Source: a virus (Duplodnaviria > Caudoviricetes). Taken from it: 64,000 nt of DNA. The DNA lies in the IMG/VR virus record IMGVR_UViG_3300046528_000065, positions 1 to 64,000 of that record; one strand, 5' to 3'. Below the pieces are notes generated by a model, which did not search any database, had not been told where the DNA came from, and was given only the letters and a program-made list of their open reading frames with translations. Both the position numbers and the translations under genes were made by a program. Below, in pieces: positions 1 through 64,000 of the stretch (the stretch's first letter is position 1; every line of letters starts with the position of its first letter).

Positions 1-366
1 CTCATTGTACAGTGTTTTATCGTTTCCTGCAAGCATTTTGTTGATGGACGCCTCCATGTACACTAAACTACGACACGACAGAACAATGTTATGAGCATTA
101 GCCGGGAGCCAACCTTGGGCATGAAGCCAGTCAGCCATTTTCGCAGCCTTAGCTCGATAGTAATTGTGCTCAGGCGTCTTGTGGATGCAGATGCCCTTCG
201 GCATGTCTGGGTTAAGCTCCGCGAAGTATGGGACGCGGAACACGATATCACGTTGCTTGAGCAGGATAGCCCTCACCACGGCTTCGCCTAGTTTGCGGTA
301 GTCTTCATCGGTGGCACGATGGGTTGCGTCCTTAACGGCCTTGGTTGGCTTAAACCTCGCTACCAT
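1..366 (-). CDS. hypothetical protein (3' end outside window)
   Basis: Hand translation MVARFKPTKAVKDATHRATDEDYRKLGEAVV... is open to position 1. Confidence 0.7.
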   Translation of the reverse strand, partial: MVARFKPTKAVKDATHRATDEDYRKLGEAVVRAILLKQRDIVFRVPYFAELNPDMPKGICIHKTPEHNYYRAKAAKMADWLHAQGWLPANAHNIVLSCRSLVYMEASINKMLAGNDKTLYNE

Positions 367-535
367 CTTCTGCGTGCTGCTCGATTGCTGACAAAGCTTC
401 CTCCATAACCTGCCCGTGGTACAGCTTTTCATTACCAATGCTCGGCAAGTACCACACGCGAATGCCTTCAAAGTCAAACACGATTTGGTAGCCTTGCTTC
501 CCGTAGGCTACTAGTTGTTCAGTGAAGATTTCCAT
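350..535 (-). CDS. hypothetical protein
   Basis: ORF track; AAGGAG RBS; tightly packed. Confidence 0.7.
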   Translation of the reverse strand: MEIFTEQLVAYGKQGYQIVFDFEGIRVWYLPSIGNEKLYHGQVMEEALSAIEQHAEDGSEV

Positions 536-608
536 TTAGTTCTCCTTATCATAAGTTATAAGACCAGCAGGAAGCCTCTGATACGCCGTCCCATTCCATG
601 CCCAGTCT

Positions 609-767
609 TCATTGGACGCTATACCATTCCAACTCTTGTGCATCGCTCCAACCGTGATACCAATCGTTGTGTTCGCGTGTCCCTTCTGCGTGTGGGTTGT
701 CATCGATTGTCTTTCCGTTGTCATGTGCGTCAACCCCTTGGAAGTGGATTTCAGTGTTGGGTTTCAT
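609..767 (-). CDS. Rmf-like small protein
   Basis: Hand translation MKPNTEIHFQGVDAHDNGKTIDDNPHAEGTREHNDWYHGWSDAQELEWYSVQ; G-x-x-A...NP...W-x-x-GW pattern. Confidence 0.6.
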   Translation of the reverse strand: MKPNTEIHFQGVDAHDNGKTIDDNPHAEGTREHNDWYHGWSDAQELEWYSVQ

Positions 768-945
768 TGGCGTCCTCTACAAATTTCATCACGTCCTTCA
801 GTCGAGAAGTCATCCTGGCACTGCTCTCCTTGATTTCACCAGCTCCGTGAGGGCTGTACGGGTCGGAGTCGCGCAACACTGCTTCGTGCTGCTGGCAGGC
901 GAAGCCATATTGGATTACTAAGATTTCTAACATTTGTTTGTTCAT
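751..945 (-). CDS. hypothetical protein
   Basis: ORF track; packed downstream of the polymerase. Confidence 0.65.
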   Translation of the reverse strand: MNKQMLEILVIQYGFACQQHEAVLRDSDPYSPHGAGEIKESSARMTSRLKDVMKFVEDANETQH

Positions 946-953
946 AGGGTTCC

Positions 954-3026
954 TTAAGATTCGATAACAAGTTTCTCTGCTTCGCTAACGTAATATTCGT
1001 AATCAATGTCGCCAACGAAGTCATCCATATTGTTACAGGGTTTTACGTTCCAGCTTGAATCGATACTGAGCCTTCGTTCTTCTCCACCAGCTTCAAGCGG
1101 AGGCATAATCTTCACAAGCTTCCCACCGGACTTGCACGGGTAGTAGCGGCAAGTGTTTTGTAGTGCTGTCTCAGTTCCATCTTCTGCAACCAAGACAAGC
1201 CTACTACTACGAGGAACCTTTGTACGGAGCATGAAATCAAACTTCTCTTTGTGCTCCATAACAAATTCACGGATGTCCTTACCGTGCAGCATCTTCGCTT
1301 CAGCAGCCATCGGAATGACCAACGATGAATGATTCTTGTGCCAGCCCAAGTCTTTGTACTCGTAGGCACCCTTGTTCTTCGTCTTACCATCCGTATAGAC
1401 GGCAATATAATTATTAACGTCGCGGATCAACATCTTATCATACTCGGCAAACTCTAGGTCGAGCTTCACTTGTTGCTGCCATACCTTGCAAATCTCATCG
1501 TATTGCTCACGAGTGTCACGCTTAAGTGCAACAGTCACTCCATCAGTGTTTACCTGGATAAGCTTCAAACCTTCGATTGTCAGAAGCTTCTCTGCCAATA
1601 GGCACAAAGAAAGCTGTCCGTTAATCGTAATCTTTATGGTATAGGCCGGATCATAGAACGGACTAAACTGGTTATTCGAGTCACCATACACACCATTCAG
1701 TGCCAGCTTCAGCATCGCATTTTCGGCACTTCCTTTCGGATACGACTTACGCTGTTCGTACACGTCTTGATAAATCGTACAGAACTTTGACGACAAGTGC
1801 TCGGGATATACGTTATTCGAGATTGCAATGTTTGGGTACATCGAACTAACGTCAGCATCAACAATCTGATACGTGCGATTTTGCCTTGCAATTTTACTCG
1901 TCAGACTACCGTGAATACCACCTGTGCCAAAGTCGAAACGGAAGCCATCCAGAACAACGTTTAGCGTCTCCGCAATCTTCCAGCAGGACCAATACGAATA
2001 CTGGACTTCACCCTTCTTCTTGGCCTTCAACTCAACCTTGTCAATCCACCCACAAGGGTGCTCGCGCTTAAATTGGTCGTACTCTGCACGAGTTGGTTCA
2101 GCCTTCATCTTCTTGCGCTTCACAACCATCTCAGCGTACTTAGCAACGTCACCAAGTTTATGTTCTTCGATGTCAGTAAAGACACCCTTCGTTTCGCGGA
2201 TAACTTGTTTGGACAGCCAATCCTTCACAGCGATGAACTCGGGTCGTTGAAAGTCATAGTACGAAAACAAACAGTCCTTGATTCGGATAACATCCCGCTT
2301 AGTCTGATTGATTTTACGCTTTCCGTCAACGATCTTGTAAACTGGAATCCTGGACTCCTCCAACCGCATAATGAAGTAGTCCTTACCAATCTTTGTATCG
2401 TTGTGGTTCATGAAGTCACGACCGTACTTAGCCGTCAATTGCTCTCGAAACTCAACCTGTGGGATGCTGTGATTATAGAATGCGAGCGTCATCTTAACGT
2501 CGTGAGCATTGTACTTCTTAAGGATGTCTGCCTGATCGTTATTCAATTCCATCCCCACAGGAAAAGGCAGGTCTTCCACGTTATGCTCACGCATATTAAA
2601 CTCCAACATTTTCAGACTCGTCATCCTCGCTTTATTGTCAAAGTGATGAATCTTGAATAAGTCGATTTGCTTACAGTAACGCTCGTCCGCTTTTACCGTA
2701 TTTGCAAAGTCACCCTTCATGCTTTCGATCTGCTCCTGGGCAAATCTATAAACTCTTCGAGCAATCGTTTCACCCTTGACAGGGAGCTTTCCATTACGCA
2801 GTGCAAGAAGTTTGTGAAGAACAGGGTAATCGAAGTTGAGATTATTGAACCCAACCATGTAATCATCCTCGGCCTTAATATAATCAAGACACGCGAAAAT
2901 GCGATCTGACTGGTTCATCCTCGCACTCACCTCAAACGTCTGTGAAAACTTTCCATCCTCACGAATCACGCTGAATGTGAAAGTAGACGGGTAGGTTTCG
3001 ATGTCAAAAATCCATTTGCGATTCAT
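954..3026 (-). CDS. family B DNA polymerase with N-terminal 3'-5' exonuclease
   Basis: Exo I FDIETY; motif A DADVSSMYPN; motif B KLALNGVYG; motif C NTDG. Confidence 0.95.
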   Translation of the reverse strand: MNRKWIFDIETYPSTFTFSVIREDGKFSQTFEVSARMNQSDRIFACLDYIKAEDDYMVGFNNLNFDYPVLHKLLALRNGKLPVKGETIARRVYRFAQEQIESMKGDFANTVKADERYCKQIDLFKIHHFDNKARMTSLKMLEFNMREHNVEDLPFPVGMELNNDQADILKKYNAHDVKMTLAFYNHSIPQVEFREQLTAKYGRDFMNHNDTKIGKDYFIMRLEESRIPVYKIVDGKRKINQTKRDVIRIKDCLFSYYDFQRPEFIAVKDWLSKQVIRETKGVFTDIEEHKLGDVAKYAEMVVKRKKMKAEPTRAEYDQFKREHPCGWIDKVELKAKKKGEVQYSYWSCWKIAETLNVVLDGFRFDFGTGGIHGSLTSKIARQNRTYQIVDADVSSMYPNIAISNNVYPEHLSSKFCTIYQDVYEQRKSYPKGSAENAMLKLALNGVYGDSNNQFSPFYDPAYTIKITINGQLSLCLLAEKLLTIEGLKLIQVNTDGVTVALKRDTREQYDEICKVWQQQVKLDLEFAEYDKMLIRDVNNYIAVYTDGKTKNKGAYEYKDLGWHKNHSSLVIPMAAEAKMLHGKDIREFVMEHKEKFDFMLRTKVPRSSRLVLVAEDGTETALQNTCRYYPCKSGGKLVKIMPPLEAGGEERRLSIDSSWNVKPCNNMDDFVGDIDYEYYVSEAEKLVIES

Positions 3027-3600
3027 GCGTCAACCCTTCAACAACAGCTTTACATATTCCGAGAACTTCTTCATCTGTCATTTCTCCTCTCATCAAATTT
3101 ACTTGCCAAAGTACGATTCTCACATTATTCATTGTGTACCCTTTGGTTGAATCCATTCTATCAATGCTCGGCGCGAAAGGATTCTTATCGTACTTCGGAT
3201 GTGTATTGAAGTCGAAAGGTATTCCTGTTATCTCGCAAACACCTTTTAAAAGCCTATCTTCGATCCAATCTGCGGTGATGTCGAATTCGTTATACTGAGA
3301 AGATCGTCTTTCAGCACTCTTGAATAAAGTTTTTGCACGTCCACGAATACTTCCGTAGAACTTTTCGCTGCGCCGAGCAGCGGCCTCAACTTTGTCAGGA
3401 TCACTCATGTACTGCTTTTGTCGCAGCTTACGCTTCGTTTTGTACTCTGGATTTTCAGCGTATCTTACACGATTAATTTCTTTTGTGCACGACTTACATT
3501 TAGAGTCTCTCCGTTCAACACCATCTTTTGTGGATATTACGTAGAACTCTTCTGAACACAACTCTTTACCACACGTCCTACAAACTTTTGTTTCACACAT
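3004..3600 (-). CDS. free-standing HNH/beta-beta-alpha-Me homing-type endonuclease with Zn ribbons
   Basis: CRTC...CKSC; CEITG; SIDRMDSTKGYTMNNVRIV...VN. Confidence 0.75.
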   Translation of the reverse strand: MCETKVCRTCGKELCSEEFYVISTKDGVERRDSKCKSCTKEINRVRYAENPEYKTKRKLRQKQYMSDPDKVEAAARRSEKFYGSIRGRAKTLFKSAERRSSQYNEFDITADWIEDRLLKGVCEITGIPFDFNTHPKYDKNPFAPSIDRMDSTKGYTMNNVRIVLWQVNLMRGEMTDEEVLGICKAVVEGLTHESQMDF

Positions 3601-3680
3601 TTAGTCATATCTTTCACCCTCCTATTGGTTAATAAATATTGTTCCGTATTATCCAGCAATACCAGCCGCAATAAAGCCCA

Positions 3681-3854
3681 TTAGCATAGGCCAAGCAATC
3701 GCAACAGCCACCCTACGTCATGATCCCAAGGAATACTCGTCAGAACGTGTCCTGTGAAGAACAGCCAGATTCCATCTACGAGCAGCAATACCCAAGGCCC
3801 GAAGGTGAAAACTACCAGGAGTGCTACGCCAATGCTACGCAGTGCGTTAGCCAT
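3681..3854 (-). CDS. small membrane protein
   Basis: Hydrophobic stretches; GGAGGG RBS before MANAL. Confidence 0.55.
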   Translation of the reverse strand: MANALRSIGVALLVVFTFGPWVLLLVDGIWLFFTGHVLTSIPWDHDVGWLLRLLGLC

Positions 3855-4168
3855 CAGCAATCCCTCCAAAGTTCCTTATACTCCACTTCCACCATACCGT
3901 GCAGCTTCTGAAACAACTCCTCTGGCGAGATGGCCTGAAATTCTTGATAAGCTTTCCATTCAAAGCTTTCTTGGCAGTTTGGCGTGCGGGAGTAGTCGTA
4001 GCCAATCTCAGTATTGAACGTATCCCGCACCTTAATTAACTCTGCCCGCCAATCTTTATAAAACTGATCCCACTCTTTCTCGTCAACATCATGATCACAC
4101 AGATACATGCCGCGAACTCCGTAATCCGAATAGCTACCCTGCGAAAACATAAAGAAATGTTGCTTCAT
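3854..4168 (-). CDS. hypothetical protein
   Basis: ORF track; ATGA overlap with upstream gene. Confidence 0.75.
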   Translation of the reverse strand: MKQHFFMFSQGSYSDYGVRGMYLCDHDVDEKEWDQFYKDWRAELIKVRDTFNTEIGYDYSRTPNCQESFEWKAYQEFQAISPEELFQKLHGMVEVEYKELWRDC

Positions 4169-4551
4169 TTTGCTTCCTCCAGCTTCGCCAGAAATTCCTC
4201 ACCACTTCCCGTCCAAACATAACCCTCATCCTGTGCAGAAGCGGCCTGTTGCAGCCAGAAAGTGTCCTCAACAGAGGAGAACGACTCAATCGCCTGCGCA
4301 TGCCCCAACATCAGCTTCAGCGCCTTCTGAGCATTTTCGAGATTTGCAATCTTCACTTTCAGCTTGCGAATATATGGCGTGTAGACGGCTGCTTGTCCTT
4401 CGTAATGGGCTTTGACGCTCTCGGATACAGCAATGTCCACCATACGATTGAATGACTGGCGCGCTGCCCTCAGAGTGCGATATTCCGAGTAGAGCTTGGT
4501 GAGGACGCCCGCTTGGGATTTCAACACTTGCTGGATTTGTGATGCTTTCAT
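4165..4551 (-). CDS. hypothetical coiled-coil protein
   Basis: Start moved to MKASQIQQ (AAAGGA RBS, ATGA overlap). Confidence 0.7.
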   Translation of the reverse strand: MKASQIQQVLKSQAGVLTKLYSEYRTLRAARQSFNRMVDIAVSESVKAHYEGQAAVYTPYIRKLKVKIANLENAQKALKLMLGHAQAIESFSSVEDTFWLQQAASAQDEGYVWTGSGEEFLAKLEEAK

Positions 4552-4820
4552 TCGATTTCCTTTGCATGGCGTCGTTTCATTCCTGCACTTTTCTTCGTGA
4601 ATACGTACTTCGCGGTTGAGTAATGCCCTTGGCAATAGCCAAAATACTCGTCCCCACGAGGCCACGCGAATTCTGTGTGGGTCAGGTCGATATAACAAAC
4701 GCCAGTTTTACGCTTCACACCGTAGCTGGCGTTATCAAACTTAACAATCTTGTACCAATCGTTCTCAAGCATCTCTGGCGGACCACTCTTGAATTTCTCT
4801 TTTAGCCAATTGAGCATCAC
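4548..4820 (-). CDS. hypothetical protein
   Basis: ORF track; AGGAGG RBS. Confidence 0.7.
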   Translation of the reverse strand: MMLNWLKEKFKSGPPEMLENDWYKIVKFDNASYGVKRKTGVCYIDLTHTEFAWPRGDEYFGYCQGHYSTAKYVFTKKSAGMKRRHAKEIE

Positions 4821-5206
4821 CCCACCTCCTTACGGCCATTCGTCAAAACAATTTCACCACGCTTCGGAAGAAACTCCTTCCAGGTTGGCACCCAAGGCCC
4901 TCTGAACGACAACACCCATGTGTGCTTAGCCATGCCGAATACGCGATGGAAGCGTTCCCGAGCGGTGAATACAGGCTTAATCGACGCAGCCAATTTGATT
5001 TCCTCGCCAGTGTCTTTCAGCACTTCTTTGAGTTCGCCTTTAACTACCCACGAGATAGCATTGAAAGCGTGCGTGTGGTGAGCTTCACGGCTACCTTCAT
5101 CGAAGCGTAGCAGAACGATGCTGCCGAACTTCTTGGACTCGAATAGCCAGTATCCGTGTACTTTGGATTCTTTGCCGCCGTCTTTACCTTTGTAGAAAAG
5201 CTTCAT
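4817..5206 (-). CDS. cupin-like protein
   Basis: HHTHAFNAISWVVKGELKE and FHRV...WVLSFRGP resemble cupin motifs 1 and 2. Confidence 0.6.
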   Translation of the reverse strand: MKLFYKGKDGGKESKVHGYWLFESKKFGSIVLLRFDEGSREAHHTHAFNAISWVVKGELKEVLKDTGEEIKLAASIKPVFTARERFHRVFGMAKHTWVLSFRGPWVPTWKEFLPKRGEIVLTNGRKEVG

Positions 5207-5215
5207 TATCTCCCC

Positions 5216-5413
5216 TTAACGGTTATACCAAACAACATGGGTAGCCCACTCAGGGCGCTGATCTTTCCAGACATTTGAGTCAACATCTTCGGTTGTCTCC
5301 GTAGCCCAAGTCCCATCGCCATCGTAGGGAATGAAGGCACCGCACTGCACATTAGCTGCAAATTCCTCTGCCAGCATCAAATCACCAAACTCCGGTATAG
5401 GTTCCATTCTCAT
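5216..5413 (-). CDS. hypothetical acidic protein
   Basis: Start moved to MRMEPIP after GGAGGG. Confidence 0.65.
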   Translation of the reverse strand: MRMEPIPEFGDLMLAEEFAANVQCGAFIPYDGDGTWATETTEDVDSNVWKDQRPEWATHVVWYNR

Positions 5414-5505
5414 ATCAATCCCTCCATCTAGTAAGTGCACATATGGTTATGAAACCTGCCAAATACCCCGTAGCAAAGCCCGCAATGCCAATCACTAGGG
5501 TCCAT

Positions 5506-6249
5506 TCAATACACGTCATAATTATCCTGCAAGCGACTATTGTGCTCTGCAAATTCCTCGATCCACTCCACAGGCACCTTGTTGCCAGCTTCAACAGTCT
5601 TGAGGAAGCACTCTGCCAAATACTTCATGCGCGGTGCTTCGTACATTTGGCGCGAGAGGAATGGCGCGGGTTCTTCCACATGTCCCGTAATGGTAATCTT
5701 GGAAGAGTTAATTGTCCCGCTAAATGTGACAGGCTGCTTAAAATAATCTACCGGGACAAGTTGCCCGCTGTACAGGAAGCACTCTTCGTAGTCACCCTCT
5801 GTGGAGTCAGTGTAAGACGTGCCGATTAGCCCAGTGTGGTTCCCATAAATCCATACTGCTCGGCCAAGCTCTGCTGCCGCATGTCGTGCGTGTTCATCGT
5901 AAAACTCATAGCCCATCTTCTCCAGGGCAGCGACGATGTCTTTTGCAGGCGCTCCACTTGTGACGCGCACTTTGATGTTTTTGAGCGGGGGCTTCGCGGC
6001 CATTTGCTCGGCTGTGAGGAATTCGCCGTTGTGCAGGAAATGTTCAGGATTCGCGTGGGCTTTGAAGTAGCCCTCCGTCGAGCAGACTGTCACGTATTTG
6101 TCGTCGCTGCGCGTGAAGAATGCAGGGGTCGTGTCATACTCCTTCCCATGGCTATAAAACTTATACCCTGCCGCATCCAGTGCTTTGTAGACAGCTTCAC
6201 GGTTTGCTGCGTTCACAGCGATCTTCATAGATTTGTACGTTTTGCTCAT
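5506..6249 (-). CDS. hypothetical protein
   Basis: 247-aa ORF with AGGAG RBS and an upstream promoter. Confidence 0.8.
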   Translation of the reverse strand: MSKTYKSMKIAVNAANREAVYKALDAAGYKFYSHGKEYDTTPAFFTRSDDKYVTVCSTEGYFKAHANPEHFLHNGEFLTAEQMAAKPPLKNIKVRVTSGAPAKDIVAALEKMGYEFYDEHARHAAAELGRAVWIYGNHTGLIGTSYTDSTEGDYEECFLYSGQLVPVDYFKQPVTFSGTINSSKITITGHVEEPAPFLSRQMYEAPRMKYLAECFLKTVEAGNKVPVEWIEEFAEHNSRLQDNYDVY

Positions 6250-6340
6250 GAGTTCTCCTGTTAAATTTGTTATGCAGCCGCTTCGCTGCTTCCTTGTGGG
6301 CAGCGCCGGAAGGCGCTGCTGATGTGACGCGATGGAGAAG

Positions 6341-6369
6341 ATTCTACGGGAGATTGTTGGGGCTGTAAA
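6341..6369 (-). promoter_or_regulatory. sigma70-like promoter
   Basis: TTTACA-N17-TAGAAT on the minus strand. Confidence 0.6.
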
Positions 6370-6385
6370 GGTATTTTAATGATTG

Positions 6386-8104
6386 TTAGAAAGAGTGCCC
6401 GCCTTTCGCCACCTCCGCATAATCAGCAAGACGCTCTACGCTGCTCTCCAAGAACCCTTCCGGTGGTTCCATGTAGTTGCCCGTCTCTTGGTCGTAGAAC
6501 ACCTTGAAATATCCACTACGCCCATACTTGCGATCTTCCAGCAGAACAATCGTAGAAGTGTTACGCTCCTTATGAGTGATATCAGGGTCTTTGTTACGCT
6601 CGATGCCCCACATGTAGTACGTACTTCGCATCATGGCGCGACTGCCCGTGAACTGGTGACTCTGCACCTTGCCTCCGCGCTCGTGTGCAGGACCACTATC
6701 AGGTGCTTTCAAGTGGCAGAAGCAATAGTAGACGAAGCCGAGGTCTTTAGCCATCTTACTAAGCTCGTCAGCGAACTTCTCCAGGGCAGTGTTAGCTTCT
6801 GATGCAGTGAGGCCCTGGACCATGCGGGAAATTGGGTCAAGTACAATATCGGTTACACCTTCCACAAGAACAGCATGGCGGATAGCACCCTTGACCACGT
6901 CCCACGAACAAGCTCCGTAATTGTTGTAGTAGATAACATTGTCACCCACAGCATCTACTGCCTTGGTAAGCGTCTCTTGGTCGAAGTAGCCTCGCGTGGT
7001 GTCATAAATCTCAACGCCGTAAATGTCACGCAGCACCCCGTCATCATCAACGAAGATAACCTTCTCTGGATTGGTGAAGTCCTTGCCGAACATCTTGCCT
7101 GCAACCTTCTTACAGGTGATTTCCGGTTCTTCCTCGAACTTGAAGAGTGCAATGCGGCCACCTTCCTCCTTGATGATGAATTCACTGAGCTGATTCACGA
7201 ATTCTGACTTGCCGATCTTAACGCCAGCGCCAATATAATGACCTTCGCCAAGACGCCTACCGAGGCTCAGTTTGGTCATAGACGGCCACGGCCAGGGCTT
7301 GCCCAACTTTGGAAGCTCGGACGCCTTTGTTGAGAATGATTCGTATTTGACGAAGCCATCCGGCGTATATTGCTTTGGCTTCATGACACACCAGTAGAGC
7401 TGTTCAGCCATACCGTCACGAATCATGTCCACAGGGTCATACTCATCAGGGAAGTCAGCGACGAGAATATCCGGCATCAAACTGTAAACTGCTGCCGTCG
7501 CGTCACGGCCCTTCATAATCTTCTGCTTCTCGCGTTCTTCTTGTGTGGCCTTATCCGCGTCAAATGCCAGGATGCGTTCAGTGTACTTCGACAGGTATGC
7601 TTGGTTCTGCTTCTGTCCAAGATTTTGCACCGCGTTAGCAGTCCCGCTAGAAATGCTAACCACGTTAGGATTCGCTTGAGGATATTTATCTTTCATTACG
7701 GTCCAGGTGGCAGCAGCGTCATACTCGCCTTCTGTCACAACGATCTTCTTGCCCCCTGTCTTGTTGGCACAGTGCATACCGAATAGGTCGCACTTAGGAG
7801 ATTGGAATCCAATAACCGAGAAGTGACCACCAGCCATCTTGGGGATTAAAAGATCACGCTTTTTATAGCCAACCAGTTCGCCATCGTAGTGATATGGGAA
7901 GTAATGTGCGATAGGCGTCTTTCCATCCTTGGGACTCAAGGCAGTCTTAATTCCATAGTGCTCGGCTGCGGCCTTGGAGATAAACCGTTCAGGAATTGCA
8001 AGCGTGGGATAATTAGCCACGTCTTCCATTTTCTCTGGTGGCTCGTACCCACTCGTAGTTCGTTTTGTTGCTGTCATATTCTTTTCACCCTCCCAATAGC
8101 CCAT
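6386..8104 (-). CDS. DNA primase (Toprim)-helicase, T7 gp4-like, no N-terminal Zn-binding domain
   Basis: Toprim TEGEYDAAA and FDAD...DPVD; Walker A GAGVKIGKS; LDPIS; HLK; FTGSR. Start may be 8077. Confidence 0.9.
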   Translation of the reverse strand: MGYWEGEKNMTATKRTTSGYEPPEKMEDVANYPTLAIPERFISKAAAEHYGIKTALSPKDGKTPIAHYFPYHYDGELVGYKKRDLLIPKMAGGHFSVIGFQSPKCDLFGMHCANKTGGKKIVVTEGEYDAAATWTVMKDKYPQANPNVVSISSGTANAVQNLGQKQNQAYLSKYTERILAFDADKATQEEREKQKIMKGRDATAAVYSLMPDILVADFPDEYDPVDMIRDGMAEQLYWCVMKPKQYTPDGFVKYESFSTKASELPKLGKPWPWPSMTKLSLGRRLGEGHYIGAGVKIGKSEFVNQLSEFIIKEEGGRIALFKFEEEPEITCKKVAGKMFGKDFTNPEKVIFVDDDGVLRDIYGVEIYDTTRGYFDQETLTKAVDAVGDNVIYYNNYGACSWDVVKGAIRHAVLVEGVTDIVLDPISRMVQGLTASEANTALEKFADELSKMAKDLGFVYYCFCHLKAPDSGPAHERGGKVQSHQFTGSRAMMRSTYYMWGIERNKDPDITHKERNTSTIVLLEDRKYGRSGYFKVFYDQETGNYMEPPEGFLESSVERLADYAEVAKGGHSF

Positions 8105-8286
8105 CAGCCCTCCACAATCTCACAAGCAATATCCAGCGCAGATAACAACTCAAGAATCTCCTGCGCCACATGCGCCACCTGCCCTTGATTCAGCAGACTA
8201 AACTCGGCAATAACGACATCTTCACACTGCCAAGTTTTCGTCACATAAACTTCTCTCGACTCGTATGTTTTGACGATCTTAATCAT
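8104..8286 (-). CDS. hypothetical protein
   Basis: ORF track; coupled overlaps. Confidence 0.65.
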   Translation of the reverse strand: MIKIVKTYESREVYVTKTWQCEDVVIAEFSLLNQGQVAHVAQEILELLSALDIACEIVEG

Positions 8287-8657
8287 GCCGCCGACGCCTC
8301 AAACGCTGTCTGTTTCTCGGACAGAAATTCATCAATCATCCTATCCAAAAACTCCTGCCTAGCCACCTGCCCTTCCTCGAAGGAATATGTGCGATTGTCC
8401 CGGCATTCCAAGTAGCTCACGTAACTGAACGAGTATCCAATGTGATCCTGAATCTTATCGTTGATAGCGTCAACTTCACGATCAACCATGAAATACTCTT
8501 GGGATTCACCCGTCGATACAACGTGCGAAAGCGTATCGCAAATAAACTCAGAGTCGCTCTTATCATTATCACTGTACAGATCATCCTCCGTCATCGGCAG
8601 CACCCTCTTAATCTCCTTAAGGATGCTAACAACCGCCTCCACATTGTATTCAGCCAT
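8283..8657 (-). CDS. hypothetical acidic protein
   Basis: ORF track; GGGGAGG RBS. Confidence 0.75.
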   Translation of the reverse strand: MAEYNVEAVVSILKEIKRVLPMTEDDLYSDNDKSDSEFICDTLSHVVSTGESQEYFMVDREVDAINDKIQDHIGYSFSYVSYLECRDNRTYSFEEGQVARQEFLDRMIDEFLSEKQTAFEASAA

Positions 8658-8877
8658 ACTTCCTCCCCAGGATTATCAACGAACTAGGAGCACCATTGAA
8701 TAGCACTTGCATACCGCTATAATACGTCACCAAACTCTGCATCTCCATATCAAGCTGCATGCTATCCCGTAGCCCTAAGAAGACGACATCGGGCTTTGTG
8801 CTATGTTGTGCTATCCAGTCTGCCAGGGCGGCATCTATGCGTTGCCGTGTGGAGGGTTTGTTCATGTCATTCTCCAT
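8650..8877 (-). CDS. hypothetical protein
   Basis: ORF track; packed. Confidence 0.65.
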   Translation of the reverse strand: MENDMNKPSTRQRIDAALADWIAQHSTKPDVVFLGLRDSMQLDMEMQSLVTYYSGMQVLFNGAPSSLIILGRKYG

Positions 8878-9484
8878 AAGATTTCAGCGACTCTTGTAAT
8901 TGCACCACCCACTCGTTGCGCTGAGTGACACGGGCAAATTCCTTTGCAGATTGCCCTGCGTAGTACGACACATCCTTCAGCGCCTTGCCAAGTTTGTTTG
9001 CAGCGAACGCCCGAGCCTCATCGTCCGTGCACTTCGTAGGCACCTTTGCATCTTCCTCGTAATACGATGTGTCATGGTCGCTGGCACACATGCTAAGCTG
9101 GTCAAGCATGAATGTCTTAAGACTCTTGTGCTCGCCCGTTGGAGCAATCCAATCTTCTACCTTGCGCGCCATTTGCTCGTACCTCGCCTTGACGACGTTC
9201 ATCTCAGCGATGCGCTCAACAGCACGGTCATGGCACTCAAAACGTTCCTTGTTACACATCACCCGTGCATCTTCCAACGAAATCGTCTTGAGCATTTCCA
9301 CTTGCTGCTGTGCTTCGGCAAGGCGCTCTGCGTAGAATGGACTTACAACATCTGGCTTGTATGGGGCGTCAATCTTTTCGTCACGCATGTGCACGAATGC
9401 TCCGAAGGCCCTTGCACAGCGCATTGCAAACTCTGGGAAGGTTGTGTCTCGTTCAGTGAGAACGTGTGTGTAACCTGTTGGCAT
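8867..9484 (-). CDS. conserved phage hypothetical protein
   Basis: MPTGYT...TFPEFAMRCARAFGA N-terminus resembles a phage family I recall (not searched). Confidence 0.8.
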   Translation of the reverse strand: MPTGYTHVLTERDTTFPEFAMRCARAFGAFVHMRDEKIDAPYKPDVVSPFYAERLAEAQQQVEMLKTISLEDARVMCNKERFECHDRAVERIAEMNVVKARYEQMARKVEDWIAPTGEHKSLKTFMLDQLSMCASDHDTSYYEEDAKVPTKCTDDEARAFAANKLGKALKDVSYYAGQSAKEFARVTQRNEWVVQLQESLKSYGE

Positions 9485-9493
9485 GTCAGCCCC

Positions 9494-9790
9494 TTAGAAA
9501 GAATTAACCCGCGTAGCCAAATAAGCAGCGAATCGCGTCATAAGCGTATGCGTGACAACATTCCAATGTTCCTCTGGATTCGGCACAGTTTTACGTGCAA
9601 GCGCGCCTGGAAGCACGTCAATCAGGCTGTGCAGCGATTCCAGTTCCTTCTTGGCCTCGTCAGCGTTCTTGCTGTACATATCCTTCATAGAATTTGCTTG
9701 TGCCAAATCTTTCGTCAACTTTGCGGCTTGATCGGTGAGGGATGCTACGTCGCGCTTCAGGGATGTTACCGTTGGTTTCTTCATGGTCAT
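9494..9790 (-). CDS. hypothetical coiled-coil protein
   Basis: Start moved after AAGGAG RBS. Confidence 0.7.
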   Translation of the reverse strand: MTMKKPTVTSLKRDVASLTDQAAKLTKDLAQANSMKDMYSKNADEAKKELESLHSLIDVLPGALARKTVPNPEEHWNVVTHTLMTRFAAYLATRVNSF

Positions 9791-9800
9791 TTTGTTCTCC

Positions 9801-10037
9801 TTATTGTGCAACAAACAGGGGTTGTTTCTTAGTGATGTGGGTATTGCTTGCGTTCATCGTCTCGTAATACCAAATATTCCCTTGAGTGTCCTTTGCGACG
9901 AAATTCCAAGGATGTACTTCTACAACGTTCTGCGTCCCAACCTCCTTAACCACAGAGTCACGGCAGCCATTGTGGTCGTAACCGTCGCAAGCTGACAGAA
10001 CCGCTGCAACAGCAATCATGGCAATAATCTTCTTCAT
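9801..10037 (-). CDS. putative lipoprotein
   Basis: MKKIIAMIAVAAVLSAC signal peptide and lipobox. Confidence 0.75.
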   Translation of the reverse strand: MKKIIAMIAVAAVLSACDGYDHNGCRDSVVKEVGTQNVVEVHPWNFVAKDTQGNIWYYETMNASNTHITKKQPLFVAQ

Positions 10038-10081
10038 ATTCCCTCCTAGTTATTTGTTAGCCCCTTTCGAGGCACACAGCA

Positions 10082-10110
10082 ATCTTACGCTTTCGTTTGA
10101 GTGCTGTCAA
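10082..10110 (-). promoter_or_regulatory. sigma70-like promoter
   Basis: TTGACA-N17-TAAGAT on the minus strand at the thyX 3' end. Confidence 0.65.
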
Positions 10111-10831
10111 GCTCAAATGCCTTCACACTCTCAGGAAATTTATCCTTAAGAATGCTAAGCAGTTTGTGCCCGAACTCCTGTGCAGCTCCTTGAGCATGAC
10201 TGTCAACACGCTGCTTCACCACGCGCATGAATGCCATCAAGCTGCCACTCCAAATCCAATGTGTCATGGAATTCAGAGGGAGGACTATGCGGGCCTCTTC
10301 TGGTGCTACACCAGCTTCCAATAAATCATAGTACGTAAATACATTGTGTTCCGTAACCAACTTGATCGTTTGCCTTGACGATACACTCTTGTCATACATA
10401 AGAGTAGTGTGTATTTCCTTACTCGCACCCTGCTTAGCATGCTCAGGAGCCTTGTGCACAACGTCTGGCAGCCATAGGGAGACATCCTCCTTGATATAGC
10501 GCCTGGACTCCTCGTTCCAGCACAGACCGATCTGGTGCTTCACAAGTTGACGTGCAAGGAACACAGGTGCAGCACAGCGTACAGTGAGGAAGCAATGGCC
10601 GTAAGGCGTAAAATGGGTGGATGCCTTGGCACGCTTCTCCCAGTCACCACGTTCATCACTAGGAAGCCCTGTTGCTAAGTACGCCAGCAAGCCAGCTTGT
10701 CGTGCATTGATTTCCAGCGACTCGTCATCCCATTTGTTGAAGCTCACCTTTGCTACGTTGGATACGCGCAGGTCGCTGCCCATGTGGTCGATCAGTTCTA
10801 CACCGATTTCTTCGTACTTAATTTCTCGCAT
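10085..10831 (-). CDS. thyX: FAD-dependent thymidylate synthase
   Basis: HFTPYGH; RQLVKHQ...WNEESRRY ThyX signature; APEEARIVLP. Confidence 0.93.
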   Translation of the reverse strand: MREIKYEEIGVELIDHMGSDLRVSNVAKVSFNKWDDESLEINARQAGLLAYLATGLPSDERGDWEKRAKASTHFTPYGHCFLTVRCAAPVFLARQLVKHQIGLCWNEESRRYIKEDVSLWLPDVVHKAPEHAKQGASKEIHTTLMYDKSVSSRQTIKLVTEHNVFTYYDLLEAGVAPEEARIVLPLNSMTHWIWSGSLMAFMRVVKQRVDSHAQGAAQEFGHKLLSILKDKFPESVKAFELDSTQTKA

Positions 10832-10839
10832 ATCTCTCC

Positions 10840-11133
10840 TTATCTCGTCAACAACTCTGCGACTTCTTCTTCAGGGTATTTCTCAACGCTTAGAGACACT
10901 TTGCCGAAATCACCCTTAGCAACCCTCTCTTTGCTCGCCTTCGCATAGAACTCAAGCGCCCTGTCATGATCCTCCAGCTTAAACCATCCGAGGTTGAGCC
11001 ACTCATCCGACACGACCCACAGCTTCACCTTCGTAGAATTCTTACGTTCGTCCAGCTTACGAATGGCTAGACGGATTAGATTGGACAGGTCTTCCTCGTC
11101 GCACCTGTCGATATATGATTGATGGCTCATCAT
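10840..11133 (-). CDS. hypothetical protein
   Basis: ORF track; packed. Confidence 0.7.
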   Translation of the reverse strand: MMSHQSYIDRCDEEDLSNLIRLAIRKLDERKNSTKVKLWVVSDEWLNLGWFKLEDHDRALEFYAKASKERVAKGDFGKVSLSVEKYPEEEVAELLTR

Positions 11134-11315
11134 TTACCCTTACGCGCGCCAATATACGTCCACATGTCAATCGCAAACACGATCCCTACAATAGCGAACC
11201 CATGCCAAGTGTTAAACGTGACTCCTGCCTGTTCCATCACCCAGCCAAGCAGCCCGTACAGAATTATGCCAATAATCATCAGTCCTCCTCCTTCAAATTT
11301 CCTCAAACTCATCAT
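11130..11315 (-). CDS. small membrane protein (2 TM)
   Basis: Two hydrophobic segments. Confidence 0.65.
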   Translation of the reverse strand: MMSLRKFEGGGLMIIGIILYGLLGWVMEQAGVTFNTWHGFAIVGIVFAIDMWTYIGARKGK

Positions 11316-11511
11316 AAAGAGCCATGTTAGCTTTGCTAGGCTTCTTATCCAAAATGCCCGTCACTTCAAAGGTAGATTCAGGTGGTGCATCCACAGCATC
11401 AATAGCCATGTCTGCAATCTCATCTTGGTGGAGATGACTCTCATGCTCAACCTCCACAAGCACATTTTTGTAAATCGTTACTGCAACTTCAACATAAGAT
11501 TTCATACACAC
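11293..11511 (-). CDS. hypothetical acidic protein
   Basis: ORF track. Confidence 0.65.
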   Translation of the reverse strand: MCMKSYVEVAVTIYKNVLVEVEHESHLHQDEIADMAIDAVDAPPESTFEVTGILDKKPSKANMALYDEFEEI

Positions 11512-11690
11512 CCCCTCACAAGATAATCACCCGTCGCCACCCAATAATACTCGCCACCATCCCCATCCAGCCGAATCTCACCAAGCTCTCGGAGACGATT
11601 GCAAGCAGCGCCAGCGAGCGCTTCGTAGTAGTCTGCACGAGCTTTGTTGTAGTGTGTCATGTCCACACATTTGCTGAAATCTGGTTTCAT
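11502..11690 (-). CDS. hypothetical protein
   Basis: ORF track; ATGA overlap. Confidence 0.65.
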   Translation of the reverse strand: MKPDFSKCVDMTHYNKARADYYEALAGAACNRLRELGEIRLDGDGGEYYWVATGDYLVRGCV

Positions 11691-11872
11691 TCTGTACCCT
11701 TCTTCTGAATAATCACTTCATGTGTCTCGGCACACTCCGTGCAAATAACAGCCCAATCGCCAAGCCTCGACAGGCCATGCTTAGGATACTCGACAAAGCA
11801 ATAATCGAGATTGCTGTCGTAGAATGTCTTGCAGGAGCAAATGTCACAGAGACGATAATCAGCAGCGGCCAT
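11687..11872 (-). CDS. Zn-ribbon small protein
   Basis: CDIC...CTEC. Confidence 0.65.
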   Translation of the reverse strand: MAAADYRLCDICSCKTFYDSNLDYCFVEYPKHGLSRLGDWAVICTECAETHEVIIQKKGTE

Positions 11873-12090
11873 TAGACGGTATCCTCTTCAGGGTATAGTG
11901 AACTATAAGCTGTATCGAAAGCCTCTGATCGACCAAGACACTCGTGCAATGTGTCGCAGTCGAAGTCCTCAAACGCTTCGATCATTCCGCTATAAGCTTC
12001 TTCTAGACCGCCTTCGTAGAATCCATCATGCAGTGCTTCCATGATATCAATCATGCGCTCTGCAAATTCACTCCCTCTACTCCATGCCAT
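11872..12090 (-). CDS. hypothetical acidic protein
   Basis: Start moved to MAWSRGSE; D/E rich. Confidence 0.7.
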   Translation of the reverse strand: MAWSRGSEFAERMIDIMEALHDGFYEGGLEEAYSGMIEAFEDFDCDTLHECLGRSEAFDTAYSSLYPEEDTV

Positions 12091-12353
12091 TAGACACCCT
12101 CCCACTCAGTGATTTCTACCATTTTCTTGACAGGTTTCACGATTCGTACCTCTGGCTCATACCTCTCACCATCGGACCAATAGCCAGAATTGTCACGCAT
12201 GGAAGTCACCTCGAAGAATTGCTCACCAACTTTATATACAGAAGTCTGCGAGACAGTTTTGTGGTACACCTCGTCGGGGCCGCTGTAGACACATTCTGCG
12301 TCGTACACTTCGCTGCCATCCATGTGCTTCTCTTTGAATTCTTGTACGTTCAT
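12090..12353 (-). CDS. hypothetical protein
   Basis: ORF track; GGAGGT RBS. Confidence 0.75.
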   Translation of the reverse strand: MNVQEFKEKHMDGSEVYDAECVYSGPDEVYHKTVSQTSVYKVGEQFFEVTSMRDNSGYWSDGERYEPEVRIVKPVKKMVEITEWEGV

Positions 12354-12354
12354 T

Positions 12355-12567
12355 TCAAATCACCTCCTTGTCATAATAATATTGAGTAAGCTCCACAGCC
12401 TTATATTTATCCTGCTCCTTCCACCTCACCTGTTTCTCTTTAGGCCAATACTTCTGCCCTGCGTGAAAGCTGCTTTGAAGCGAATTGAGAGCCTTCCAGG
12501 AGAGGCGTCCGTTGAATTCGCAGAAGAGTCCCGTGGATAGGTTGAGGATGGCATAAATGCGATTCAC
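12355..12567 (-). CDS. hypothetical protein
   Basis: GTG start overlapping the upstream stop. Confidence 0.6.
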   Translation of the reverse strand: MNRIYAILNLSTGLFCEFNGRLSWKALNSLQSSFHAGQKYWPKEKQVRWKEQDKYKAVELTQYYYDKEVI

Positions 12568-12920
12568 AGTTGTTCCTCGATCAACTCTGAAAGCTGCGTG
12601 AAGGTGTATCCATCGTCGTTAAGCGCTGTAATTTCTCGTGCTGCCTCAGTCCCGTCAATGCGCATATTCGCACCTGTGTTGTCTGGAAGTCCGGCCCACT
12701 CTTGGACGGCAGTTGGAAGCAAGGCATCTTCGCCCATGTAGTATGCCTTAGCACCGTTGTAGCCTCCTTTCCAAGCGATTCCCATGTCCTTAGAGTGCAG
12801 GTCGCACAACACTCCCAAACAACAGTAATGCCCTTCCTCGCTTACGAGTTGCCCTTGTCCCTGCTCATATTCGCCAGAGCGCAGTGCAGCAAGCCAACGT
12901 GCTTTGATTTCTTTGTTCAT
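12564..12920 (-). CDS. conserved phage hypothetical protein
   Basis: WLAALRSGEYEQG...CCLGVLCD...LND..TF pattern, recalled as common in phages. Confidence 0.8.
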   Translation of the reverse strand: MNKEIKARWLAALRSGEYEQGQGQLVSEEGHYCCLGVLCDLHSKDMGIAWKGGYNGAKAYYMGEDALLPTAVQEWAGLPDNTGANMRIDGTEAAREITALNDDGYTFTQLSELIEEQL

Positions 12921-12929
12921 GTTTTCTCC

Positions 12930-13262
12930 TTAGTAAACTCGCACAGTTTTAATCATGTCCGGGGCGTCGTTAGGGAAGAACTTATCCCAATTATTCATAC
13001 CATCGTCAAATGATTTGCGGAAGCTCTCAGGATCGGCACACGACAGTTCATAGCCTACGAAATAGTAATTTCCACTGTAGCAATTGAGGCAAACGACTCC
13101 TACCTTGTTCTGCCCATATCCCCATTCCTCAATTCCGTCCTCATCGATGGCGTCACGATCCTCGTCATCAAGAACATTATGCTGCTCAAGGAACGACAGC
13201 ACTTCGTATTTGTCTTCAAATTCCTTGCCAATTCCCACCACTGCTCGATAGTCTACACCCAT
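12930..13262 (-). CDS. hypothetical acidic protein
   Basis: ORF track; GGAGG RBS. Confidence 0.75.
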   Translation of the reverse strand: MGVDYRAVVGIGKEFEDKYEVLSFLEQHNVLDDEDRDAIDEDGIEEWGYGQNKVGVVCLNCYSGNYYFVGYELSCADPESFRKSFDDGMNNWDKFFPNDAPDMIKTVRVY

Positions 13263-13280
13263 AATTCCTCCCTATTCAAA

Positions 13281-13562
13281 TTAGTACAAAACCACACGAG
13301 CGTGCCGCTCATCCAGCGCCTTCACAGCTTCCGTCAAATAATACTCCCGCTCGTCATCGTAGAACACGCCATCACCTTTAGGGCTGCCCTCGTACACACG
13401 CTCAGCACCGCCAACAGTGTACTCAGCGTAGAAGAAGCCATGTCGCAATCGCAGGTAGCCGATTGGAGTGTCCTGGGCATCCACCACTTCGTACGCTTCA
13501 GGGCACCCACCACAACTCTGCACCACTTTGTATCCTAGAATTTCTTGTTCTTCACCGTACAT
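13281..13562 (-). CDS. conserved phage hypothetical protein
   Basis: CPEAYEV...GYLRLRHG; GGAGG RBS. Confidence 0.75.
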   Translation of the reverse strand: MYGEEQEILGYKVVQSCGGCPEAYEVVDAQDTPIGYLRLRHGFFYAEYTVGGAERVYEGSPKGDGVFYDDEREYYLTEAVKALDERHARVVLY

Positions 13563-13574
13563 GATTGCTCCTCC

Positions 13575-13997
13575 TTATTTGTGGCTACAAAAATAGACCG
13601 TCTTGCCAATCTTACCGACTCTTTTCATCTTCCTCGTCCACGCTGGCGGCTTGATACTCTCACTGTAGAAATGGTCAGCGCACCTAGGAAGCACAGGACG
13701 AAGCTTACGTGAAGACTTGAACCTCGTCAACTCTTTTCGATCAACTTTCATCTTAACATTCTTGTGCCACCAAGAAAACTGGTTAGGCTCGGACACGACC
13801 GCCTTGCAAGATTTGTTATTCTTGCGCATCCTGTGCTCAACAACTTCGACAACAGCCCTCGTATCTCGCAGAGTTGCCATCGACACTTCACGTTTTGCAG
13901 TGTAGGCCAAGCACATGTCATTCATGTCCCTCGCCCTAGCTTCCTGTCCAGCGTTGCTCAATAGGAGGAGGCTGAGGAAGAGGGCTGTGCTGGTCAA
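13575..13997 (-). CDS. SleB-like cell wall hydrolase (Hydrolase_2) with signal peptide
   Basis: CLA-x5-E; VVEHRM; VVSEPNQFSW; ADHFY...PAWT...KIG. Confidence 0.75.
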   Translation of the reverse strand: MTSTALFLSLLLLSNAGQEARARDMNDMCLAYTAKREVSMATLRDTRAVVEVVEHRMRKNNKSCKAVVSEPNQFSWWHKNVKMKVDRKELTRFKSSRKLRPVLPRCADHFYSESIKPPAWTRKMKRVGKIGKTVYFCSHK

Positions 13998-14188
13998 GTG
14001 CTACCTTCTTGTGGCTTAGCCAACTCCCCAATCTTCACAGCACACTCTAAACAAAAGTGAATGTGCTGCCCCGTATTTCTGAAAGAGTACGTAGAAATCA
14101 TATGCTCTCCCCTGGCGATAACATTATCACACCCTCGGCAGAACGCTGCACGTTGCGCTTCTCGGCGCTTGATGTCGTAAGCACTCAT
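13994..14188 (-). CDS. Zn-finger small protein
   Basis: CRGC...HFCLEC. Confidence 0.65.
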   Translation of the reverse strand: MSAYDIKRREAQRAAFCRGCDNVIARGEHMISTYSFRNTGQHIHFCLECAVKIGELAKPQEGST

Positions 14189-14430
14189 TACTTACCCTCC
14201 AAAATGTTCATCCTACACATCACAAATGGCACATGCCCGCCGAGATGGATGTGTGGCCCAAAAATCTGCATGACGCTCCAGAGTTGCTCTTTAAGCACGT
14301 CTCCCTCCTTAAGGTTCTTCTCCACAAATCCAGGCCAGCGGTAGGAGATGTCATTCCAGTAGGTGTTGTAGGTGTCTGCGCCAGCTTGCGTGAGTACCAC
14401 TTCCACGTAGTCGTTGATGTTGATTTCCAT
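14188..14430 (-). CDS. conserved phage hypothetical protein
   Basis: ININDYVEVVLT...QLWSVMQIFG. Confidence 0.75.
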   Translation of the reverse strand: MEININDYVEVVLTQAGADTYNTYWNDISYRWPGFVEKNLKEGDVLKEQLWSVMQIFGPHIHLGGHVPFVMCRMNILEGK

Positions 14431-14594
14431 TATGATTCCTCCGCTCCCAATAGTTGAAGCGCAGGGAGCAGTTGCTCGTATGCGTCAAGTCCTGCCCTGT
14501 GTGCTGCAAAGTTATCCCAGATATACCAATCATCCTCCGCGTCCTGCCTGATTTTCTTCGCAGCCTCTACAACGAGGCGTTCAAATTCAGTCAT
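14430..14594 (-). CDS. hypothetical protein (54 aa)
   Basis: Hand translation MTEFERLVVEAAKKIRQDAEDDWYIW...; fills the gap with overlaps at both ends. Confidence 0.6.
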   Translation of the reverse strand: MTEFERLVVEAAKKIRQDAEDDWYIWDNFAAHRAGLDAYEQLLPALQLLGAEES

Positions 14595-14878
14595 ACGCCC
14601 TCCTCCGCATTGACACTCACTGGCGACAGCACCTTATCCATAAAACTAGTAAACTCGGAAGTAGGCGGAATCCATTTCGGGATCAACTCCTCATGCCGTG
14701 CTGCGTATTGCTCATCACCCTGGCCCTGCACAAAAACATGGTAGCACTCCAGCCCGCTCGGGAAGCTCTGTGTTGGCCTCATAGCAAGCCCTTCGGTAAT
14801 GACACATTCGGCTCCGACGAAGCGTGTTGATGGGGCAGTTTGCCGGATAGTGCAGATCGTACCTACGCTATATTCCAT
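14591..14878 (-). CDS. hypothetical protein
   Basis: Start moved to MEYSVG after AAGGAGG. Confidence 0.7.
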   Translation of the reverse strand: MEYSVGTICTIRQTAPSTRFVGAECVITEGLAMRPTQSFPSGLECYHVFVQGQGDEQYAARHEELIPKWIPPTSEFTSFMDKVLSPVSVNAEEGV

Positions 14879-14903
14879 GATTTCCTCCTTCAGTGAAAAC
14901 GTC

Positions 14904-15006
14904 ATCTTACGCCATAACAAGAATCTTGGCAACTACTTTCTACCATAGGAAATCGTAAGAATGTTGCGAAGAAGGGCTTGCGCCAGCACAAGTTGTGTGC
15001 CACAAT
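14904..15006. promoter_or_regulatory. divergent sigma70-like promoter pair
   Basis: Minus: TTGCCA-N17-TAAGAT (14932-14904). Plus: TTGCGC-N17-CACAAT (14978-15006). Confidence 0.6.
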
Positions 15007-15034
15007 AACGGTTCCAACAACTAGGAGGATATGT

Positions 15035-15487
15035 ATGACTAAGAAAGTTAAATGTGTTGACAATCATGACGGTGAGAACTGCCTGACGATCAATCGTATT
15101 TATGAAGTGCTCGGCGAGTCGAACGGGTGGTACAGTATTCTCAATGACGAGAAGGAGGTGTCTAACTACCGTACCGACGAGTTTGTCCACGTTGATTCTT
15201 CGGAGGCAGTCGCAGAGGAAACTGTGCCTACTGCCGCTATTGATGCCCACTACAGTTTCAACTACTCCCTGACACAAGACGATGTGGACGCAGGGTATAT
15301 CAAAGTGGACCCCTACTTCGTAGCGAAACAATGGGCACTTGGCAGCAAAGATGATACAGGCGTGCTATTCCATTGCCTGAAGAACATCTCCCGCTACTCG
15401 GACAAGAACACTAAGCAGCGTGAAATAACTGCCCTGCATTTGCAGATTAAGCGACTGGCAGAACTGGAAGGAGTGGTGTTGCCGTGA
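15035..15487 (+). CDS. hypothetical protein
   Basis: AGGAGG RBS before MTKKVKCVD; SH3-like N-terminal part. Confidence 0.75.
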   Translation: MTKKVKCVDNHDGENCLTINRIYEVLGESNGWYSILNDEKEVSNYRTDEFVHVDSSEAVAEETVPTAAIDAHYSFNYSLTQDDVDAGYIKVDPYFVAKQWALGSKDDTGVLFHCLKNISRYSDKNTKQREITALHLQIKRLAELEGVVLP

Positions 15488-16371
15488 ATCAATCCTCGCT
15501 ATACTGGGCGCTTTTGCCCTTGCGATGTACGCGGTTGCACTGCTAATTATTATTGTGCACGCTTCTTGATTTTAGAATGAGGGTGTGAGCAAGGCGCTGG
15601 CGATTTTCTGCCAATACTGCTAATAGAGGCTGCTAGGCTTACGCTTGGCGGCCTTTGTTCATTTTGGAATTGTAGAAGTTTTTCTGAGAGTAACTTCGTC
15701 GACGAGCCATTGCTCCAGATGCCTTGTGACCAACGTGGGGGTAGTCGCCGCGCTCCCTTCAATTTCCCTCCTAGCCCTTTTCAGCCCTCGCAGCTTGCAG
15801 AAATAGCATTCTTGTGAGTGTGCCCTTGTACATCCCTCTCCCGCTCAGAGGGCAAGCCGCTCCCCTGGCCCCTTTGCAGGCCATTCTTTCAGGCGTAGCT
15901 CTCCCCTACCCCTCTCTAGGGGCTTTCTCTATGTGATCACCACTACTATGCGCCTACTTCGCTCCGCACAATGCGTGCTGGCGTACATAGCAAACTATTT
16001 GTCAGGCTTATTTATAAGCTGCCTCTCAAGGCCTATGTAATCATTATTGTCCGTGGTTGGGAAACTACAAGGATGATTTTTCTACTGTGTTTAGGTGTAT
16101 ATGTTGGATGTAGCACAGAGTGTGGATAGATGGGCTTGTTAAGATGTGTTCATTGGCTGCAAGGCTGTTATGCGTGTAGTAGATGTTGAACACCCTACGC
16201 TCATGCTGGCGGTATGTACAGAAGTTTGTGCTGTGTAGGCAAACTCTTACATCTGTGTCGGATAAGATGCCGCGATTGTGGATTGTTGAGACAGTTAAGT
16301 GACAAATTGTTTCTGGAGAGCATTAACTACATGATGTTCCGCAAAAAAGATAGTGGTCAGCAAAAATTTAG

Positions 16372-16400
16372 TTGACTCTGTAGTTTAGAAGCCTTATGAT
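16372..16400 (+). promoter_or_regulatory. sigma70-like promoter
   Basis: TTGACT-N17-TATGAT. Confidence 0.7.
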
Positions 16401-16504
16401 TCATTCATCGACAGCGCAACAGACCTAGCAGAGCAAACAAGCAAGGCTGTCGTAGCTGAACTACTAATTGAACTTTTTGAATACAACTTACTAAGGAAAT
16501 TACC

Positions 16505-17314
16505 ATGCTGAAGCAATATGTCGTTAGATTAGCGCCGATCACCCACTTGCCCATCATCGTGGACGCAAATTCCCTGGATGCGGGCCGTTTGAAAGCTGTG
16601 ATCGCTGATAAGCCTCAAGAAATTGGCATTGACTACTTCCGAGCTAGTGAGCCTGTCGATCTGGAATACGCCCACAAGATCGTGCAGGAATACGCAAAGC
16701 GTGCGAAGATTGGCGAGACGGAGTTTTCTGTGCGGGCACGCCTCCCAAAATCCTTCACTAAGCGCAAGGCCAACGATTCTAACTTAGTTCTTGCTAAATC
16801 GGATGAGAAGCTTGCACAAGCGAAGCCCGGTGATGCCCCGAAAGAGCAGAGCCTGGAAGAAAAAGTTAAAGAATTTCACGAGTCTGAGTTGCGTATCGCT
16901 CGTGAGAAGAAGGCCGCCAAGGAAGGCAAGAAGCAAGAAGATGTAGACGCTGCGCTCAAGCCCCTAGAAGAACTCGCAGCAGAGCACGGTAAGAAAACTG
17001 CTTCAAAGAGCGAAGCCATCCCTACTACCACGGGAGCCTCTTCTGCCAATCCTGAAGGCGCTGTTGTGAAGCGTGACGAGGTTGAGAAGAAGCGCACCAA
17101 GCGTGCTTACACAAAATCTTCCGAGAAGGAGCGGAGTGCCAAATCCAAAGCTGCATACGACAGGTACGTTAAAGAGTTGGCTGCTGCTGCGGTCCAATCA
17201 CCAACGATCATGGAGCCGGTTGCCCACACTGCGACGCCTCAACAGTATGATGCTGCGGTCCTTGAATTAGCAAGTGCTCTGGCAAAGATTCTGAAGGGTG
17301 GTGGAATTCTCTGA
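16505..17314 (+). CDS. hypothetical K/A/E-rich early protein
   Basis: 269-aa ORF with AAGGA RBS; first gene of the plus-strand block. Confidence 0.8.
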   Translation: MLKQYVVRLAPITHLPIIVDANSLDAGRLKAVIADKPQEIGIDYFRASEPVDLEYAHKIVQEYAKRAKIGETEFSVRARLPKSFTKRKANDSNLVLAKSDEKLAQAKPGDAPKEQSLEEKVKEFHESELRIAREKKAAKEGKKQEDVDAALKPLEELAAEHGKKTASKSEAIPTTTGASSANPEGAVVKRDEVEKKRTKRAYTKSSEKERSAKSKAAYDRYVKELAAAAVQSPTIMEPVAHTATPQQYDAAVLELASALAKILKGGGIL

Positions 17315-18422
17315 TATCTGCTGCGGCAGCCCCTACAGGCGTGGGGGCTGAATTAACTGAGTGGTCCCTCACTAACTCGAAACCTCGTGCACATCTGGCG
17401 TTTCGGCCTATTAATTTGCCAACTACATCAGGACTAATCCCCCATTTGTCGCGCAACTCGACCGATGATCCAGTGTAGAGTGTGCCGTCATCTATTTTTC
17501 GGATAGTCACCACGAATCCCTTCTGCCTGCGTATCAATCCTGGGTCATCGGCGGGTGTAGAATCCATGCAGAACCCTTTATAGGTCTTACAGCTCCCTTT
17601 TATAAGTCCCTCTATCGAAGATATGCTAAGGTTGTATTCTTCCTTCAGTTGCTTTGTCGTGCGCTCTAGAACCTCGCCTGTCTCAATAATTCTAAACTTG
17701 TGTCTCCGGATATTCGGCCTAGGCTTGCACGTAAAATCTGTAGTGGCGTTCAGACAAAAACCACTGGTCGTCCTTACTTTACCCCGCACTAACGCGCCAA
17801 CCCTGCCTGATGTGGTTCCCAAGTGTGCCACCAACTCACTCTTTGTAAAATTGAAAACCTCCCCTGTGGATAGGCATCTAAACTCATACTTCGTCTTGTC
17901 CCTCGACATGTACGGCTGGTCTTTATATGCCCTTGCGTGATTTGTTAAATCCGTCTCGGCTAGGGCGATACCTTTAGAAATCTGGCATATCCTCCTGACT
18001 AAGTTACTGGAGTCTGCAAGAGTAAGGCCATGCCGTGCACGGAGTTCCTTCTGCGTACAATCGAATGTCTCACCAGTTTCCACAACTACAAACTTATGGA
18101 TAACTGTGGAAGTGGTGAACTTTCTTATTTCCTTCGACCACTGCTCCCTCACTAGTGAGAACATCCTACTATTGAGCTTGCGGCCTGAACTAGTCATGGT
18201 CATTGCCTGCGCGGCGAACCACAACTCACCACCGTAAACTTGTGCCAAAAGGAGGTGGGCGAGGAAATGTTCTCTGGCCGTCAAATAGATCAGGTTTGAT
18301 TTCTCGTTACTGCCGCCCATGCATTTTGCAAGAATGTGATGTTCTTCGTAGTACACTCCCTCCAGCTTCGGCCTCATCTTGCGCGATTCTATCAAGTCAT
18401 CATAGATTTTCTTGTAGTCCAT
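17208..18422 (-). CDS. HNH homing endonuclease (MobE-like) with repeated DNA-binding modules
   Basis: EEHHILAKCMGGSNEKSNLIYLTAREHFLAH, then four repeats of F-x(3-4)-TGE-x-F...L... Confidence 0.85.
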   Translation of the reverse strand: MDYKKIYDDLIESRKMRPKLEGVYYEEHHILAKCMGGSNEKSNLIYLTAREHFLAHLLLAQVYGGELWFAAQAMTMTSSGRKLNSRMFSLVREQWSKEIRKFTTSTVIHKFVVVETGETFDCTQKELRARHGLTLADSSNLVRRICQISKGIALAETDLTNHARAYKDQPYMSRDKTKYEFRCLSTGEVFNFTKSELVAHLGTTSGRVGALVRGKVRTTSGFCLNATTDFTCKPRPNIRRHKFRIIETGEVLERTTKQLKEEYNLSISSIEGLIKGSCKTYKGFCMDSTPADDPGLIRRQKGFVVTIRKIDDGTLYTGSSVELRDKWGISPDVVGKLIGRNARCARGFELVRDHSVNSAPTPVGAAAADIREFHHPSESLPEHLLIQGPQHHTVEASQCGQPAP

Positions 18423-18640
18423 CAGGCGCGACCCTCCGCGCCGTACAACACATCATAGTCCGCAGTGATCTTCAAGACCTTTGCTAAATGTCGCGCCTGT
18501 ATCAGCTTGGCGAGCATTGCTTCGTCGCCCTTTGTCGTGTAGTATGTAATCAGCTTAGTGAAAGCTTGGTTCTGTACAGTGTTCAGATGGTTGGCGCAGG
18601 CGACGAGCGAAGCCGCCCGATAATCGAATGATCGACTCAT
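18422..18640 (-). CDS. hypothetical protein
   Basis: ORF with its own promoter; TGATG-coupled to the HNH gene. Confidence 0.6.
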   Translation of the reverse strand: MSRSFDYRAASLVACANHLNTVQNQAFTKLITYYTTKGDEAMLAKLIQARHLAKVLKITADYDVLYGAEGRA

Positions 18641-18715
18641 GGAAGTCCTTTCAGGTTGTGTGGGATTGTTGTGCTACAGACGTACTAGAGTAGAATTGCT
18701 CTACTCCACTTAGTT

Positions 18716-18794
18716 ATTATACAGCAACTCTTTCCAAAGTCAAATAAGAATCTTGTAGAAAGTTCTTGCGTAAGCGCCATAACACTGTTACGAT
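18716..18794. promoter_or_regulatory. divergent sigma70-like promoter pair
   Basis: Minus: TTGACT-N16-TATAAT. Plus: TTGCGT-N17-TACGAT (18766-18794). Confidence 0.65.
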
Positions 18795-18823
18795 GTGCTC
18801 AATGAAACAGGAACGGAACATAG

Positions 18824-19003
18824 ATGCAAATATTCGTACTACTAGAACTGCAAACCTACGAAGCTACGCCCCTCATCATGCCGCGCCAAGCGTTCATCTC
18901 AGCCGAGGTAGCGCAGCATTTCAAGAGCGCCTACGAGAACTCTGCAACACTTGGTGAGCAATATTGGATTGTTGAACTAACGTTAGAAGACAAGGAGATT
19001 TGA
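18824..19003 (+). CDS. hypothetical protein (59 aa)
   Basis: Hand translation MQIFVLLELQTYEATPLIMPRQAF... Confidence 0.6.
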   Translation: MQIFVLLELQTYEATPLIMPRQAFISAEVAQHFKSAYENSATLGEQYWIVELTLEDKEI

Positions 19004-19004
19004 G

Positions 19005-19979
19005 ATGGATAAGAACACACAGCCGCGCGAACAGGCGGGAATCGGCATCGACAAGCTGATTGCGAAACTGGAATTGATCGCACAGGTTATTGATGGTGAA
19101 TATTTGCCGAATACCGCAAATGCGTTGCGCGGTATTGCTGCCGATCTCACCCAGCAAGCCGCGCCCGAAGCACCTAAGAAGATGTACGGCACCATCGGCC
19201 ATACTCGCATCCCCGGCATGTCGCCCATTGGCGATGTGTTCGCTGCTGCCCCAGTAGACGCGCAAGCGGATACAACCACGGCAAGCGCGAGCGGGGAGCC
19301 TGTTATGGCCGATGGAAAAACCAAGCTTTCGGACTATCTGGAGGATGCCGCGCCCGAGACGATGGAAATGGATGACTGGACCAAGGGCTATGAGGAATGC
19401 AGACGGCGCTTATTCAAGATCGTCGGCTACCAGCTCCGCGCCCCGGCACAGCAGACGGAACGGATGCAACCCAGCCGTAATGCTGCACCGCTGGACGATG
19501 ACGCATTCGAAGAAGCTGCGCGAGAGGCGGGCTTGAACCCGGCGCGCATCGGCGGCGTGTTTGCCGATCCTGTAGTTGCCAAAGCCTATAAGGTGTGGCG
19601 CGCAGCTCTTACCCAACAAAGCGCAGCCCAGGCGCCGACAGAAGCGCAAGAGGATATTCGTGTCGCGCGCCATTGCGTCTTCAACCTCAAGGAATTCCGC
19701 GCAGGCCGCTCGATCTTCCCTGGCGAGGCACTGGGCATCCTTGAAAGCGCACTTGACCGTCTCGCAGCCCAGGCAGCGCATGCTGGCGCGGATACCGAGC
19801 GCCTGGACTGGTTCGACCAGAACATCTTTCACCGCGAGATGGACGACTTCGACAGCTGCCTGTACCGCAATCATTCTATGTGGGTGCTGTTTGCCCCGAA
19901 GGGCACGCAAGGAACCGCACGCCGAATTATCGACGCAGCCCTGGCCGCAACCGAAAAGAAGGAGCCTCGCAATGGCTGA
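19005..19979 (+). CDS. mosaic hypothetical protein of temperate-phage type (GC-rich)
   Basis: 324 aa; DTERLDW motif; Ala/Gln linkers. Confidence 0.75.
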   Translation: MDKNTQPREQAGIGIDKLIAKLELIAQVIDGEYLPNTANALRGIAADLTQQAAPEAPKKMYGTIGHTRIPGMSPIGDVFAAAPVDAQADTTTASASGEPVMADGKTKLSDYLEDAAPETMEMDDWTKGYEECRRRLFKIVGYQLRAPAQQTERMQPSRNAAPLDDDAFEEAAREAGLNPARIGGVFADPVVAKAYKVWRAALTQQSAAQAPTEAQEDIRVARHCVFNLKEFRAGRSIFPGEALGILESALDRLAAQAAHAGADTERLDWFDQNIFHREMDDFDSCLYRNHSMWVLFAPKGTQGTARRIIDAALAATEKKEPRNG

Positions 19980-20454
19980 ACTGAACCTGGAAGCCGAGCG
20001 CGAAAATTACAGCGCATTCAAAGCATGGTGGACGGACCGGATCGCAGATGGCGATAACTCGATGCATGCCGAGGTGTTTGCGTATGAAATCTGGCAAGCC
20101 GCTCGCGCGGCGACTGGAGCAGCGCAACTGGATGCCGACAACCTGCCGCTGCCCGACTACGAGTTGGTGACGATAACCGCCGATATGGTCGGCTCGCAGT
20201 TGGCAGTCTATCGGGATGAACAGGTGCGCAAATTCGTCGCCCCGTATGCCGAGCGTATCCGCCAGATGAAAGATGCCTTCGATGCCGCTGTATCGCTCGC
20301 TGGAGACACCATCAACGCCAGGAATGCCGAAGTTGCCGAGCAGGCCGAGCGTATCCGTCACCTGGAGCGCGAGAATGGCTTACTGTTACTGGTCGTTGAG
20401 CAGTTGAAAGCTCGCCTTGCGTCAGCCGATGCATTCATCGAAAGCAGGACATGA
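19972..20454 (+). CDS. hypothetical coiled-coil protein (GC-rich)
   Basis: Start moved to MAELNLEAER after AAGGAG. Confidence 0.7.
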   Translation: MAELNLEAERENYSAFKAWWTDRIADGDNSMHAEVFAYEIWQAARAATGAAQLDADNLPLPDYELVTITADMVGSQLAVYRDEQVRKFVAPYAERIRQMKDAFDAAVSLAGDTINARNAEVAEQAERIRHLERENGLLLLVVEQLKARLASADAFIESRT

Positions 20455-20466
20455 CAGGAGCACAGC

Positions 20467-20667
20467 ATGGACAACCTAACATACATCCCAATTTGCAGCA
20501 CGCCTGAAAAGCCGTGCGACTACGCTGAATGCGACCTGTACCACCCTGCGAAGCTGCCAAGTGGCGAAGTTGTATGGGCCGATTGTTGCAGGACACGCGG
20601 CATCACCGATCCTACAAAGATAGATGAGCACTTGAGAAATCACCCGCGCATCGACAGGAGGAAATGA
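20467..20667 (+). CDS. small Cys-rich protein
   Basis: ORF track; AGGAG RBS. Confidence 0.6.
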   Translation: MDNLTYIPICSTPEKPCDYAECDLYHPAKLPSGEVVWADCCRTRGITDPTKIDEHLRNHPRIDRRK

Positions 20668-20671
20668 CGCC

Positions 20672-20926
20672 ATGCGCAAATATATCTGGATTGCCTTGGG
20701 CGTGGGCCTGCTGTACCTGACAGTGATTATGCCATATTGGCCTTTCGTTCTGTTTTACACTGGGGTCATCTGGCTTACCTGCCCACACTATAATTTTCTG
20801 AGTGCGTATTGTGGAGAGATTACAGCAGGGTTTGTCCTGTCGCGTATCGCACAAGTTTTATTCATAACTGCCCTAGCGCATTTGCTGTGGCAACTAATAA
20901 CCAAGAAAGGGAATAGAAATGAATGA
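20672..20926 (+). CDS. membrane protein
   Basis: Hydrophobic helices; AGGAGG RBS. Confidence 0.7.
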   Translation: MRKYIWIALGVGLLYLTVIMPYWPFVLFYTGVIWLTCPHYNFLSAYCGEITAGFVLSRIAQVLFITALAHLLWQLITKKGNRNE

Positions 20927-21137
20927 AGGAAACTCAAAACGAATCACCTTGTCCGTACGTATGGCGGTCTCCGTAACGGTCGATGCTCAGATCGTTGATG
21001 GCGAGGTTGCTGTTGTCAAGGTCGTGCGGATCAATGGCCTGCCCAGCGCTCGAGAAGTGATGGAGGCGCTAGATGCTGATGAGGGACTGGCTGAGCTGGA
21101 TGACGTATTCGAAAACGAGCCGGGAGAATCACAATGA
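20919..21137 (+). CDS. hypothetical protein
   Basis: ORF track; packed. Confidence 0.65.
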   Translation: MNEGNSKRITLSVRMAVSVTVDAQIVDGEVAVVKVVRINGLPSAREVMEALDADEGLAELDDVFENEPGESQ

Positions 21138-21526
21138 CCCCCACTCCCACTGCCGATCTGCCCAACTTCCGCCTGCTCATGCGCGAGGTGCAGCTAGGCG
21201 ACATGACGCCAGAAGGGGCAGCGGCTGCGATTGACGAGTATATCCGCCAGGAAGTGGCTCGACGTATTCTGCAAGGCCTTGACGTTGAGCTTGCACTTCA
21301 CCCGCTCGGAATCGTGCAAGACTGCGCTGACAGGGCCAATCATAACCAAGCAAGGCTTTCAGATAGGATGGTGGCCACGTTGTTGAGAGAGTATGCAATG
21401 CTGCGACGACGTATGGCTGATGATAGACTGCGCGCCATGGTAGAATTCGCTTATGTGCCGATGCCAGCAAAGAACGCTGAGCAGCAATTGCTGGACAAAT
21501 TGCGCTTGATTAGCCAGGGTGGGTGA
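21134..21526 (+). CDS. hypothetical protein
   Basis: ORF track; ATGA overlap. Confidence 0.7.
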   Translation: MTPTPTADLPNFRLLMREVQLGDMTPEGAAAAIDEYIRQEVARRILQGLDVELALHPLGIVQDCADRANHNQARLSDRMVATLLREYAMLRRRMADDRLRAMVEFAYVPMPAKNAEQQLLDKLRLISQGG

Positions 21527-21550
21527 GCCTATCCTCAAGGGACAGGCCGA

Positions 21551-21585
21551 GGCCGGGGGCGTAACAGCTTTCCGGCTTTTCTTTT
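21551..21585 (+). terminator. intrinsic terminator
   Basis: GGCCGGGGGC/GCTTTCCGGCT stem followed by a T tract. Confidence 0.65.
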
Positions 21586-21628
21586 ATACAGTGTCACAAC
21601 AATCCTCATAAAATTCTTACGCCCGCTA

Positions 21629-21657
21629 TTGACAGCCTCTCCGCGCTGGGCTACTAT
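21629..21657 (+). promoter_or_regulatory. sigma70-like promoter
   Basis: TTGACA-N17-TACTAT. Confidence 0.75.
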
Positions 21658-21691
21658 GAATACGTCGAAACAAACACAACAGGAGAGCAGA

Positions 21692-21892
21692 ATGAAACTC
21701 GAAGATATTGACTTGCTGAAGAAGAAACTCCAGGATCATCTCGCAACTGTCGGCAAAGAGCGTGACAAGATTGACGAGACACTGGATGAACTTAACTCCC
21801 TCAAGAATGACTGTGAAGATGCAGAGGAAAGTATCTTCGATGCTATCAGGGCGCTAGATGATGCCCGCGATGCTCTTAGCAGACTAGTGTGA
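21692..21892 (+). CDS. acidic coiled-coil protein
   Basis: Start MKLEDIDLL after AGGAG. Confidence 0.75.
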   Translation: MKLEDIDLLKKKLQDHLATVGKERDKIDETLDELNSLKNDCEDAEESIFDAIRALDDARDALSRLV

Positions 21893-21925
21893 GGGCTAAC
21901 ATGAACAAACAAACAGGAGAATGAG

Positions 21926-22276
21926 ATGACGAGCAAAGAACTCTACGCTACATTGGAAGCTGCCGGTTGGATGTTTGGCAGCAGCCTGAGCGACACAGGC
22001 GTGTCATGGTATGCCTACCGTAGGCTTATTGGTGGGAAGAATTGCATCTGCAATGATAAACCACCATCGCTCACGATTCAGCCGCACGACCAAACATTTG
22101 GGGAGCACAACTTTAAGTCTGTCACATTCGAGATTCGTGGAGAAATTGAAGGTGGTCGGTGGATTGACTTCAGTGTCTACGGAATCAAGTATGACGAGGT
22201 GATTACAGAAATCCCACGTTGCACGGCTGTGTTGCTCGCTGCATGGAATGCTGTGGCTAGCGGAGATGTGGAATGA
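21926..22276 (+). CDS. hypothetical protein
   Basis: ORF track; AGGAG RBS. Confidence 0.75.
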   Translation: MTSKELYATLEAAGWMFGSSLSDTGVSWYAYRRLIGGKNCICNDKPPSLTIQPHDQTFGEHNFKSVTFEIRGEIEGGRWIDFSVYGIKYDEVITEIPRCTAVLLAAWNAVASGDVE

Positions 22277-22322
22277 AAACAAACAGGCTGAACGTGAGTG
22301 AAGCCAAACACAGGAGAATAGA

Positions 22323-22661
22323 ATGAGCATCGATGAAATTTTGAAGTCCCTGAACATGGTAAAGGGCAGCACGGCGATCCGCCAAGTCGGCACGGAGTTC
22401 TGCTCCAACCGTGGATACTACGAGCACCTGTCTATGGCTCCTGCCAACGATGAAATGCCTGTCAAAGAGTTTATGGCTGTCCTTAAGGCACAGATCGGGA
22501 AGACGTACTACGGGTACAAGGGTGGAGAATTCACAATGGCCGGACATACGCAACTGTTCATTGCAAACTACGGCTCATGCGGTAAGATGGTGAGGGGCGT
22601 TGGTATTGACGAGGAGGGCGCGTTCCTCCTTCTGGCAGATAGAGACTTCAATGGTCTTTGA
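22323..22661 (+). CDS. conserved phage hypothetical protein
   Basis: IGKTYYGYKGGEFTM...LFIANYG. Confidence 0.8.
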   Translation: MSIDEILKSLNMVKGSTAIRQVGTEFCSNRGYYEHLSMAPANDEMPVKEFMAVLKAQIGKTYYGYKGGEFTMAGHTQLFIANYGSCGKMVRGVGIDEEGAFLLLADRDFNGL

Positions 22662-22676
22662 GTACGGGAGCCAAGA

Positions 22677-22937
22677 ATGAACACCTCAACCGAAACAGCC
22701 CTCACAATCGCCTCCTGGTTAATTTTCCCAGCAGCCCTTCTCACAATTGGCTACATGCTCTACGCGGAATGGAAGGCCCGCAGTAGTCCTCGCAAGAGAG
22801 CTTTCAAGGCTGGGCGGAAGGCTAGGAAGAAGGGGCTGAGCGTGGTGTCGAACCCGTTCCCCATAGGCAGCGTGCTAGGGGAAGCCTGGAGGCATGGGTG
22901 GATGTCGATTGATGATGAAATTAATGGGGAGGGATGA
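22677..22937 (+). CDS. membrane-anchored Rmf-like protein
   Basis: N-terminal TM, then AFKAGRKA...NPF...AWRHGW. Confidence 0.6.
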   Translation: MNTSTETALTIASWLIFPAALLTIGYMLYAEWKARSSPRKRAFKAGRKARKKGLSVVSNPFPIGSVLGEAWRHGWMSIDDEINGEG

Positions 22938-23371
22938 TGAACATAGTGGCTAACGCAGAACAACTCGCCCACAAATGGCACAGAGGCCAGAAATACGGCA
23001 ACCAGCCCTACACGGAACACTTGAAGGCTGTCGTGGCGAGTGTTGAAGATAAATATGCAGCATCTGGAAAGGTAGCCTCCGACGTTGTGATTGCCGTGGC
23101 GATTTTGCACGATGTGCTAGAGGACACAGCATGCACTCAGCAAGAAATTATCGAGTGCACCAGCATTTATGTGGCGTCATGCGTCCTGGCCCTCACGAAG
23201 AACAAAGGTGAGTCTTACGAGAACTACATCCTCAAGGTGAAAATCTACCCGGAATCGCTTGAGGTGAAAACACATGATACACTTTGCAATTTGACAGCAA
23301 GCGTCATGTCGGGCGAGAATGGCAGGATTCGTAAGTATGCTAAACAGCTTCTACTTCTTACGGAACGCTAA
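22934..23371 (+). CDS. HD-domain hydrolase, (p)ppGpp-hydrolase (HD_4/Mesh1-like) type
   Basis: AH..HRGQKYG..PY..HL..V; AILHDVLEDT; LTK; VK.HD...NL. Confidence 0.8.
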   Translation: MMNIVANAEQLAHKWHRGQKYGNQPYTEHLKAVVASVEDKYAASGKVASDVVIAVAILHDVLEDTACTQQEIIECTSIYVASCVLALTKNKGESYENYILKVKIYPESLEVKTHDTLCNLTASVMSGENGRIRKYAKQLLLLTER

Positions 23372-23379
23372 AATTCTTA

Positions 23380-23408
23380 TTGACAAGCGGCTCGGCAGGG
23401 CTTATTCT
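23380..23408 (+). promoter_or_regulatory. sigma70-like promoter
   Basis: TTGACA-N17-TATTCT. Confidence 0.7.
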
Positions 23409-23799
23409 GAACATGTCAACAAACAAAAGGAGAATGGAAATGAAACGTACTAGCAAGCCTGAGTACACCGATGAAGACGAACTGTCTGTGCCCTCATTAA
23501 CACCAGATGAGCGTAAATGGATCGAAGCCGCTGCCAAACTTTTCGACAAGATGCCTGAGCGTCTACAGTTGATGGAGGGTGGTGACAGCGTTTCAGTGGT
23601 AGATGCAGCAGGAGCGAAACTCTCGAATTGTGCCGATGGCGATGCTCGGCGCGACGGGATAGTATTGGCTGATCTGCCGTCCGCAATGTTCAAAGTTTTC
23701 GGTGTATCTTGCTAATCACCTCAACAAAGGCCCAAAATGAAAATCATAGGAGCGAAGCGAGTATGAACATGTCAACAAACAAAAGGGGAATGGAAATGA
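23408..23799 (+). repeat. 36-bp direct repeat pair covering leader, RBS and start
   Basis: TGAACATGTCAACAAACAAAAGG(A/G)GAATGGAAATGA at 23408-23443 and 23764-23799; one mismatch. Confidence 0.9.
23434..23715 (+). CDS. hypothetical protein
   Basis: Start moved after AGGAG. Confidence 0.7.
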   Translation: MEMKRTSKPEYTDEDELSVPSLTPDERKWIEAAAKLFDKMPERLQLMEGGDSVSVVDAAGAKLSNCADGDARRDGIVLADLPSAMFKVFGVSC

Positions 23800-24104
23800 G
23801 CGAACAAGATGATCGTTTTCAGCAGCGGCACAAACGTATGGTGGAGAAAGCCTTGAATGCGAGTGTTACTAGTCAGCCAAAAACTGCGGTGTATACTTTC
23901 GGCATCCCTGAAGGTGAAATGACATCAGAGCAGATAGGCCGCGCGGTTTCCGTCTACGACTATTTTGACGAGCCATTCGATTCCCATCCTGATGACGTTG
24001 CTGAAGTCTATGCAGCAATGGAGCGCTATGTGCAGACTGGTGAACTACCTTGGGCTGCGGTAGTAGACCCCACCTTGCACACTGTCGAAAAGGCGAAGCA
24101 ATGA
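23796..24104 (+). CDS. hypothetical protein
   Basis: Start MSEQDDRF after the repeated leader. Confidence 0.7.
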   Translation: MSEQDDRFQQRHKRMVEKALNASVTSQPKTAVYTFGIPEGEMTSEQIGRAVSVYDYFDEPFDSHPDDVAEVYAAMERYVQTGELPWAAVVDPTLHTVEKAKQ

Positions 24105-24460
24105 GCGAACAAGATAAGCTGTACGGTGCGATTGTGAATATCCGGTGTGATGCTTCTAAATACAGTGACGTAGATGCACGCATTGCCTACAAAGAAGGTC
24201 ATCGAGATGCACGACATGCTGCCGCTGATTTGGTTAGGGAGTTTTCCTCACAGGATGGTGTGAGTAGCCAGTACATCCCTAACAACTTCACCACGCACCG
24301 CTCTGCATGGCGTGACGCTATCACTGAATGTATCAATGTCGAAACAGCCAAGGGTAATCATGACCAAGCTGCGTACTGGGAGCACGAGCTTGCAGCATAC
24401 GACCGCTCATTTGCACGGCTGCTGGACAATCCTGAGCCAAACAACAAAGGACTGAAATGA
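24101..24460 (+). CDS. hypothetical protein
   Basis: Start MSEQDKLYG; YKEGHRDARHAAA motif. Confidence 0.75.
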   Translation: MSEQDKLYGAIVNIRCDASKYSDVDARIAYKEGHRDARHAAADLVREFSSQDGVSSQYIPNNFTTHRSAWRDAITECINVETAKGNHDQAAYWEHELAAYDRSFARLLDNPEPNNKGLK

Positions 24461-24735
24461 AAATGAGTGAACAAGATAAGCTGGTTGGTGTAGCAAGCTT
24501 TATGCCTGGAACGGATGGCTTCACTATGGTGTGCTTCAACGCTTCGGATGTCCCTCCAGGTGCGAAAGTGTATGCTGCCGGTGTAATTGACGAGATTTGG
24601 AATCAGGCACTGGAGGAAGCGGCGAAAGTCTGCGAGGACAGGCTTGATCCGTCGCGTAGCTGGACAACATCAGGTGCATCGAATTGGCACGCAAATACCA
24701 TACGTTCTCTCAAACGTAACAAAGGCCCAAAATGA
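24457..24735 (+). CDS. hypothetical protein
   Basis: WNQALEEAAKVC...ANTIRSLK module typical of mosaic phage proteins. Confidence 0.7.
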   Translation: MKMSEQDKLVGVASFMPGTDGFTMVCFNASDVPPGAKVYAAGVIDEIWNQALEEAAKVCEDRLDPSRSWTTSGASNWHANTIRSLKRNKGPK

Positions 24736-24938
24736 ACATAACAGAAGAAATCATGCAAGACATACGTGACGGCTTGGCAAACGCAATTGTCTGCTCGGCT
24801 AAGCTTGGCAGCACTAACGAGAAAGAGCATGCTGTCGTGAATATTCAGAGCCTTGCCAATCACCTCTCCAAAGCAAGTGAGCGGGCACAGCAGCTCTATG
24901 GTATTATGTACAAGGAATGGCAGGAGGGATTGGGATGA
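24732..24938 (+). CDS. hypothetical protein
   Basis: ORF track; ATGA overlaps. Confidence 0.65.
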   Translation: MNITEEIMQDIRDGLANAIVCSAKLGSTNEKEHAVVNIQSLANHLSKASERAQQLYGIMYKEWQEGLG

Positions 24939-25093
24939 TTGATACTGGCACGCTAATCTGTGCAATCGAAGCCGCTACAGAAACGATTGAGATTGACCGT
25001 TACGGAAATAAAGTGGAAATTAATGTGGTGAATGCGGCTAAGCTTGTCGAGGAACTGTACAGGATTAAATACAATCAGGAGAGGTTTGAATGA
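24935..25093 (+). CDS. hypothetical protein (52 aa)
   Basis: Hand translation MIDTGTLICAIEAATETIEID...; ATGA overlaps at both ends. Confidence 0.6.
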   Translation: MIDTGTLICAIEAATETIEIDRYGNKVEINVVNAAKLVEELYRIKYNQERFE

Positions 25094-25290
25094 TTACACG
25101 CAAACAAGCCGACAATATTATTGGGATGAACGCACAAACTGTAAACACGGATTTTAGCGGTGACGCTACCCAACAGTTGCTAGAGGAAATCAAGGCACAC
25201 GCTGAACGAGGTATCAACTGGCCCGGACACAGCACGTTCCACATTGAACGTATCGTACAAATTCTGAAAGATGCAAAGGTGATTGAATGA
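25090..25290 (+). CDS. hypothetical protein
   Basis: Starts MITRKQADNI. Confidence 0.7.
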   Translation: MITRKQADNIIGMNAQTVNTDFSGDATQQLLEEIKAHAERGINWPGHSTFHIERIVQILKDAKVIE

Positions 25291-25475
25291 TTACACGCAA
25301 ACAAGCTGACAACATCATGTGGCTCGCCTCGCAATGGGCCTCTGCACAGAGCTTAGCTGACGCCTATAAATTCAATTTGGAGGCTCCTCCTGGCGAATAT
25401 GTCATTGCGACGGAAGCTGCTGCGAAGGCGTTTGATATGTTTAGGGATGCGCTAAATAAAGTGACGGAGGGGTGA
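25287..25475 (+). CDS. hypothetical protein
   Basis: Starts MITRKQADNI. Confidence 0.7.
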   Translation: MITRKQADNIMWLASQWASAQSLADAYKFNLEAPPGEYVIATEAAAKAFDMFRDALNKVTEG

Positions 25476-25476
25476 T

Positions 25477-25776
25477 ATGACATCAGTTGGACACGGTGGC
25501 GGTGGAGGGCATTCATCAGCAGGGCACTCATCAGCGCATAGCGCAGCACACGGGAGCGTTTCAACACACTCAATTCCCTTTTCAGGCGTGCATGGCTCTG
25601 TTCCCGCACAACAGGCGAATGTCTCCTCTGAACAGCAGATCGAGCAGCATGTTCATAAATGGCCTAGTTGGGTAGGCGGGACAGTGTTTTGTTTGATGCT
25701 GGTGTTGATTCTTGTGCTGCTGTATAACGTGCTGTTTGGGGACTGGGAGAAAGGGAATGACAATGCCACACATTAA
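25477..25776 (+). CDS. Gly/His/Ser-rich membrane protein
   Basis: GHGGGGGHSSAGHSSAHS N-terminus; C-terminal TM. Confidence 0.7.
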   Translation: MTSVGHGGGGGHSSAGHSSAHSAAHGSVSTHSIPFSGVHGSVPAQQANVSSEQQIEQHVHKWPSWVGGTVFCLMLVLILVLLYNVLFGDWEKGNDNATH

Positions 25777-25900
25777 ACTCACATGCCGGGGATGGGCTGT
25801 CTATCACAGCAAAGATCATTCCTCGTACGGCTTGCCTGTTGTCGTGAGGGAGAATGTTGGGAATGCTTGGGTTGCGTATGTTAGGTATATGGAGGGGTGA
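25757..25900 (+). CDS. hypothetical protein
   Basis: Start moved to MTMPHIK; ends in the junction repeat. Confidence 0.55.
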   Translation: MTMPHIKLTCRGWAVYHSKDHSSYGLPVVVRENVGNAWVAYVRYMEG

Positions 25901-25901
25901 T

Positions 25902-26510
25902 ATGAAGCGGACAGAAGCTGAGTCGAAGGACCTGAGCAGGCGGTTTACGGAGAACAATAAACGCCTTGCTGCTATAATCAACCCCCTGAGCACCGCCAAA
26001 TACGAAGCAGACTTTGATTGGCGAGGAATCACCAGGGCGCTGGACGGATGGGCAAAAGACTACGGTGGTATGGAACTCAATCCAGACTTTCAACGTGGGC
26101 ACGTCTGGACAGCCGAGCAGCAGCAACACTACATTGAGAATGTCTTACGTGGTGTTGTCAGCAGCAGCGGCTTTGTCTTGCAATTCAATTGCCCAAATTG
26201 GGACAGCGACAAGGTTGTGGCCGATTTGCCAAAAGGGTTCCAGTGTATCGACGGCCTACAGCGTCTTACGGCTGTGCAGGAATTCTTGGAAGGAAATGTA
26301 AAACCTTTCGGGCTGTCTCCGAGTGATTTGGATATTAGCTCGTTTTCTATGCGAGGGTCTACCTTTCGATTCAGGGTTGCAGTGCACACGTTCAGCCGCA
26401 GAGAAGACTTGTTGAGCCACTATCTTGCACTGAACACTGGTGGCACTCCTCACAGCAAAGAGGAAATTGAACGTGTTAAGGCGCTGTTGAACAGTGTGAA
26501 GGAGGGGTGA
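25902..26510 (+). CDS. DUF262 (ParB/Srx-like, GmrSD N-terminal type) domain protein
   Basis: LNPDFQRGHVW; IDGLQRLTA; LNTGGTP. Confidence 0.85.
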   Translation: MKRTEAESKDLSRRFTENNKRLAAIINPLSTAKYEADFDWRGITRALDGWAKDYGGMELNPDFQRGHVWTAEQQQHYIENVLRGVVSSSGFVLQFNCPNWDSDKVVADLPKGFQCIDGLQRLTAVQEFLEGNVKPFGLSPSDLDISSFSMRGSTFRFRVAVHTFSRREDLLSHYLALNTGGTPHSKEEIERVKALLNSVKEG

Positions 26511-26511
26511 T

Positions 26512-26766
26512 ATGAAACTGAATTGGAAATCTGCTGAGACAAGGGCACGCTTTAAGGAAGCCATCTGGGTAATTGCTGGCAGAATGCCTTCCGCCATCTT
26601 GGTAGATGCCTATCTCGATTCGGACAGTGTTAGTCTACAGGAATTCTGTATCGAGTACATGCCCGCAACTTGGATGACAGGTATTGGAATAATCGACGCT
26701 GCTTACTTGCTGGTGGATGAGGCGTTTGCCAATGCTAACATTGACGAGGAAGGGAATATTCGGTGA
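26512..26766 (+). CDS. hypothetical protein
   Basis: Starts in the junction repeat. Confidence 0.7.
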   Translation: MKLNWKSAETRARFKEAIWVIAGRMPSAILVDAYLDSDSVSLQEFCIEYMPATWMTGIGIIDAAYLLVDEAFANANIDEEGNIR

Positions 26767-26936
26767 TGAATTTAGACTACGAACCGATAACGGAATACCT
26801 AATGTTTCCTGGTGATTTTGGGAGGGATGAATTAGAACAAACTGTCTTGCTACTAGCGGAGCGTATGAAAGTTTCGATTGTGCGAACAAACAATAACAAG
26901 CATCAGCGAATGCAGGTTGAACTAGTGGAGGACTAG
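26766..26936 (+). CDS. hypothetical protein (56 aa)
   Basis: Hand translation MNLDYEPITEYLMFPGDFG...; TGATG coupling. Confidence 0.55.
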   Translation: MNLDYEPITEYLMFPGDFGRDELEQTVLLLAERMKVSIVRTNNNKHQRMQVELVED

Positions 26937-26969
26937 AGGGAGGGCCTGAGAGGGTTCCTCCCTCTTTTT
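26935..26969 (+). terminator. intrinsic terminator
   Basis: AGAGGGAGG...CCTCCCTCT followed by TTTT. Confidence 0.75.
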
Positions 26970-27455
26970 GCATTCTGAAGCGAGAAGTTGTGCAAACTTA
27001 CACCGAATACAGCGCAATGCTGTTAAGGGGCGGGCACGAGTTGAATTTGGAAATGGCCGATAATTTCTAGGATTTATTTCGTTGGTGAGCGGCTGCTATA
27101 GAGCCTGTGGCATCAACGAGGGGGTGGTCGCTGCGCTGCCCTACAATTCTACTGCGAGAATTTCTCCAACTCGCTCGCAATCCTGGCGACCCTCTACTAA
27201 TGGCACGGGCGCGTTTTCTCCCAGAAATAGGCAGGCGTGATGGGGAGTTGGCCGGTTATCAGGGAAGCACATAGCTGCTATCGCTTGGGCGTACATCGCC
27301 TGCCTTGGTGCCTTTCGGCCCTGGTAGCTCACCCTGGAGGGCATGCCGTGCTCTATATAAGAATGTCTAGCGTTCTTGTCTCCCTTGTGTATGTCCCACT
27401 GTAGCGACGCACCGAACAGGAAGCGAGCGCACATCTGTAAAGTTTGCGAAAGTGC

Positions 27456-27484
27456 TTGATAATCCTTTTGAGTGCTGGCACAAT
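27456..27484 (+). promoter_or_regulatory. sigma70-like promoter
   Basis: TTGATA-N17-CACAAT. Confidence 0.55.
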
Positions 27485-27539
27485 GCTTCTCATGGACGGA
27501 GCACGTAGCGCCGTTAAGACACCTCACCAGGAGCTAGAC

Positions 27540-27785
27540 ATGCCAGAAATCATCCGAGGTTATAAAATCAGCAACAACAACGCTTCCCGCTTGCAGAAAG
27601 CCAGCGTAACAGTTCGCACCCCTTCCGGCCTCATCTGCGCTAGGGTTCATAGTGATCACGGAAAATTGCTCCAACGTATTCGCAACAGCTTACTAGAGCC
27701 AGCACGTGCTGAACTCATCGCGCAGATGTCACAGGCAGGGTGCCCACCTGAAGACATTTTCGCTATTGTCGCAAAGCAAGACTAA
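27540..27785 (+). CDS. hypothetical protein
   Basis: Start MPEIIRGY after AGGAG. Confidence 0.7.
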   Translation: MPEIIRGYKISNNNASRLQKASVTVRTPSGLICARVHSDHGKLLQRIRNSLLEPARAELIAQMSQAGCPPEDIFAIVAKQD

Positions 27786-27814
27786 AATAGATTGAACTTG
27801 GTGCTTAAAAGTGC

Positions 27815-27843
27815 TTGCAAGATGTCCAGATACATGAGATGAT
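27815..27843 (+). promoter_or_regulatory. sigma70-like promoter
   Basis: TTGCAA-N17-GATGAT. Confidence 0.45.
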
Positions 27844-27921
27844 TCTTACATGGACGAAGCAAACAGAAAGCAGCTTTGCCAAACGCTTGACAGCCCCTAA
27901 ATAATTTTCCTGGAGAATAAA

Positions 27922-28437
27922 ATGACCTACGCAACCGCAAACGCTGAAATCCTCGCCCTGTTCACTGCCACGGGTAAAGAAATCCCGCAGGAGGATAGTG
28001 ACATTGGCCGTGCTGTGCAGATTCTGCAAACCATTTGCGATAGTCAGAATCACACTATCCCGGAGTTTGAAAATGCCGACGTGCCGGACTACGCTGAGAA
28101 TGTGGAAGTCGATTCGGCATACATTTTCGAAGCCTTGGAATATATCGAACAACACATTGGCGGCGATGATTTTTCGCTTGACTTTGACGGCAACGAATAC
28201 CGGCTGATTAAAGAGTCGGCAATCTGGGGTATCTACGTTGAAGAAATCAAGAACACGGTGGATGATTGCTATTCCGATGTAATCAATCTCGACAAAATCC
28301 CTTCGTTTATCGCCGTGTCGATTGACTGGGAGCAAACTGCAAAGAATGCATATGCAGATGGCTACGGGCACCAGTTCAGCGGCTACGACGGCAGCGAAGA
28401 GGAAGCGGCAGGCTTCTACATCTTCCGCACCAACTGA
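27922..28437 (+). CDS. ArdA-like acidic antirestriction protein (putative DNA mimic)
   Basis: Very D/E rich; C-terminal IDWEQTAKN...DGYG...GFYIFRTN. Confidence 0.6.
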   Translation: MTYATANAEILALFTATGKEIPQEDSDIGRAVQILQTICDSQNHTIPEFENADVPDYAENVEVDSAYIFEALEYIEQHIGGDDFSLDFDGNEYRLIKESAIWGIYVEEIKNTVDDCYSDVINLDKIPSFIAVSIDWEQTAKNAYADGYGHQFSGYDGSEEEAAGFYIFRTN

Positions 28438-28569
28438 GAGTAGCCAGAAACACCCTTTCACGCTGGCTAAAACATAGCGCTATCCATCAAACGCACAAGG
28501 CCCTGTAGGGTGGTAGCCTGAAACACGTTCGACGCCTTGCAAGCCCTTAAACACGAGAGGAGAATAATC

Positions 28570-28704
28570 ATGGACCTTTGGACACATAACGACTTATTCT
28601 GGATCATTGCACGTAGTTATTACGGCAACTTTCAAGGGTGGACTTTCCATGCCGCCCTGGATGATGAGTTTGCAGACGGTCCACTAGACGCACCTGTAAG
28701 ATAA
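28570..28704 (+). CDS. hypothetical protein (44 aa)
   Basis: Hand translation MDLWTHNDLFWII...; GAGGAG RBS. Confidence 0.5.
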   Translation: MDLWTHNDLFWIIARSYYGNFQGWTFHAALDDEFADGPLDAPVR

Positions 28705-28723
28705 GAAAGCGTAAGAATATTGC

Positions 28724-28752
28724 TTGACTCCCCTTGCCTCGTGCGATATTGT
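28724..28752 (+). promoter_or_regulatory. sigma70-like promoter
   Basis: TTGACT-N17-TATTGT. Confidence 0.65.
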
Positions 28753-28813
28753 AGAGGACATGGCAGGGGTTGCCCGGTGGGCAAACAACGAATAATCAAA
28801 CACTGGAGGATTT

Positions 28814-28984
28814 ATGGAAGTCAAATATGTTGTCGCACAAGATGTCCGGGAACTGAAGAAAGCACTTCAGAAAGTTCCTGCCGGTGGCTCATGGTTTGTT
28901 GAACGTGGGGACTATGGGCACTGCTCTGTCATCTGCTACGATGAGTTTGGAGAGCAGCACACAATCATTAAGAACAAAGAGTGA
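28814..28984 (+). CDS. hypothetical protein (56 aa)
   Basis: Hand translation MEVKYVVAQDVRELKK...; GGAGG RBS. Confidence 0.65.
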   Translation: MEVKYVVAQDVRELKKALQKVPAGGSWFVERGDYGHCSVICYDEFGEQHTIIKNKE

Positions 28985-28990
28985 GCCACC

Positions 28991-29317
28991 ATGCAAAAAC
29001 AACTCAGCCGCACATGCGTGAGCAAAACACGAGCCCTCCTCATGGCAACAGCATGTGTTGGCAGGCCTACAGGAAGGGAAACTAGGTGGCGCTTCATCGC
29101 TCCTCACAGTGTACGTAATTTGGCAGGCCCAACACAGGAGTACACGGCAACGTGCCATTCAGACATTCAACGCATGCGCACATTGCTTGTTGTTGAAATT
29201 GCTCTCGTGCTAATGGGCCATGATGGGCAGCTTGTGCCGGATGGGTTGGAGGGGAGCGCGGGAAAGATGCTGGAGAGTGTGTTAGCCAATCCGAACAATT
29301 ATTTGCGTAAGGACTAA
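28991..29317 (+). CDS. hypothetical protein
   Basis: ORF track. Confidence 0.55.
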   Translation: MQKQLSRTCVSKTRALLMATACVGRPTGRETRWRFIAPHSVRNLAGPTQEYTATCHSDIQRMRTLLVVEIALVLMGHDGQLVPDGLEGSAGKMLESVLANPNNYLRKD

Positions 29318-29319
29318 TC

Positions 29320-29505
29320 ATGAAAACTTACTTTAAATGGACTTGCCCTGATTGTGGACATTTGCACGAATCGGAAACGGTAGACGCCGAGCTTGGCCCA
29401 TTCATGGCGCTAGTCTGCGACGATTGCGGAAGCATTTCCGATGAAAACAATTTGCAAAAAGCTGATGTAGAGGCGTGGTCTGTAGCGGTCAACAGGGTGT
29501 GTTAG
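29320..29505 (+). CDS. Zn-ribbon small protein
   Basis: CPDC...CDDC. Confidence 0.7.
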   Translation: MKTYFKWTCPDCGHLHESETVDAELGPFMALVCDDCGSISDENNLQKADVEAWSVAVNRVC

Positions 29506-29556
29506 CGGAGCCTGGACGGTGGTTGGTTAGGGACTGATATTGTTACAAATTCGCTG

Positions 29557-29585
29557 TTGCTTAAAATTGTTATGTGCGTTAAGAT
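29557..29585 (+). promoter_or_regulatory. sigma70-like promoter
   Basis: TTGCTT-N17-TAAGAT. Confidence 0.55.
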
Positions 29586-29623
29586 GGGGTCATTGGATGC
29601 GCAAACACACAAAGGAGCTAGAC

Positions 29624-29809
29624 ATGAGCAAGCTTGAGACCCTGAAACAAAAAGCAACGCAGGCAGAACAGAAGTTTGATGCTGCTATAGATGCTGGCAA
29701 AGACCGTGCAACGATTATTCGTCTTGGTAAAGTGATGGATAAATGGCAAAATGCCTACCATGCAGAACTTCGTGCTAACGGCATCGCTCCACACAAGGTA
29801 GGAAACTAA
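29624..29809 (+). CDS. hypothetical protein
   Basis: Start MSKLETL after AAGGAG. Confidence 0.7.
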   Translation: MSKLETLKQKATQAEQKFDAAIDAGKDRATIIRLGKVMDKWQNAYHAELRANGIAPHKVGN

Positions 29810-29813
29810 CACC

Positions 29814-30110
29814 ATGCCAAAACACACAGACAAACTCTCAGCCCTCCGCACAATGCTCTCTCTGTGTGGCTTTAAGGAAGATGCACACGGACATTTTCAG
29901 AAAGACACATTCGGGCTAACGCTTAGCAAGGAACGTGTTCCGGCGAAGATGAGGATAAAGATACAGGACATCTCTGTACGTGTGGAATTGAAGCGTGACG
30001 CGCCAGGGAGCGAATGGAACAAGATTGATGGGGCGTATTTGAAGGATGTGATTGTGGGGCCGGAGGGTGTGAGGATAGGGAGGAAAACATTTAATGTGGA
30101 GGAACTATGA
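29814..30110 (+). CDS. hypothetical protein
   Basis: ORF track; AGGA RBS. Confidence 0.7.
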   Translation: MPKHTDKLSALRTMLSLCGFKEDAHGHFQKDTFGLTLSKERVPAKMRIKIQDISVRVELKRDAPGSEWNKIDGAYLKDVIVGPEGVRIGRKTFNVEEL

Positions 30111-30490
30111 AAATCAATGCAGATTTATCGATCAACCGGACCAGCCGAGACGAAGTGACAATTAGTGTCACGGATGACAAGAGCCACACAGAATTTGTGA
30201 AGCTTTCCCTGACACTGGAACAGTTTGCCTTTGCCATTACGGGAATGCACGTGTCAGATGTTGAGGGGATTGTACGAGGCCTGGACGTAGTAGGAAAGAC
30301 CAAGATAACGAAACGTGTGTCTGTCGAGTGTCCGCTCGATACGTACGACAAGAAAGCACTTGAGGAATGGCTCAAGGAGCACGGCAAAGAGGATGGATGG
30401 GATGTTAGCTCCTATCTAGGCTCACAGAGTAGTGTTGTCAGGCACGAGGGCAAAACTGTGCTGAACTATACGTTGTTTCGGTACGAGTGA
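30107..30490 (+). CDS. conserved phage hypothetical protein
   Basis: ORF track; GGAGG RBS. Confidence 0.75.
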   Translation: MKINADLSINRTSRDEVTISVTDDKSHTEFVKLSLTLEQFAFAITGMHVSDVEGIVRGLDVVGKTKITKRVSVECPLDTYDKKALEEWLKEHGKEDGWDVSSYLGSQSSVVRHEGKTVLNYTLFRYE

Positions 30491-30542
30491 TGTTCTAACC
30501 CATGCGTGCTACAATGCACAGAATTTACAATAGGGGTTACAG

Positions 30543-30779
30543 ATGGGACGACCGGCAATCAATGAGGAAGGGAATCGCTACGGGCGTCTCGTAGTTGTCA
30601 AACGTGATGACACTACACCAATTGGACGCCCTAGGTGGGTTTGCCAGTGCGATTGTGGGAAAACCGTAATTGTTCGCGCTTGGGATTTGCGCAGTGGCGA
30701 TACAACATCTTGCGGATGCCTGCGTGCCGAGAATATGGCGAAGACAGCAGCGGCATATCGTGAGGCACTAAAGGGCTAA
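30543..30779 (+). CDS. stand-alone homing-endonuclease N-terminal Zn/DNA-binding module
   Basis: GNRYGRLVVV...WVCQCDCG...LRSGDTTSCGC with no nuclease domain. Confidence 0.7.
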   Translation: MGRPAINEEGNRYGRLVVVKRDDTTPIGRPRWVCQCDCGKTVIVRAWDLRSGDTTSCGCLRAENMAKTAAAYREALKG

Positions 30780-30884
30780 TTCAATTGGCAAAACAAGCTA
30801 GAATCAATTTGTAAGGCCCGGACATATGCGGACAAGGGATGTGCGTTTGGAGGGCTGGAGAGGCTTAAAACACAGGAGGAAGGT

Positions 30885-31076
30885 ATGAGCAGGAATAAGC
30901 GTGAAGGGCCTTATAGAGGCGTTTCGGCTTGGTGGAAGAGTGGATTTAAGTCAAAACACGTCAGGAGCCATCGCTGGCATAGTGGGGACAAGCCAACAAC
31001 ATTTAGTGCGTTCTGCGTGCTAAAGACAAGGGCAGACCAATTTGCATTAAACCAATATAGGAGCAACACAAAATGA
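30885..31076 (+). CDS. basic hypothetical protein
   Basis: ORF track; AGGAGG RBS. Confidence 0.55.
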   Translation: MSRNKREGPYRGVSAWWKSGFKSKHVRSHRWHSGDKPTTFSAFCVLKTRADQFALNQYRSNTK

Positions 31077-31531
31077 AGAACATCATTCTTGCAGGCTGGG
31101 TTTCCGGGCTACTTGTAGCATGCGGAGGTGGTTCTGGCGAACCCGGCCCTACAGCCAATTACAGCGCACCAGTAGGGCAGGCGCTAGGGAACATTGTGCA
31201 AACGCTGCCTGACGCTGCTAAGGCTTTCACAGGGGCTTTTGCAAGCGTTAATGGGCAAGCCGTTGGTTACGTCTCAGGCATCAGTGAGAGCGATGTCGCG
31301 CTGAAGTTGGCGCAAGGTATTGCTAATGCTCCCACGAGTAACGCTGACGCGTATAAGGCTCTGCTGAGTGATGCAGGGTTGTCTATTGTGATAGTGGGAG
31401 CGGATACGGGGCAGAAGTCGAGCATTACCGGGCTTCCGTTGAAATATCCTGATAGCGTGTTTGTGGGGAAGCTGGGGAGGGAGAGCACCGCTGGCGGTGC
31501 GGGTGGGGTTGTTACAATCAAGAAGGTTTAG
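31073..31531 (+). CDS. putative lipoprotein
   Basis: LLVAC lipobox followed by GGGSG. Confidence 0.75.
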   Translation: MKNIILAGWVSGLLVACGGGSGEPGPTANYSAPVGQALGNIVQTLPDAAKAFTGAFASVNGQAVGYVSGISESDVALKLAQGIANAPTSNADAYKALLSDAGLSIVIVGADTGQKSSITGLPLKYPDSVFVGKLGRESTAGGAGGVVTIKKV

Positions 31532-31537
31532 TTACCG

Positions 31538-32215
31538 TCAGGCCACTTCCTCTAGCTCTTTTGCCATTATGTGTAATACTGCTAATGGCTCAATCGAGAA
31601 CTTAGACTTGTGGCCTGATTTACCTTGCACATTCCATTTCGGTTGACGCTCAAGAATCATTTGTGTCTCGTAGAATAGGACATCTGGCGATGACTCGAAA
31701 GTGTGCAGCTCTACCCTTGCAACTTGCGCAATATCTTTAGTCTTAACGTGGTCGCTCCACCTAGTAAAGAAATTGTTAGTTTTTCCAACATACAACAATT
31801 CATCTTCCGCACCGTAGAAGAAATAACAAACATAGAGTGAGTCTCGCAAAGCAAGCGACACACTAGCAGGTGTATCAAGGTGCTTTAGAGGTATCGTCCT
31901 TTGTACGTCTCGCTTGCTCTTAGACTTTGCAATAAGCCTGTGATACTCACGCTCTGCTACAACTAACTTAGCTTCCGCTTTCTTCCTCTCATACTCCGTC
32001 ATGCTGTCAACAGTGTCCGCGCCTAGTTGACTGTCTAGGGTGAGTGTGTCTTCGTAGCTCTTAAAATCCTCATACTCAATCCACCGATCTTCCCAAGCTG
32101 GTTCACGATGGTATGCCGCATACCCTGCTATTATTCTTTCATCTGGTAGTGTCCACGCTTGATCGTCATACAGGATTCTAGACAAGAATTCTCTTTTCTG
32201 CTGCATCGTGCTCAT
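31538..32215 (-). CDS. GIY-YIG nuclease domain protein
   Basis: CYFFYG...LLYVGKTNNFFTRWSDH...E...I...PKWN. Confidence 0.75.
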   Translation of the reverse strand: MSTMQQKREFLSRILYDDQAWTLPDERIIAGYAAYHREPAWEDRWIEYEDFKSYEDTLTLDSQLGADTVDSMTEYERKKAEAKLVVAEREYHRLIAKSKSKRDVQRTIPLKHLDTPASVSLALRDSLYVCYFFYGAEDELLYVGKTNNFFTRWSDHVKTKDIAQVARVELHTFESSPDVLFYETQMILERQPKWNVQGKSGHKSKFSIEPLAVLHIMAKELEEVA

Positions 32216-32349
32216 TTTCCAACGTGCCTTATCTTGTGTAGCCTGTTAAACTCTTTGATTAACTCTTTATCTGTGTGCCTATCGAACCATTCTTGCGTAT
32301 AGACGAGCAGCATGTATTCCAGTACATCATTAATTTCTTCGTCAGTCAT
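32212..32349 (-). CDS. hypothetical protein (45 aa)
   Basis: Hand translation MTDEEINDVLEYMLLVY...; overlaps both neighbours. Confidence 0.55.
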   Translation of the reverse strand: MTDEEINDVLEYMLLVYTQEWFDRHTDKELIKEFNRLHKIRHVGK

Positions 32350-32923
32350 CCTCAATCCTTTCCTCTTCCAATGTTGTAATAATCTCTTGATCGCTTTGTT
32401 CGATCAACTCTTGATTGTACATCTCACGTTTCACCACTTCCCTACGTACCAACAATTGCACTAGTCCACACGCTTGCATGTACTTCCTCGACTGTCTATC
32501 ACTCAGCCCTAGTGCGTCCGCTATAATGTCTGTGGACAGGCGCTCCAGCTTCGACAGCAAGCGATAGACGACCATCATAGACAAGGGCCTAGTGTTGCCG
32601 TGCATGTCGAGCCTAACAACACCATAGAAGATGTCTTCAAAGCTGGTAGGCAGCGTACAGTCTCGCATGCTGAAAATAACACCGTCGAAGAGTTGCACCA
32701 AGTCGGCATTGTCCAGCACCACAGGCTTCCGACCCTTGGCAGGTTCAGGCACTGGCCCCACTACATACGACCATTCGGCGTCAGGCTTCCACCTGGGGAT
32801 ACGTCGCTTAAGCTTTGCCAGGAGTTCAGGCGTCAACTCAGCGCAGCGGATAGGCTTACGCTTCCTCTTGTCGTATCCGAGAGGTTTGGACGCTTCCCAC
32901 GCCGAAACACCGTACACCCTCAT
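32342..32923 (-). CDS. HTH-containing protein
   Basis: LSTDIIADALGLSDRQSRKYM resembles a helix-turn-helix. Confidence 0.6.
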   Translation of the reverse strand: MRVYGVSAWEASKPLGYDKRKRKPIRCAELTPELLAKLKRRIPRWKPDAEWSYVVGPVPEPAKGRKPVVLDNADLVQLFDGVIFSMRDCTLPTSFEDIFYGVVRLDMHGNTRPLSMMVVYRLLSKLERLSTDIIADALGLSDRQSRKYMQACGLVQLLVRREVVKREMYNQELIEQSDQEIITTLEEERIEDD

Positions 32924-33007
32924 TTCGGCCCCCTATTAAGTAACCTAATACAAACTCTTGCACAAAAATACACACATGCCATATACGGCCCCCTATTAGA
33001 TAACGAA

Positions 33008-33202
33008 TTACTTCTGAGACAACTTAGCAACCAGCACATCAATCTTGTACTGTCGATAAGCTTCCTCGATCTTCTTGGACATCTCAACATCATCCTTCCA
33101 TGCTTGCCTTACAGCATAGATAGCTTGCGCTGTCGATTGCTTAAAATGTGCGATGATGTCTGCAATGTCAGATGACTGGTAGTTAAAGTTCTTACGGCTC
33201 AC
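33008..33202 (-). CDS. hypothetical protein
   Basis: GTG start after AGGAG, downstream of a minus-strand promoter. Confidence 0.6.
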   Translation of the reverse strand: MSRKNFNYQSSDIADIIAHFKQSTAQAIYAVRQAWKDDVEMSKKIEEAYRQYKIDVLVAKLSQK

Positions 33203-33232
33203 GAAAGCTCCTATGTTGTTGAATACTAGATC

Positions 33233-33260
33233 AGTATATAGTATGATTGCCACAAGTCAA
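33233..33260 (-). promoter_or_regulatory. sigma70-like promoter
   Basis: TTGACT-N16-TATACT. Confidence 0.6.
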
Positions 33261-33484
33261 CTAAGTTTAGCACAATAAAGAGAACAAGAATTTAGTTATA
33301 GTGGAAGAATGAAGAAAGAAGACACTAGAAGAAAGACCAACTAAGGAAGGATAGACTGAAGATAACTGAAAGAAAGAACAGACTAACTTAATTGATGCAA
33401 AGAAAGGAGGCATTGCCATGTGTGCCTGACGGCCCACGCTAGCGCTGGCAACACACAAACAATAAAATTCTTATGAATTCTCCC

Positions 33485-33513
33485 TTGACATGCAAATCAG
33501 TGCCCTCTACAAT
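33485..33513 (+). promoter_or_regulatory. sigma70-like promoter
   Basis: TTGACA-N17-TACAAT. Confidence 0.8.
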
Positions 33514-33555
33514 GTCTCTATTCGCAGCACAAACGAACATAGCCAGGGGCAGAAC

Positions 33556-33798
33556 ATGAGCACTTACAAAGACTTCACCGACGACGTAAACGGAACTATC
33601 ATTGGGGGCGATTACGGTATGTGCTGGGTTACTTACCAAGACAGGAAGCAGGGTAAGACTAACTATCCCGCTAACAAGGTGGAAGCAGAGCAAATGTGCT
33701 CGTGTGTTGTCGAGGAAATCAAGAAAGACTGCGGAGAAGCTTTCAACATGATTTATCCTGACAAGGATGCATGGAAGTTTCATTTCGACGGTATTTGA
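33556..33798 (+). CDS. hypothetical protein
   Basis: Start MSTYKDF after AGGGG. Confidence 0.7.
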   Translation: MSTYKDFTDDVNGTIIGGDYGMCWVTYQDRKQGKTNYPANKVEAEQMCSCVVEEIKKDCGEAFNMIYPDKDAWKFHFDGI

Positions 33799-33824
33799 AC
33801 GTATAACAAACACAAGGAGAAATC

Positions 33825-34199
33825 ATGGCAAAATTAACAGGCGACATCATCAAAGCTGGCTTGCACGTATGGGCCTTGGGGTATAACAGGAACACTCGTA
33901 AAGATGTTCCTGTAGAGTTGATTGTCATTTCAGGCGATGCGGGATCAATGGGGAGGCTGTATGTCATGCCAGCTAATGCTGAGAGTGATGACAAGTGGCT
34001 CACCAAAGACCCTAACACCCACCAACCAGTGATTTACCTTGGTGACAGTGGCGTGCGTCCTTACAACTACGACGACAGGGCAACACAAGTGTTTACTACC
34101 AGGGAAGAAATGGAAGAAGCTATTGCATTGTGGGGAGGGAAAAATCCTAACTTTGTTACTGAGGATGGAATGGAATGGACATTGAGCGGAAGCCTGTAG
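33825..34199 (+). CDS. hypothetical protein
   Basis: AAGGAG RBS. Confidence 0.75.
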   Translation: MAKLTGDIIKAGLHVWALGYNRNTRKDVPVELIVISGDAGSMGRLYVMPANAESDDKWLTKDPNTHQPVIYLGDSGVRPYNYDDRATQVFTTREEMEEAIALWGGKNPNFVTEDGMEWTLSGSL

Positions 34200-34232
34200 A
34201 CTATAAATAACAATCTTGTGTGCAGAAAATGC

Positions 34233-34261
34233 TTGCGTGCTTAGATGTGCTTTGGTATTAT
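34233..34261 (+). promoter_or_regulatory. sigma70-like promoter
   Basis: TTGCGT-N17-TATTAT. Confidence 0.65.
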
Positions 34262-34323
34262 CACTACATCGGTTGAACGCAAGTGAAACCAAATCGACAA
34301 CGCACTAACACAAGGAGCCTAAA

Positions 34324-34548
34324 ATGACCGTCGAAATCTTCCTCCCAATCTTCTTCGCAGTAGTTATGTCCGGCTTTGCTGCCACTATCATCGTCAGCAT
34401 GTTCAACGATAGCAAGGAAGACAAGGCCCGTGCAGAGTATCGTGCAATGCTGGCTAAATGGGACGAGCAGAAGCGCCAGGAAAGGGAAGCTTTCGACAAG
34501 GCAGCGTGGGAAGCTAGGAAGGCACGTAGGGCAGCGATGTATAATTGA
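34324..34548 (+). CDS. membrane-anchored coiled-coil protein
   Basis: N-terminal TM; AAGGAG RBS. Confidence 0.75.
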   Translation: MTVEIFLPIFFAVVMSGFAATIIVSMFNDSKEDKARAEYRAMLAKWDEQKRQEREAFDKAAWEARKARRAAMYN

Positions 34549-34562
34549 TCGGGAGGAATAAA

Positions 34563-34748
34563 ATGTACGCTATTCAATGGAAAGACACCAGGGCAGGCAC
34601 TTGGCTACTATGCAGCACTAAGGGACAAGCTGAAGTGTATGATTCTATGCTTCGTGCGGCAGCGGCGGTAGAGAAATGGAAAGAGTCAGGTTATGAAGCG
34701 GACGAGTACAGGATTGTTGAGGCAGAGATTGTGTTCAAGGAAGACTAG
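34563..34748 (+). CDS. hypothetical protein
   Basis: Start MYAIQW after GGAGG. Confidence 0.7.
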   Translation: MYAIQWKDTRAGTWLLCSTKGQAEVYDSMLRAAAAVEKWKESGYEADEYRIVEAEIVFKED

Positions 34749-34750
34749 CC

Positions 34751-34936
34751 ATGACCAACACATCATTCCTCGTTATCACTGTACTAGTCATCCTGTTGGC
34801 TGCCCTCTCAGGGCTGGCCCTGCATGCTGGGCTCACGCTGTGGCAAGAGGGACGTAAGAGGGAGCCTTACAAGCCAGGGAGCAAGGAAGCCGAGAGGGAG
34901 GGAACGTTGGAGGTGTGGAGGAAGGGCGGTGTTTAA
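34751..34936 (+). CDS. small membrane protein
   Basis: N-terminal TM. Confidence 0.65.
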   Translation: MTNTSFLVITVLVILLAALSGLALHAGLTLWQEGRKREPYKPGSKEAEREGTLEVWRKGGV

Positions 34937-34965
34937 GGAGTTTATAAGAATTCGTAAGAAAGAGC

Positions 34966-34994
34966 TTGCGTGTCGGTTTGTGCTGGGGTATTAT
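34966..34994 (+). promoter_or_regulatory. sigma70-like promoter
   Basis: TTGCGT-N17-TATTAT. Confidence 0.65.
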
Positions 34995-35031
34995 TAGTCA
35001 TCGGCTCTACAAACCCTCTAGGAGAAACAAC

Positions 35032-35223
35032 ATGAAAAAGTTTATCGTCCGCGTGAACAACGGTTTTAACTTTGAGTACCATTCAATGGTAGAGGCTGAA
35101 ACTGTCTTTAAAGCAAGGAAAGAGTTCTTGACGAAACACAAGGGTGACTGGTTTGATACGCCAGGAGGGGTTAAACTTTCTGAAGTGAAAGAGGACAACA
35201 ATGTACGACACGATAGCGTATGA
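35032..35223 (+). CDS. hypothetical protein
   Basis: Start MKKFIVRV after AGGAG. Confidence 0.7.
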   Translation: MKKFIVRVNNGFNFEYHSMVEAETVFKARKEFLTKHKGDWFDTPGGVKLSEVKEDNNVRHDSV

Positions 35224-35347
35224 GGAAGGCAGAAGGGCATATGAGAACACTACTCCGTGCCCTTATATAGAAGACTCGCCTTCCTACTATGATTGGTGGG
35301 AAGGCTTCAGAGATGCAGAGCAGGACGCCGAGGAAGATGCTGAATGA
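35201..35347 (+). CDS. Rmf-like small protein (48 aa)
   Basis: Hand translation MYDTIAYEEGRRAYENTTPCPYIEDSPSYYDWWEGFRDAEQDAEEDAE. Confidence 0.7.
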   Translation: MYDTIAYEEGRRAYENTTPCPYIEDSPSYYDWWEGFRDAEQDAEEDAE

Positions 35348-35565
35348 AGACAATCATCCATGTAAATCAACATGTTATAAAAGCTAACAGGAAGAATGAC
35401 GAGAACAACCCCGTATTGACAGTGAAGACATACAAGAGCAATACATACGCTCACGCTGTAGAGATTGAAGGGCCCAGCAGGATTGTATATAGCCCTAACA
35501 AGCCTCTCTCATGTGGCGCTCATGTGTGGATTGAGACGGAAGGGAATGTCACTGTTGTGGTGTAA
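35344..35565 (+). CDS. conserved phage hypothetical protein
   Basis: KTIIHVNQHVIKAN...LSCGAHVWIET. Confidence 0.8.
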   Translation: MKTIIHVNQHVIKANRKNDENNPVLTVKTYKSNTYAHAVEIEGPSRIVYSPNKPLSCGAHVWIETEGNVTVVV

Positions 35566-35589
35566 TGATTGTATGCAGAATCAACACCA

Positions 35590-35816
35590 AAGAGGCCACC
35601 TAAACGGTGGCTTTCTCTATTGTGCAAAGCCTTATTCAGCGTGATTTAAAGGGCCTAGAAGGCGTCTGTTATGTGTGTTGGTAGGGACGTAGCCAGGAGG
35701 CTGTACAAGGGCAGAGAATAAGGAAGCCCCGTTCATCCGTATTGACTACAGGGGCAAAGTGTTTTTGTGATGATGTGCAAAGCAGCATACAAGAGGCCCG
35801 CTAACGCGGGCTTTCT
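35590..35816 (+). terminator. tandem intrinsic terminators ending the early block
   Basis: AGAGGCCACC-TAAAC-GGTGGCTTTCT (about 35591-35617) and AGAGGCCCGC-TAAC-GCGGGCTTTCT (35792-35816). Confidence 0.65.
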
Positions 35817-36719
35817 GCTCTCTATTCCCTATTGAATAACCCACTTCTGAGCCTGTTCTAAGGCTCTACAGCATGCCTACACATGCATTGTGCTATGGCC
35901 CTACATGGCATGGCTTCAACAGGCTAGAGAGGCGCTATATAGGCCACATACGGCAGGCTATCAATTAGGCTCAAAGCTAGACTACATGCGGCATACAAGC
36001 ATTCTGTACAGAGTGCTATCTAATGGACTGTCCATCATAGTGGACAAGCTTTCCAGTATAGTGGATTGTCTGTATTGCATGCTTTGGCGTTAGACCACAA
36101 TTCGTCCCTTCTTCGTTTCTTCGCCACCCTTGGCACCAACGAGGCACATTTAATAGGGACAGAGTGGTGCTATCGAGTGCCTATCAAATGAACATATGAA
36201 CACCTATTCACATGTTGAAATGTGGCGAAGGGACGATCTACAGCAGCAGGACAGCGCCTGGAGGGGAGCTAGGGAGGCGAGAGGGGGAGGCTATGCAGGA
36301 CGCAGGCAGAGGGATGGCAAGAGCAGCGATCCGGTAGGATCAATGCCAGGGAGGGCGCTATAGCTGGCTAGGAGGGACCTAGGCGGGGCAAGGAAGGGGC
36401 ACAGAGGGGGAATGGGGGGCAAGCTGGCAGGGAGGGACGCTGGAGGGATGGCTAGAGTGCGACGAGGAATGGGCGCTAGGAGTAGGCTATTCGGCTGCTC
36501 ATGCACAAATCGATACGGGCATTTGAACTTGTTTATGAGTCCGCATGCCATATTTTTTAGGCAGGGAAGGGGTGGATATTGGGCATCACCGGGCACTGTT
36601 AGACCGCACAGGAGCCATTGCCCCGAAACAAGGAAGTAGTCCCCTCGATATATTTACCAGATGGCCTGGAAGCAACTCCACGAAGAGGGTCACTTCTCAA
36701 AAATTTTTATAGCCAAAAT

Positions 36720-36757
36720 GCAAAAATGGAGGTTGCCTCAAAAAGAAGCACCTCCAC
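36720..36757 (-). terminator. intrinsic terminator downstream of the recombinase
   Basis: Minus strand TGGAGGTGCTTC-TTTTT-GAGGCAACCTCCA followed by TTTTT. Confidence 0.6.
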
Positions 36758-36839
36758 CTGGATATTTTCATGCTGCTATTTAGAAATATGTCTTTCTAAT
36801 CAGCACACTACAAAGATTTTCTAAAGTTGTTTCTAGGAC

Positions 36840-37502
36840 TCACCTCCACCTGGAAATCACGCGGCAAACGCTAGTTGCGCTCCATTCCCCACCGCGAGCT
36901 GTCGGGGTGCATTGCTCATTCAGTTCCTGAGCGATTTCCGCATACGTCATCCCGCACGTAACCATGCGCTCAATAGGTGGCCTCACTTTGGCAGCGAACC
37001 TATCAGCCTTCTCTTTGAGCACCGAGACAGCCTTCTGGCGTGCTTCATCCAGATTGGTACGGTTGCCCAGGATGACACCACGCGCTTTAGCTGCTGCCAA
37101 CCCTGCCTTGGTCCTCACCCCAATCATCTCACGTTCTTTGGAAGCCAAGCCGCTGAAAATGATTTCCACAAATGGGTCGGCATCCTCACCCTGCTCGATT
37201 GCCACCACCTTCTTTGACTTCATCAGCGAGCGGGAGATATCGAAGTCACGACTGGCCCTGTCGCTCTTGGTGACAACCACTTGGGCCTTCATCTTCTTTG
37301 CCATCGCCAGGGCAGTGGACATGACAGGACGATCCTTTAACGGAGTTGCACCAGAAATCACCTCGTCCATGATAGTGATTAAGTTATACCCATGATGCTT
37401 TGCCCAGCGCTCGATTTCTGCACGCTGACTATCGAGGCCATTTTTGGACAGGCCCTGCTCACGGGTGCTGACGCGACAAACTCCGATGAAAGATTTGGTC
37501 AT
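36840..37502 (-). CDS. small serine recombinase (resolvase/invertase family) with C-terminal HTH-type domain
   Basis: Catalytic CRVST; DEVISG; VVTKSDRASR; arm EREMIGVRTKAGLAAAKARG. Confidence 0.92.
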   Translation of the reverse strand: MTKSFIGVCRVSTREQGLSKNGLDSQRAEIERWAKHHGYNLITIMDEVISGATPLKDRPVMSTALAMAKKMKAQVVVTKSDRASRDFDISRSLMKSKKVVAIEQGEDADPFVEIIFSGLASKEREMIGVRTKAGLAAAKARGVILGNRTNLDEARQKAVSVLKEKADRFAAKVRPPIERMVTCGMTYAEIAQELNEQCTPTARGGEWSATSVCRVISRWR

Positions 37503-37534
37503 GGTGTGGCTCCTAGATACGTTTAGATATGTGT

Positions 37535-37563
37535 ATGGTACACAAATGAAAACGCTATGTCAA
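37535..37563 (-). promoter_or_regulatory. sigma70-like promoter of the recombinase
   Basis: TTGACA-N17-TACCAT. Confidence 0.75.
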
Positions 37564-38022
37564 CAGCGATTCACCATGAGTCTTCAACAAACCTTCGGCC
37601 CTTGCCCACACGTTCTGCACGGACGACGTGTACCACTTGGCGTCTCGGTAAGTCTTTACGTCATTGTTGTTAAGATGTTCCGCCAACTGGTAGAGCGTCA
37701 TACCTTGATCCCTGAGTGGCTTAATAATCTTGTAAATCTTCAAGGCAAATTCATTTGCAGCCTTAACCATAGATTCCCCACCCTTCTTTGCGGCTTCAGC
37801 GAGGTTAGTCTGGTTCCCGAGTACAACTCCCCTTTCCTTGGCCCTGCGAAGACCTTCTTTGGTAAGCTCGGCATGATTGTCTCTACGCTTCCAGCCACCT
37901 TCGTGAACACGGTCGTGGCAGCAGCCACACAGAGGGACTGTTTGTGTGCCACCTAAACTTTGAGGAATTACGTGGTGATCTTCTGTTGCAGGCTTACCGC
38001 ATTCAAAACATTTCTTATCCAT
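37555..38022 (-). CDS. HNH endonuclease fused to a serine-recombinase arm and DNA-binding domain
   Basis: CFEC...DHHVIP...GG...LCGCCHDRVH; C-terminal ~90 aa aligns without gaps to the adjacent recombinase. Start moved to MDKKCF. Confidence 0.85.
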   Translation of the reverse strand: MDKKCFECGKPATEDHHVIPQSLGGTQTVPLCGCCHDRVHEGGWKRRDNHAELTKEGLRRAKERGVVLGNQTNLAEAAKKGGESMVKAANEFALKIYKIIKPLRDQGMTLYQLAEHLNNNDVKTYRDAKWYTSSVQNVWARAEGLLKTHGESLLT

Positions 38023-38197
38023 GATAGCCTTTCTTATATTATACAAGCCAAACAATACGTTTAGCCTTCTTAATACAACAATGTTATCACGGAAAGTTTT
38101 GTTGTCAAATAACAAGCCCTGTCAACTAACAGCACAAACAAAAAGGCCCGCCAACAGAGAACATTCCCGTTCCCCGCCAACAGGCCCTTCTCACCAG

Positions 38198-38392
38198 TCA
38201 CTTGCTCGCAACACCGTCACCGAAGCCTTCATCATACCCGTCGCTCCAGCTTGTATCGACATCCCTGTAGTATGCCACCTCCTCACGAAGCTCTTGCAGC
38301 AAATCCTCAGCATCCTCCCAGCGCACGTAGCGCCCATAAGAAACAGGAAGCTCTCCAGCATCATTGATTTCGTATCGTTGAATGTCAGTCAT
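38198..38392 (-). CDS. acidic small protein, I[QK]RY paralog family
   Basis: IQRY...GRYVRWED. Confidence 0.7.
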   Translation of the reverse strand: MTDIQRYEINDAGELPVSYGRYVRWEDAEDLLQELREEVAYYRDVDTSWSDGYDEGFGDGVASK

Positions 38393-38403
38393 CGCATCAC
38401 CAA

Positions 38404-38601
38404 TCAATTAGCCGAATCGAGCGCAGCATCCCAACGCTCGTCAAACTCCAACTTAGAAACAATCCCTGGATTCTCAAGCTCCGCAATCCTAGCCTTCAGT
38501 TCCCTCACCTCCTCCAAATAATCTCCATGAGCCACATACTGCCCATTCTTGGCTTCCTCCAGTCCGAGGTAACCGACCTTGTATCGTTTAATCTCAGTCA
38601 T
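38404..38601 (-). CDS. small coiled-coil protein, I[QK]RY paralog family
   Basis: IKRYKVGYLGLEEAKNGQYVAHGDY. Confidence 0.75.
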   Translation of the reverse strand: MTEIKRYKVGYLGLEEAKNGQYVAHGDYLEEVRELKARIAELENPGIVSKLEFDERWDAALDSAN

Positions 38602-38824
38602 GTTTACTCCCATTAGCATAACCTTCTTCCCAACCCTTATCGTAAGCATCTTCCCTGGCAATCGCAATGTCATCCTTCAGCTTCAAGATTTCCACTTTCA
38701 TGTCTTGGACAACTTTCAAGTGGTCGTCATACAGCACATAGTCGCCCCACTCGCTCTCTTCTATGCCATAGTCTCTGTCATCTTCGTAACGCTGAATTGT
38801 TTGCTCGCAAACGCTCTCACTCAT
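38594..38824 (-). CDS. acidic small protein, I[QK]RY paralog family
   Basis: IQRY...GDYVLYDDH. Confidence 0.75.
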   Translation of the reverse strand: MSESVCEQTIQRYEDDRDYGIEESEWGDYVLYDDHLKVVQDMKVEILKLKDDIAIAREDAYDKGWEEGYANGSKHD

Positions 38825-39018
38825 AAGCCCTCCTTCTTCCGAAAAGAAAACGTAGTCTCCCAGTGCTTGTAGTCACAGGTCTCCACAAGCTCGTAGTCGG
38901 AAATATTCTTATCTTGATTCTGTAAAATCCACTGTGCAGCGAAGCATTCTTTGTTCTGTGCCAGTGTACGTTGTGCTAGTAGGACGATTTCTGTAATGCT
39001 AGTCATCACAGCCTCCAC
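38821..39018 (-). CDS. hypothetical protein
   Basis: ORF track; packed. Confidence 0.6.
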   Translation of the reverse strand: MEAVMTSITEIVLLAQRTLAQNKECFAAQWILQNQDKNISDYELVETCDYKHWETTFSFRKKEGL

Positions 39019-39269
39019 GAATAATTAGAGTCCCTGCCATCGCTATATCCGCTACTACGTGCATTCTGCAACTCTTGTGCATGCAGCCTCTTGATGCGCT
39101 CAATCATGCCGATATAATCCGAGAACGCCACCCACTCCACACCATCACGCATATATCGCTGAATCTGATATGGGTCATTAGCCTTCTTGTCAGCCTCGCG
39201 CTGTTCAGCCTGCTTCTTGAACCTTGCCATCAGTTCTTCAAATTCTTTAGTCCCCTCTTTATACATCAA
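39006..39269 (-). CDS. small protein, I[QK]RY paralog family (divergent)
   Basis: IQRYMRDGVEWVAFSDY. Confidence 0.65.
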   Translation of the reverse strand: MMYKEGTKEFEELMARFKKQAEQREADKKANDPYQIQRYMRDGVEWVAFSDYIGMIERIKRLHAQELQNARSSGYSDGRDSNYSWRL

Positions 39270-39835
39270 ATCACCTCCCTAAGTTTCTCCACCAATGACA
39301 GGCGTGCAACGCCTTGCATAACTTGCCCCCTAATCTCATCCTCCGTGTGCTCCCTATCTACCTTATCTTCAAACCGCTGCTTAAATCCCTTCGGCAGAAG
39401 AAGCTCGACATCCACGCCTAGCGTGACACCTGCCACAGCACCTGCAATGTCCACACCTGTCTGCCCTCCTGAACGAATTTGCTTCAGCGGGTAATACTCT
39501 CCCACTTGTGCGAGGATTTTGTAGACATACAAATTGGCTTCCTCTTGTGACATCTTCTTGTGCAGCGTGTAAATACCATTACCTGCCACGTTGATTGTTG
39601 CAGGGGCTTTACTCCCGTTCCTAGCGAGACGCTTAAATAGCAGCCGCGCATTCTCAATCCAAGGAAGCACAGGATCAAGCTTCAAATACTTCTCCCCAGC
39701 CGCCTTACGCGTCAGCTTCTCTCCGGCTGTACTATAATCGACAGCAATGGCAATTGTCACGTCGCCCTTTGCAGCATTGACGTATGTGCGAGGGGCGTAG
39801 CTGCTGCTTGTGTGTTCAAGGATGGTTAGTGTCAT
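39266..39835 (-). CDS. circularly permuted YpsA/SLOG-family (molybdenum-carrier-like) protein
   Basis: YAPRT..N....D.T...G.KLT; INVAGN; IRSGGQTGVDIAG located C-terminally. Confidence 0.7.
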   Translation of the reverse strand: MTLTILEHTSSSYAPRTYVNAAKGDVTIAIAVDYSTAGEKLTRKAAGEKYLKLDPVLPWIENARLLFKRLARNGSKAPATINVAGNGIYTLHKKMSQEEANLYVYKILAQVGEYYPLKQIRSGGQTGVDIAGAVAGVTLGVDVELLLPKGFKQRFEDKVDREHTEDEIRGQVMQGVARLSLVEKLREVI

Positions 39836-40041
39836 TAGTCGTCCTCTGCACTGTACGGACTGCGATCTTCGTCACCAAGATCGATTGAGAAAATAGACGA
39901 GTCATCAAGCCGCTCTTTTAACTCTTCAATTTCAGATTGAAGTTTCTTGACCTCTTGAACGTAGTCGCCATGCTGGACGAACCTCCCTCTTTTGGACTCC
40001 TCCAAACCGAGGTATCCCACATTGTAGCGTTTAATGTCCAT
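39835..40041 (-). CDS. small coiled-coil protein, I[QK]RY paralog family
   Basis: IKRYNVGYLGLEESKRGRFVQHGDY. Confidence 0.75.
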   Translation of the reverse strand: MDIKRYNVGYLGLEESKRGRFVQHGDYVQEVKKLQSEIEELKERLDDSSIFSIDLGDEDRSPYSAEDD

Positions 40042-40390
40042 AGCATCCCTCCTTCAATTCAAGAATTAACCCCGTCACCGCAGCCATCGTCCACTTAGCG
40101 TTATTCTCAAGAAAATAATCAATCCCCGTATAATGGGCCTTGAACGTCTCATTATCAATGCAGCATTTCTTCATTGCTTTCCTAATACCCTTTGCAGAGG
40201 CTGGTTCGTTGTATGTGGGCATTCTCACTTTATACTTGGACGCAAGTTCACTCCAATGAGGCATATCGAGATAATCAAGTTTGTAGAGGTGCTCGTTTTC
40301 CTTGTTAAAGGCCGCTGTATCAGCCCGTTTCTTGTGTGCCGCTGCCAGATATTCTGCACGCTGCTCTGCTGGCATGTCATAGAACGCCAT
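40031..40390 (-). CDS. hypothetical protein
   Basis: ORF track. Confidence 0.75.
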   Translation of the reverse strand: MAFYDMPAEQRAEYLAAAHKKRADTAAFNKENEHLYKLDYLDMPHWSELASKYKVRMPTYNEPASAKGIRKAMKKCCIDNETFKAHYTGIDYFLENNAKWTMAAVTGLILELKEGCYGH

Positions 40391-40494
40391 AAGCCCCTTT
40401 CATAGTAGTGTTTTGAAGGCTAAAATCAATTTGTTGTCCCTAGGACGTAGGTTGAGACAGCCTCGTGTGTTTAAAGCGTTTTGTGCGTTATTTA

Positions 40495-40773
40495 TCAATA
40501 GAGAAGCGATTCCTTAATCTTATACTTGTAGAACTCGTCGCCCTTGCTAAGCTCTCCGTTCGGCCCCAGCCAATCCAGAACAACTCGTGCCACTTCTGTG
40601 TGGAAGAAGTAGTCTGCGCTGCCTCTAACACTTTTTGTGGGTAGAGAATGGTCAAGGTAGTGCCTGATAGGAGGCTCGCAAATTGTTGTAGTGCCAACTG
40701 ACAAGCTAGACTGGTTTGGATACTCTGCGATGAATTTGAAGAATTCCCCCTTGCTTACTGTTTTGAACATCAT
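40495..40773 (-). CDS. hypothetical protein
   Basis: ORF track; ATGA overlap. Confidence 0.7.
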   Translation of the reverse strand: MMFKTVSKGEFFKFIAEYPNQSSLSVGTTTICEPPIRHYLDHSLPTKSVRGSADYFFHTEVARVVLDWLGPNGELSKGDEFYKYKIKESLLY

Positions 40774-41297
40774 TTCCTCCCTTTCGTCAATTCATCGAAA
40801 CGTCTCATAAAGTAAATATAACTCATATGACTATCCCAAGCAATAATACTATTCGGGTAAGCCTCATAGCCAACATAACATTCTTCCTTCACACATGGCT
40901 GCATATCGCGCCTCTCCGCTAGGAAAACTTTGATGTCGGCATCCTTCACACATGCATGTAGAGGAAACTTGACACCAAATCGCTTGCACAAGTCTGCCTC
41001 AGCACGCTTCTCAAGCTCGATGTAGCCAGGAAGAAGCCGCTTCAGAGGGCTGGGGACATCTGCCATGAACGCTTCTACACTGTCGTGAAGGAGGCCCGCC
41101 AGGGCGTGTTCCTCTGGCACCACTTTGCTGACGATGACGCTATGCTGTGCGACGCTGTAGGCTCTAGCAGTTTGTCCGCTGAAGCGCGCCGTGTGGGACA
41201 GGCCCCTTGCGATATCCGTAATGTCATAGCGGCTTCGCTCAGGGCATTCGTAGTCGAAGTGGCCTCCGTTGAGAAGGCTGATGGACGTGGAGTTCAC
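40770..41297 (-). CDS. HD-domain phosphohydrolase (YfbR/YfdR-like 5'-deoxynucleotidase)
   Basis: DIARGLS...RFSG...YSVAQHS...LLHDSVEAFMADVPSPLK...AD; GTG start inferred. Confidence 0.85.
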   Translation of the reverse strand: MNSTSISLLNGGHFDYECPERSRYDITDIARGLSHTARFSGQTARAYSVAQHSVIVSKVVPEEHALAGLLHDSVEAFMADVPSPLKRLLPGYIELEKRAEADLCKRFGVKFPLHACVKDADIKVFLAERRDMQPCVKEECYVGYEAYPNSIIAWDSHMSYIYFMRRFDELTKGRK

Positions 41298-41416
41298 TCT
41301 TCTTCCTCGTCTTTTCGCTTGCACTCTATGCCGAATTCTAGCAAACCGACTTCAATCTCATCTGTCGTCAAGTTTTCTATGATATCTAAGGCAAACTGGT
41401 AAAATCCCTCGTTCAT
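41294..41416 (-). CDS. acidic small protein (40 aa)
   Basis: Start MNEGFYQF after AGGAGG. Confidence 0.55.
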   Translation of the reverse strand: MNEGFYQFALDIIENLTTDEIEVGLLEFGIECKRKDEEEE

Positions 41417-41506
41417 ATTCCCTCCTAAATTTGTACTGTACAGCCACTGTATCCCAAAATTCTTGTGCGTGCAAGCAATTTGTAAGACTTCCTGTCCCAC
41501 AAATAG

Positions 41507-41526
41507 AAAAGCCGCCCGAAGGCGGC
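41507..41526 (-). terminator. intrinsic terminator
   Basis: GCCGCC-TTCG-GGCGGC-TTTT on the minus strand. Confidence 0.75.
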
Positions 41527-41530
41527 CCTG

Positions 41531-42178
41531 TTATGCTTCTTGTGGCTGTTCTGCTTCGACAGATTTCTTACGAGTGGCGCGAGGTTTCTTTGCAGGAGCG
41601 TTCATCTTCTTTACGGCTGCTGCAATGATTTCGTCACGCCTCTGAAAGCGTTCCATTGCCTCCTCTGCCGTCAGGTAGAACTCCTTGCCATCCAGCACGC
41701 GCGCAATCTCGCTAGGCGTGAGGAATCCCGCGTAAATCTCGTTCACCAGCCGTTCGATAGATTTAGTGCTGTGCACAACATTTGCGTCCATGTTACCACT
41801 ATGCCCATAGAAACCATAGCTTGCCGTATGAATCATGATCGTGGTGTAGGGATTGATATACACCTCGTGAGCAAGCATCATAAGAATCGTGCCCGCTGAT
41901 GCAGTGTCAGACTCTACGTGCATGGCAATGTGCGCTTCAGTAGTACGCATTGCTTCGATGAGAGGGATGATTGCGTGCAAGGCCCCACCATCAGTAGAGA
42001 GCCGGATGTGGGCAATGTCACCTTCCTGGGCGTTGTTCAGGTAGTCCACCAGTGTAGCAAACTGACGCACGTCTGTAAATCCATCGTCAATCGTGCATTG
42101 GTAGCATTGATTCAGCGGGATTGCTTTCACCTCGAAAGGCTCAACTTCTCGCTTAAGAAGTTTAAAAAGATCGGTCAT
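41531..42178 (-). CDS. ClpP-like protease subunit
   Basis: LSTDGG; ASAG (catalytic Ser); MIHTA (His); FYLTAEEA. Confidence 0.85.
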   Translation of the reverse strand: MTDLFKLLKREVEPFEVKAIPLNQCYQCTIDDGFTDVRQFATLVDYLNNAQEGDIAHIRLSTDGGALHAIIPLIEAMRTTEAHIAMHVESDTASAGTILMMLAHEVYINPYTTIMIHTASYGFYGHSGNMDANVVHSTKSIERLVNEIYAGFLTPSEIARVLDGKEFYLTAEEAMERFQRRDEIIAAAVKKMNAPAKKPRATRKKSVEAEQPQEA

Positions 42179-42187
42179 GGTTCCTCC

Positions 42188-42472
42188 TTAATTAGTTCGC
42201 TTGGCCCACTCGACGGCTTTAACAATGATGTCGCCGTGGCAGGGTTTGGGTTTGCAGAAGCAGCCGAGAGTTTTGCCATCCAGTTCTCGCAGTTGCTCAA
42301 GAGTCACTTCGCCGTTCTTGACGAGGTTAAAGAGATGTGCGCGGTACTTCTCAATCACAACGTCTCTCGTGTCGCCAGCAGCATCGTTGATTGCAAAAGG
42401 GTTGCCCCAAACACTCCCTCTGCCAATGTAGACATCGTAAGGTTCTCTGTATTTATTAACAACCTTGCACAA
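42188..42472 (-). CDS. DUF4326 family protein
   Basis: DVYIGRGSVWGNPF...LGCFCKPKPCHGD. Confidence 0.9.
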   Translation of the reverse strand: MCKVVNKYREPYDVYIGRGSVWGNPFAINDAAGDTRDVVIEKYRAHLFNLVKNGEVTLEQLRELDGKTLGCFCKPKPCHGDIIVKAVEWAKRTN

Positions 42473-42482
42473 AGGAGCCTCC

Positions 42483-43262
42483 TTAATTGTTGTAGTACAT
42501 CTTCACGAAAGCTTTGCAAAGCCCTGACCTGACAACATCAGCAGGCGTGAACGTCACAATACCGATGTTATCGTCCAAACACTGAACATCACTATCGTCA
42601 AGATATTCCGGTTGGCTGTCCAGCATGCGGGCGATGAGGTCGATTGTGCTAATCAACCCACTTGCACCCTTCAGGTCATTCTGCTTCTGATCGCCCGTGA
42701 ATACAAACTGGGAAGCATCTCCAATACGAGAAAGAATCATTTCCAGTTCGTCAGAGGTGAGGTTTTGGCTTTCCTCTACAATCACCATCGCACGCTCTAC
42801 ACTCATACCACGCATATGTTCGATGCTCAGCATCTCTACAACATTCTTTTCAGTGCAGTAGGTGAGGAAACTTTGTCCCATGAATGTTGCAAGGTGAGAG
42901 AGCGTCTGCTTGAAGAAAGGCAGCAATTTCTCCTCCAAGGTGCCCGGTAGCATACCCAACGACTTGCCCGTAGAAACATTGGCACGCACGAGATAAATCT
43001 TATCAATCTTCTTCAGGCGAAGCTGCTCAGCAGCGTAGTAGGCAGCAATGAAACTCTTGCCCGTACCTGCTGAGCCTTGTGCAAACACCACCTGACGGCC
43101 TTCCCGTAAGAATGCTAACAATTGCTTCTGCCGAGGGTTGGCAGGTTCCAGTTTTGTGGCATGTTGCTGCCGAGGGACAACCACTTCTCCGTGTACAACG
43201 GGAAGAACTTCTCCCACTTTTTCGCGCCTAGACATGCGCTCCTGCCGTTTGTTTCGAGACAT
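42483..43262 (-). CDS. phoH: PhoH-like ATPase
   Basis: GSAGTGKS; GMLPG..EEKLLPF; MRG; VEESQN; GD..QND. Confidence 0.92.
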   Translation of the reverse strand: MSRNKRQERMSRREKVGEVLPVVHGEVVVPRQQHATKLEPANPRQKQLLAFLREGRQVVFAQGSAGTGKSFIAAYYAAEQLRLKKIDKIYLVRANVSTGKSLGMLPGTLEEKLLPFFKQTLSHLATFMGQSFLTYCTEKNVVEMLSIEHMRGMSVERAMVIVEESQNLTSDELEMILSRIGDASQFVFTGDQKQNDLKGASGLISTIDLIARMLDSQPEYLDDSDVQCLDDNIGIVTFTPADVVRSGLCKAFVKMYYNN

Positions 43263-43348
43263 TGATAACCCTCGTGTTAGTGTTGAAAGACATCCCTGGC
43301 GGGACGAAAGAGATGCGCTTAGATTATCATACGACTCCTAAATGTCAA

Positions 43349-43564
43349 TTAGTGAGGCTCCAACCATTCTACGCGGTCTGAGTAATTTATTCCCTCCAGC
43401 CCGCAGTTTTCCATGTACAGCCTGACGAGGTAATACCCATCAATAAGGTCTACGGCCCCGATGTCTGTAATGTAGGTAAAACTGTAGTCATACCTCACCA
43501 GAGTGCCTCTGCGGAGCTTCCAAATCTCAACTTCCGCGTTAGCAAACTTAACCAGCATCGCCAT
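43349..43564 (-). CDS. hypothetical protein
   Basis: Start moved to MAMLVKF after AGGAGG. Confidence 0.55.
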   Translation of the reverse strand: MAMLVKFANAEVEIWKLRRGTLVRYDYSFTYITDIGAVDLIDGYYLVRLYMENCGLEGINYSDRVEWLEPH

Positions 43565-43835
43565 CCTCCTTCTTCCAACGCTTAGTACGATTGGCCGCCA
43601 AGTTCTCCTGCATAACTTGCTTAGTGCGATCTTGCTTCCCAGCTTCAGCCTTGTTGACACGCTGCTGCATCAGTGCAATCGATTCTTCATCCCGATACAT
43701 TTCCACTTCGTAGTAGGTGAAGGCCGCGTTAGGGCACACTTCCTGGCTGACAGTCCAGCCGTATGTCATCAGTTCTGCCATCTCGTACAGGATGACGGGA
43801 AAGGATGGGTTGACGAGCAATTTTGTTTCTTTCAT
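43548..43835 (-). CDS. hypothetical protein
   Basis: AAGGAG RBS. Confidence 0.7.
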   Translation of the reverse strand: MKETKLLVNPSFPVILYEMAELMTYGWTVSQEVCPNAAFTYYEVEMYRDEESIALMQQRVNKAEAGKQDRTKQVMQENLAANRTKRWKKEDGDAG

Positions 43836-43966
43836 TTTGTGTTCTCCTTATCGTGCAAGTAAATTTCCCCGAAGCGGCTGTCTTCCAGGGCGTTTAGGTT
43901 GTCTTCGGACCTCTCATAGGCTTCTACGAGCAAATCGAGATAGGTGGGCGTGTCGTCTTCAAACAT
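43832..43966 (-). CDS. acidic small protein (44 aa)
   Basis: Hand translation MFEDDTPTYLDLL...; coupled overlaps. Confidence 0.5.
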   Translation of the reverse strand: MFEDDTPTYLDLLVEAYERSEDNLNALEDSRFGEIYLHDKENTK

Positions 43967-44133
43967 TAGCGGTCCACTACAGCCATGACGCGGCGATACA
44001 CATTTTCACTGGCATCGCCCTGCACAAGCAGGCTCCTTACCTCTTCGATAGCGATGCTGTGCGTGTCCACGTAACTAACGTTCACTTGGTGCAGACCCTC
44101 TTCATCGCGGTAGAACACTCTTACATTGTTCAT
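43966..44133 (-). CDS. hypothetical protein (55 aa)
   Basis: Hand translation MNNVRVFYRDEEG...; AAGGAG RBS. Confidence 0.6.
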   Translation of the reverse strand: MNNVRVFYRDEEGLHQVNVSYVDTHSIAIEEVRSLLVQGDASENVYRRVMAVVDR

Positions 44134-44213
44134 TCTTTCTCCTTAAAATTGTTGAGACAGACGAACTTTAGAGGAAAGATTGCCTACTGTCAAGGGCGAA
44201 AATGCTTGCTTGT

Positions 44214-44241
44214 TTGACTTTTGTGTTTCTTAGGCTACAAT
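44214..44241 (+). promoter_or_regulatory. sigma70-like promoter at the start of the late block
   Basis: TTGACT-N16-TACAAT. Confidence 0.7.
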
Positions 44242-44271
44242 TCAACTGTTAAGAATTTTAAGGAGCAACCT

Positions 44272-44655
44272 GTGGGTAAGCTTGTAACAACAAAAGAAAA
44301 GCCATTGTTCCGGCAGACTCACGAGCTTGCCAAGGCTGTGAGGAGCCTCAAGAGGCTGTCTACCAAGGCGATTGAGGTGCTTGAGAAGGCCCTAACTAGT
44401 AACGATGAGAAGACTAGGATGCTGGCAGCCGACAAGATTCTTAGCTACTATGAAAAGATGGCTAAGGAAACAAACCAAGACCAACTCAACAGGCTCATCC
44501 TGGAAATTAAGAGCTCGGGGATGATTGGACAAGGCTCTACAGCGGACGATGATGACACCCCTGTGCTCAACTTTGACGAGATTCACCCTTCGTTCAGGGA
44601 TGTATCGGATGCTGAGAATGTTGTAGATTTGAGCGATGTGAACAAGATTGGTTAA
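44272..44655 (+). CDS. putative terminase small subunit
   Basis: First gene of the late block, upstream of terL; helical; GTG start after AAGGAG. Positional inference only. Confidence 0.5.
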   Translation: MGKLVTTKEKPLFRQTHELAKAVRSLKRLSTKAIEVLEKALTSNDEKTRMLAADKILSYYEKMAKETNQDQLNRLILEIKSSGMIGQGSTADDDDTPVLNFDEIHPSFRDVSDAENVVDLSDVNKIG

Positions 44656-44662
44656 GAATTGT

Positions 44663-44691
44663 TTGACAAGAATCTTATAAGGGTGTACAAT
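44663..44691 (+). promoter_or_regulatory. sigma70 promoter of the RNA cluster
   Basis: TTGACA-N17-TACAAT. Confidence 0.8.
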
Positions 44692-44697
44692 TCTGTT

Positions 44698-44823
44698 TGT
44701 TGGGAATGCGTAGGCTGATACGCAAGTAAGCAACCGATGGTGACGTAGTGTATAAGCCGGTCGCTGCAAGGCTTGAACTGTTAATCGCACCATGCCGGAA
44801 ATCAGCACCGGCCCCAACAGCCA
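44698..44823 (+). ncRNA. tRNA-shaped RNA with an expanded middle domain and encoded CCA
   Basis: 7-bp acceptor TGTTGGG/CCCAACA plus G-CCA; D-like arm TGCGTA/TACGCA; T-like arm GCCGG/CCGGC. Confidence 0.75.
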
Positions 44824-45000
44824 TCCCCTAGAAGACGAGAGAGCATTTGCGGGCTTCTAGATATGTTTGGCTATAGAGTATGCCCTCGACTCTTCCAGAA
44901 CGGGCACGGCTTCTTACGAGGCCGCTTACGAAGACGCTCTCTGGCAGCTAAGTTGCCCTCCTCAACAAGGTTGTTTGGATCGAGCGTCTCCTTAAGCAAA

Positions 45001-45074
45001 GGCGGTCAGATGTTATGGTGGCATGCTAGTTTTGTAGTCTAGTCGTTAGAGTTCGATTCTCTAGATCGCCTCCA
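45001..45074 (+). tRNA. tRNA-Thr(UGU)
   Basis: Acceptor GGCGGTC/GATCGCC; anticodon loop TT-TGT-AG; T arm TAGAG-TTCGATT-CTCTA; CCA end. Confidence 0.85.
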
Positions 45075-45390
45075 CCAAATGCAAAAGCCGTCTTTCGACG
45101 GCCCTCACATAAAGCTGTTCCTCATAAGGCAGAGGTGGCTCAAAAGAAATCCTCCCAGCGCACAATCGCTTTCCTTTCGTTGATTGTAGAGTGGTTTTCC
45201 AAGACGGGGCCAATTACGTCTCAGCAGCTTCATGTGCAGAATGCGCCTGCTGACGCAGGCTGTCAAGAAGAATGTTGTAAGTGAAGGCTCTACTACCTTA
45301 GAGATTGTTAGCGTTGCTGCTGACGAGGCTTCTGCGAGAGGCTAACGAGTTGGGCGGAATTCCCAGCCAATTAGATTACAAGGAGGAAAC

Positions 45391-45588
45391 ATGACATTTC
45401 ACCATGACTGTGGTAAAGGTTCAAGGCCACGAGAGTACAGTGTGACGCAGGAAGAGTTTGGTAAGAAGTTTGATGCGATTGATTGGAGTAAGAAGGCTGA
45501 GGCTTTCATCATTGGCGAAGACGTACCACCGATGACCCAGGAGAAGATTGACGAGCTTAATGCTGTGCTGGATGAATACGAAGAGTAG
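45391..45588 (+). CDS. conserved small phage protein
   Basis: GKGSRPR...EFGKKFDAIDW; AAGGAGG RBS. Confidence 0.75.
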   Translation: MTFHHDCGKGSRPREYSVTQEEFGKKFDAIDWSKKAEAFIIGEDVPPMTQEKIDELNAVLDEYEE

Positions 45589-45909
45589 TCATAAGAATAC
45601 TGGTTGTAGCAGCATCGTCGGAAGTCACTAAGGCCGCCGTGGGCTGACGCTAATACACGTAACAGATTTGCCCGAGGGACAAGCTCCAATGGGCGAGCGC
45701 TGCTTCGGCAGCAATGAGGAGAGGGTGCCTGGATGGGCACTGAAGGGGTCGGGAAGGAAGGTGCTGCGACTCCACCAATTTTATGAGGCTGCACGGCAGG
45801 GATGCTGTGTGGCTTTTTGTTGTTTTCGTGGCGAACGGACTGATCCTCCTTCTAGGGCTGTACTCCCTGGATAGCCACACTATTTTAACTCAGTACAGGA
45901 GTAAACACA

Positions 45910-47031
45910 ATGGCTGTCATTGAAGTTGGTAAGAAATTTGGGAAGCTCGAGGTTGTAGAGAAGGACGGTTTTTGCAAAGCAGTCTGTTCGTGCGAGTGCG
46001 GCACTACGAAGGATTACACATATCACTCTCTGGTCTACGGCGGCAACACATGCTGTGGGTGTACTCATACAGGCAGAGCTGGCGTCAAGAAGAGTAATAG
46101 CCAAGCTATTAGGCTCTCGAAAGAGCTGCATGGCGAAGGCACTTATGGTTACAGCCGGTTCGTCTACACGCACGGTAAGGCCAAGGTTGAACTATTCTGT
46201 AATAAACACCAAGAGTACTTTTCAATCTCTGCAACACAACATCTAAGTCGAACGAGGAAGGGCGGCTGTCAGAAGTGTGCTGTTGGGCGCAGGGCAGACT
46301 TTCATCGGAGTAGTTTAGAAGACTTCGTTACAAAGTCCAAGACTGCACAAGAGTCTCTTGGAAGGTCTTTCGACTACTCCCGTGTCAAGTACGAGACAGC
46401 AAGAATTAAGGTAGAGATTGGGTGTAATGCCTGTGGTACATGGTTCTGGCAGACACCTCACAGCCACTCCATCGGCAAGGGCTGCACCAACTGCAAGAAT
46501 ATAAAGCTTGCCAGCGACCGTAAACACACGAAAGAACAGTTTGTAGATGAGGCCAGAAAAGTTGTTGGTGATAGGTATTGCTTCGACCTTGTGGAATATA
46601 AAAACGCGAGGACTTACGTGAATGTTATCTGCAATGACTGTGGAGAAACTTTCAAAAAGAAGCCGATGGAAATTCTAAACGGGCACGGTTGCAGGTGCCA
46701 CGCTGTACCGTGTGGGTACAAGAGCGCTGAACCTGGAAATCTGTACGTGCTAACTTGTGAAGGTATGACCAAAGTGGGCATTACTAATCTTAACCCACAC
46801 GACCGTGCAAAAACCGTCAGCAAATCATTTGGTAAAGACTTTGTAGTGCTCACGTATTTCACAATGGATGGGCAGGAGTGCACGGACCTCGAAACAACGC
46901 TATTACAGGAGCTCAGGAATGAATATGAGAGTCCTAGTGAGAAGTTCGACGGATACACTGAAACATTTTATTTCGTAGATAGACCCAAGTTGATCTGTCG
47001 AATTAAGGAGATACTGAATGACTCAAAATAA
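45910..47031 (+). CDS. homing endonuclease: Zn-ribbon (DUF723-like) repeats plus C-terminal GIY-YIG/T5orf172-like nuclease
   Basis: Repeats of F...Y..V.Y...CxxC; LYVL...KVGIT...R...E. Confidence 0.8.
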   Translation: MAVIEVGKKFGKLEVVEKDGFCKAVCSCECGTTKDYTYHSLVYGGNTCCGCTHTGRAGVKKSNSQAIRLSKELHGEGTYGYSRFVYTHGKAKVELFCNKHQEYFSISATQHLSRTRKGGCQKCAVGRRADFHRSSLEDFVTKSKTAQESLGRSFDYSRVKYETARIKVEIGCNACGTWFWQTPHSHSIGKGCTNCKNIKLASDRKHTKEQFVDEARKVVGDRYCFDLVEYKNARTYVNVICNDCGETFKKKPMEILNGHGCRCHAVPCGYKSAEPGNLYVLTCEGMTKVGITNLNPHDRAKTVSKSFGKDFVVLTYFTMDGQECTDLETTLLQELRNEYESPSEKFDGYTETFYFVDRPKLICRIKEILNDSK

Positions 47032-48478
47032 AAAAGAAAAAAAGGTCATTGGACCCAAGAGCGAAAAGCAACGAATGATCCTTCAGGATAATAGCACGGA
47101 TGTGCTATTATGTGGCGGGGGTGCCGGGGGCTCGAAAAGTTATACTTGCCTTTTGAAGGCACTCAAGTATGTCCAAGACCCTGCCGCACGCGTTTTGATC
47201 GTGAGGGAATCTTATCCCGTTTTAAAATTACCGGGCGGCCTCGTGGACGAATCCCAACGGATATACAGGGAGTTCGGTGCGGAATTTAAGATTCAGGCTT
47301 TAACCTGGGTTTTTAAAAACGGGGCTGAAATCAAGTTTTCCGCGATTCCACAGAACATTGAAGAGTGGCAGGGATTACAGGCTAGTCACATTTTAGTTGA
47401 CGAAGCGGCAAGTCAGACAGAGCACGTTATCCTCTTCTTGCTGAGCCGCCTCCGCAGCGGATCGTATAAAGGTCATATGAATTTGACCATGACATGCAAC
47501 CCGGATAGGAATAGTTTTCTGTATAACTGGCTTTGTGATTACTGCTTGGACCCAGAGACAGGTATTCCCGTGGAGGGGACTGAAGATATTGTCAGGTACT
47601 TCGTCAGTATTGATGGCGTTCTTAAGTGGGGAAACTCTAAGCAAGAATTGTACGATAAATACGGACAAGGGACGACTCTCGGAAAAGATTTTTTGCCAAA
47701 ATCGTTTAAATTTATTCCCCTCACCGTTTATGATAATCCGACGCTCCTAAAGAACAATCCAGATTATCTGGCGAACCTAATGGCACAGCCGCGAGTCAAC
47801 CAACAAAGATACCTCCACGGTAGTTGGACTGCTCGCCCTAGTACAAGCTCTTATTTTTCTAGAAGCTGGGTTGAATTCATCGATGCAGCACCTACAGAAG
47901 ATATTGTGGGGAGAGTGCGAAGCTACGATATCGCGGCAACAGAAAAATCTGAGCAAAATAAAGACCCCGACTACACAGCAGGCGTGAAAGTCTCGCGGGA
48001 TAAGCAGGGTGTGTACTATATTGAACACGCTAGGCGTTACCGTAAGAAGCCAGATGGTGTTTTGAAGGAGATTATCGCTACTGCAAAAGAAGATGGCCTA
48101 GACGTACCTGTAACGATCCCTCGTGATCCTGGGGCGGGCGGGGTTATCGCAAATCGATTCTTCGTATCGACCCTTACAGAGGCTGGTGTCACAGTCAAGT
48201 CCATCCAAACTTCGGGACACACCAGTAAGGTGAATGGATTCTTGCCATTCAGTGCATTGGCTGAGGCCGGTATGGTGAAGGTAGTGCGGGACACACCGAA
48301 TGACAGGTATTTGGATGACATGTTGATGGAGATGGAGTACTTCACCGGAGGCCGGAACGAGCACAATGACTTTTGTGACGCAATTTCAGCGGCGTTCTCT
48401 ACGTTGATGAAACAGAACACAATCCCAACCTTCTCCATCCCAACCTTCACAACATCATCACCAATCCCCTCCCTATAA
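47018..48478 (+). CDS. terL: terminase large subunit
   Basis: Walker A GGGAGGSKS; Walker B ILVDEA; TCNP; nuclease DIAAT...HNDFCDA. Confidence 0.93.
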   Translation: MTQNKKEKKVIGPKSEKQRMILQDNSTDVLLCGGGAGGSKSYTCLLKALKYVQDPAARVLIVRESYPVLKLPGGLVDESQRIYREFGAEFKIQALTWVFKNGAEIKFSAIPQNIEEWQGLQASHILVDEAASQTEHVILFLLSRLRSGSYKGHMNLTMTCNPDRNSFLYNWLCDYCLDPETGIPVEGTEDIVRYFVSIDGVLKWGNSKQELYDKYGQGTTLGKDFLPKSFKFIPLTVYDNPTLLKNNPDYLANLMAQPRVNQQRYLHGSWTARPSTSSYFSRSWVEFIDAAPTEDIVGRVRSYDIAATEKSEQNKDPDYTAGVKVSRDKQGVYYIEHARRYRKKPDGVLKEIIATAKEDGLDVPVTIPRDPGAGGVIANRFFVSTLTEAGVTVKSIQTSGHTSKVNGFLPFSALAEAGMVKVVRDTPNDRYLDDMLMEMEYFTGGRNEHNDFCDAISAAFSTLMKQNTIPTFSIPTFTTSSPIPSL

Positions 48479-48509
48479 TAACACCCTTACGCTGTCTTGT
48501 GTCACTAAT

Positions 48510-48537
48510 TTGACATAGAACATTCTTATGATACAAT
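48510..48537 (+). promoter_or_regulatory. late-type promoter
   Basis: TTGACA-N16-TACAAT with CATTCTTATG in the spacer. Confidence 0.75.
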
Positions 48538-48564
48538 TCAGCCTAACGAACAAAAGGAGCACTA

Positions 48565-50046
48565 ATGGCAGCTAAAAAGAAGCCTAAAGATTCCACGGCG
48601 GCTTTGGCTGCTGACGAAGGTGCTGTAATCCCTCGCCTAGCATTAGGCGAAATGGGCTTCCCCGGCCTTAAAAATTACAACGGGCGCATTGCAGAAGAGG
48701 TTAATGCAGCCTTCCAGTTCCCCCGCTTCTTCTGCACGATTGAAGAGATGCGCCGTACAGCGATTATTGCATCTGCACTCGGCGCATACAAGTTCCTCAT
48801 CTCCAGCGTGCAATGGCCTGTGGTGCCGCCTGTGGGCGCGACTGACGAGCAGATTGCTCGTGCAAAATACGTAGAGTCCCTCAAAGACGATATGGAAATT
48901 AGCTGGGACGACTTCATTGCTGATACGTTTGAGTATATCCCATACGGTCACAGTGTACAAGAAAAAGTTTGGCGTCGTAGACTGCTTAAGAACGGTTCAC
49001 GCTTCAATGACGGCAAGGTGGGCCTACGAAAGCTATCTCCACGTGCGCAAGAGACACTCACCAAGTGGGAATTCTCAGAAGACGGGCGTGACCTCCTGGC
49101 AGTGTATCAGTCGCTGTCTCGTATGCAGAACGGCCACCTGTACACCAACAATGCAATCGACGGAATGATCCGTATCCCCCGTGAGAAGTTCCTGCTCTTT
49201 ACAGCAGACTCCACCCGTGGAAACCCTCTCGGTAACTCTATCCTCAAAGGCGTTTATCTGGCTTACAAGCAGATGTCGATGCTAAAGGATACCGAAATTC
49301 TTGGCATTGCAAAGGAGGCGGCAGGACTCCCACTTATCCGCATCCCTGCAAAGTACATGGCGGCTGATGCCAGCGACGAGGACAAGCAAGTTTATGAAGC
49401 TTGCAAACTAATCCTCAAGAACCTGTCGAACGGAACGAGTGAGGGTATCGTATTCCCTACCGCGATTGACCAGGACTCTAAGAAAGATATGTTTGACATC
49501 TCCCTCCTCGAAAAGAAGGGTGTGAATGGTGCAAACATCGATGTGGTCATACGCCGCTACCAAGACGAAATTTTATCTGCACTGTCTGTAGACATTCTCA
49601 AAGCTGGTAGCAACATTGGCAGCTTCTCTTTCGCAGACGGAGACACTAACGTTCTAGCACTGGCTATTCGACACAGACTGAATGAAATCGCCAACGTTTT
49701 GAATAATGATCTTATCCCTTCGATCTTTAAAATGAATGGTTGGACTGACGAGATTCTTCCTCGCTTCGTCCCATCAGACATCTCTAAGCAGAGCCTCGAT
49801 GAACTCGGAAAGTTTATTCAGCGCACGGCAAGTGTTGGCCTCGTGGAAGTTAGCCGAAACGTTCTTAACAAAGTTAATGACGCTCTTGGTGTTCCTCTTG
49901 AACCTTCTGATAAGCCTGTTGATAAAGAGAACCTCTCTATGGCTACCTCGAACGGTGGCGAAGGTATGAAAACTGCCGGGGAAGGGACTGCCAAGAAACC
50001 GGGTGCGAAAGACTCCAGCACGCAAAATTCAGAAAATGCTTCGTAA
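48565..50046 (+). CDS. portal protein (DUF935-like)
   Basis: Follows terL; 493 aa; YGHSVQEKVW; GNPLGNSILKGVY. Confidence 0.85.
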   Translation: MAAKKKPKDSTAALAADEGAVIPRLALGEMGFPGLKNYNGRIAEEVNAAFQFPRFFCTIEEMRRTAIIASALGAYKFLISSVQWPVVPPVGATDEQIARAKYVESLKDDMEISWDDFIADTFEYIPYGHSVQEKVWRRRLLKNGSRFNDGKVGLRKLSPRAQETLTKWEFSEDGRDLLAVYQSLSRMQNGHLYTNNAIDGMIRIPREKFLLFTADSTRGNPLGNSILKGVYLAYKQMSMLKDTEILGIAKEAAGLPLIRIPAKYMAADASDEDKQVYEACKLILKNLSNGTSEGIVFPTAIDQDSKKDMFDISLLEKKGVNGANIDVVIRRYQDEILSALSVDILKAGSNIGSFSFADGDTNVLALAIRHRLNEIANVLNNDLIPSIFKMNGWTDEILPRFVPSDISKQSLDELGKFIQRTASVGLVEVSRNVLNKVNDALGVPLEPSDKPVDKENLSMATSNGGEGMKTAGEGTAKKPGAKDSSTQNSENAS

Positions 50047-50054
50047 GGAACAGA

Positions 50055-50903
50055 ATGATCTTCCAGAATAAAATTCTACGTTTGACAGAAGACATTCTGT
50101 CCCGCCCTCAACTAATCACACCTGAAGCCTATTCGGTTATTACAGACTACCTGTACAGCCGTAACGATGGGCTTCTAATCAAACCTGAGCTTAGCACTGA
50201 TGGCAACGGTAGGCAAGCGAATTATGACGTTAAAGCGGGCGTAGGTGTTATCGACATCGCTGGCTCGCTGTCTGCTAAGCCTGTACAGACACTCTGCGGC
50301 GAAGTAGGTACGTCCTACCAAGCCGTCTTGGATCAAACCGAAGAGATGCTTGCTGCCGGAATCAAGACGATTGTTATGAACGTCAGTTCTGGGGGCGGCG
50401 AAGCCTACAACTGTTTTTATTCCGTGCAAGCCTTCCGCAACATGGTGGATGAAGCTGGAGCAACAGTGTATGGCTTTGCTGACGGTATTGCTGCCAGTGC
50501 TGCGTATGCATGGTTCTGCGCTTGCGATGAAGCCTACGCCCACCCTGACGCTGAGACTGGCTCGATTGGTGTTGTGTGCGCGATTATGGATAACAGCAAG
50601 CAATTGGAACAGAACGGCCTGAAACGTATCTACGTGCACGCTGGTGAATCCAAAGTACCTTATGCAGCCGATGGCAGTATTCGCCCTGAGTTCATCGCTG
50701 ACCTCCAATACAAGATTGACTCGCTCTACGAAAACTTTGTGGCTCACGTTGAAACCTACACAGGTTTATCCGCTGATGCAATCAAAGCTACTGAGGCTAA
50801 AACATTCCTGTCCAAAGACGCCGTTAAGCTTGGTCTTATCGATGGCATCTTCACTGAACAAGAATTCCAAGACTACGTGTCCACGAAACTAAAAGGAGCT
50901 TAA
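50055..50903 (+). CDS. S49-family prohead maturation protease
   Basis: SSGGG; AASAAY; TGSIGV; K motif; between portal and capsid. Confidence 0.9.
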   Translation: MIFQNKILRLTEDILSRPQLITPEAYSVITDYLYSRNDGLLIKPELSTDGNGRQANYDVKAGVGVIDIAGSLSAKPVQTLCGEVGTSYQAVLDQTEEMLAAGIKTIVMNVSSGGGEAYNCFYSVQAFRNMVDEAGATVYGFADGIAASAAYAWFCACDEAYAHPDAETGSIGVVCAIMDNSKQLEQNGLKRIYVHAGESKVPYAADGSIRPEFIADLQYKIDSLYENFVAHVETYTGLSADAIKATEAKTFLSKDAVKLGLIDGIFTEQEFQDYVSTKLKGA

Positions 50904-51413
50904 ATGCTTAATGGATTGAAAAAGAAGTTGGGCATTGTGTCCGACAACAACCAAGAGGAGAAAGTCGAAATGACTGAAACCAATCAGGCAGAAATGTCTG
51001 TCATCACAGCAGAACTGACTGAACTGAAAGCAACCTTTGCTCAGGTTTCGGCAACTCTGGCTGACACTCAAGCGCAATTGGAAGCTGCTACTACTGCACT
51101 CGCTTCTGTTGCTGCGGAAAAGGAAGCTGTTGAGGCGGCTGCGAAGCAAGCCAAGATGGATGCTCGTATGACCAAGCTGGTCAGTGCTGTTGGCGATGAA
51201 CGCGCTGTTGCACTGATGGCTGCAACTGAACAACTGGACGATGCTGCTTTTGATGCTGTTGCCACTGCTGTGACGGTGAATATGGATAAAGAAGCTGAGT
51301 CGGAGATGTTTTCGGAGGCAGGAGTTGACGCTCAAGCTGCGCCGGTTGTTGAAAAAGATGCTGTATCCCGACTGGCAGAAAACATTGCTGCCCAATTCAA
51401 TCTTAAGAAATAA
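50904..51413 (+). CDS. putative scaffold-like coiled-coil protein
   Basis: Ala/Glu-rich helical ORF between protease and decoration protein. Confidence 0.6.
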   Translation: MLNGLKKKLGIVSDNNQEEKVEMTETNQAEMSVITAELTELKATFAQVSATLADTQAQLEAATTALASVAAEKEAVEAAAKQAKMDARMTKLVSAVGDERAVALMAATEQLDDAAFDAVATAVTVNMDKEAESEMFSEAGVDAQAAPVVEKDAVSRLAENIAAQFNLKK

Positions 51414-51424
51414 AGGAAATACAA

Positions 51425-51841
51425 ATGGCTGTGATTATGAATGACACCCAACGCTACTCGAATGTTGTGAAACGTGAGCAGGGTGCAGAGTATGGCTACT
51501 GCAAGCAAGTTGTCACCCTGAATGGCCCTGCCGCTACCCTGCCTATCGGCACCGTGCTGGGCAAGGTTACTGCAACCGGCAAGTATAAAGTTGTTGAGGC
51601 TTCGGCAAACGATGGTTCGCAAGTGGCTGTTGCTGTTCTGGTCGGTGATTCGATGGGCCATCCCCTGTCGGTCGCACTGCCTGCAACCACCGATACTAAG
51701 GTTCTGGTTATCTACCGTGGCCCAGTCGCTGTCGCTGATGCAGCACTGACCTTCGGTGCGAGTGTCACTCCTGGTGCACTGACTCAAGCAGCTTACGCTC
51801 AACTGGCTGCTGTCGGTATCGACGTGCTGACCCAAATCTAA
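51425..51841 (+). CDS. head decoration protein (lambda gpD-like position)
   Basis: GTVLGKVTATGKY...DGSQVAVAVL; precedes the capsid gene. Confidence 0.8.
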   Translation: MAVIMNDTQRYSNVVKREQGAEYGYCKQVVTLNGPAATLPIGTVLGKVTATGKYKVVEASANDGSQVAVAVLVGDSMGHPLSVALPATTDTKVLVIYRGPVAVADAALTFGASVTPGALTQAAYAQLAAVGIDVLTQI

Positions 51842-51865
51842 TTAACAAGTTTAAAGGAAATAACA

Positions 51866-52900
51866 ATGCTGGTTCGTAGCCCACTTAATAATTACGATGT
51901 TGTAGACCTCACCGCAGCAGTTCGTAACATCCCCATCCAGTATGGTACTTTCAACCAGATGGGTATTTTCACGGAAGAAGGCGTCGCTGCTGACACCGTG
52001 ATGTTTGAAGAAACCACTCAAGACGGTGCACTGGTTGTTGACCGTGTTCGTGGTGAGAAAAACAGCGTCAGCAAAGACGGCAAGCGCAAGGCACACACCT
52101 TTGCTATTCCGCACTTCCCGCTGGATGACCATATCTCGCCTAAAGACCTGCAATCTAAATCGGCTTATGACAACTTCAACGAAGTTGAGCAACTGGATGC
52201 AGTGCGTCAGCGTAAGCTGGTTCGTATGCGCCAGAACCACGATTGGACCCTGAACAAAGCACGTGCACAGGCACTGTTCCAAGGCACCGCCTATGCGCCG
52301 AACGGTACGATTTTCCAAGACTGGAACACAGAGTTCAACGTCACACGCACCGAAGTTGACTTCGCTCTGGGCACCGCTGGCACCGAAGTGCTGGCTAAGA
52401 TTGAACTGGTCATCCAGGCTGTGCATGACGGTATGGGCGGTAATGGTGTGTTCTCGGGCATCATCGTCCCTTGCGACACCGGCTTCTTCAACAAGCTGAT
52501 TACCCACGCTTCGGTGAAAGCTGCCTGGACCTACGCTCAAGCTAACTCGGCAGGCAACGACCCTATCCGTGGCCGTCTGGCTGCTAATGGTTCGCCTATG
52601 CCTAACGGTCGGGAGTTCTTCTTCGGCGGCGTCCTGTTCCGTGAAGTGCGTGACTCGTACAACGGCACCAAGATTGTTACCACCAACGAAGGCGTCGCTG
52701 TCCCACAAGGCTCGGACATGTTCCGTACCTACTTTGCCCCTGCTGAGCGTTTTGGTCTGGTGAACACTCAAGGTGAGAAGATGTACGCTTTTGAACAAGC
52801 TGCACCTAACGGCACCAAGATTGAAATCGAAACAGAGTCGAACTTCATCAACGCTGTGCTGCGCCCTCAGTCGGTCATCCGTACCTTCTCGTCTAACTAA
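51866..52900 (+). CDS. major capsid protein (lambda gpE-like family)
   Basis: 344 aa; DLTAAV...F.QMGIF; IPHFPLDD; biased codon usage. Confidence 0.9.
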   Translation: MLVRSPLNNYDVVDLTAAVRNIPIQYGTFNQMGIFTEEGVAADTVMFEETTQDGALVVDRVRGEKNSVSKDGKRKAHTFAIPHFPLDDHISPKDLQSKSAYDNFNEVEQLDAVRQRKLVRMRQNHDWTLNKARAQALFQGTAYAPNGTIFQDWNTEFNVTRTEVDFALGTAGTEVLAKIELVIQAVHDGMGGNGVFSGIIVPCDTGFFNKLITHASVKAAWTYAQANSAGNDPIRGRLAANGSPMPNGREFFFGGVLFREVRDSYNGTKIVTTNEGVAVPQGSDMFRTYFAPAERFGLVNTQGEKMYAFEQAAPNGTKIEIETESNFINAVLRPQSVIRTFSSN

Positions 52901-52916
52901 TCTAAGTTAGTCACTG

Positions 52917-52943
52917 AAACGCCTTCTTTGAGGGCGTTTTGTT
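52917..52943 (+). terminator. intrinsic terminator after the capsid gene
   Basis: AAACGCCTTC-TTT-GAGGGCGTTTT. Confidence 0.8.
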
Positions 52944-52963
52944 GATTCTACTTAGGAGAACTT

Positions 52964-53368
52964 ATGGCTATGCTCAACCTTGACGACCCGGTTTGCCTAT
53001 TACGCTTACGCACGGGCGACACACGGGACTTGCCAATTTTACCAGATGCTGTGTACCAGAACGCTCTTACCGAGAAAAAGGGCAACATGAAAGCCGCAGC
53101 AATCTTGTGCGGGCAGTACATCCTTGCCACTCTAGCGTTCGATGGGCAACAACAACTCGGAATTATTACTATCTACGGACAACATGTCTTTGCCCAGTAC
53201 CAGTCTTACCTGATGATGTTGGTCAAAGACCCTGACTTCAACCAAGTCAGCCCAATCCCTTACGCGGGCGAGAACGGCACAAACTCAATCCTTGAATTCA
53301 AGCAGTGTTGGGATAAGCATCAAAAGTGCTGCTACAACCCAACCTACGACGGATGGGAATTCGTATGA
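52964..53368 (+). CDS. head-tail adaptor
   Basis: Position; LRLRTGD...LPD..Y...L. Confidence 0.65.
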   Translation: MAMLNLDDPVCLLRLRTGDTRDLPILPDAVYQNALTEKKGNMKAAAILCGQYILATLAFDGQQQLGIITIYGQHVFAQYQSYLMMLVKDPDFNQVSPIPYAGENGTNSILEFKQCWDKHQKCCYNPTYDGWEFV

Positions 53369-53763
53369 ACGCCTTTGATCGTGTAGTGGCATCCATGATG
53401 CGCCAACACGGCACCCTAGCATTCATCTCCGTAGCCCTAGGCGAATCCTACGACACGAATACATCAGAGAACACTGTACGCTACCAAGACTACCCTGTCA
53501 ACGCAATGTTCTTCGATTACATTCGTAAGAATGAAGGCCTGACTAGCGAGAACAACACGCTTATCCAATCTGGCGACAAGCAAGTGTACGTACAGCCTCC
53601 GCAGAAGAATGCCAGTGACCCTTACAGCCTGCCACACATTCTGCCCAATAAAGACTTCCTGAAGCTGAATGGACGCCTCTACAAAATCGTAGCACTGAAG
53701 CAGCTTAACCCTTCTATGTCTAACGAAGGCTGTGTGCTCTACGAACTTTACATTCGAGAGTGA
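53365..53763 (+). CDS. head closure / head-tail joining protein
   Basis: Position; IQSGDKQVYV...YELYIR; start MNAFD. Confidence 0.65.
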   Translation: MNAFDRVVASMMRQHGTLAFISVALGESYDTNTSENTVRYQDYPVNAMFFDYIRKNEGLTSENNTLIQSGDKQVYVQPPQKNASDPYSLPHILPNKDFLKLNGRLYKIVALKQLNPSMSNEGCVLYELYIRE

Positions 53764-53764
53764 C

Positions 53765-53968
53765 ATGGACGAGCCAATTAGCAAGAAGTTAAAAGATTGG
53801 CTAGATGGTGTAAGAATCAACGCAAAGCCACCGAATGAAATTGTTGTGATTAGTGGTGCTGGCAACATTGTGTTGTGGGCAGATGAAATTGTAGGTAAAT
53901 CGGATGAAGAACTCTACGAGTTTATCCAGAGCCGATTGCAACAAAATTTAAACGACAAAACAAACTAA
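53765..53968 (+). CDS. hypothetical protein
   Basis: Start MDEPISK. Confidence 0.55.
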   Translation: MDEPISKKLKDWLDGVRINAKPPNEIVVISGAGNIVLWADEIVGKSDEELYEFIQSRLQQNLNDKTN

Positions 53969-53977
53969 AGGAATAAT

Positions 53978-54421
53978 ATGGGTAAGAGCGACGCGTGGGA
54001 AACAAATCTTCTGAAACTGGTGTTCAACAATGTTGCAGCCGCTGGTATCGGTGATACGAACGGTGTGCTGCCAAGCGCAGCAGCAGGTAATCTCTACCTG
54101 TCCCTGCATACCGGCGATCCTGGTGATACCGGTAATCAATCGTCCAGCGAAACTACTTACACTGGCTACGCTCGTGTAGCTGTGGCCCGTAGCTCGGCAG
54201 GCTTCAATGTCACTGGTAATAGCGTGAACCTCGTCACCAATGCCGACTTCGGCACTTGCACGGCTAATCCTGGTGCAGCTCTCACCTACTTCGCAGTGGG
54301 CACACTGGCTTCCGGCGCTGGACAAATCCTGTACAGCGGCCCTCTGAGTTCTTCGATCCCTATTGCTGCCAACATTGCTCCGCGCATCACCACCGCAGCT
54401 AACATGATTACTGAGGACTGA
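53978..54421 (+). CDS. virion structural protein (fibre-anchoring type)
   Basis: LYLSLHTGDPG...SETTYTGYARVAV. Confidence 0.65.
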   Translation: MGKSDAWETNLLKLVFNNVAAAGIGDTNGVLPSAAAGNLYLSLHTGDPGDTGNQSSSETTYTGYARVAVARSSAGFNVTGNSVNLVTNADFGTCTANPGAALTYFAVGTLASGAGQILYSGPLSSSIPIAANIAPRITTAANMITED

Positions 54422-54425
54422 TTAT

Positions 54426-55937
54426 ATGGCTATCGAACGCAAAGACCTAGTACAGGACACCGCTAGTTCCACAGGGACCGGGGCGTTCGTAATGGCTGGC
54501 ACTCCTCCAACGGGCTTCCGCCCGTTCAGTGTGCATACCGTTGGTGCTACGTTTGACTATAAAGCTTCCGCTGGAGCGGATTGGGAAGTTGGCGTAGGCA
54601 CGTGGAATGGCTCGAATATCGCGCGTAGCCCGACTGCCAGTTCTAATGCAAACGGTCTCGTCAATTTCACGGTAGCGCCTACTGTTATGGAAGTTGTGAG
54701 TGCTGCGAGTGTTGCCTCATTTCTGAGGGCTGCTGATGGTGTGGACGTTTCGACGCTGACTAATGTTACCTCGCTCAATACAGGCGATTCTGTGCTGCTT
54801 CTGCGCAGTGGGACTTTGTACACGGCATTGGCATCGTTGTTCGGATCGACTGGCACCGGCGGCACTGCGGCGGCTACCGCTGTTACTCTCACGGTAAGCG
54901 CAGCTTCAACGGCAGTTGGTTCTCCTGTAACTGTCACCGTCAGCACCAATAGCCCTCTGACTGGAACGCAGAGTGAAAGCATTACCTTGACAGCGCCTGT
55001 TGCTGGTACATGGAGTACCAACCCTGTGACGCTGAACGCAACGACTGGCACTGTGACGCCGACGTTCACGCCATCTGCGGCTGGCTCGGGTAATATCACA
55101 GCGAGTGCAACAGGTACACCAACCTTGACTGGGGCCACAGTAGCCTACACCTCGACTGCCGCTGTCACGCCTACACTTACCGTTGCTACCCCAGCATCGC
55201 CACAAACTGTGGGCACATCATTCCCTGTCACTGGTACATGGACAGGTACTCAGCCAACCTCTCTCGACTTCCTGCTCACGGATAGCGGTGTTGCCGGTAC
55301 ATGGACTCAGGTTGCCGCAGGGCAGAATCTGGTTATCAACGCAAACGGCACATGGACGTTCAACCAGAACCCAGCGAGTACTGCCACTAGCCGCACGATT
55401 ACTGTACGAGATCATAATGCAACAACGGTTGTCAGTAATCAGTCTGGTGCATATGTGGTTAATGCAGCAGCGGCATCTACTAGCTATGTCACGACCCTAG
55501 TATCGGGCGCTAACCCTGGCTTCCCGACTGCCACGTCGATGGGCTACACCAGTGGTGATGCCGCCGTTGATACGAAGATTATTGTAGTTTCCATCAAGGC
55601 AGCCGATAACAGTGTGCCGGATACGTCTACTATGAAGTGGGTGACTGGCAAATCTGCAACCGTCGCGCCGATGTCGTACACCGATAGCTCGCCCGCAATT
55701 GGCACCAACGGCAACACTGCGGTGCACGGTAATTCCGTTGCGGGAACGGGTGCACTTGCAAAGACGAGCGCTTGGGTCAATGTTGGTGATTCTGGGTATG
55801 GGCAGTTCAAAAACGCTTCTAGCTTCTACGCATGGGGTACGCCGGGAACATGGTACGTCTGGGTGCTGTGTGCCAACGGCTTTAAGGATGTGGTTCGTGA
55901 TGCTCAAGGCAATCCGGTTCAGTGGGTGCTGTCGTAA
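54426..55937 (+). CDS. Thr/Ser/Ala-rich fibre protein with Ig-like domains
   Basis: 503 aa; beta-sandwich-like repeats. Confidence 0.65.
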   Translation: MAIERKDLVQDTASSTGTGAFVMAGTPPTGFRPFSVHTVGATFDYKASAGADWEVGVGTWNGSNIARSPTASSNANGLVNFTVAPTVMEVVSAASVASFLRAADGVDVSTLTNVTSLNTGDSVLLLRSGTLYTALASLFGSTGTGGTAAATAVTLTVSAASTAVGSPVTVTVSTNSPLTGTQSESITLTAPVAGTWSTNPVTLNATTGTVTPTFTPSAAGSGNITASATGTPTLTGATVAYTSTAAVTPTLTVATPASPQTVGTSFPVTGTWTGTQPTSLDFLLTDSGVAGTWTQVAAGQNLVINANGTWTFNQNPASTATSRTITVRDHNATTVVSNQSGAYVVNAAAASTSYVTTLVSGANPGFPTATSMGYTSGDAAVDTKIIVVSIKAADNSVPDTSTMKWVTGKSATVAPMSYTDSSPAIGTNGNTAVHGNSVAGTGALAKTSAWVNVGDSGYGQFKNASSFYAWGTPGTWYVWVLCANGFKDVVRDAQGNPVQWVLS

Positions 55938-57628
55938 TGGCTCAATTCCTCCTCGGGCCGGGCGGGCGGCTGCTTCTGCTGGGCGGCAAGCCCCTCGCGA
56001 TCACTCTTGGGCAGGCCCCTACAACGGCTATCAGGCTCACCGACTGGTATTTGTCCACTTCGTACGGGTACACAACACGTTTCAATATTCAGACGACAGC
56101 GGCCAGCAATGACACGACAGCCGATGTACCTGTCGTCTTCACATACACAGGCGGCACCCCGTCTTCCGTGCAAGCTCGTGTCATTGACGGCAGCGGCGTG
56201 GCGGTTCCAGGTTTCGACTGGACTGACATTACCACCACCGTGACCACCAGCGGGACCACGGGCCTCGGCTACTTGCAGGGCGTCCCCGATGGTATCAACT
56301 ACCGGCGTGAGGTACGTGTCGGCGCTAGTACCACTGTCAAAGACACTGACAGGGCTTACTTTAATATTGGTATCAATGTGCTGCCTTGGGGCCAGTCGAA
56401 CATGCGCGGCACGCTCGATAGCCACACGCCCGATGGCAGCGGCATTACGCGCGACTCGGTAGTGCCCGGCACGGCTTCGACAACCGAGTGGGCCTACTAC
56501 AACAACAATGGAACGGGGGCGTATTTCGGCCCTGGCGGATTTGACGCTGGCGGAAACAACAACGCAAGCATCGGTAGCTATACGCTGGAGAAGGCGGGCG
56601 GCTTATCAATGCTGCGCCTCCTTGGGACGACACTACAAAACAAGCGCAGCAAGAAAGTAGGCATTGCGCTTAACCCGTGGGCCAATAATGGGCAAGCGAT
56701 GTCGTTCTTTATGAACGCGTCCGGCGTTATTGGTATGCTGTCTAATGTTGGCACAGTGAGTCCGAACATTGGTTTTTCGTCACCCGCGCAGTACATCACC
56801 GGGGATTACCGGATCGTTGCATGGCATCAGGGGGAGTCGGATTCTACAACCATCACACGTACACAGCGCCGTGATGATTTGATTAAGTTCTGTCAAGCCC
56901 ATATTGCTCAAGTGTTGAAGTTCAATCGACCATCCTCTAAACTTACGTTCCTCTTTGCATTCATGGGTGTTGGTAGCCCTCCGCAAATGGAAGTGTTGCG
57001 CGGTGCTGTGTTGGACCTGATTGCCTACGTTAAGCAAAACAATCTTGATTGGGACGTACGTATTGGTTGGAATTGTATCGACTTCGATCCTGCCTTCGCT
57101 ACTCCACCGGACACGCTGCACTTTGGTGGCTGGGACCAACTCAAATCGTGCCGTCGCATGACGCAAGCAGCAATGCATGTTCTTGACCCTGTAGCCGTGA
57201 AGTACGGTGCTATTGGTCCGCAACTGACGGGCGCTGTTTCTCGTACTGGCGATGACGTAACGTTGACAGTGCTGCACGAAGGTTTGAAAGATGATGGACA
57301 GCCACGTAGTTTAGTAGCCAAAACTCCAGGCTCCCCAATCACAGGTTGGTATGCCAACACTGCTGCGGATTTTAGTGGCACTGATATCGCATTGACAAAC
57401 GTGACCATCGTTGATAGCACCCATATCCGTGTGACTGCAACTGGTGCACCAGCAACGTTCTACATCAAGCATTGTGGCGGTAAGTACTACACACCGCAGA
57501 GTTACACTCCGAACGTGTCGAATCTCATATACGATAACTTCGCATATCCGACTGGTGCAAATGCAGGCGATCAGTTCGTAGGATTGCCGCTGCTTCCAAC
57601 TCCTGACGCTATAAAGGTGGGGCCATAA
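55937..57628 (+). CDS. SGNH/SASA-family carbohydrate acetylesterase, probably virion-associated
   Basis: WGQSNM (catalytic Ser); WHQGESD; DTLH (D-x-x-H). Confidence 0.8.
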   Translation: MAQFLLGPGGRLLLLGGKPLAITLGQAPTTAIRLTDWYLSTSYGYTTRFNIQTTAASNDTTADVPVVFTYTGGTPSSVQARVIDGSGVAVPGFDWTDITTTVTTSGTTGLGYLQGVPDGINYRREVRVGASTTVKDTDRAYFNIGINVLPWGQSNMRGTLDSHTPDGSGITRDSVVPGTASTTEWAYYNNNGTGAYFGPGGFDAGGNNNASIGSYTLEKAGGLSMLRLLGTTLQNKRSKKVGIALNPWANNGQAMSFFMNASGVIGMLSNVGTVSPNIGFSSPAQYITGDYRIVAWHQGESDSTTITRTQRRDDLIKFCQAHIAQVLKFNRPSSKLTFLFAFMGVGSPPQMEVLRGAVLDLIAYVKQNNLDWDVRIGWNCIDFDPAFATPPDTLHFGGWDQLKSCRRMTQAAMHVLDPVAVKYGAIGPQLTGAVSRTGDDVTLTVLHEGLKDDGQPRSLVAKTPGSPITGWYANTAADFSGTDIALTNVTIVDSTHIRVTATGAPATFYIKHCGGKYYTPQSYTPNVSNLIYDNFAYPTGANAGDQFVGLPLLPTPDAIKVGP

Positions 57629-57629
57629 A

Positions 57630-58082
57630 ATGCTTTCACATTATACAATTTCAGGCGCACCTATCGCCGCGTCATACGCAACAGCCACTCCTTCAGCGAC
57701 ATACTACCCCGTCTCGGCAACATCCGTAGGCCAAGCAACACTGACAGCAATCTCTAAAGCATTCTACAACACAGCAGCAAATGTTGTAGCTTCCGCTAGT
57801 GTTGCTGTCGCGGCCTACGGGCTGTGCTCTGTCAGAGGGACATCCAATGGTGTCGCAACAGTAAGCTTCTCTAGCCCAACAGTGATTGGCGTCTCTGGTA
57901 ACATTGCTGCGACATCTGCTGCGAATGCTCAATGGCGTGCTATTGCGAGTGTCTCCGGTAGTTCTCACGGGACAAGCTCAATCCTCGCTGTCTACAACAA
58001 TAGTAGTGCACACTTTACGAATCTTGGCGACAAGTTCCGTATTCAGATGCTGCCAGCGTTCTATAAAATCGTTCTTCAATAA
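57630..58082 (+). CDS. Ala/Ser/Thr-rich structural protein
   Basis: Low-complexity ORF in the structural operon. Confidence 0.55.
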   Translation: MLSHYTISGAPIAASYATATPSATYYPVSATSVGQATLTAISKAFYNTAANVVASASVAVAAYGLCSVRGTSNGVATVSFSSPTVIGVSGNIAATSAANAQWRAIASVSGSSHGTSSILAVYNNSSAHFTNLGDKFRIQMLPAFYKIVLQ

Positions 58083-58090
58083 GGGTTGTC

Positions 58091-58420
58091 ATGGAAATTA
58101 AACGCACACGAGGCGACTCTTATCCAGATCGCTTCTTGATTACAAACTTGAGCACGAACGAGCCAGCAAATCTTACGGGCTGTGTTATCAAAATGACTGT
58201 CAGTAAGGACAAGGCCCCTATCGATAATGCCAATCAAGTGTACCAGCTTGTTGGACAGGTGAGTGATCCTACGAGTGGGATTGTCTTGTTTGCACCTACA
58301 GAACAGCAGGCTGATTTGTCGGGGATTTATTACTTCGACCTGGAACTCACGGACTCCTACGGACTCAAGTACACGCTCGTTAAAGATGCTATCTCTTTTG
58401 AGCAGGACATCACTAAGTAG
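58091..58420 (+). CDS. BppU N-terminal-like small structural protein
   Basis: RGDSY...NLTG...GIV.F.P...G.YYFDLELTD. Confidence 0.65.
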   Translation: MEIKRTRGDSYPDRFLITNLSTNEPANLTGCVIKMTVSKDKAPIDNANQVYQLVGQVSDPTSGIVLFAPTEQQADLSGIYYFDLELTDSYGLKYTLVKDAISFEQDITK

Positions 58421-58437
58421 CCAGTGTGGTCGGTTAG

Positions 58438-58465
58438 TTGACGCGCGGCATTCTTATGCTATAAT
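58438..58465 (+). promoter_or_regulatory. late-type promoter
   Basis: TTGACG-N16-TATAAT with CATTCTTATG in the spacer. Confidence 0.75.
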
Positions 58466-58484
58466 CTAGAACTAAAGGAATGCC

Positions 58485-58934
58485 GTGGGAATCTTCTCCG
58501 ATCATTTAAGAAGCAACATTGACCGTGTGTTAGTAGAGGTAAACTATAAGATAACATATGTAGCTTACGTACTGTTTACCAAGATTGTTAATAACTCACC
58601 TCACGTAGGCGACGGCCCGTACGTCGCCGGTCATTTTGTCGCTAACTGGTGGCCGTCTGTAGGCGCATACGACAATTCCATCACAGGAGCTGTAAGCAAC
58701 GGTAGTGATAGTCTAGCCCGTATTGAAACTCTAATTAAACCGTCCAAGGCATTCTACCAAAAAGACGGTTTCTTATCTCTGTCTAACAATCTAAACTACG
58801 CCTTCCGCGTGGAATACAAAGAGTTCGGGTGGCCCGCTGGCAAAGACCCATTAACAGGCTGGACGTGGACAGGCTTACGCCGCGCCTACAGCCCCGTGCA
58901 AAACTCATTTACTGCCATGAAGGGCATACTATAA
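58485..58934 (+). CDS. tail completion / HK97 gp10-like neck protein
   Basis: SP..DG....GHFVANW...LSNNLNYAFRVEY. Confidence 0.7.
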   Translation: MGIFSDHLRSNIDRVLVEVNYKITYVAYVLFTKIVNNSPHVGDGPYVAGHFVANWWPSVGAYDNSITGAVSNGSDSLARIETLIKPSKAFYQKDGFLSLSNNLNYAFRVEYKEFGWPAGKDPLTGWTWTGLRRAYSPVQNSFTAMKGIL

Positions 58935-58951
58935 CATTCTTGGAGGAAGTC

Positions 58952-59872
58952 ATAGATAAAACACAGAAATTTGTAGATAGGGCCAATAAACTTCACAATG
59001 GCCGATATGACTACTCCAAGGCAGTGTATGTAAAGGCTAGTGTTGATGTGGAGATTGTCTGCCACCTACATGGTTCATTTATGCAAACCCCTAACAAACA
59101 TCTTAGCGGCAGGGGTTGCCGCACTTGCTCAAGTATTAGCAGATCAAAGTCGCAGACGCTTACCACACCTGAGTTTGTTGCGAAGGGTAACGCAAAACAC
59201 AATCACAAGTACGACTATTCCTGTACGGACTATGTGAGTGCCAAAACTAAAGTGGAGATAATCTGCCCCATTCACGGCAGTTTCTTCCAAACACCCGATG
59301 TACATCTCCGGAGCGGCTGTAATGCTTGTGGTAATGTCTTGATCGGCAAAGCTTTGGTGGACACGGCAACCGATTTTATTCGCAAGGCAAACATCACGCA
59401 CGAACACAAGTACACCTACGAGCGAGTGGAATACAAGAACTCTCTCTCTAAAGTCGAAGTGACTTGCCCTGAACACGGACCTTTTACTACAGCTCCCAAC
59501 AACCATATCGCGGGACGGGGTTGCCCGAGTTGCGCGAAGACCGGATACAACAAGGGTAAAAGTGGGTCAATCTACATCATGCAATGCGATAACATTGTTA
59601 AGGTGGGCATCACTAACAGGTCTGTGAGTATACGCCTGCGGGAACTTAGAAAATCATCCGGCAAAGATTTTTCACTCGTGTACACGCAACTTTTTGAGTC
59701 AGGCGTTGTGCCTAGGGATATAGAGACGATTTTACTAGCTAATCTTAGAAGCGAATGCAGGAACATAGAGGATAAATTCTCAGGCTCAACAGAGTGCTTC
59801 TACCATTCAGACATCCCCTCGTTCATGGAACTCGTTAATAAAACTGTTGTCGAGGCAGTGTATGAACATTAG
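58952..59872 (+). CDS. homing endonuclease: DUF723-like repeats plus GIY-YIG; atypical start
   Basis: Three repeats F..K...H..KYDYS..Y..KVEI.CP.HG.F.Q.P..H..GC..C; IYIM...KVGITN. RBS points to ATA at 58952. Confidence 0.75.
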   Translation: MDKTQKFVDRANKLHNGRYDYSKAVYVKASVDVEIVCHLHGSFMQTPNKHLSGRGCRTCSSISRSKSQTLTTPEFVAKGNAKHNHKYDYSCTDYVSAKTKVEIICPIHGSFFQTPDVHLRSGCNACGNVLIGKALVDTATDFIRKANITHEHKYTYERVEYKNSLSKVEVTCPEHGPFTTAPNNHIAGRGCPSCAKTGYNKGKSGSIYIMQCDNIVKVGITNRSVSIRLRELRKSSGKDFSLVYTQLFESGVVPRDIETILLANLRSECRNIEDKFSGSTECFYHSDIPSFMELVNKTVVEAVYEH

Positions 59873-60260
59873 ACAAGAAGTGGAGTCCGCAATAGCAACC
59901 TTCGCCAGCTTACAAACGCCTAAGATTGTTGTCGCATACGAAGGTGTGCCATTTTCTAAGCCGAACAATTCTAGTTGGCTTGAGGTTGTATTCCTAGACG
60001 CAGCAGTTACGAACCCGACTGTAGACGGTCTGGGGATAAGAAAGCAAGGTGTTTTCCAGATCAACTGTAATGTCATTGACGGCAAGGGTATGAAGTCCTT
60101 GGACGAGCTTACCGAAAGCATTGTAAGCCTCTTTCCCTTCCATGACAAGGCACGCTACACAACTTTCTCTGTAGAGCAAACACCTCACGTTAGTCCCCCT
60201 ATGCTTGACGGGGTATTTCGCTGGGCCGCTGTGCGGGTTAAGTATCGTCAGGAATTCTGA
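59862..60260 (+). CDS. tail terminator protein
   Basis: Position before the tail tube; GVFQINCNV...GKG. Confidence 0.7.
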   Translation: MNIRQEVESAIATFASLQTPKIVVAYEGVPFSKPNNSSWLEVVFLDAAVTNPTVDGLGIRKQGVFQINCNVIDGKGMKSLDELTESIVSLFPFHDKARYTTFSVEQTPHVSPPMLDGVFRWAAVRVKYRQEF

Positions 60261-60302
60261 CATTCGATAAGAGTTTTAAATCTTTAATTAAAGGAAATAC
60301 AA

Positions 60303-60767
60303 ATGAGCATTACTGCTTCTAAAGCAATTACTTCGGCAACCACCAAGCTCTACGCATCGGCTGCACTGCCAACCACTTACGACAAGGCAGGCTATGAAAT
60401 CCTGACTTGGACTGCCATCTCCGACGTGAATAATATTGGTAGTATCGGAGGCACCGTGAGTATGCAGAAACATATGCCCATCGACAGCGGCACCGTAGTT
60501 AAGATTCCTGGTAGCCGTGATGAAGGCAGTGCCGAGATTACGATGGCTAAACATCAATCGAGCGACACGCAACTGCTGCAAACGGCTTTTGACAGCCGCT
60601 CCCCTGTTGCCCTGAAGATCGTGTACCCAACCGCACTTGGCGTCACTGCCTACACCACTGGCTACGTCTCGACAGCAGTGACGACAATCGGCACCAGCGA
60701 CACCATCCTGGAATACAAAACCACCGTCGATCTGGCCACACCAGTTATCGAAGTGGCTAACTCGTAA
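60303..60767 (+). CDS. major tail tube protein (siphovirus)
   Basis: 154 aa; SIGG...GSRDEG; followed by terminator, chaperone and tape measure. Confidence 0.8.
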   Translation: MSITASKAITSATTKLYASAALPTTYDKAGYEILTWTAISDVNNIGSIGGTVSMQKHMPIDSGTVVKIPGSRDEGSAEITMAKHQSSDTQLLQTAFDSRSPVALKIVYPTALGVTAYTTGYVSTAVTTIGTSDTILEYKTTVDLATPVIEVANS

Positions 60768-60772
60768 TACGT

Positions 60773-60791
60773 GAGGGCTTCGGCCCTCTTT
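60773..60791 (+). terminator. intrinsic terminator
   Basis: GAGGGC-TTCG-GCCCTC-TTT. Confidence 0.8.
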
Positions 60792-60892
60792 CCTCTAAGA
60801 GCTTTCTACGAGAGTCTTTAGAAGAAATCAAAGAGCACTATAGCTCTCCCGCTTCACAAGAAGCATAACATAACTACGAAGGAAACTCTACC

Positions 60893-61309
60893 ATGTCTTT
60901 TGAACTCAATTCTTTGGCCCTCTCCGACGAGGCTACCGTTCACCTGCACCACCCTGTCACCGAAGTCCCACTGTATGCTCCTGTGAAGAAAGGTGAAGAC
61001 CCTGAGTCGAAGCCAGTACAGGTAACAGTGAAGGGCAGTGCATCTCAGGCGTACAGGCGCGCTGTCGATACTATGATGAAGAAAGCTGCCAAGCGCGGTA
61101 AGCGTGAAGCAACCCCTGAAGAGATGCGGGAACAGAGCATCGAATTTCTCGTCGCTCTGTCGGTAAAAATTGACAACTTGGTTCTTGACGGCGAGGAAGT
61201 GGCAAGTGCAGATGCATTCCGCAAACTGTATAGCGATCCCCGATACGACTGGATCAAAGAACAAATTAATGCAGCAGTCGGAGATACCGCAAGTTTTTTG
61301 AAAGTTTAA
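60893..61309 (+). CDS. tail assembly chaperone (gpG-like)
   Basis: Position; slippery site near the 3' end. Confidence 0.8.
   Translation: MSFELNSLALSDEATVHLHHPVTEVPLYAPVKKGEDPESKPVQVTVKGSASQAYRRAVDTMMKKAAKRGKREATPEEMREQSIEFLVALSVKIDNLVLDGEEVASADAFRKLYSDPRYDWIKEQINAAVGDTASFLKV
61294..61300 (+). other. -1 ribosomal frameshift slippery heptamer T-TTT-TTG
   Basis: The -1 frame is open from here into the 61324-61782 ORF. Confidence 0.75.
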
Positions 61310-61323
61310 GCAATCTCCTGATA

Positions 61324-61782
61324 TTGTATTGTCGCCAATTGGCATGGCTCGGATGCACTCCAGACAAATCGAGGCACTCCAGACTTGAGCAAATTCGCGG
61401 CAATGCAGTAAGAGAACGTGGTGAAGATGGCTCTGCCATTGTCGGGTCAGCAGAGGTTCATTTGCCAGAAATTCCAATGGCATTTGAAAATCTGCTGACT
61501 TTTTTCATTTCTTCCGGCCAAGCTACACAGACAGGTATGGGGCTTACATCACTTTCCTGGGCCGAAATCAAAGCTTGGCGCGAGGAGAATGAATTGGATG
61601 TCACGTTGTTCGAAAGGGATTTGCTTAAAAAGATGTCGGAAGCATACTGTGCAGAGTACGTGAAGGCGTCGGACCCGAAACGCCCAGCACCATATACACC
61701 AGAAATTAAGGAAGATGAGATTGACCATGTTGGCAAGGCTATGCAGATGTTAGAGCAGATGCGATTGTTACGCAAAACATAA
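61324..61782 (+). CDS. tail chaperone extension (gpT-like), expressed by frameshift
   Basis: No strong start (TTG); QTGMGLTSLSWAEIKAW. Confidence 0.8.
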   Translation: MYCRQLAWLGCTPDKSRHSRLEQIRGNAVRERGEDGSAIVGSAEVHLPEIPMAFENLLTFFISSGQATQTGMGLTSLSWAEIKAWREENELDVTLFERDLLKKMSEAYCAEYVKASDPKRPAPYTPEIKEDEIDHVGKAMQMLEQMRLLRKT

Positions 61783-61794
61783 AGAGAGAATTAT

Positions 61795-64000
61795 ATGAGT
61801 CTTGAAGCCAGTTCTTTAACAATCAACGTAGTCAGCCAGGGAATATCTGACGCAACCAAAGCCCTCGAAGCCCTCGCCAAAGCTGGCGACGCCGCTGAAA
61901 AGGGCACCTCAAACATCGGCAAAGGCGCAGCCGCTGCCTCCAAAGCCGCTCAAGATTCCGCCAAAGCTGGCGTAGACGCCGCCCAACAAGCTGCCTCGCA
62001 ATACAACGCCATCATCGACATGATGACGGAGAAATCTAAGACGTATTACGCGGACAAAGCTGCAAAAGCTGCCATTGCTGCCCAGCAAGAACTCTTCGAC
62101 GGAATGTCCGTGGTGGATAAGTTGTGGGCGCACCGTGATGAAACGATGCAGAAGGAAGCAGCAGCTCGTGCAAAGGAATCCGCAGACATTCGTGCTCAGC
62201 AGCAGTCTATCATGGACGCAGCAATAGCGCGGTATGCAGCGGAGCAGGAACTCGCTAATAAAATGAATGCGTCTTATGACAAGCGTGTATCTACAAGCGT
62301 TGAAGACGCCCACGCTGCTGCCATCATTGAAGATAAGAAGCGAGCATGGCAAGCATTAGGCCAAGTACAATCTGAAGCTATCAGGATCAACAAGGAACTG
62401 GACGCAGCGCAGAAGCGCGTTGAGGATGACCACGGCAGGGCTATTCTTGAAGATAAACGTCGCGCATGGAAAGCTCTCGGTCAAGCGCAGAGTGAAGCGC
62501 AGTCTATCAATGCAAAGCTCGACCGCGATTCGCAGCAGGCTAAGGCTGACGGGGATGCATTCGTAGCAATGCTTAAAAAGCAAGCTGAAACTGTTGGGTT
62601 GACGACGAAGGAACTCCGTGAGTATAACGCTGAGCAGCTTCGCACAAAAGCAGCTCAATTGGGCGTCTCACAACAAGTCGAGCAGCACATTCAGACACTC
62701 CAGAAAGCTAAAGGCCCTCACGAGTCCTTCAACCTCCTGACAGCAGGCTCTGCCCGCGAATTGATGGTGTTGGGGCACGAACTTAGCCAGGGCAGCTTCC
62801 AGCGTTTTGGCGGCTCGCTGATTGTTCTTGGTGAACGTATTAACTTCCTCCCGAGTCTGTTAGAAAAGGCTGGAGCCGCCGCTGCCTTCTTGGGTGTTGG
62901 TCTTGGGGTGTTAATCGCTGCAATTGCGGCTGTTGTAGCCCTAGTAGCCACCTCAGTGATCGCGTACAACAAAAGCTCCACCGCGATGAAAGAGATGCGC
63001 AACGAAGTGATTTTGACAGGTGGCTCTATCGGAGCAACTGGCGATCAATTGTACGCGATGTCTAACCGCATTGGGGAAGCCACAGGTAACTTCGGCAAGG
63101 CACGTGAAGCCGTGCTTGGGTTGGCAGCTACAGGACGATTCACTGCCGAACAAATCAATATGATTGCGGAAGCGGCAGTTGGTATGGAGAAGTATGGCGG
63201 TGTGGCTATCGAAAACACCATCAAGCAGTTTGAGCGCCTTGCCGCCGAACCGCTCAAAGCAGCCGATAAGGCATTCAAGGGTGTCTCTGACGCAGCAATG
63301 CAGCTCGACCAACAACTCCACTTCCTTGAACCGACAGTGCTTGCAGAGATTATGCACCTGGAGCGCATTGGTGATGTGTCTGGTGCATCAAAGGTGGCAA
63401 TCTCTGCTCTGGCAGAAGAAGAGAAATCGCGTATTGCGGAACTTAAGTCACAATTAACTCCGCTCGGTGCAGTGCTCGACACCATTGGTGAAAAGGCATC
63501 GAAGATGTGGCACAACCTGTTCCATAAAGAGTCGATGCAGGACCAGTTGCAGCAAGTATCGGATCAAATCACCGAGACCTTAAGCCACCTTGCGACTTCC
63601 GGCGACAAGGGATGGCAGATGAAACACCTTGGGGAGTTGATGAAACTGTCTAACGACATCCAAGGGAAGATGGCAGCAGGCGAGCGAGCCGCTGCGGATA
63701 AAGCTGCCAAGGTGAGGGAAGACAACGAGACGAAACTCGGGGCCATCCAACTGCGCAACCTGTTTGAACGCTCGAAGAGTGAGGAGTCGTTTGAACAACG
63801 TAAGATGAAGTTTGAAGAGAACCTCGCAAAGCAACGGGCAAAAGCAGCCGCCGATCCTGCATATGCTAAAGCTATGGAAGACTTGATTTCCCCATCGGCT
63901 GAGAAGTCTATGCTGGAGAAGATCAAGAAAGACAGTATGCAGGCTGAAAAGAAGCCTAGAGGCGAAGGGCTTTCTGGCATTGATGAACAAATCGCAGCAA
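61795..64000 (+). CDS. tape measure protein (3' truncated by window end)
   Basis: Sampled hand translation MSLEASSLTINVVSQG...ARELMVLGHELSQGSFQRFGGSL...; Ala-rich helical; same frame at the window end. Confidence 0.9.
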   Translation, partial: MSLEASSLTINVVSQGISDATKALEALAKAGDAAEKGTSNIGKGAAAASKAAQDSAKAGVDAAQQAASQYNAIIDMMTEKSKTYYADKAAKAAIAAQQELFDGMSVVDKLWAHRDETMQKEAAARAKESADIRAQQQSIMDAAIARYAAEQELANKMNASYDKRVSTSVEDAHAAAIIEDKKRAWQALGQVQSEAIRINKELDAAQKRVEDDHGRAILEDKRRAWKALGQAQSEAQSINAKLDRDSQQAKADGDAFVAMLKKQAETVGLTTKELREYNAEQLRTKAAQLGVSQQVEQHIQTLQKAKGPHESFNLLTAGSARELMVLGHELSQGSFQRFGGSLIVLGERINFLPSLLEKAGAAAAFLGVGLGVLIAAIAAVVALVATSVIAYNKSSTAMKEMRNEVILTGGSIGATGDQLYAMSNRIGEATGNFGKAREAVLGLAATGRFTAEQINMIAEAAVGMEKYGGVAIENTIKQFERLAAEPLKAADKAFKGVSDAAMQLDQQLHFLEPTVLAEIMHLERIGDVSGASKVAISALAEEEKSRIAELKSQLTPLGAVLDTIGEKASKMWHNLFHKESMQDQLQQVSDQITETLSHLATSGDKGWQMKHLGELMKLSNDIQGKMAAGERAAADKAAKVREDNETKLGAIQLRNLFERSKSEESFEQRKMKFEENLAKQRAKAAADPAYAKAMEDLISPSAEKSMLEKIKKDSMQAEKKPRGEGLSGIDEQIAA

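Follow-up and report, generated by a model that had tools for sequence, protein, structure and literature searches.

Two neighbouring genes of a phage genome raise the question of how a nuclease-like protein comes to share the DNA-binding end of a recombinase. One gene encodes a small serine recombinase (P0001); the gene directly upstream encodes a protein (P0002) that begins with an HNH domain and continues into the same type of C-terminal domain (CTD). In the first-pass annotation the two were taken for a local domain-swap pair, a recombinase and a nuclease directed to the same or a related DNA site. Both open reading frames are confirmed, on the minus strand (Table 1). The coding part of P0002 occupies 37558-38022 and is followed by the stop codon.

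The window analysed here covers the opening 64 kb of a virus record of 89,163 bp, complete by its CheckV rating. The large terminase shares 40% identity with its counterparts in PAK_P1-like Pseudomonas myoviruses, and a DNA-level comparison with cultured phages gave no near match. Close relatives of the window phage are contigs of 80-92 kb; the L-numbers used below (L003, L009, L097 and so on) are labels for the viral loci or contigs compared with the window. The locus lies where two transcription blocks converge: the plus-strand genes stop at 35565, the minus-strand block extends down to the recombinase stop at 36840, and a 1.27-kb stretch with no convincing open reading frames separates them.

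Table 1. Features of the HNH/recombinase locus (positions in the window)
Feature	Position	Strand	Basis
Terminator-like hairpin closing the upstream gene block, ahead of the HNH promoter	38143..38188	-	Terminator/promoter scan
Promoter-like site upstream of the HNH gene, TTGACA-16-TAACAT with TG extension	38081..38108	-	Consensus match only
10-bp motif CTAAACGTAT, copy 1, HNH leader	38055..38064	-	Word count in genome
Gene for HNH protein P0002 with recombinase-type CTD, 155 aa, stop included	37555..38022	-	ORF, alignment A1, phmmer
HNH (beta-beta-alpha-metal) domain, residues 1-44, with CxxC...CxxC zinc site and catalytic HH pair	37891..38022	-	A1, PDB profile matches, AF2
Recombinase-derived module of P0002, residues 45-141: C-terminal end of helix E, arm, helix-turn-helix domain like the start of PF07508	37600..37890	-	BLASTP, CTD-only HMM, AF2
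Promoter-like site upstream of the recombinase gene, TTGACA-17-TACCAT, 10/12 matches, overlapping the HNH stop codon	37535..37563	-	Consensus match
10-bp motif CTAAACGTAT, copy 2, recombinase leader	37517..37526	-	Word count in genome
Gene for small serine recombinase P0001, 220 aa, stop included	36840..37502	-	ORF, PF00239, PHROG 125
Catalytic domain and first part of helix E of P0001, residues 1-121; missing from the HNH protein	37140..37502	-	PF00239, AF2 model
Segment of P0001 homologous to the HNH protein, residues 122-218	36849..37139	-	BLASTP, tblastx
Hairpin and T-run 3' of the recombinase gene, likely terminator	36720..36757	-	By eye; unlisted in scan

The likeness of the two proteins is well founded. 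BLASTP aligns residues 122-218 of P0001 with residues 45-141 of P0002 over 97 positions, 38 of them identical, with no gap and an E-value of 1e-17; the shared C-terminal domain had first been proposed from a hand count of 36/91. AlphaFold (AF2) models of the two proteins have the same order of helices (110-140, which is helix E, then 151-182, 187-196 and 209-217 in P0001; 50-63, 74-105, 110-119 and 132-149 in the shared part of P0002), and the helices that follow helix E are similar in length too. Since helix E spans residues 110-140 of the P0001 model and homology starts at residue 122, the shared part begins inside this helix. P0002 thus carries an HNH domain where a recombinase has its catalytic domain and the first, dimer-forming half of helix E, and retains the last ∼14-19 residues of helix E (its DNA-proximal end), the arm and the helix-turn-helix domain. 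The proposal that an HNH domain replaces the catalytic domain on a recombinase DNA-binding module is in this way borne out by BLASTP, profiles and models alike. P0002 has no match to PF00239, the catalytic domain with its nucleophilic serine being absent; lacking both this domain and the dimer/tetramer half of helix E, P0002 would be unable to recombine DNA. Structure searches are less specific: Foldseek finds no match in the PDB at E≤0.001 (weak rows include Bxb1 and McrA), and a wide VIA-align search returns only generic helix-turn-helix matches (best Z 6.6), among which those to a serine integrase (Z 4.9) and to the Tn3 resolvase fold (Z 4.5) are weak and do not stand out.

P0001 itself is a small serine recombinase. 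It matches the Pfam Resolvase family (PF00239) over residues 6-143 (5e-21, 75.8 bits) and PHROG 125 ‘DNA invertase’ (1.4e-26), and just passes the cut-off of PF07508 ‘Recombinase’ (22.7 bits against 21.1). The catalytic residues R10, S12, Q16, R82, R85, E123 and R124 are all invariant among 17 relatives (alignment A3), and dN/dS of 0.02-0.08 between relatives shows strong purifying selection on the gene. Its subfamily comprises at least 578 viral loci. Two ideas about its action were rejected. One is an invertible segment: the 89-kb genome is free of long inverted repeats and has a 26-bp palindrome in one copy only. The other is that this palindrome (36191-36216) serves as the crossover site, as it is found only in the window, L009 and L010; L011, with nearly the same recombinase, does not have it. 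The orientation of the recombinase gene is reversed in some relatives, whose recombinases are just 42-48% identical, so the reversal is likely to be an old rearrangement rather than a switch.

The N-terminal domain of P0002 has the motif CxxC...HH...CxxCH...H. Eight residues (C5, C8, H16, H17, C32, C35, H36 and H40) are invariant in 22 homologues (alignment A1), among them the two CxxC pairs of the structural zinc site (C5, C8, C32, C35). The AF2 model has strands at 14-18 and 27-31 and a helix at 33-40, the beta-beta-alpha fold of HNH or His-Me finger nucleases, in which the catalytic His ends strand 1 and a metal-ligand His or Asn sits in the helix. A search of the PDB with the A1 profile brings up the HNH domains of IscB (5.4e-5) and McrA (1.2e-4), matched over residues 3-44. 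NCBIfam has no family matching P0002; some homologues have precomputed matches to PF01844 or PF14279. The first-pass annotation called this HNH domain complete. The CxxC, HH and CxxCH...H elements uphold that description. The central Asn does not: alignment of the family to McrA and IscB places a 4-residue deletion at the Asn loop, next to which T28 is invariant in the 22 sequences, and P0002 alone scores below the Pfam thresholds, with 19.4 bits for HNH_5 (cut-off 27.5) and 17.9 bits for HNH (cut-off 21.4). The deleted loop and the low scores appear to count against a nuclease. Other active His-Me enzymes also lack the central Asn, so activity of P0002 is still possible.

The same two features would suit a protein in which the HNH/zinc module is purely structural, and which occupies recombinase sites as a repressor or competitor by means of its retained, DNA-contacting helix E end and helix-turn-helix domain. 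The pattern of conservation makes such an inactive binder highly improbable: the catalytic HH pair and H36/H40 do not change in any of 22 diverged homologues, whereas the DNA-binding part is free to vary, with a single invariant column in the CTD across the same sequences, and selection for DNA binding alone predicts the opposite. Strong purifying selection acts on the HNH gene as well (dN/dS 0.04-0.15 between relatives). P0002 is likely to act as a nuclease, and a site-specific one.

How the pair came about is best approached through the wider family. An exhaustive phmmer search with P0002 returns 2007 clusters (representatives at 50% identity) at E≤1e-3, of which 546 reach E≤1e-10; among the top 150, proteins of 140-170 aa matched in one stretch over residues ∼4-141 predominate. 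A word-indexed search finds 43 relatives, mostly of 140-205 aa, and 81 stretches in IMG/VR encode one. In the ESM Atlas, the nearest clusters consist of viral proteins only (100%) and combine PF01844 with PF07508. An HMM built from recombinase CTDs alone matches 55 of 79 HNH open reading frames in viral loci, for example at 1.8e-27 the HNH protein of L017/L018, records with no resolvase. HNH proteins with a recombinase-type CTD are thus a large family restricted to viruses, and many members belong to phages without a serine recombinase. A resolvase catalytic domain lies within 4 kb in only 16 of 80 HNH loci, and an HNH gene is nearby in only 6 of the best 80 of the recombinase loci. In a search of 37 whole records, PF00239 is absent from six fusion-bearing records that are at least 90% complete, and in three more the sole copy lies ∼10 kb from the HNH gene. 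Co-occurrence of nuclease and recombinase is therefore not obligate, and the fusion is widespread away from any neighbouring recombinase, an outcome that had been named in advance as evidence against a domain-swap pair. It also weighs against a competitor of the recombinase, since most family members have no recombinase to compete with. Distant HNH members adjoin genes for helicases, exonucleases, methyltransferases, terminases and other homing endonucleases, the setting that PMC10448857 describes for the homing endonuclease genes (HEGs) of phages. Searches of cultured phages gave no full-length homologue of P0002; gp114 of the cultured phage PaBG is an HNH protein with an unrelated tail.

Comparison of the CTDs points the same way. 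The HNH CTD is 28-42% identical to the CTD of its own recombinase (40% in the window), within an overall range of 23-47%; the window HNH CTD is 36-47% identical to other recombinases and 38-47% to unrelated ones. The identity matrix has no diagonal signal, partners being no closer than non-partners. In a maximum-likelihood tree, the window HNH CTD falls in a supported clade of 17 HNH CTDs (95/87) that takes in members from recombinase-less phages, and the recombinase CTDs form separate clades; in L012 a window-type HNH protein is paired with an L005-type recombinase. Because the window HNH CTD groups with those of recombinase-less phages, the fusion is old rather than local. Tree and matrix together reject a recent local duplication, and the co-variation expected of two domains that bind one site is not seen. 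The likeness of P0001 and P0002 most likely reflects an ancient origin of the nuclease DNA-binding module from this recombinase subfamily, and neither a local duplication nor a shared present-day target.

The site of the HNH gene is variable among close relatives of the window phage, with five states. HNH and recombinase genes stand in tandem in the window, L003/L011, L008-L010 and L015. The HNH gene is convergent with an inverted recombinase gene (that of the 42-48% identical proteins) in L005, L006/L013, L007/L014 and L012. In L049 and four other loci, an HNH protein with a helix-E remnant and an unrelated tail is encoded beside the recombinase. The recombinase and the same upstream genes occur without an HNH gene in L092/L097, L099, L100, L101 and L102, and in L091 a second, divergent resolvase takes its place. 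At this one syntenic locus, the HNH gene is therefore polymorphic for presence and absence, as a homing gene is expected to be. Insertion boundaries could not be read from L015 against L092: the flanks are unalignable, and the relatives are too diverged to yield an empty target site.

A homing gene is also expected to have a history apart from that of its flanks, and this is found. Between L009 and L010 the recombinase gene has a dN of 0.01 and a dS of 0.43, with identical CTD sequences, whereas the HNH gene has a dN of 0.30 and a dS of 2.4. Nucleotide identity rises from 53-68% over the HNH gene to 89-96% over the recombinase gene, the step falling exactly at the junction. The incongruent tree positions of the L012 proteins tell of separate histories too.

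These properties fit a homing nuclease: a nuclease joined to a specific DNA-binding module, presence or absence at one locus, a separate history with a sharp boundary, and neighbourhoods rich in DNA-metabolism genes and HEGs. P0002 is accordingly best explained, and on balance probably so, as a free-standing, homing-type, site-specific HNH endonuclease of a large virus-only family. The recombinase-derived module would dock on specific DNA as a recombinase subunit does on its half-site. The HNH active site would thereby be held roughly where the recombinase catalytic domain would sit, a placement over the DNA that the position of the fusion point in the models suggests, and the HNH domain would nick or cut the DNA at the docked site. 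Repair by recombination with a co-infecting relative would then copy the nuclease gene and its flanks. In the lineage of the window phage, the nuclease gene would have taken up a position immediately upstream of the conserved gene for a small serine recombinase. Homing by the family as a whole is likewise deduced from these sequence patterns.

A nuclease of this architecture could also work in conflict, cutting competing phages, satellites or host DNA at a specific sequence (exclusion or takeover) without copying itself. Strong purifying selection and the confinement of the family to viruses agree with such a role, and HEG-related DNA-binding domains engaged in phage-satellite conflict are described in PMC10448857. 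Sporadic presence at one slot with a sharp mosaic edge is, however, what homing predicts, and the conflict role on its own is quite unlikely.

Purifying selection, together with the adjacency to the recombinase that is kept in three arrangements (tandem, convergent, or with a different HNH tail) and seen in at least ten related contigs, exceeds what a purely selfish element needs. Could the two proteins then form a functional module, acting on the same or a related DNA element and co-regulated in this lineage? This adjacency, and the strong purifying selection on both genes, speak for it, and so do the leaders of the two genes. The 10-bp motif CTAAACGTAT has just two occurrences in the 89,163-bp genome, one in each leader, where the copies form direct repeats that bracket the HNH open reading frame; a shared leader word of this length arises in 10 of 2000 shuffles. 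Its core, TAAACG, lies 9-10 nt past the -10 box in both leaders of L008-L011, is present in or near the recombinase promoters (in the spacer) of the HNH-less L099, L100 and L102, and is found twice in L096. Since the motif-bearing phages are related to one another, these occurrences cannot be counted as independent. The motif may serve as an operator or as a recombination core, or be left over from the arrival of the cassette, and it hints at co-regulation of the HNH and recombinase genes.

As for the promoters, the recombinase had been credited with a sigma70 promoter of its own. The promoter-like site exists and has counterparts in L008-L011; as a promoter it is less secure, because the three such sites found in the region are no excess over the 3.1 found in shuffles.

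Two variants of joint action can be formulated: the type of DNA-binding domain common to the two proteins could control both promoters by binding a TAAACG-containing operator, or nicking at the recombinase site could start recombination, replication or genome processing. Against either, partner CTDs are no more alike than those of non-partners, L009 and L010 combine identical recombinase CTDs with diverged HNH CTDs, each gene is found without the other at the same locus, and the L049-type partners have no common CTD. The last helix of the predicted helix-turn-helix domain is identical between P0001 and P0002 at only ∼4 of 11 positions (a hand count on the BLASTP alignment), and the motif statistics are modest, resting on five phages that are related and hence non-independent. 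A functional module is therefore rather unlikely, and the local domain-swap pair of the first-pass annotation finds no support in the CTD tree, the identity matrix, the L009/L010 comparison or the HNH-less loci.

A related proposal starts from the bracketing repeats. The HNH gene would be a cassette between direct repeats of the motif, whose core would be the binding or crossover core of the recombinase subfamily, so that nuclease and recombinase meet on the same element: as a shared autoregulatory operator, through recombinase-mediated insertion and excision of the cassette, or by homing of the nuclease into recombinase sites. This is an unlikely arrangement.

As a homing-type enzyme, P0002 would resemble the free-standing phage HNH homing endonucleases of the I-HmuI type and the T4 Mob family, which are listed in HNH groups 1 and 2 (PMC5714182). 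In these, too, a small HNH domain is coupled to modular DNA-binding parts that recognise specific sequences, and the P0002 gene is likewise a lone gene flanked by conserved ones, occurs sporadically among relatives and lies between mosaic flanks. P0002 differs in that its DNA-binding region comes from a serine recombinase (end of helix E, arm and helix-turn-helix domain) and is not made of NUMOD-type modules, and in that its HNH domain is N-terminal and without the central Asn loop. Homing endonucleases recruit many kinds of DNA-binding modules.

The closest precedent for the sharing of a module is found among the T5orf172 HEGs, which share DNA-binding domains with non-nuclease proteins (CapR or RepA_N domains), and phage HEGs are located at boundaries of genetic exchange, as described by Barth, Dunham and Seed 2023 (PMC10448857). 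P0002 and a non-nuclease DNA-binding protein similarly carry homologous modules, and the P0002-type gene lies at an exchange boundary (the L009/L010 junction). Unlike the GIY-YIG-like T5orf172 HEGs described there, P0002 has a nuclease of the HNH class and a module whose donor is a serine recombinase, and a gene of the donor type is often the immediate neighbour of the P0002-type gene.

On the recombinase side, P0001 is equipped with the complete catalytic domain and the helix E of small serine recombinases (Tn3 and gamma-delta resolvases, Hin and Gin invertases), and both P0001 and P0002 have an arm and a helix-turn-helix domain that match the first part of PF07508, as in large serine integrases. 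The CTD of the two proteins (∼80 aa) is longer than the helix-turn-helix domain of Hin or resolvase and far shorter than the recombinase domain of the integrases. P0002 departs from these recombinases in having neither the catalytic domain nor the dimer/tetramer half of helix E. IscB and McrA provide the best solved-structure matches to the nuclease part (residues 3-44; CxxC, HH, CxxCH...H). Their contexts, an RNA-guided nuclease and a modification-dependent restriction enzyme, are unrelated to that of P0002, which differs from both by the 4-residue deletion of the Asn loop.

Full-text literature searches gave no account of a serine-recombinase arm that carries an HNH nuclease, and a homing-type nuclease with a serine-recombinase module cut inside helix E is not described in the literature searched. 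The HNH/recombinase pair of the window is not a new two-protein system. If active, members of the family would be site-specific nickases or nucleases of compact size (∼150 aa) whose targeting part follows the well-studied geometry of half-site recognition by recombinases, which makes them of interest for the mosaicism of phage genomes and perhaps as an engineering scaffold.

The non-coding zone next to the recombinase gene bears on one further role for P0002, that of a packaging helper aiding terminase at the genome ends, as HNH proteins do in HK97-like cos phages. These 1.27 kb could hold a terminus or packaging site. The P0002 gene lies ∼9 kb from the large terminase gene (47018-48478), however, a different HNH gene sits directly upstream of the terminase gene, and sister phages have no P0002 gene at the same locus, all of which makes a packaging role scarcely credible. 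An Rfam search of 35000-38500 gave no match. The hairpin and T-run downstream of the recombinase gene are kept in L008-L011 (alignment A2).

The position upstream of the recombinase gene, filled in the window by the HNH gene, has other occupants in related phages. In a sister phage (L091, 3302-3922) it holds a second serine recombinase of 206 aa, with a PF00239 match of 4.5e-11, which is divergent and shares 22% identity with the window's own 220-aa recombinase, P0001. In the related locus L049, the HNH protein encoded at 3929-4489 is homologous to the window's HNH protein, P0002, only across the HNH domain plus what remains of helix E (the end of this recombinase helix that P0002 keeps); its C-terminal domain is unrelated to that of P0002 and is assigned to no family. 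The gene immediately downstream of it encodes a 234-aa serine recombinase. HNH proteins of the L049 type also occur in L039, L050, L052 and L053. In part of the clade (L005, L006/L013, L007/L014, L012 and L108), the recombinase gene runs in the opposite orientation with respect to the genes around it and, from the gene calls, overlaps the HNH ORF at the HNH 3' end; in L108 it is inverted and there is no HNH gene.

The small genes beside this slot, putatively I[QK]RY paralogs in the first-pass annotation, vary in count and order among relatives, and the region beside the slot is therefore itself mosaic. Two further nuclease genes lie in the window (see table), the 373-aa HNH endonuclease gene being followed immediately by the large terminase gene.

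Features of the window around the recombinase-HNH locus and elsewhere
Feature	Window position	Details
Run of small paralogous genes	38198-40041	upstream of HNH gene
404-aa homing-endonuclease-like protein	17208-18422	PHROG 655
373-aa HNH endonuclease	45910-47031	PHROGs 681 and 559
Non-coding zone	35566-36839	1.27 kb; flanked by convergent gene blocks
Purine-rich stretch	36240-36480	rich in G-runs
36-nt direct repeat pair	23408-23443 / 23764-23799	97% identical
36-nt direct repeat pair	25086-25121 / 25283-25318	92% identical

The non-coding zone has no match in Rfam. Short blocks of it (around 36600, 36500-36540 and 36120-36140) are kept in L008-L011, loci with the window's tandem HNH-recombinase order, as are repeated TCCA-N6-TGGA dyads at 36031-36065. 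The zone may serve as an origin or as a site of packaging or recombination.

A 26-bp near-palindrome at 36191-36216 has a 12-bp arm on each side of a 2-bp centre and so shares the layout of invertase crossover sites. It occurs once in the 89-kb genome and recurs, with a different centre, in L009 and L010, where it sits within an island of 96% identity between flanks of 50-75% identity; it is absent from L011, L008 and every other relative checked.

Self-comparison of the genome also reveals a tandem duplication outside the window (G000:C1:69233-70332), with units of ∼375 bp at 65-67% identity. A promoter-like site at 23380-23408 ends where the more similar of the two direct repeat pairs begins.
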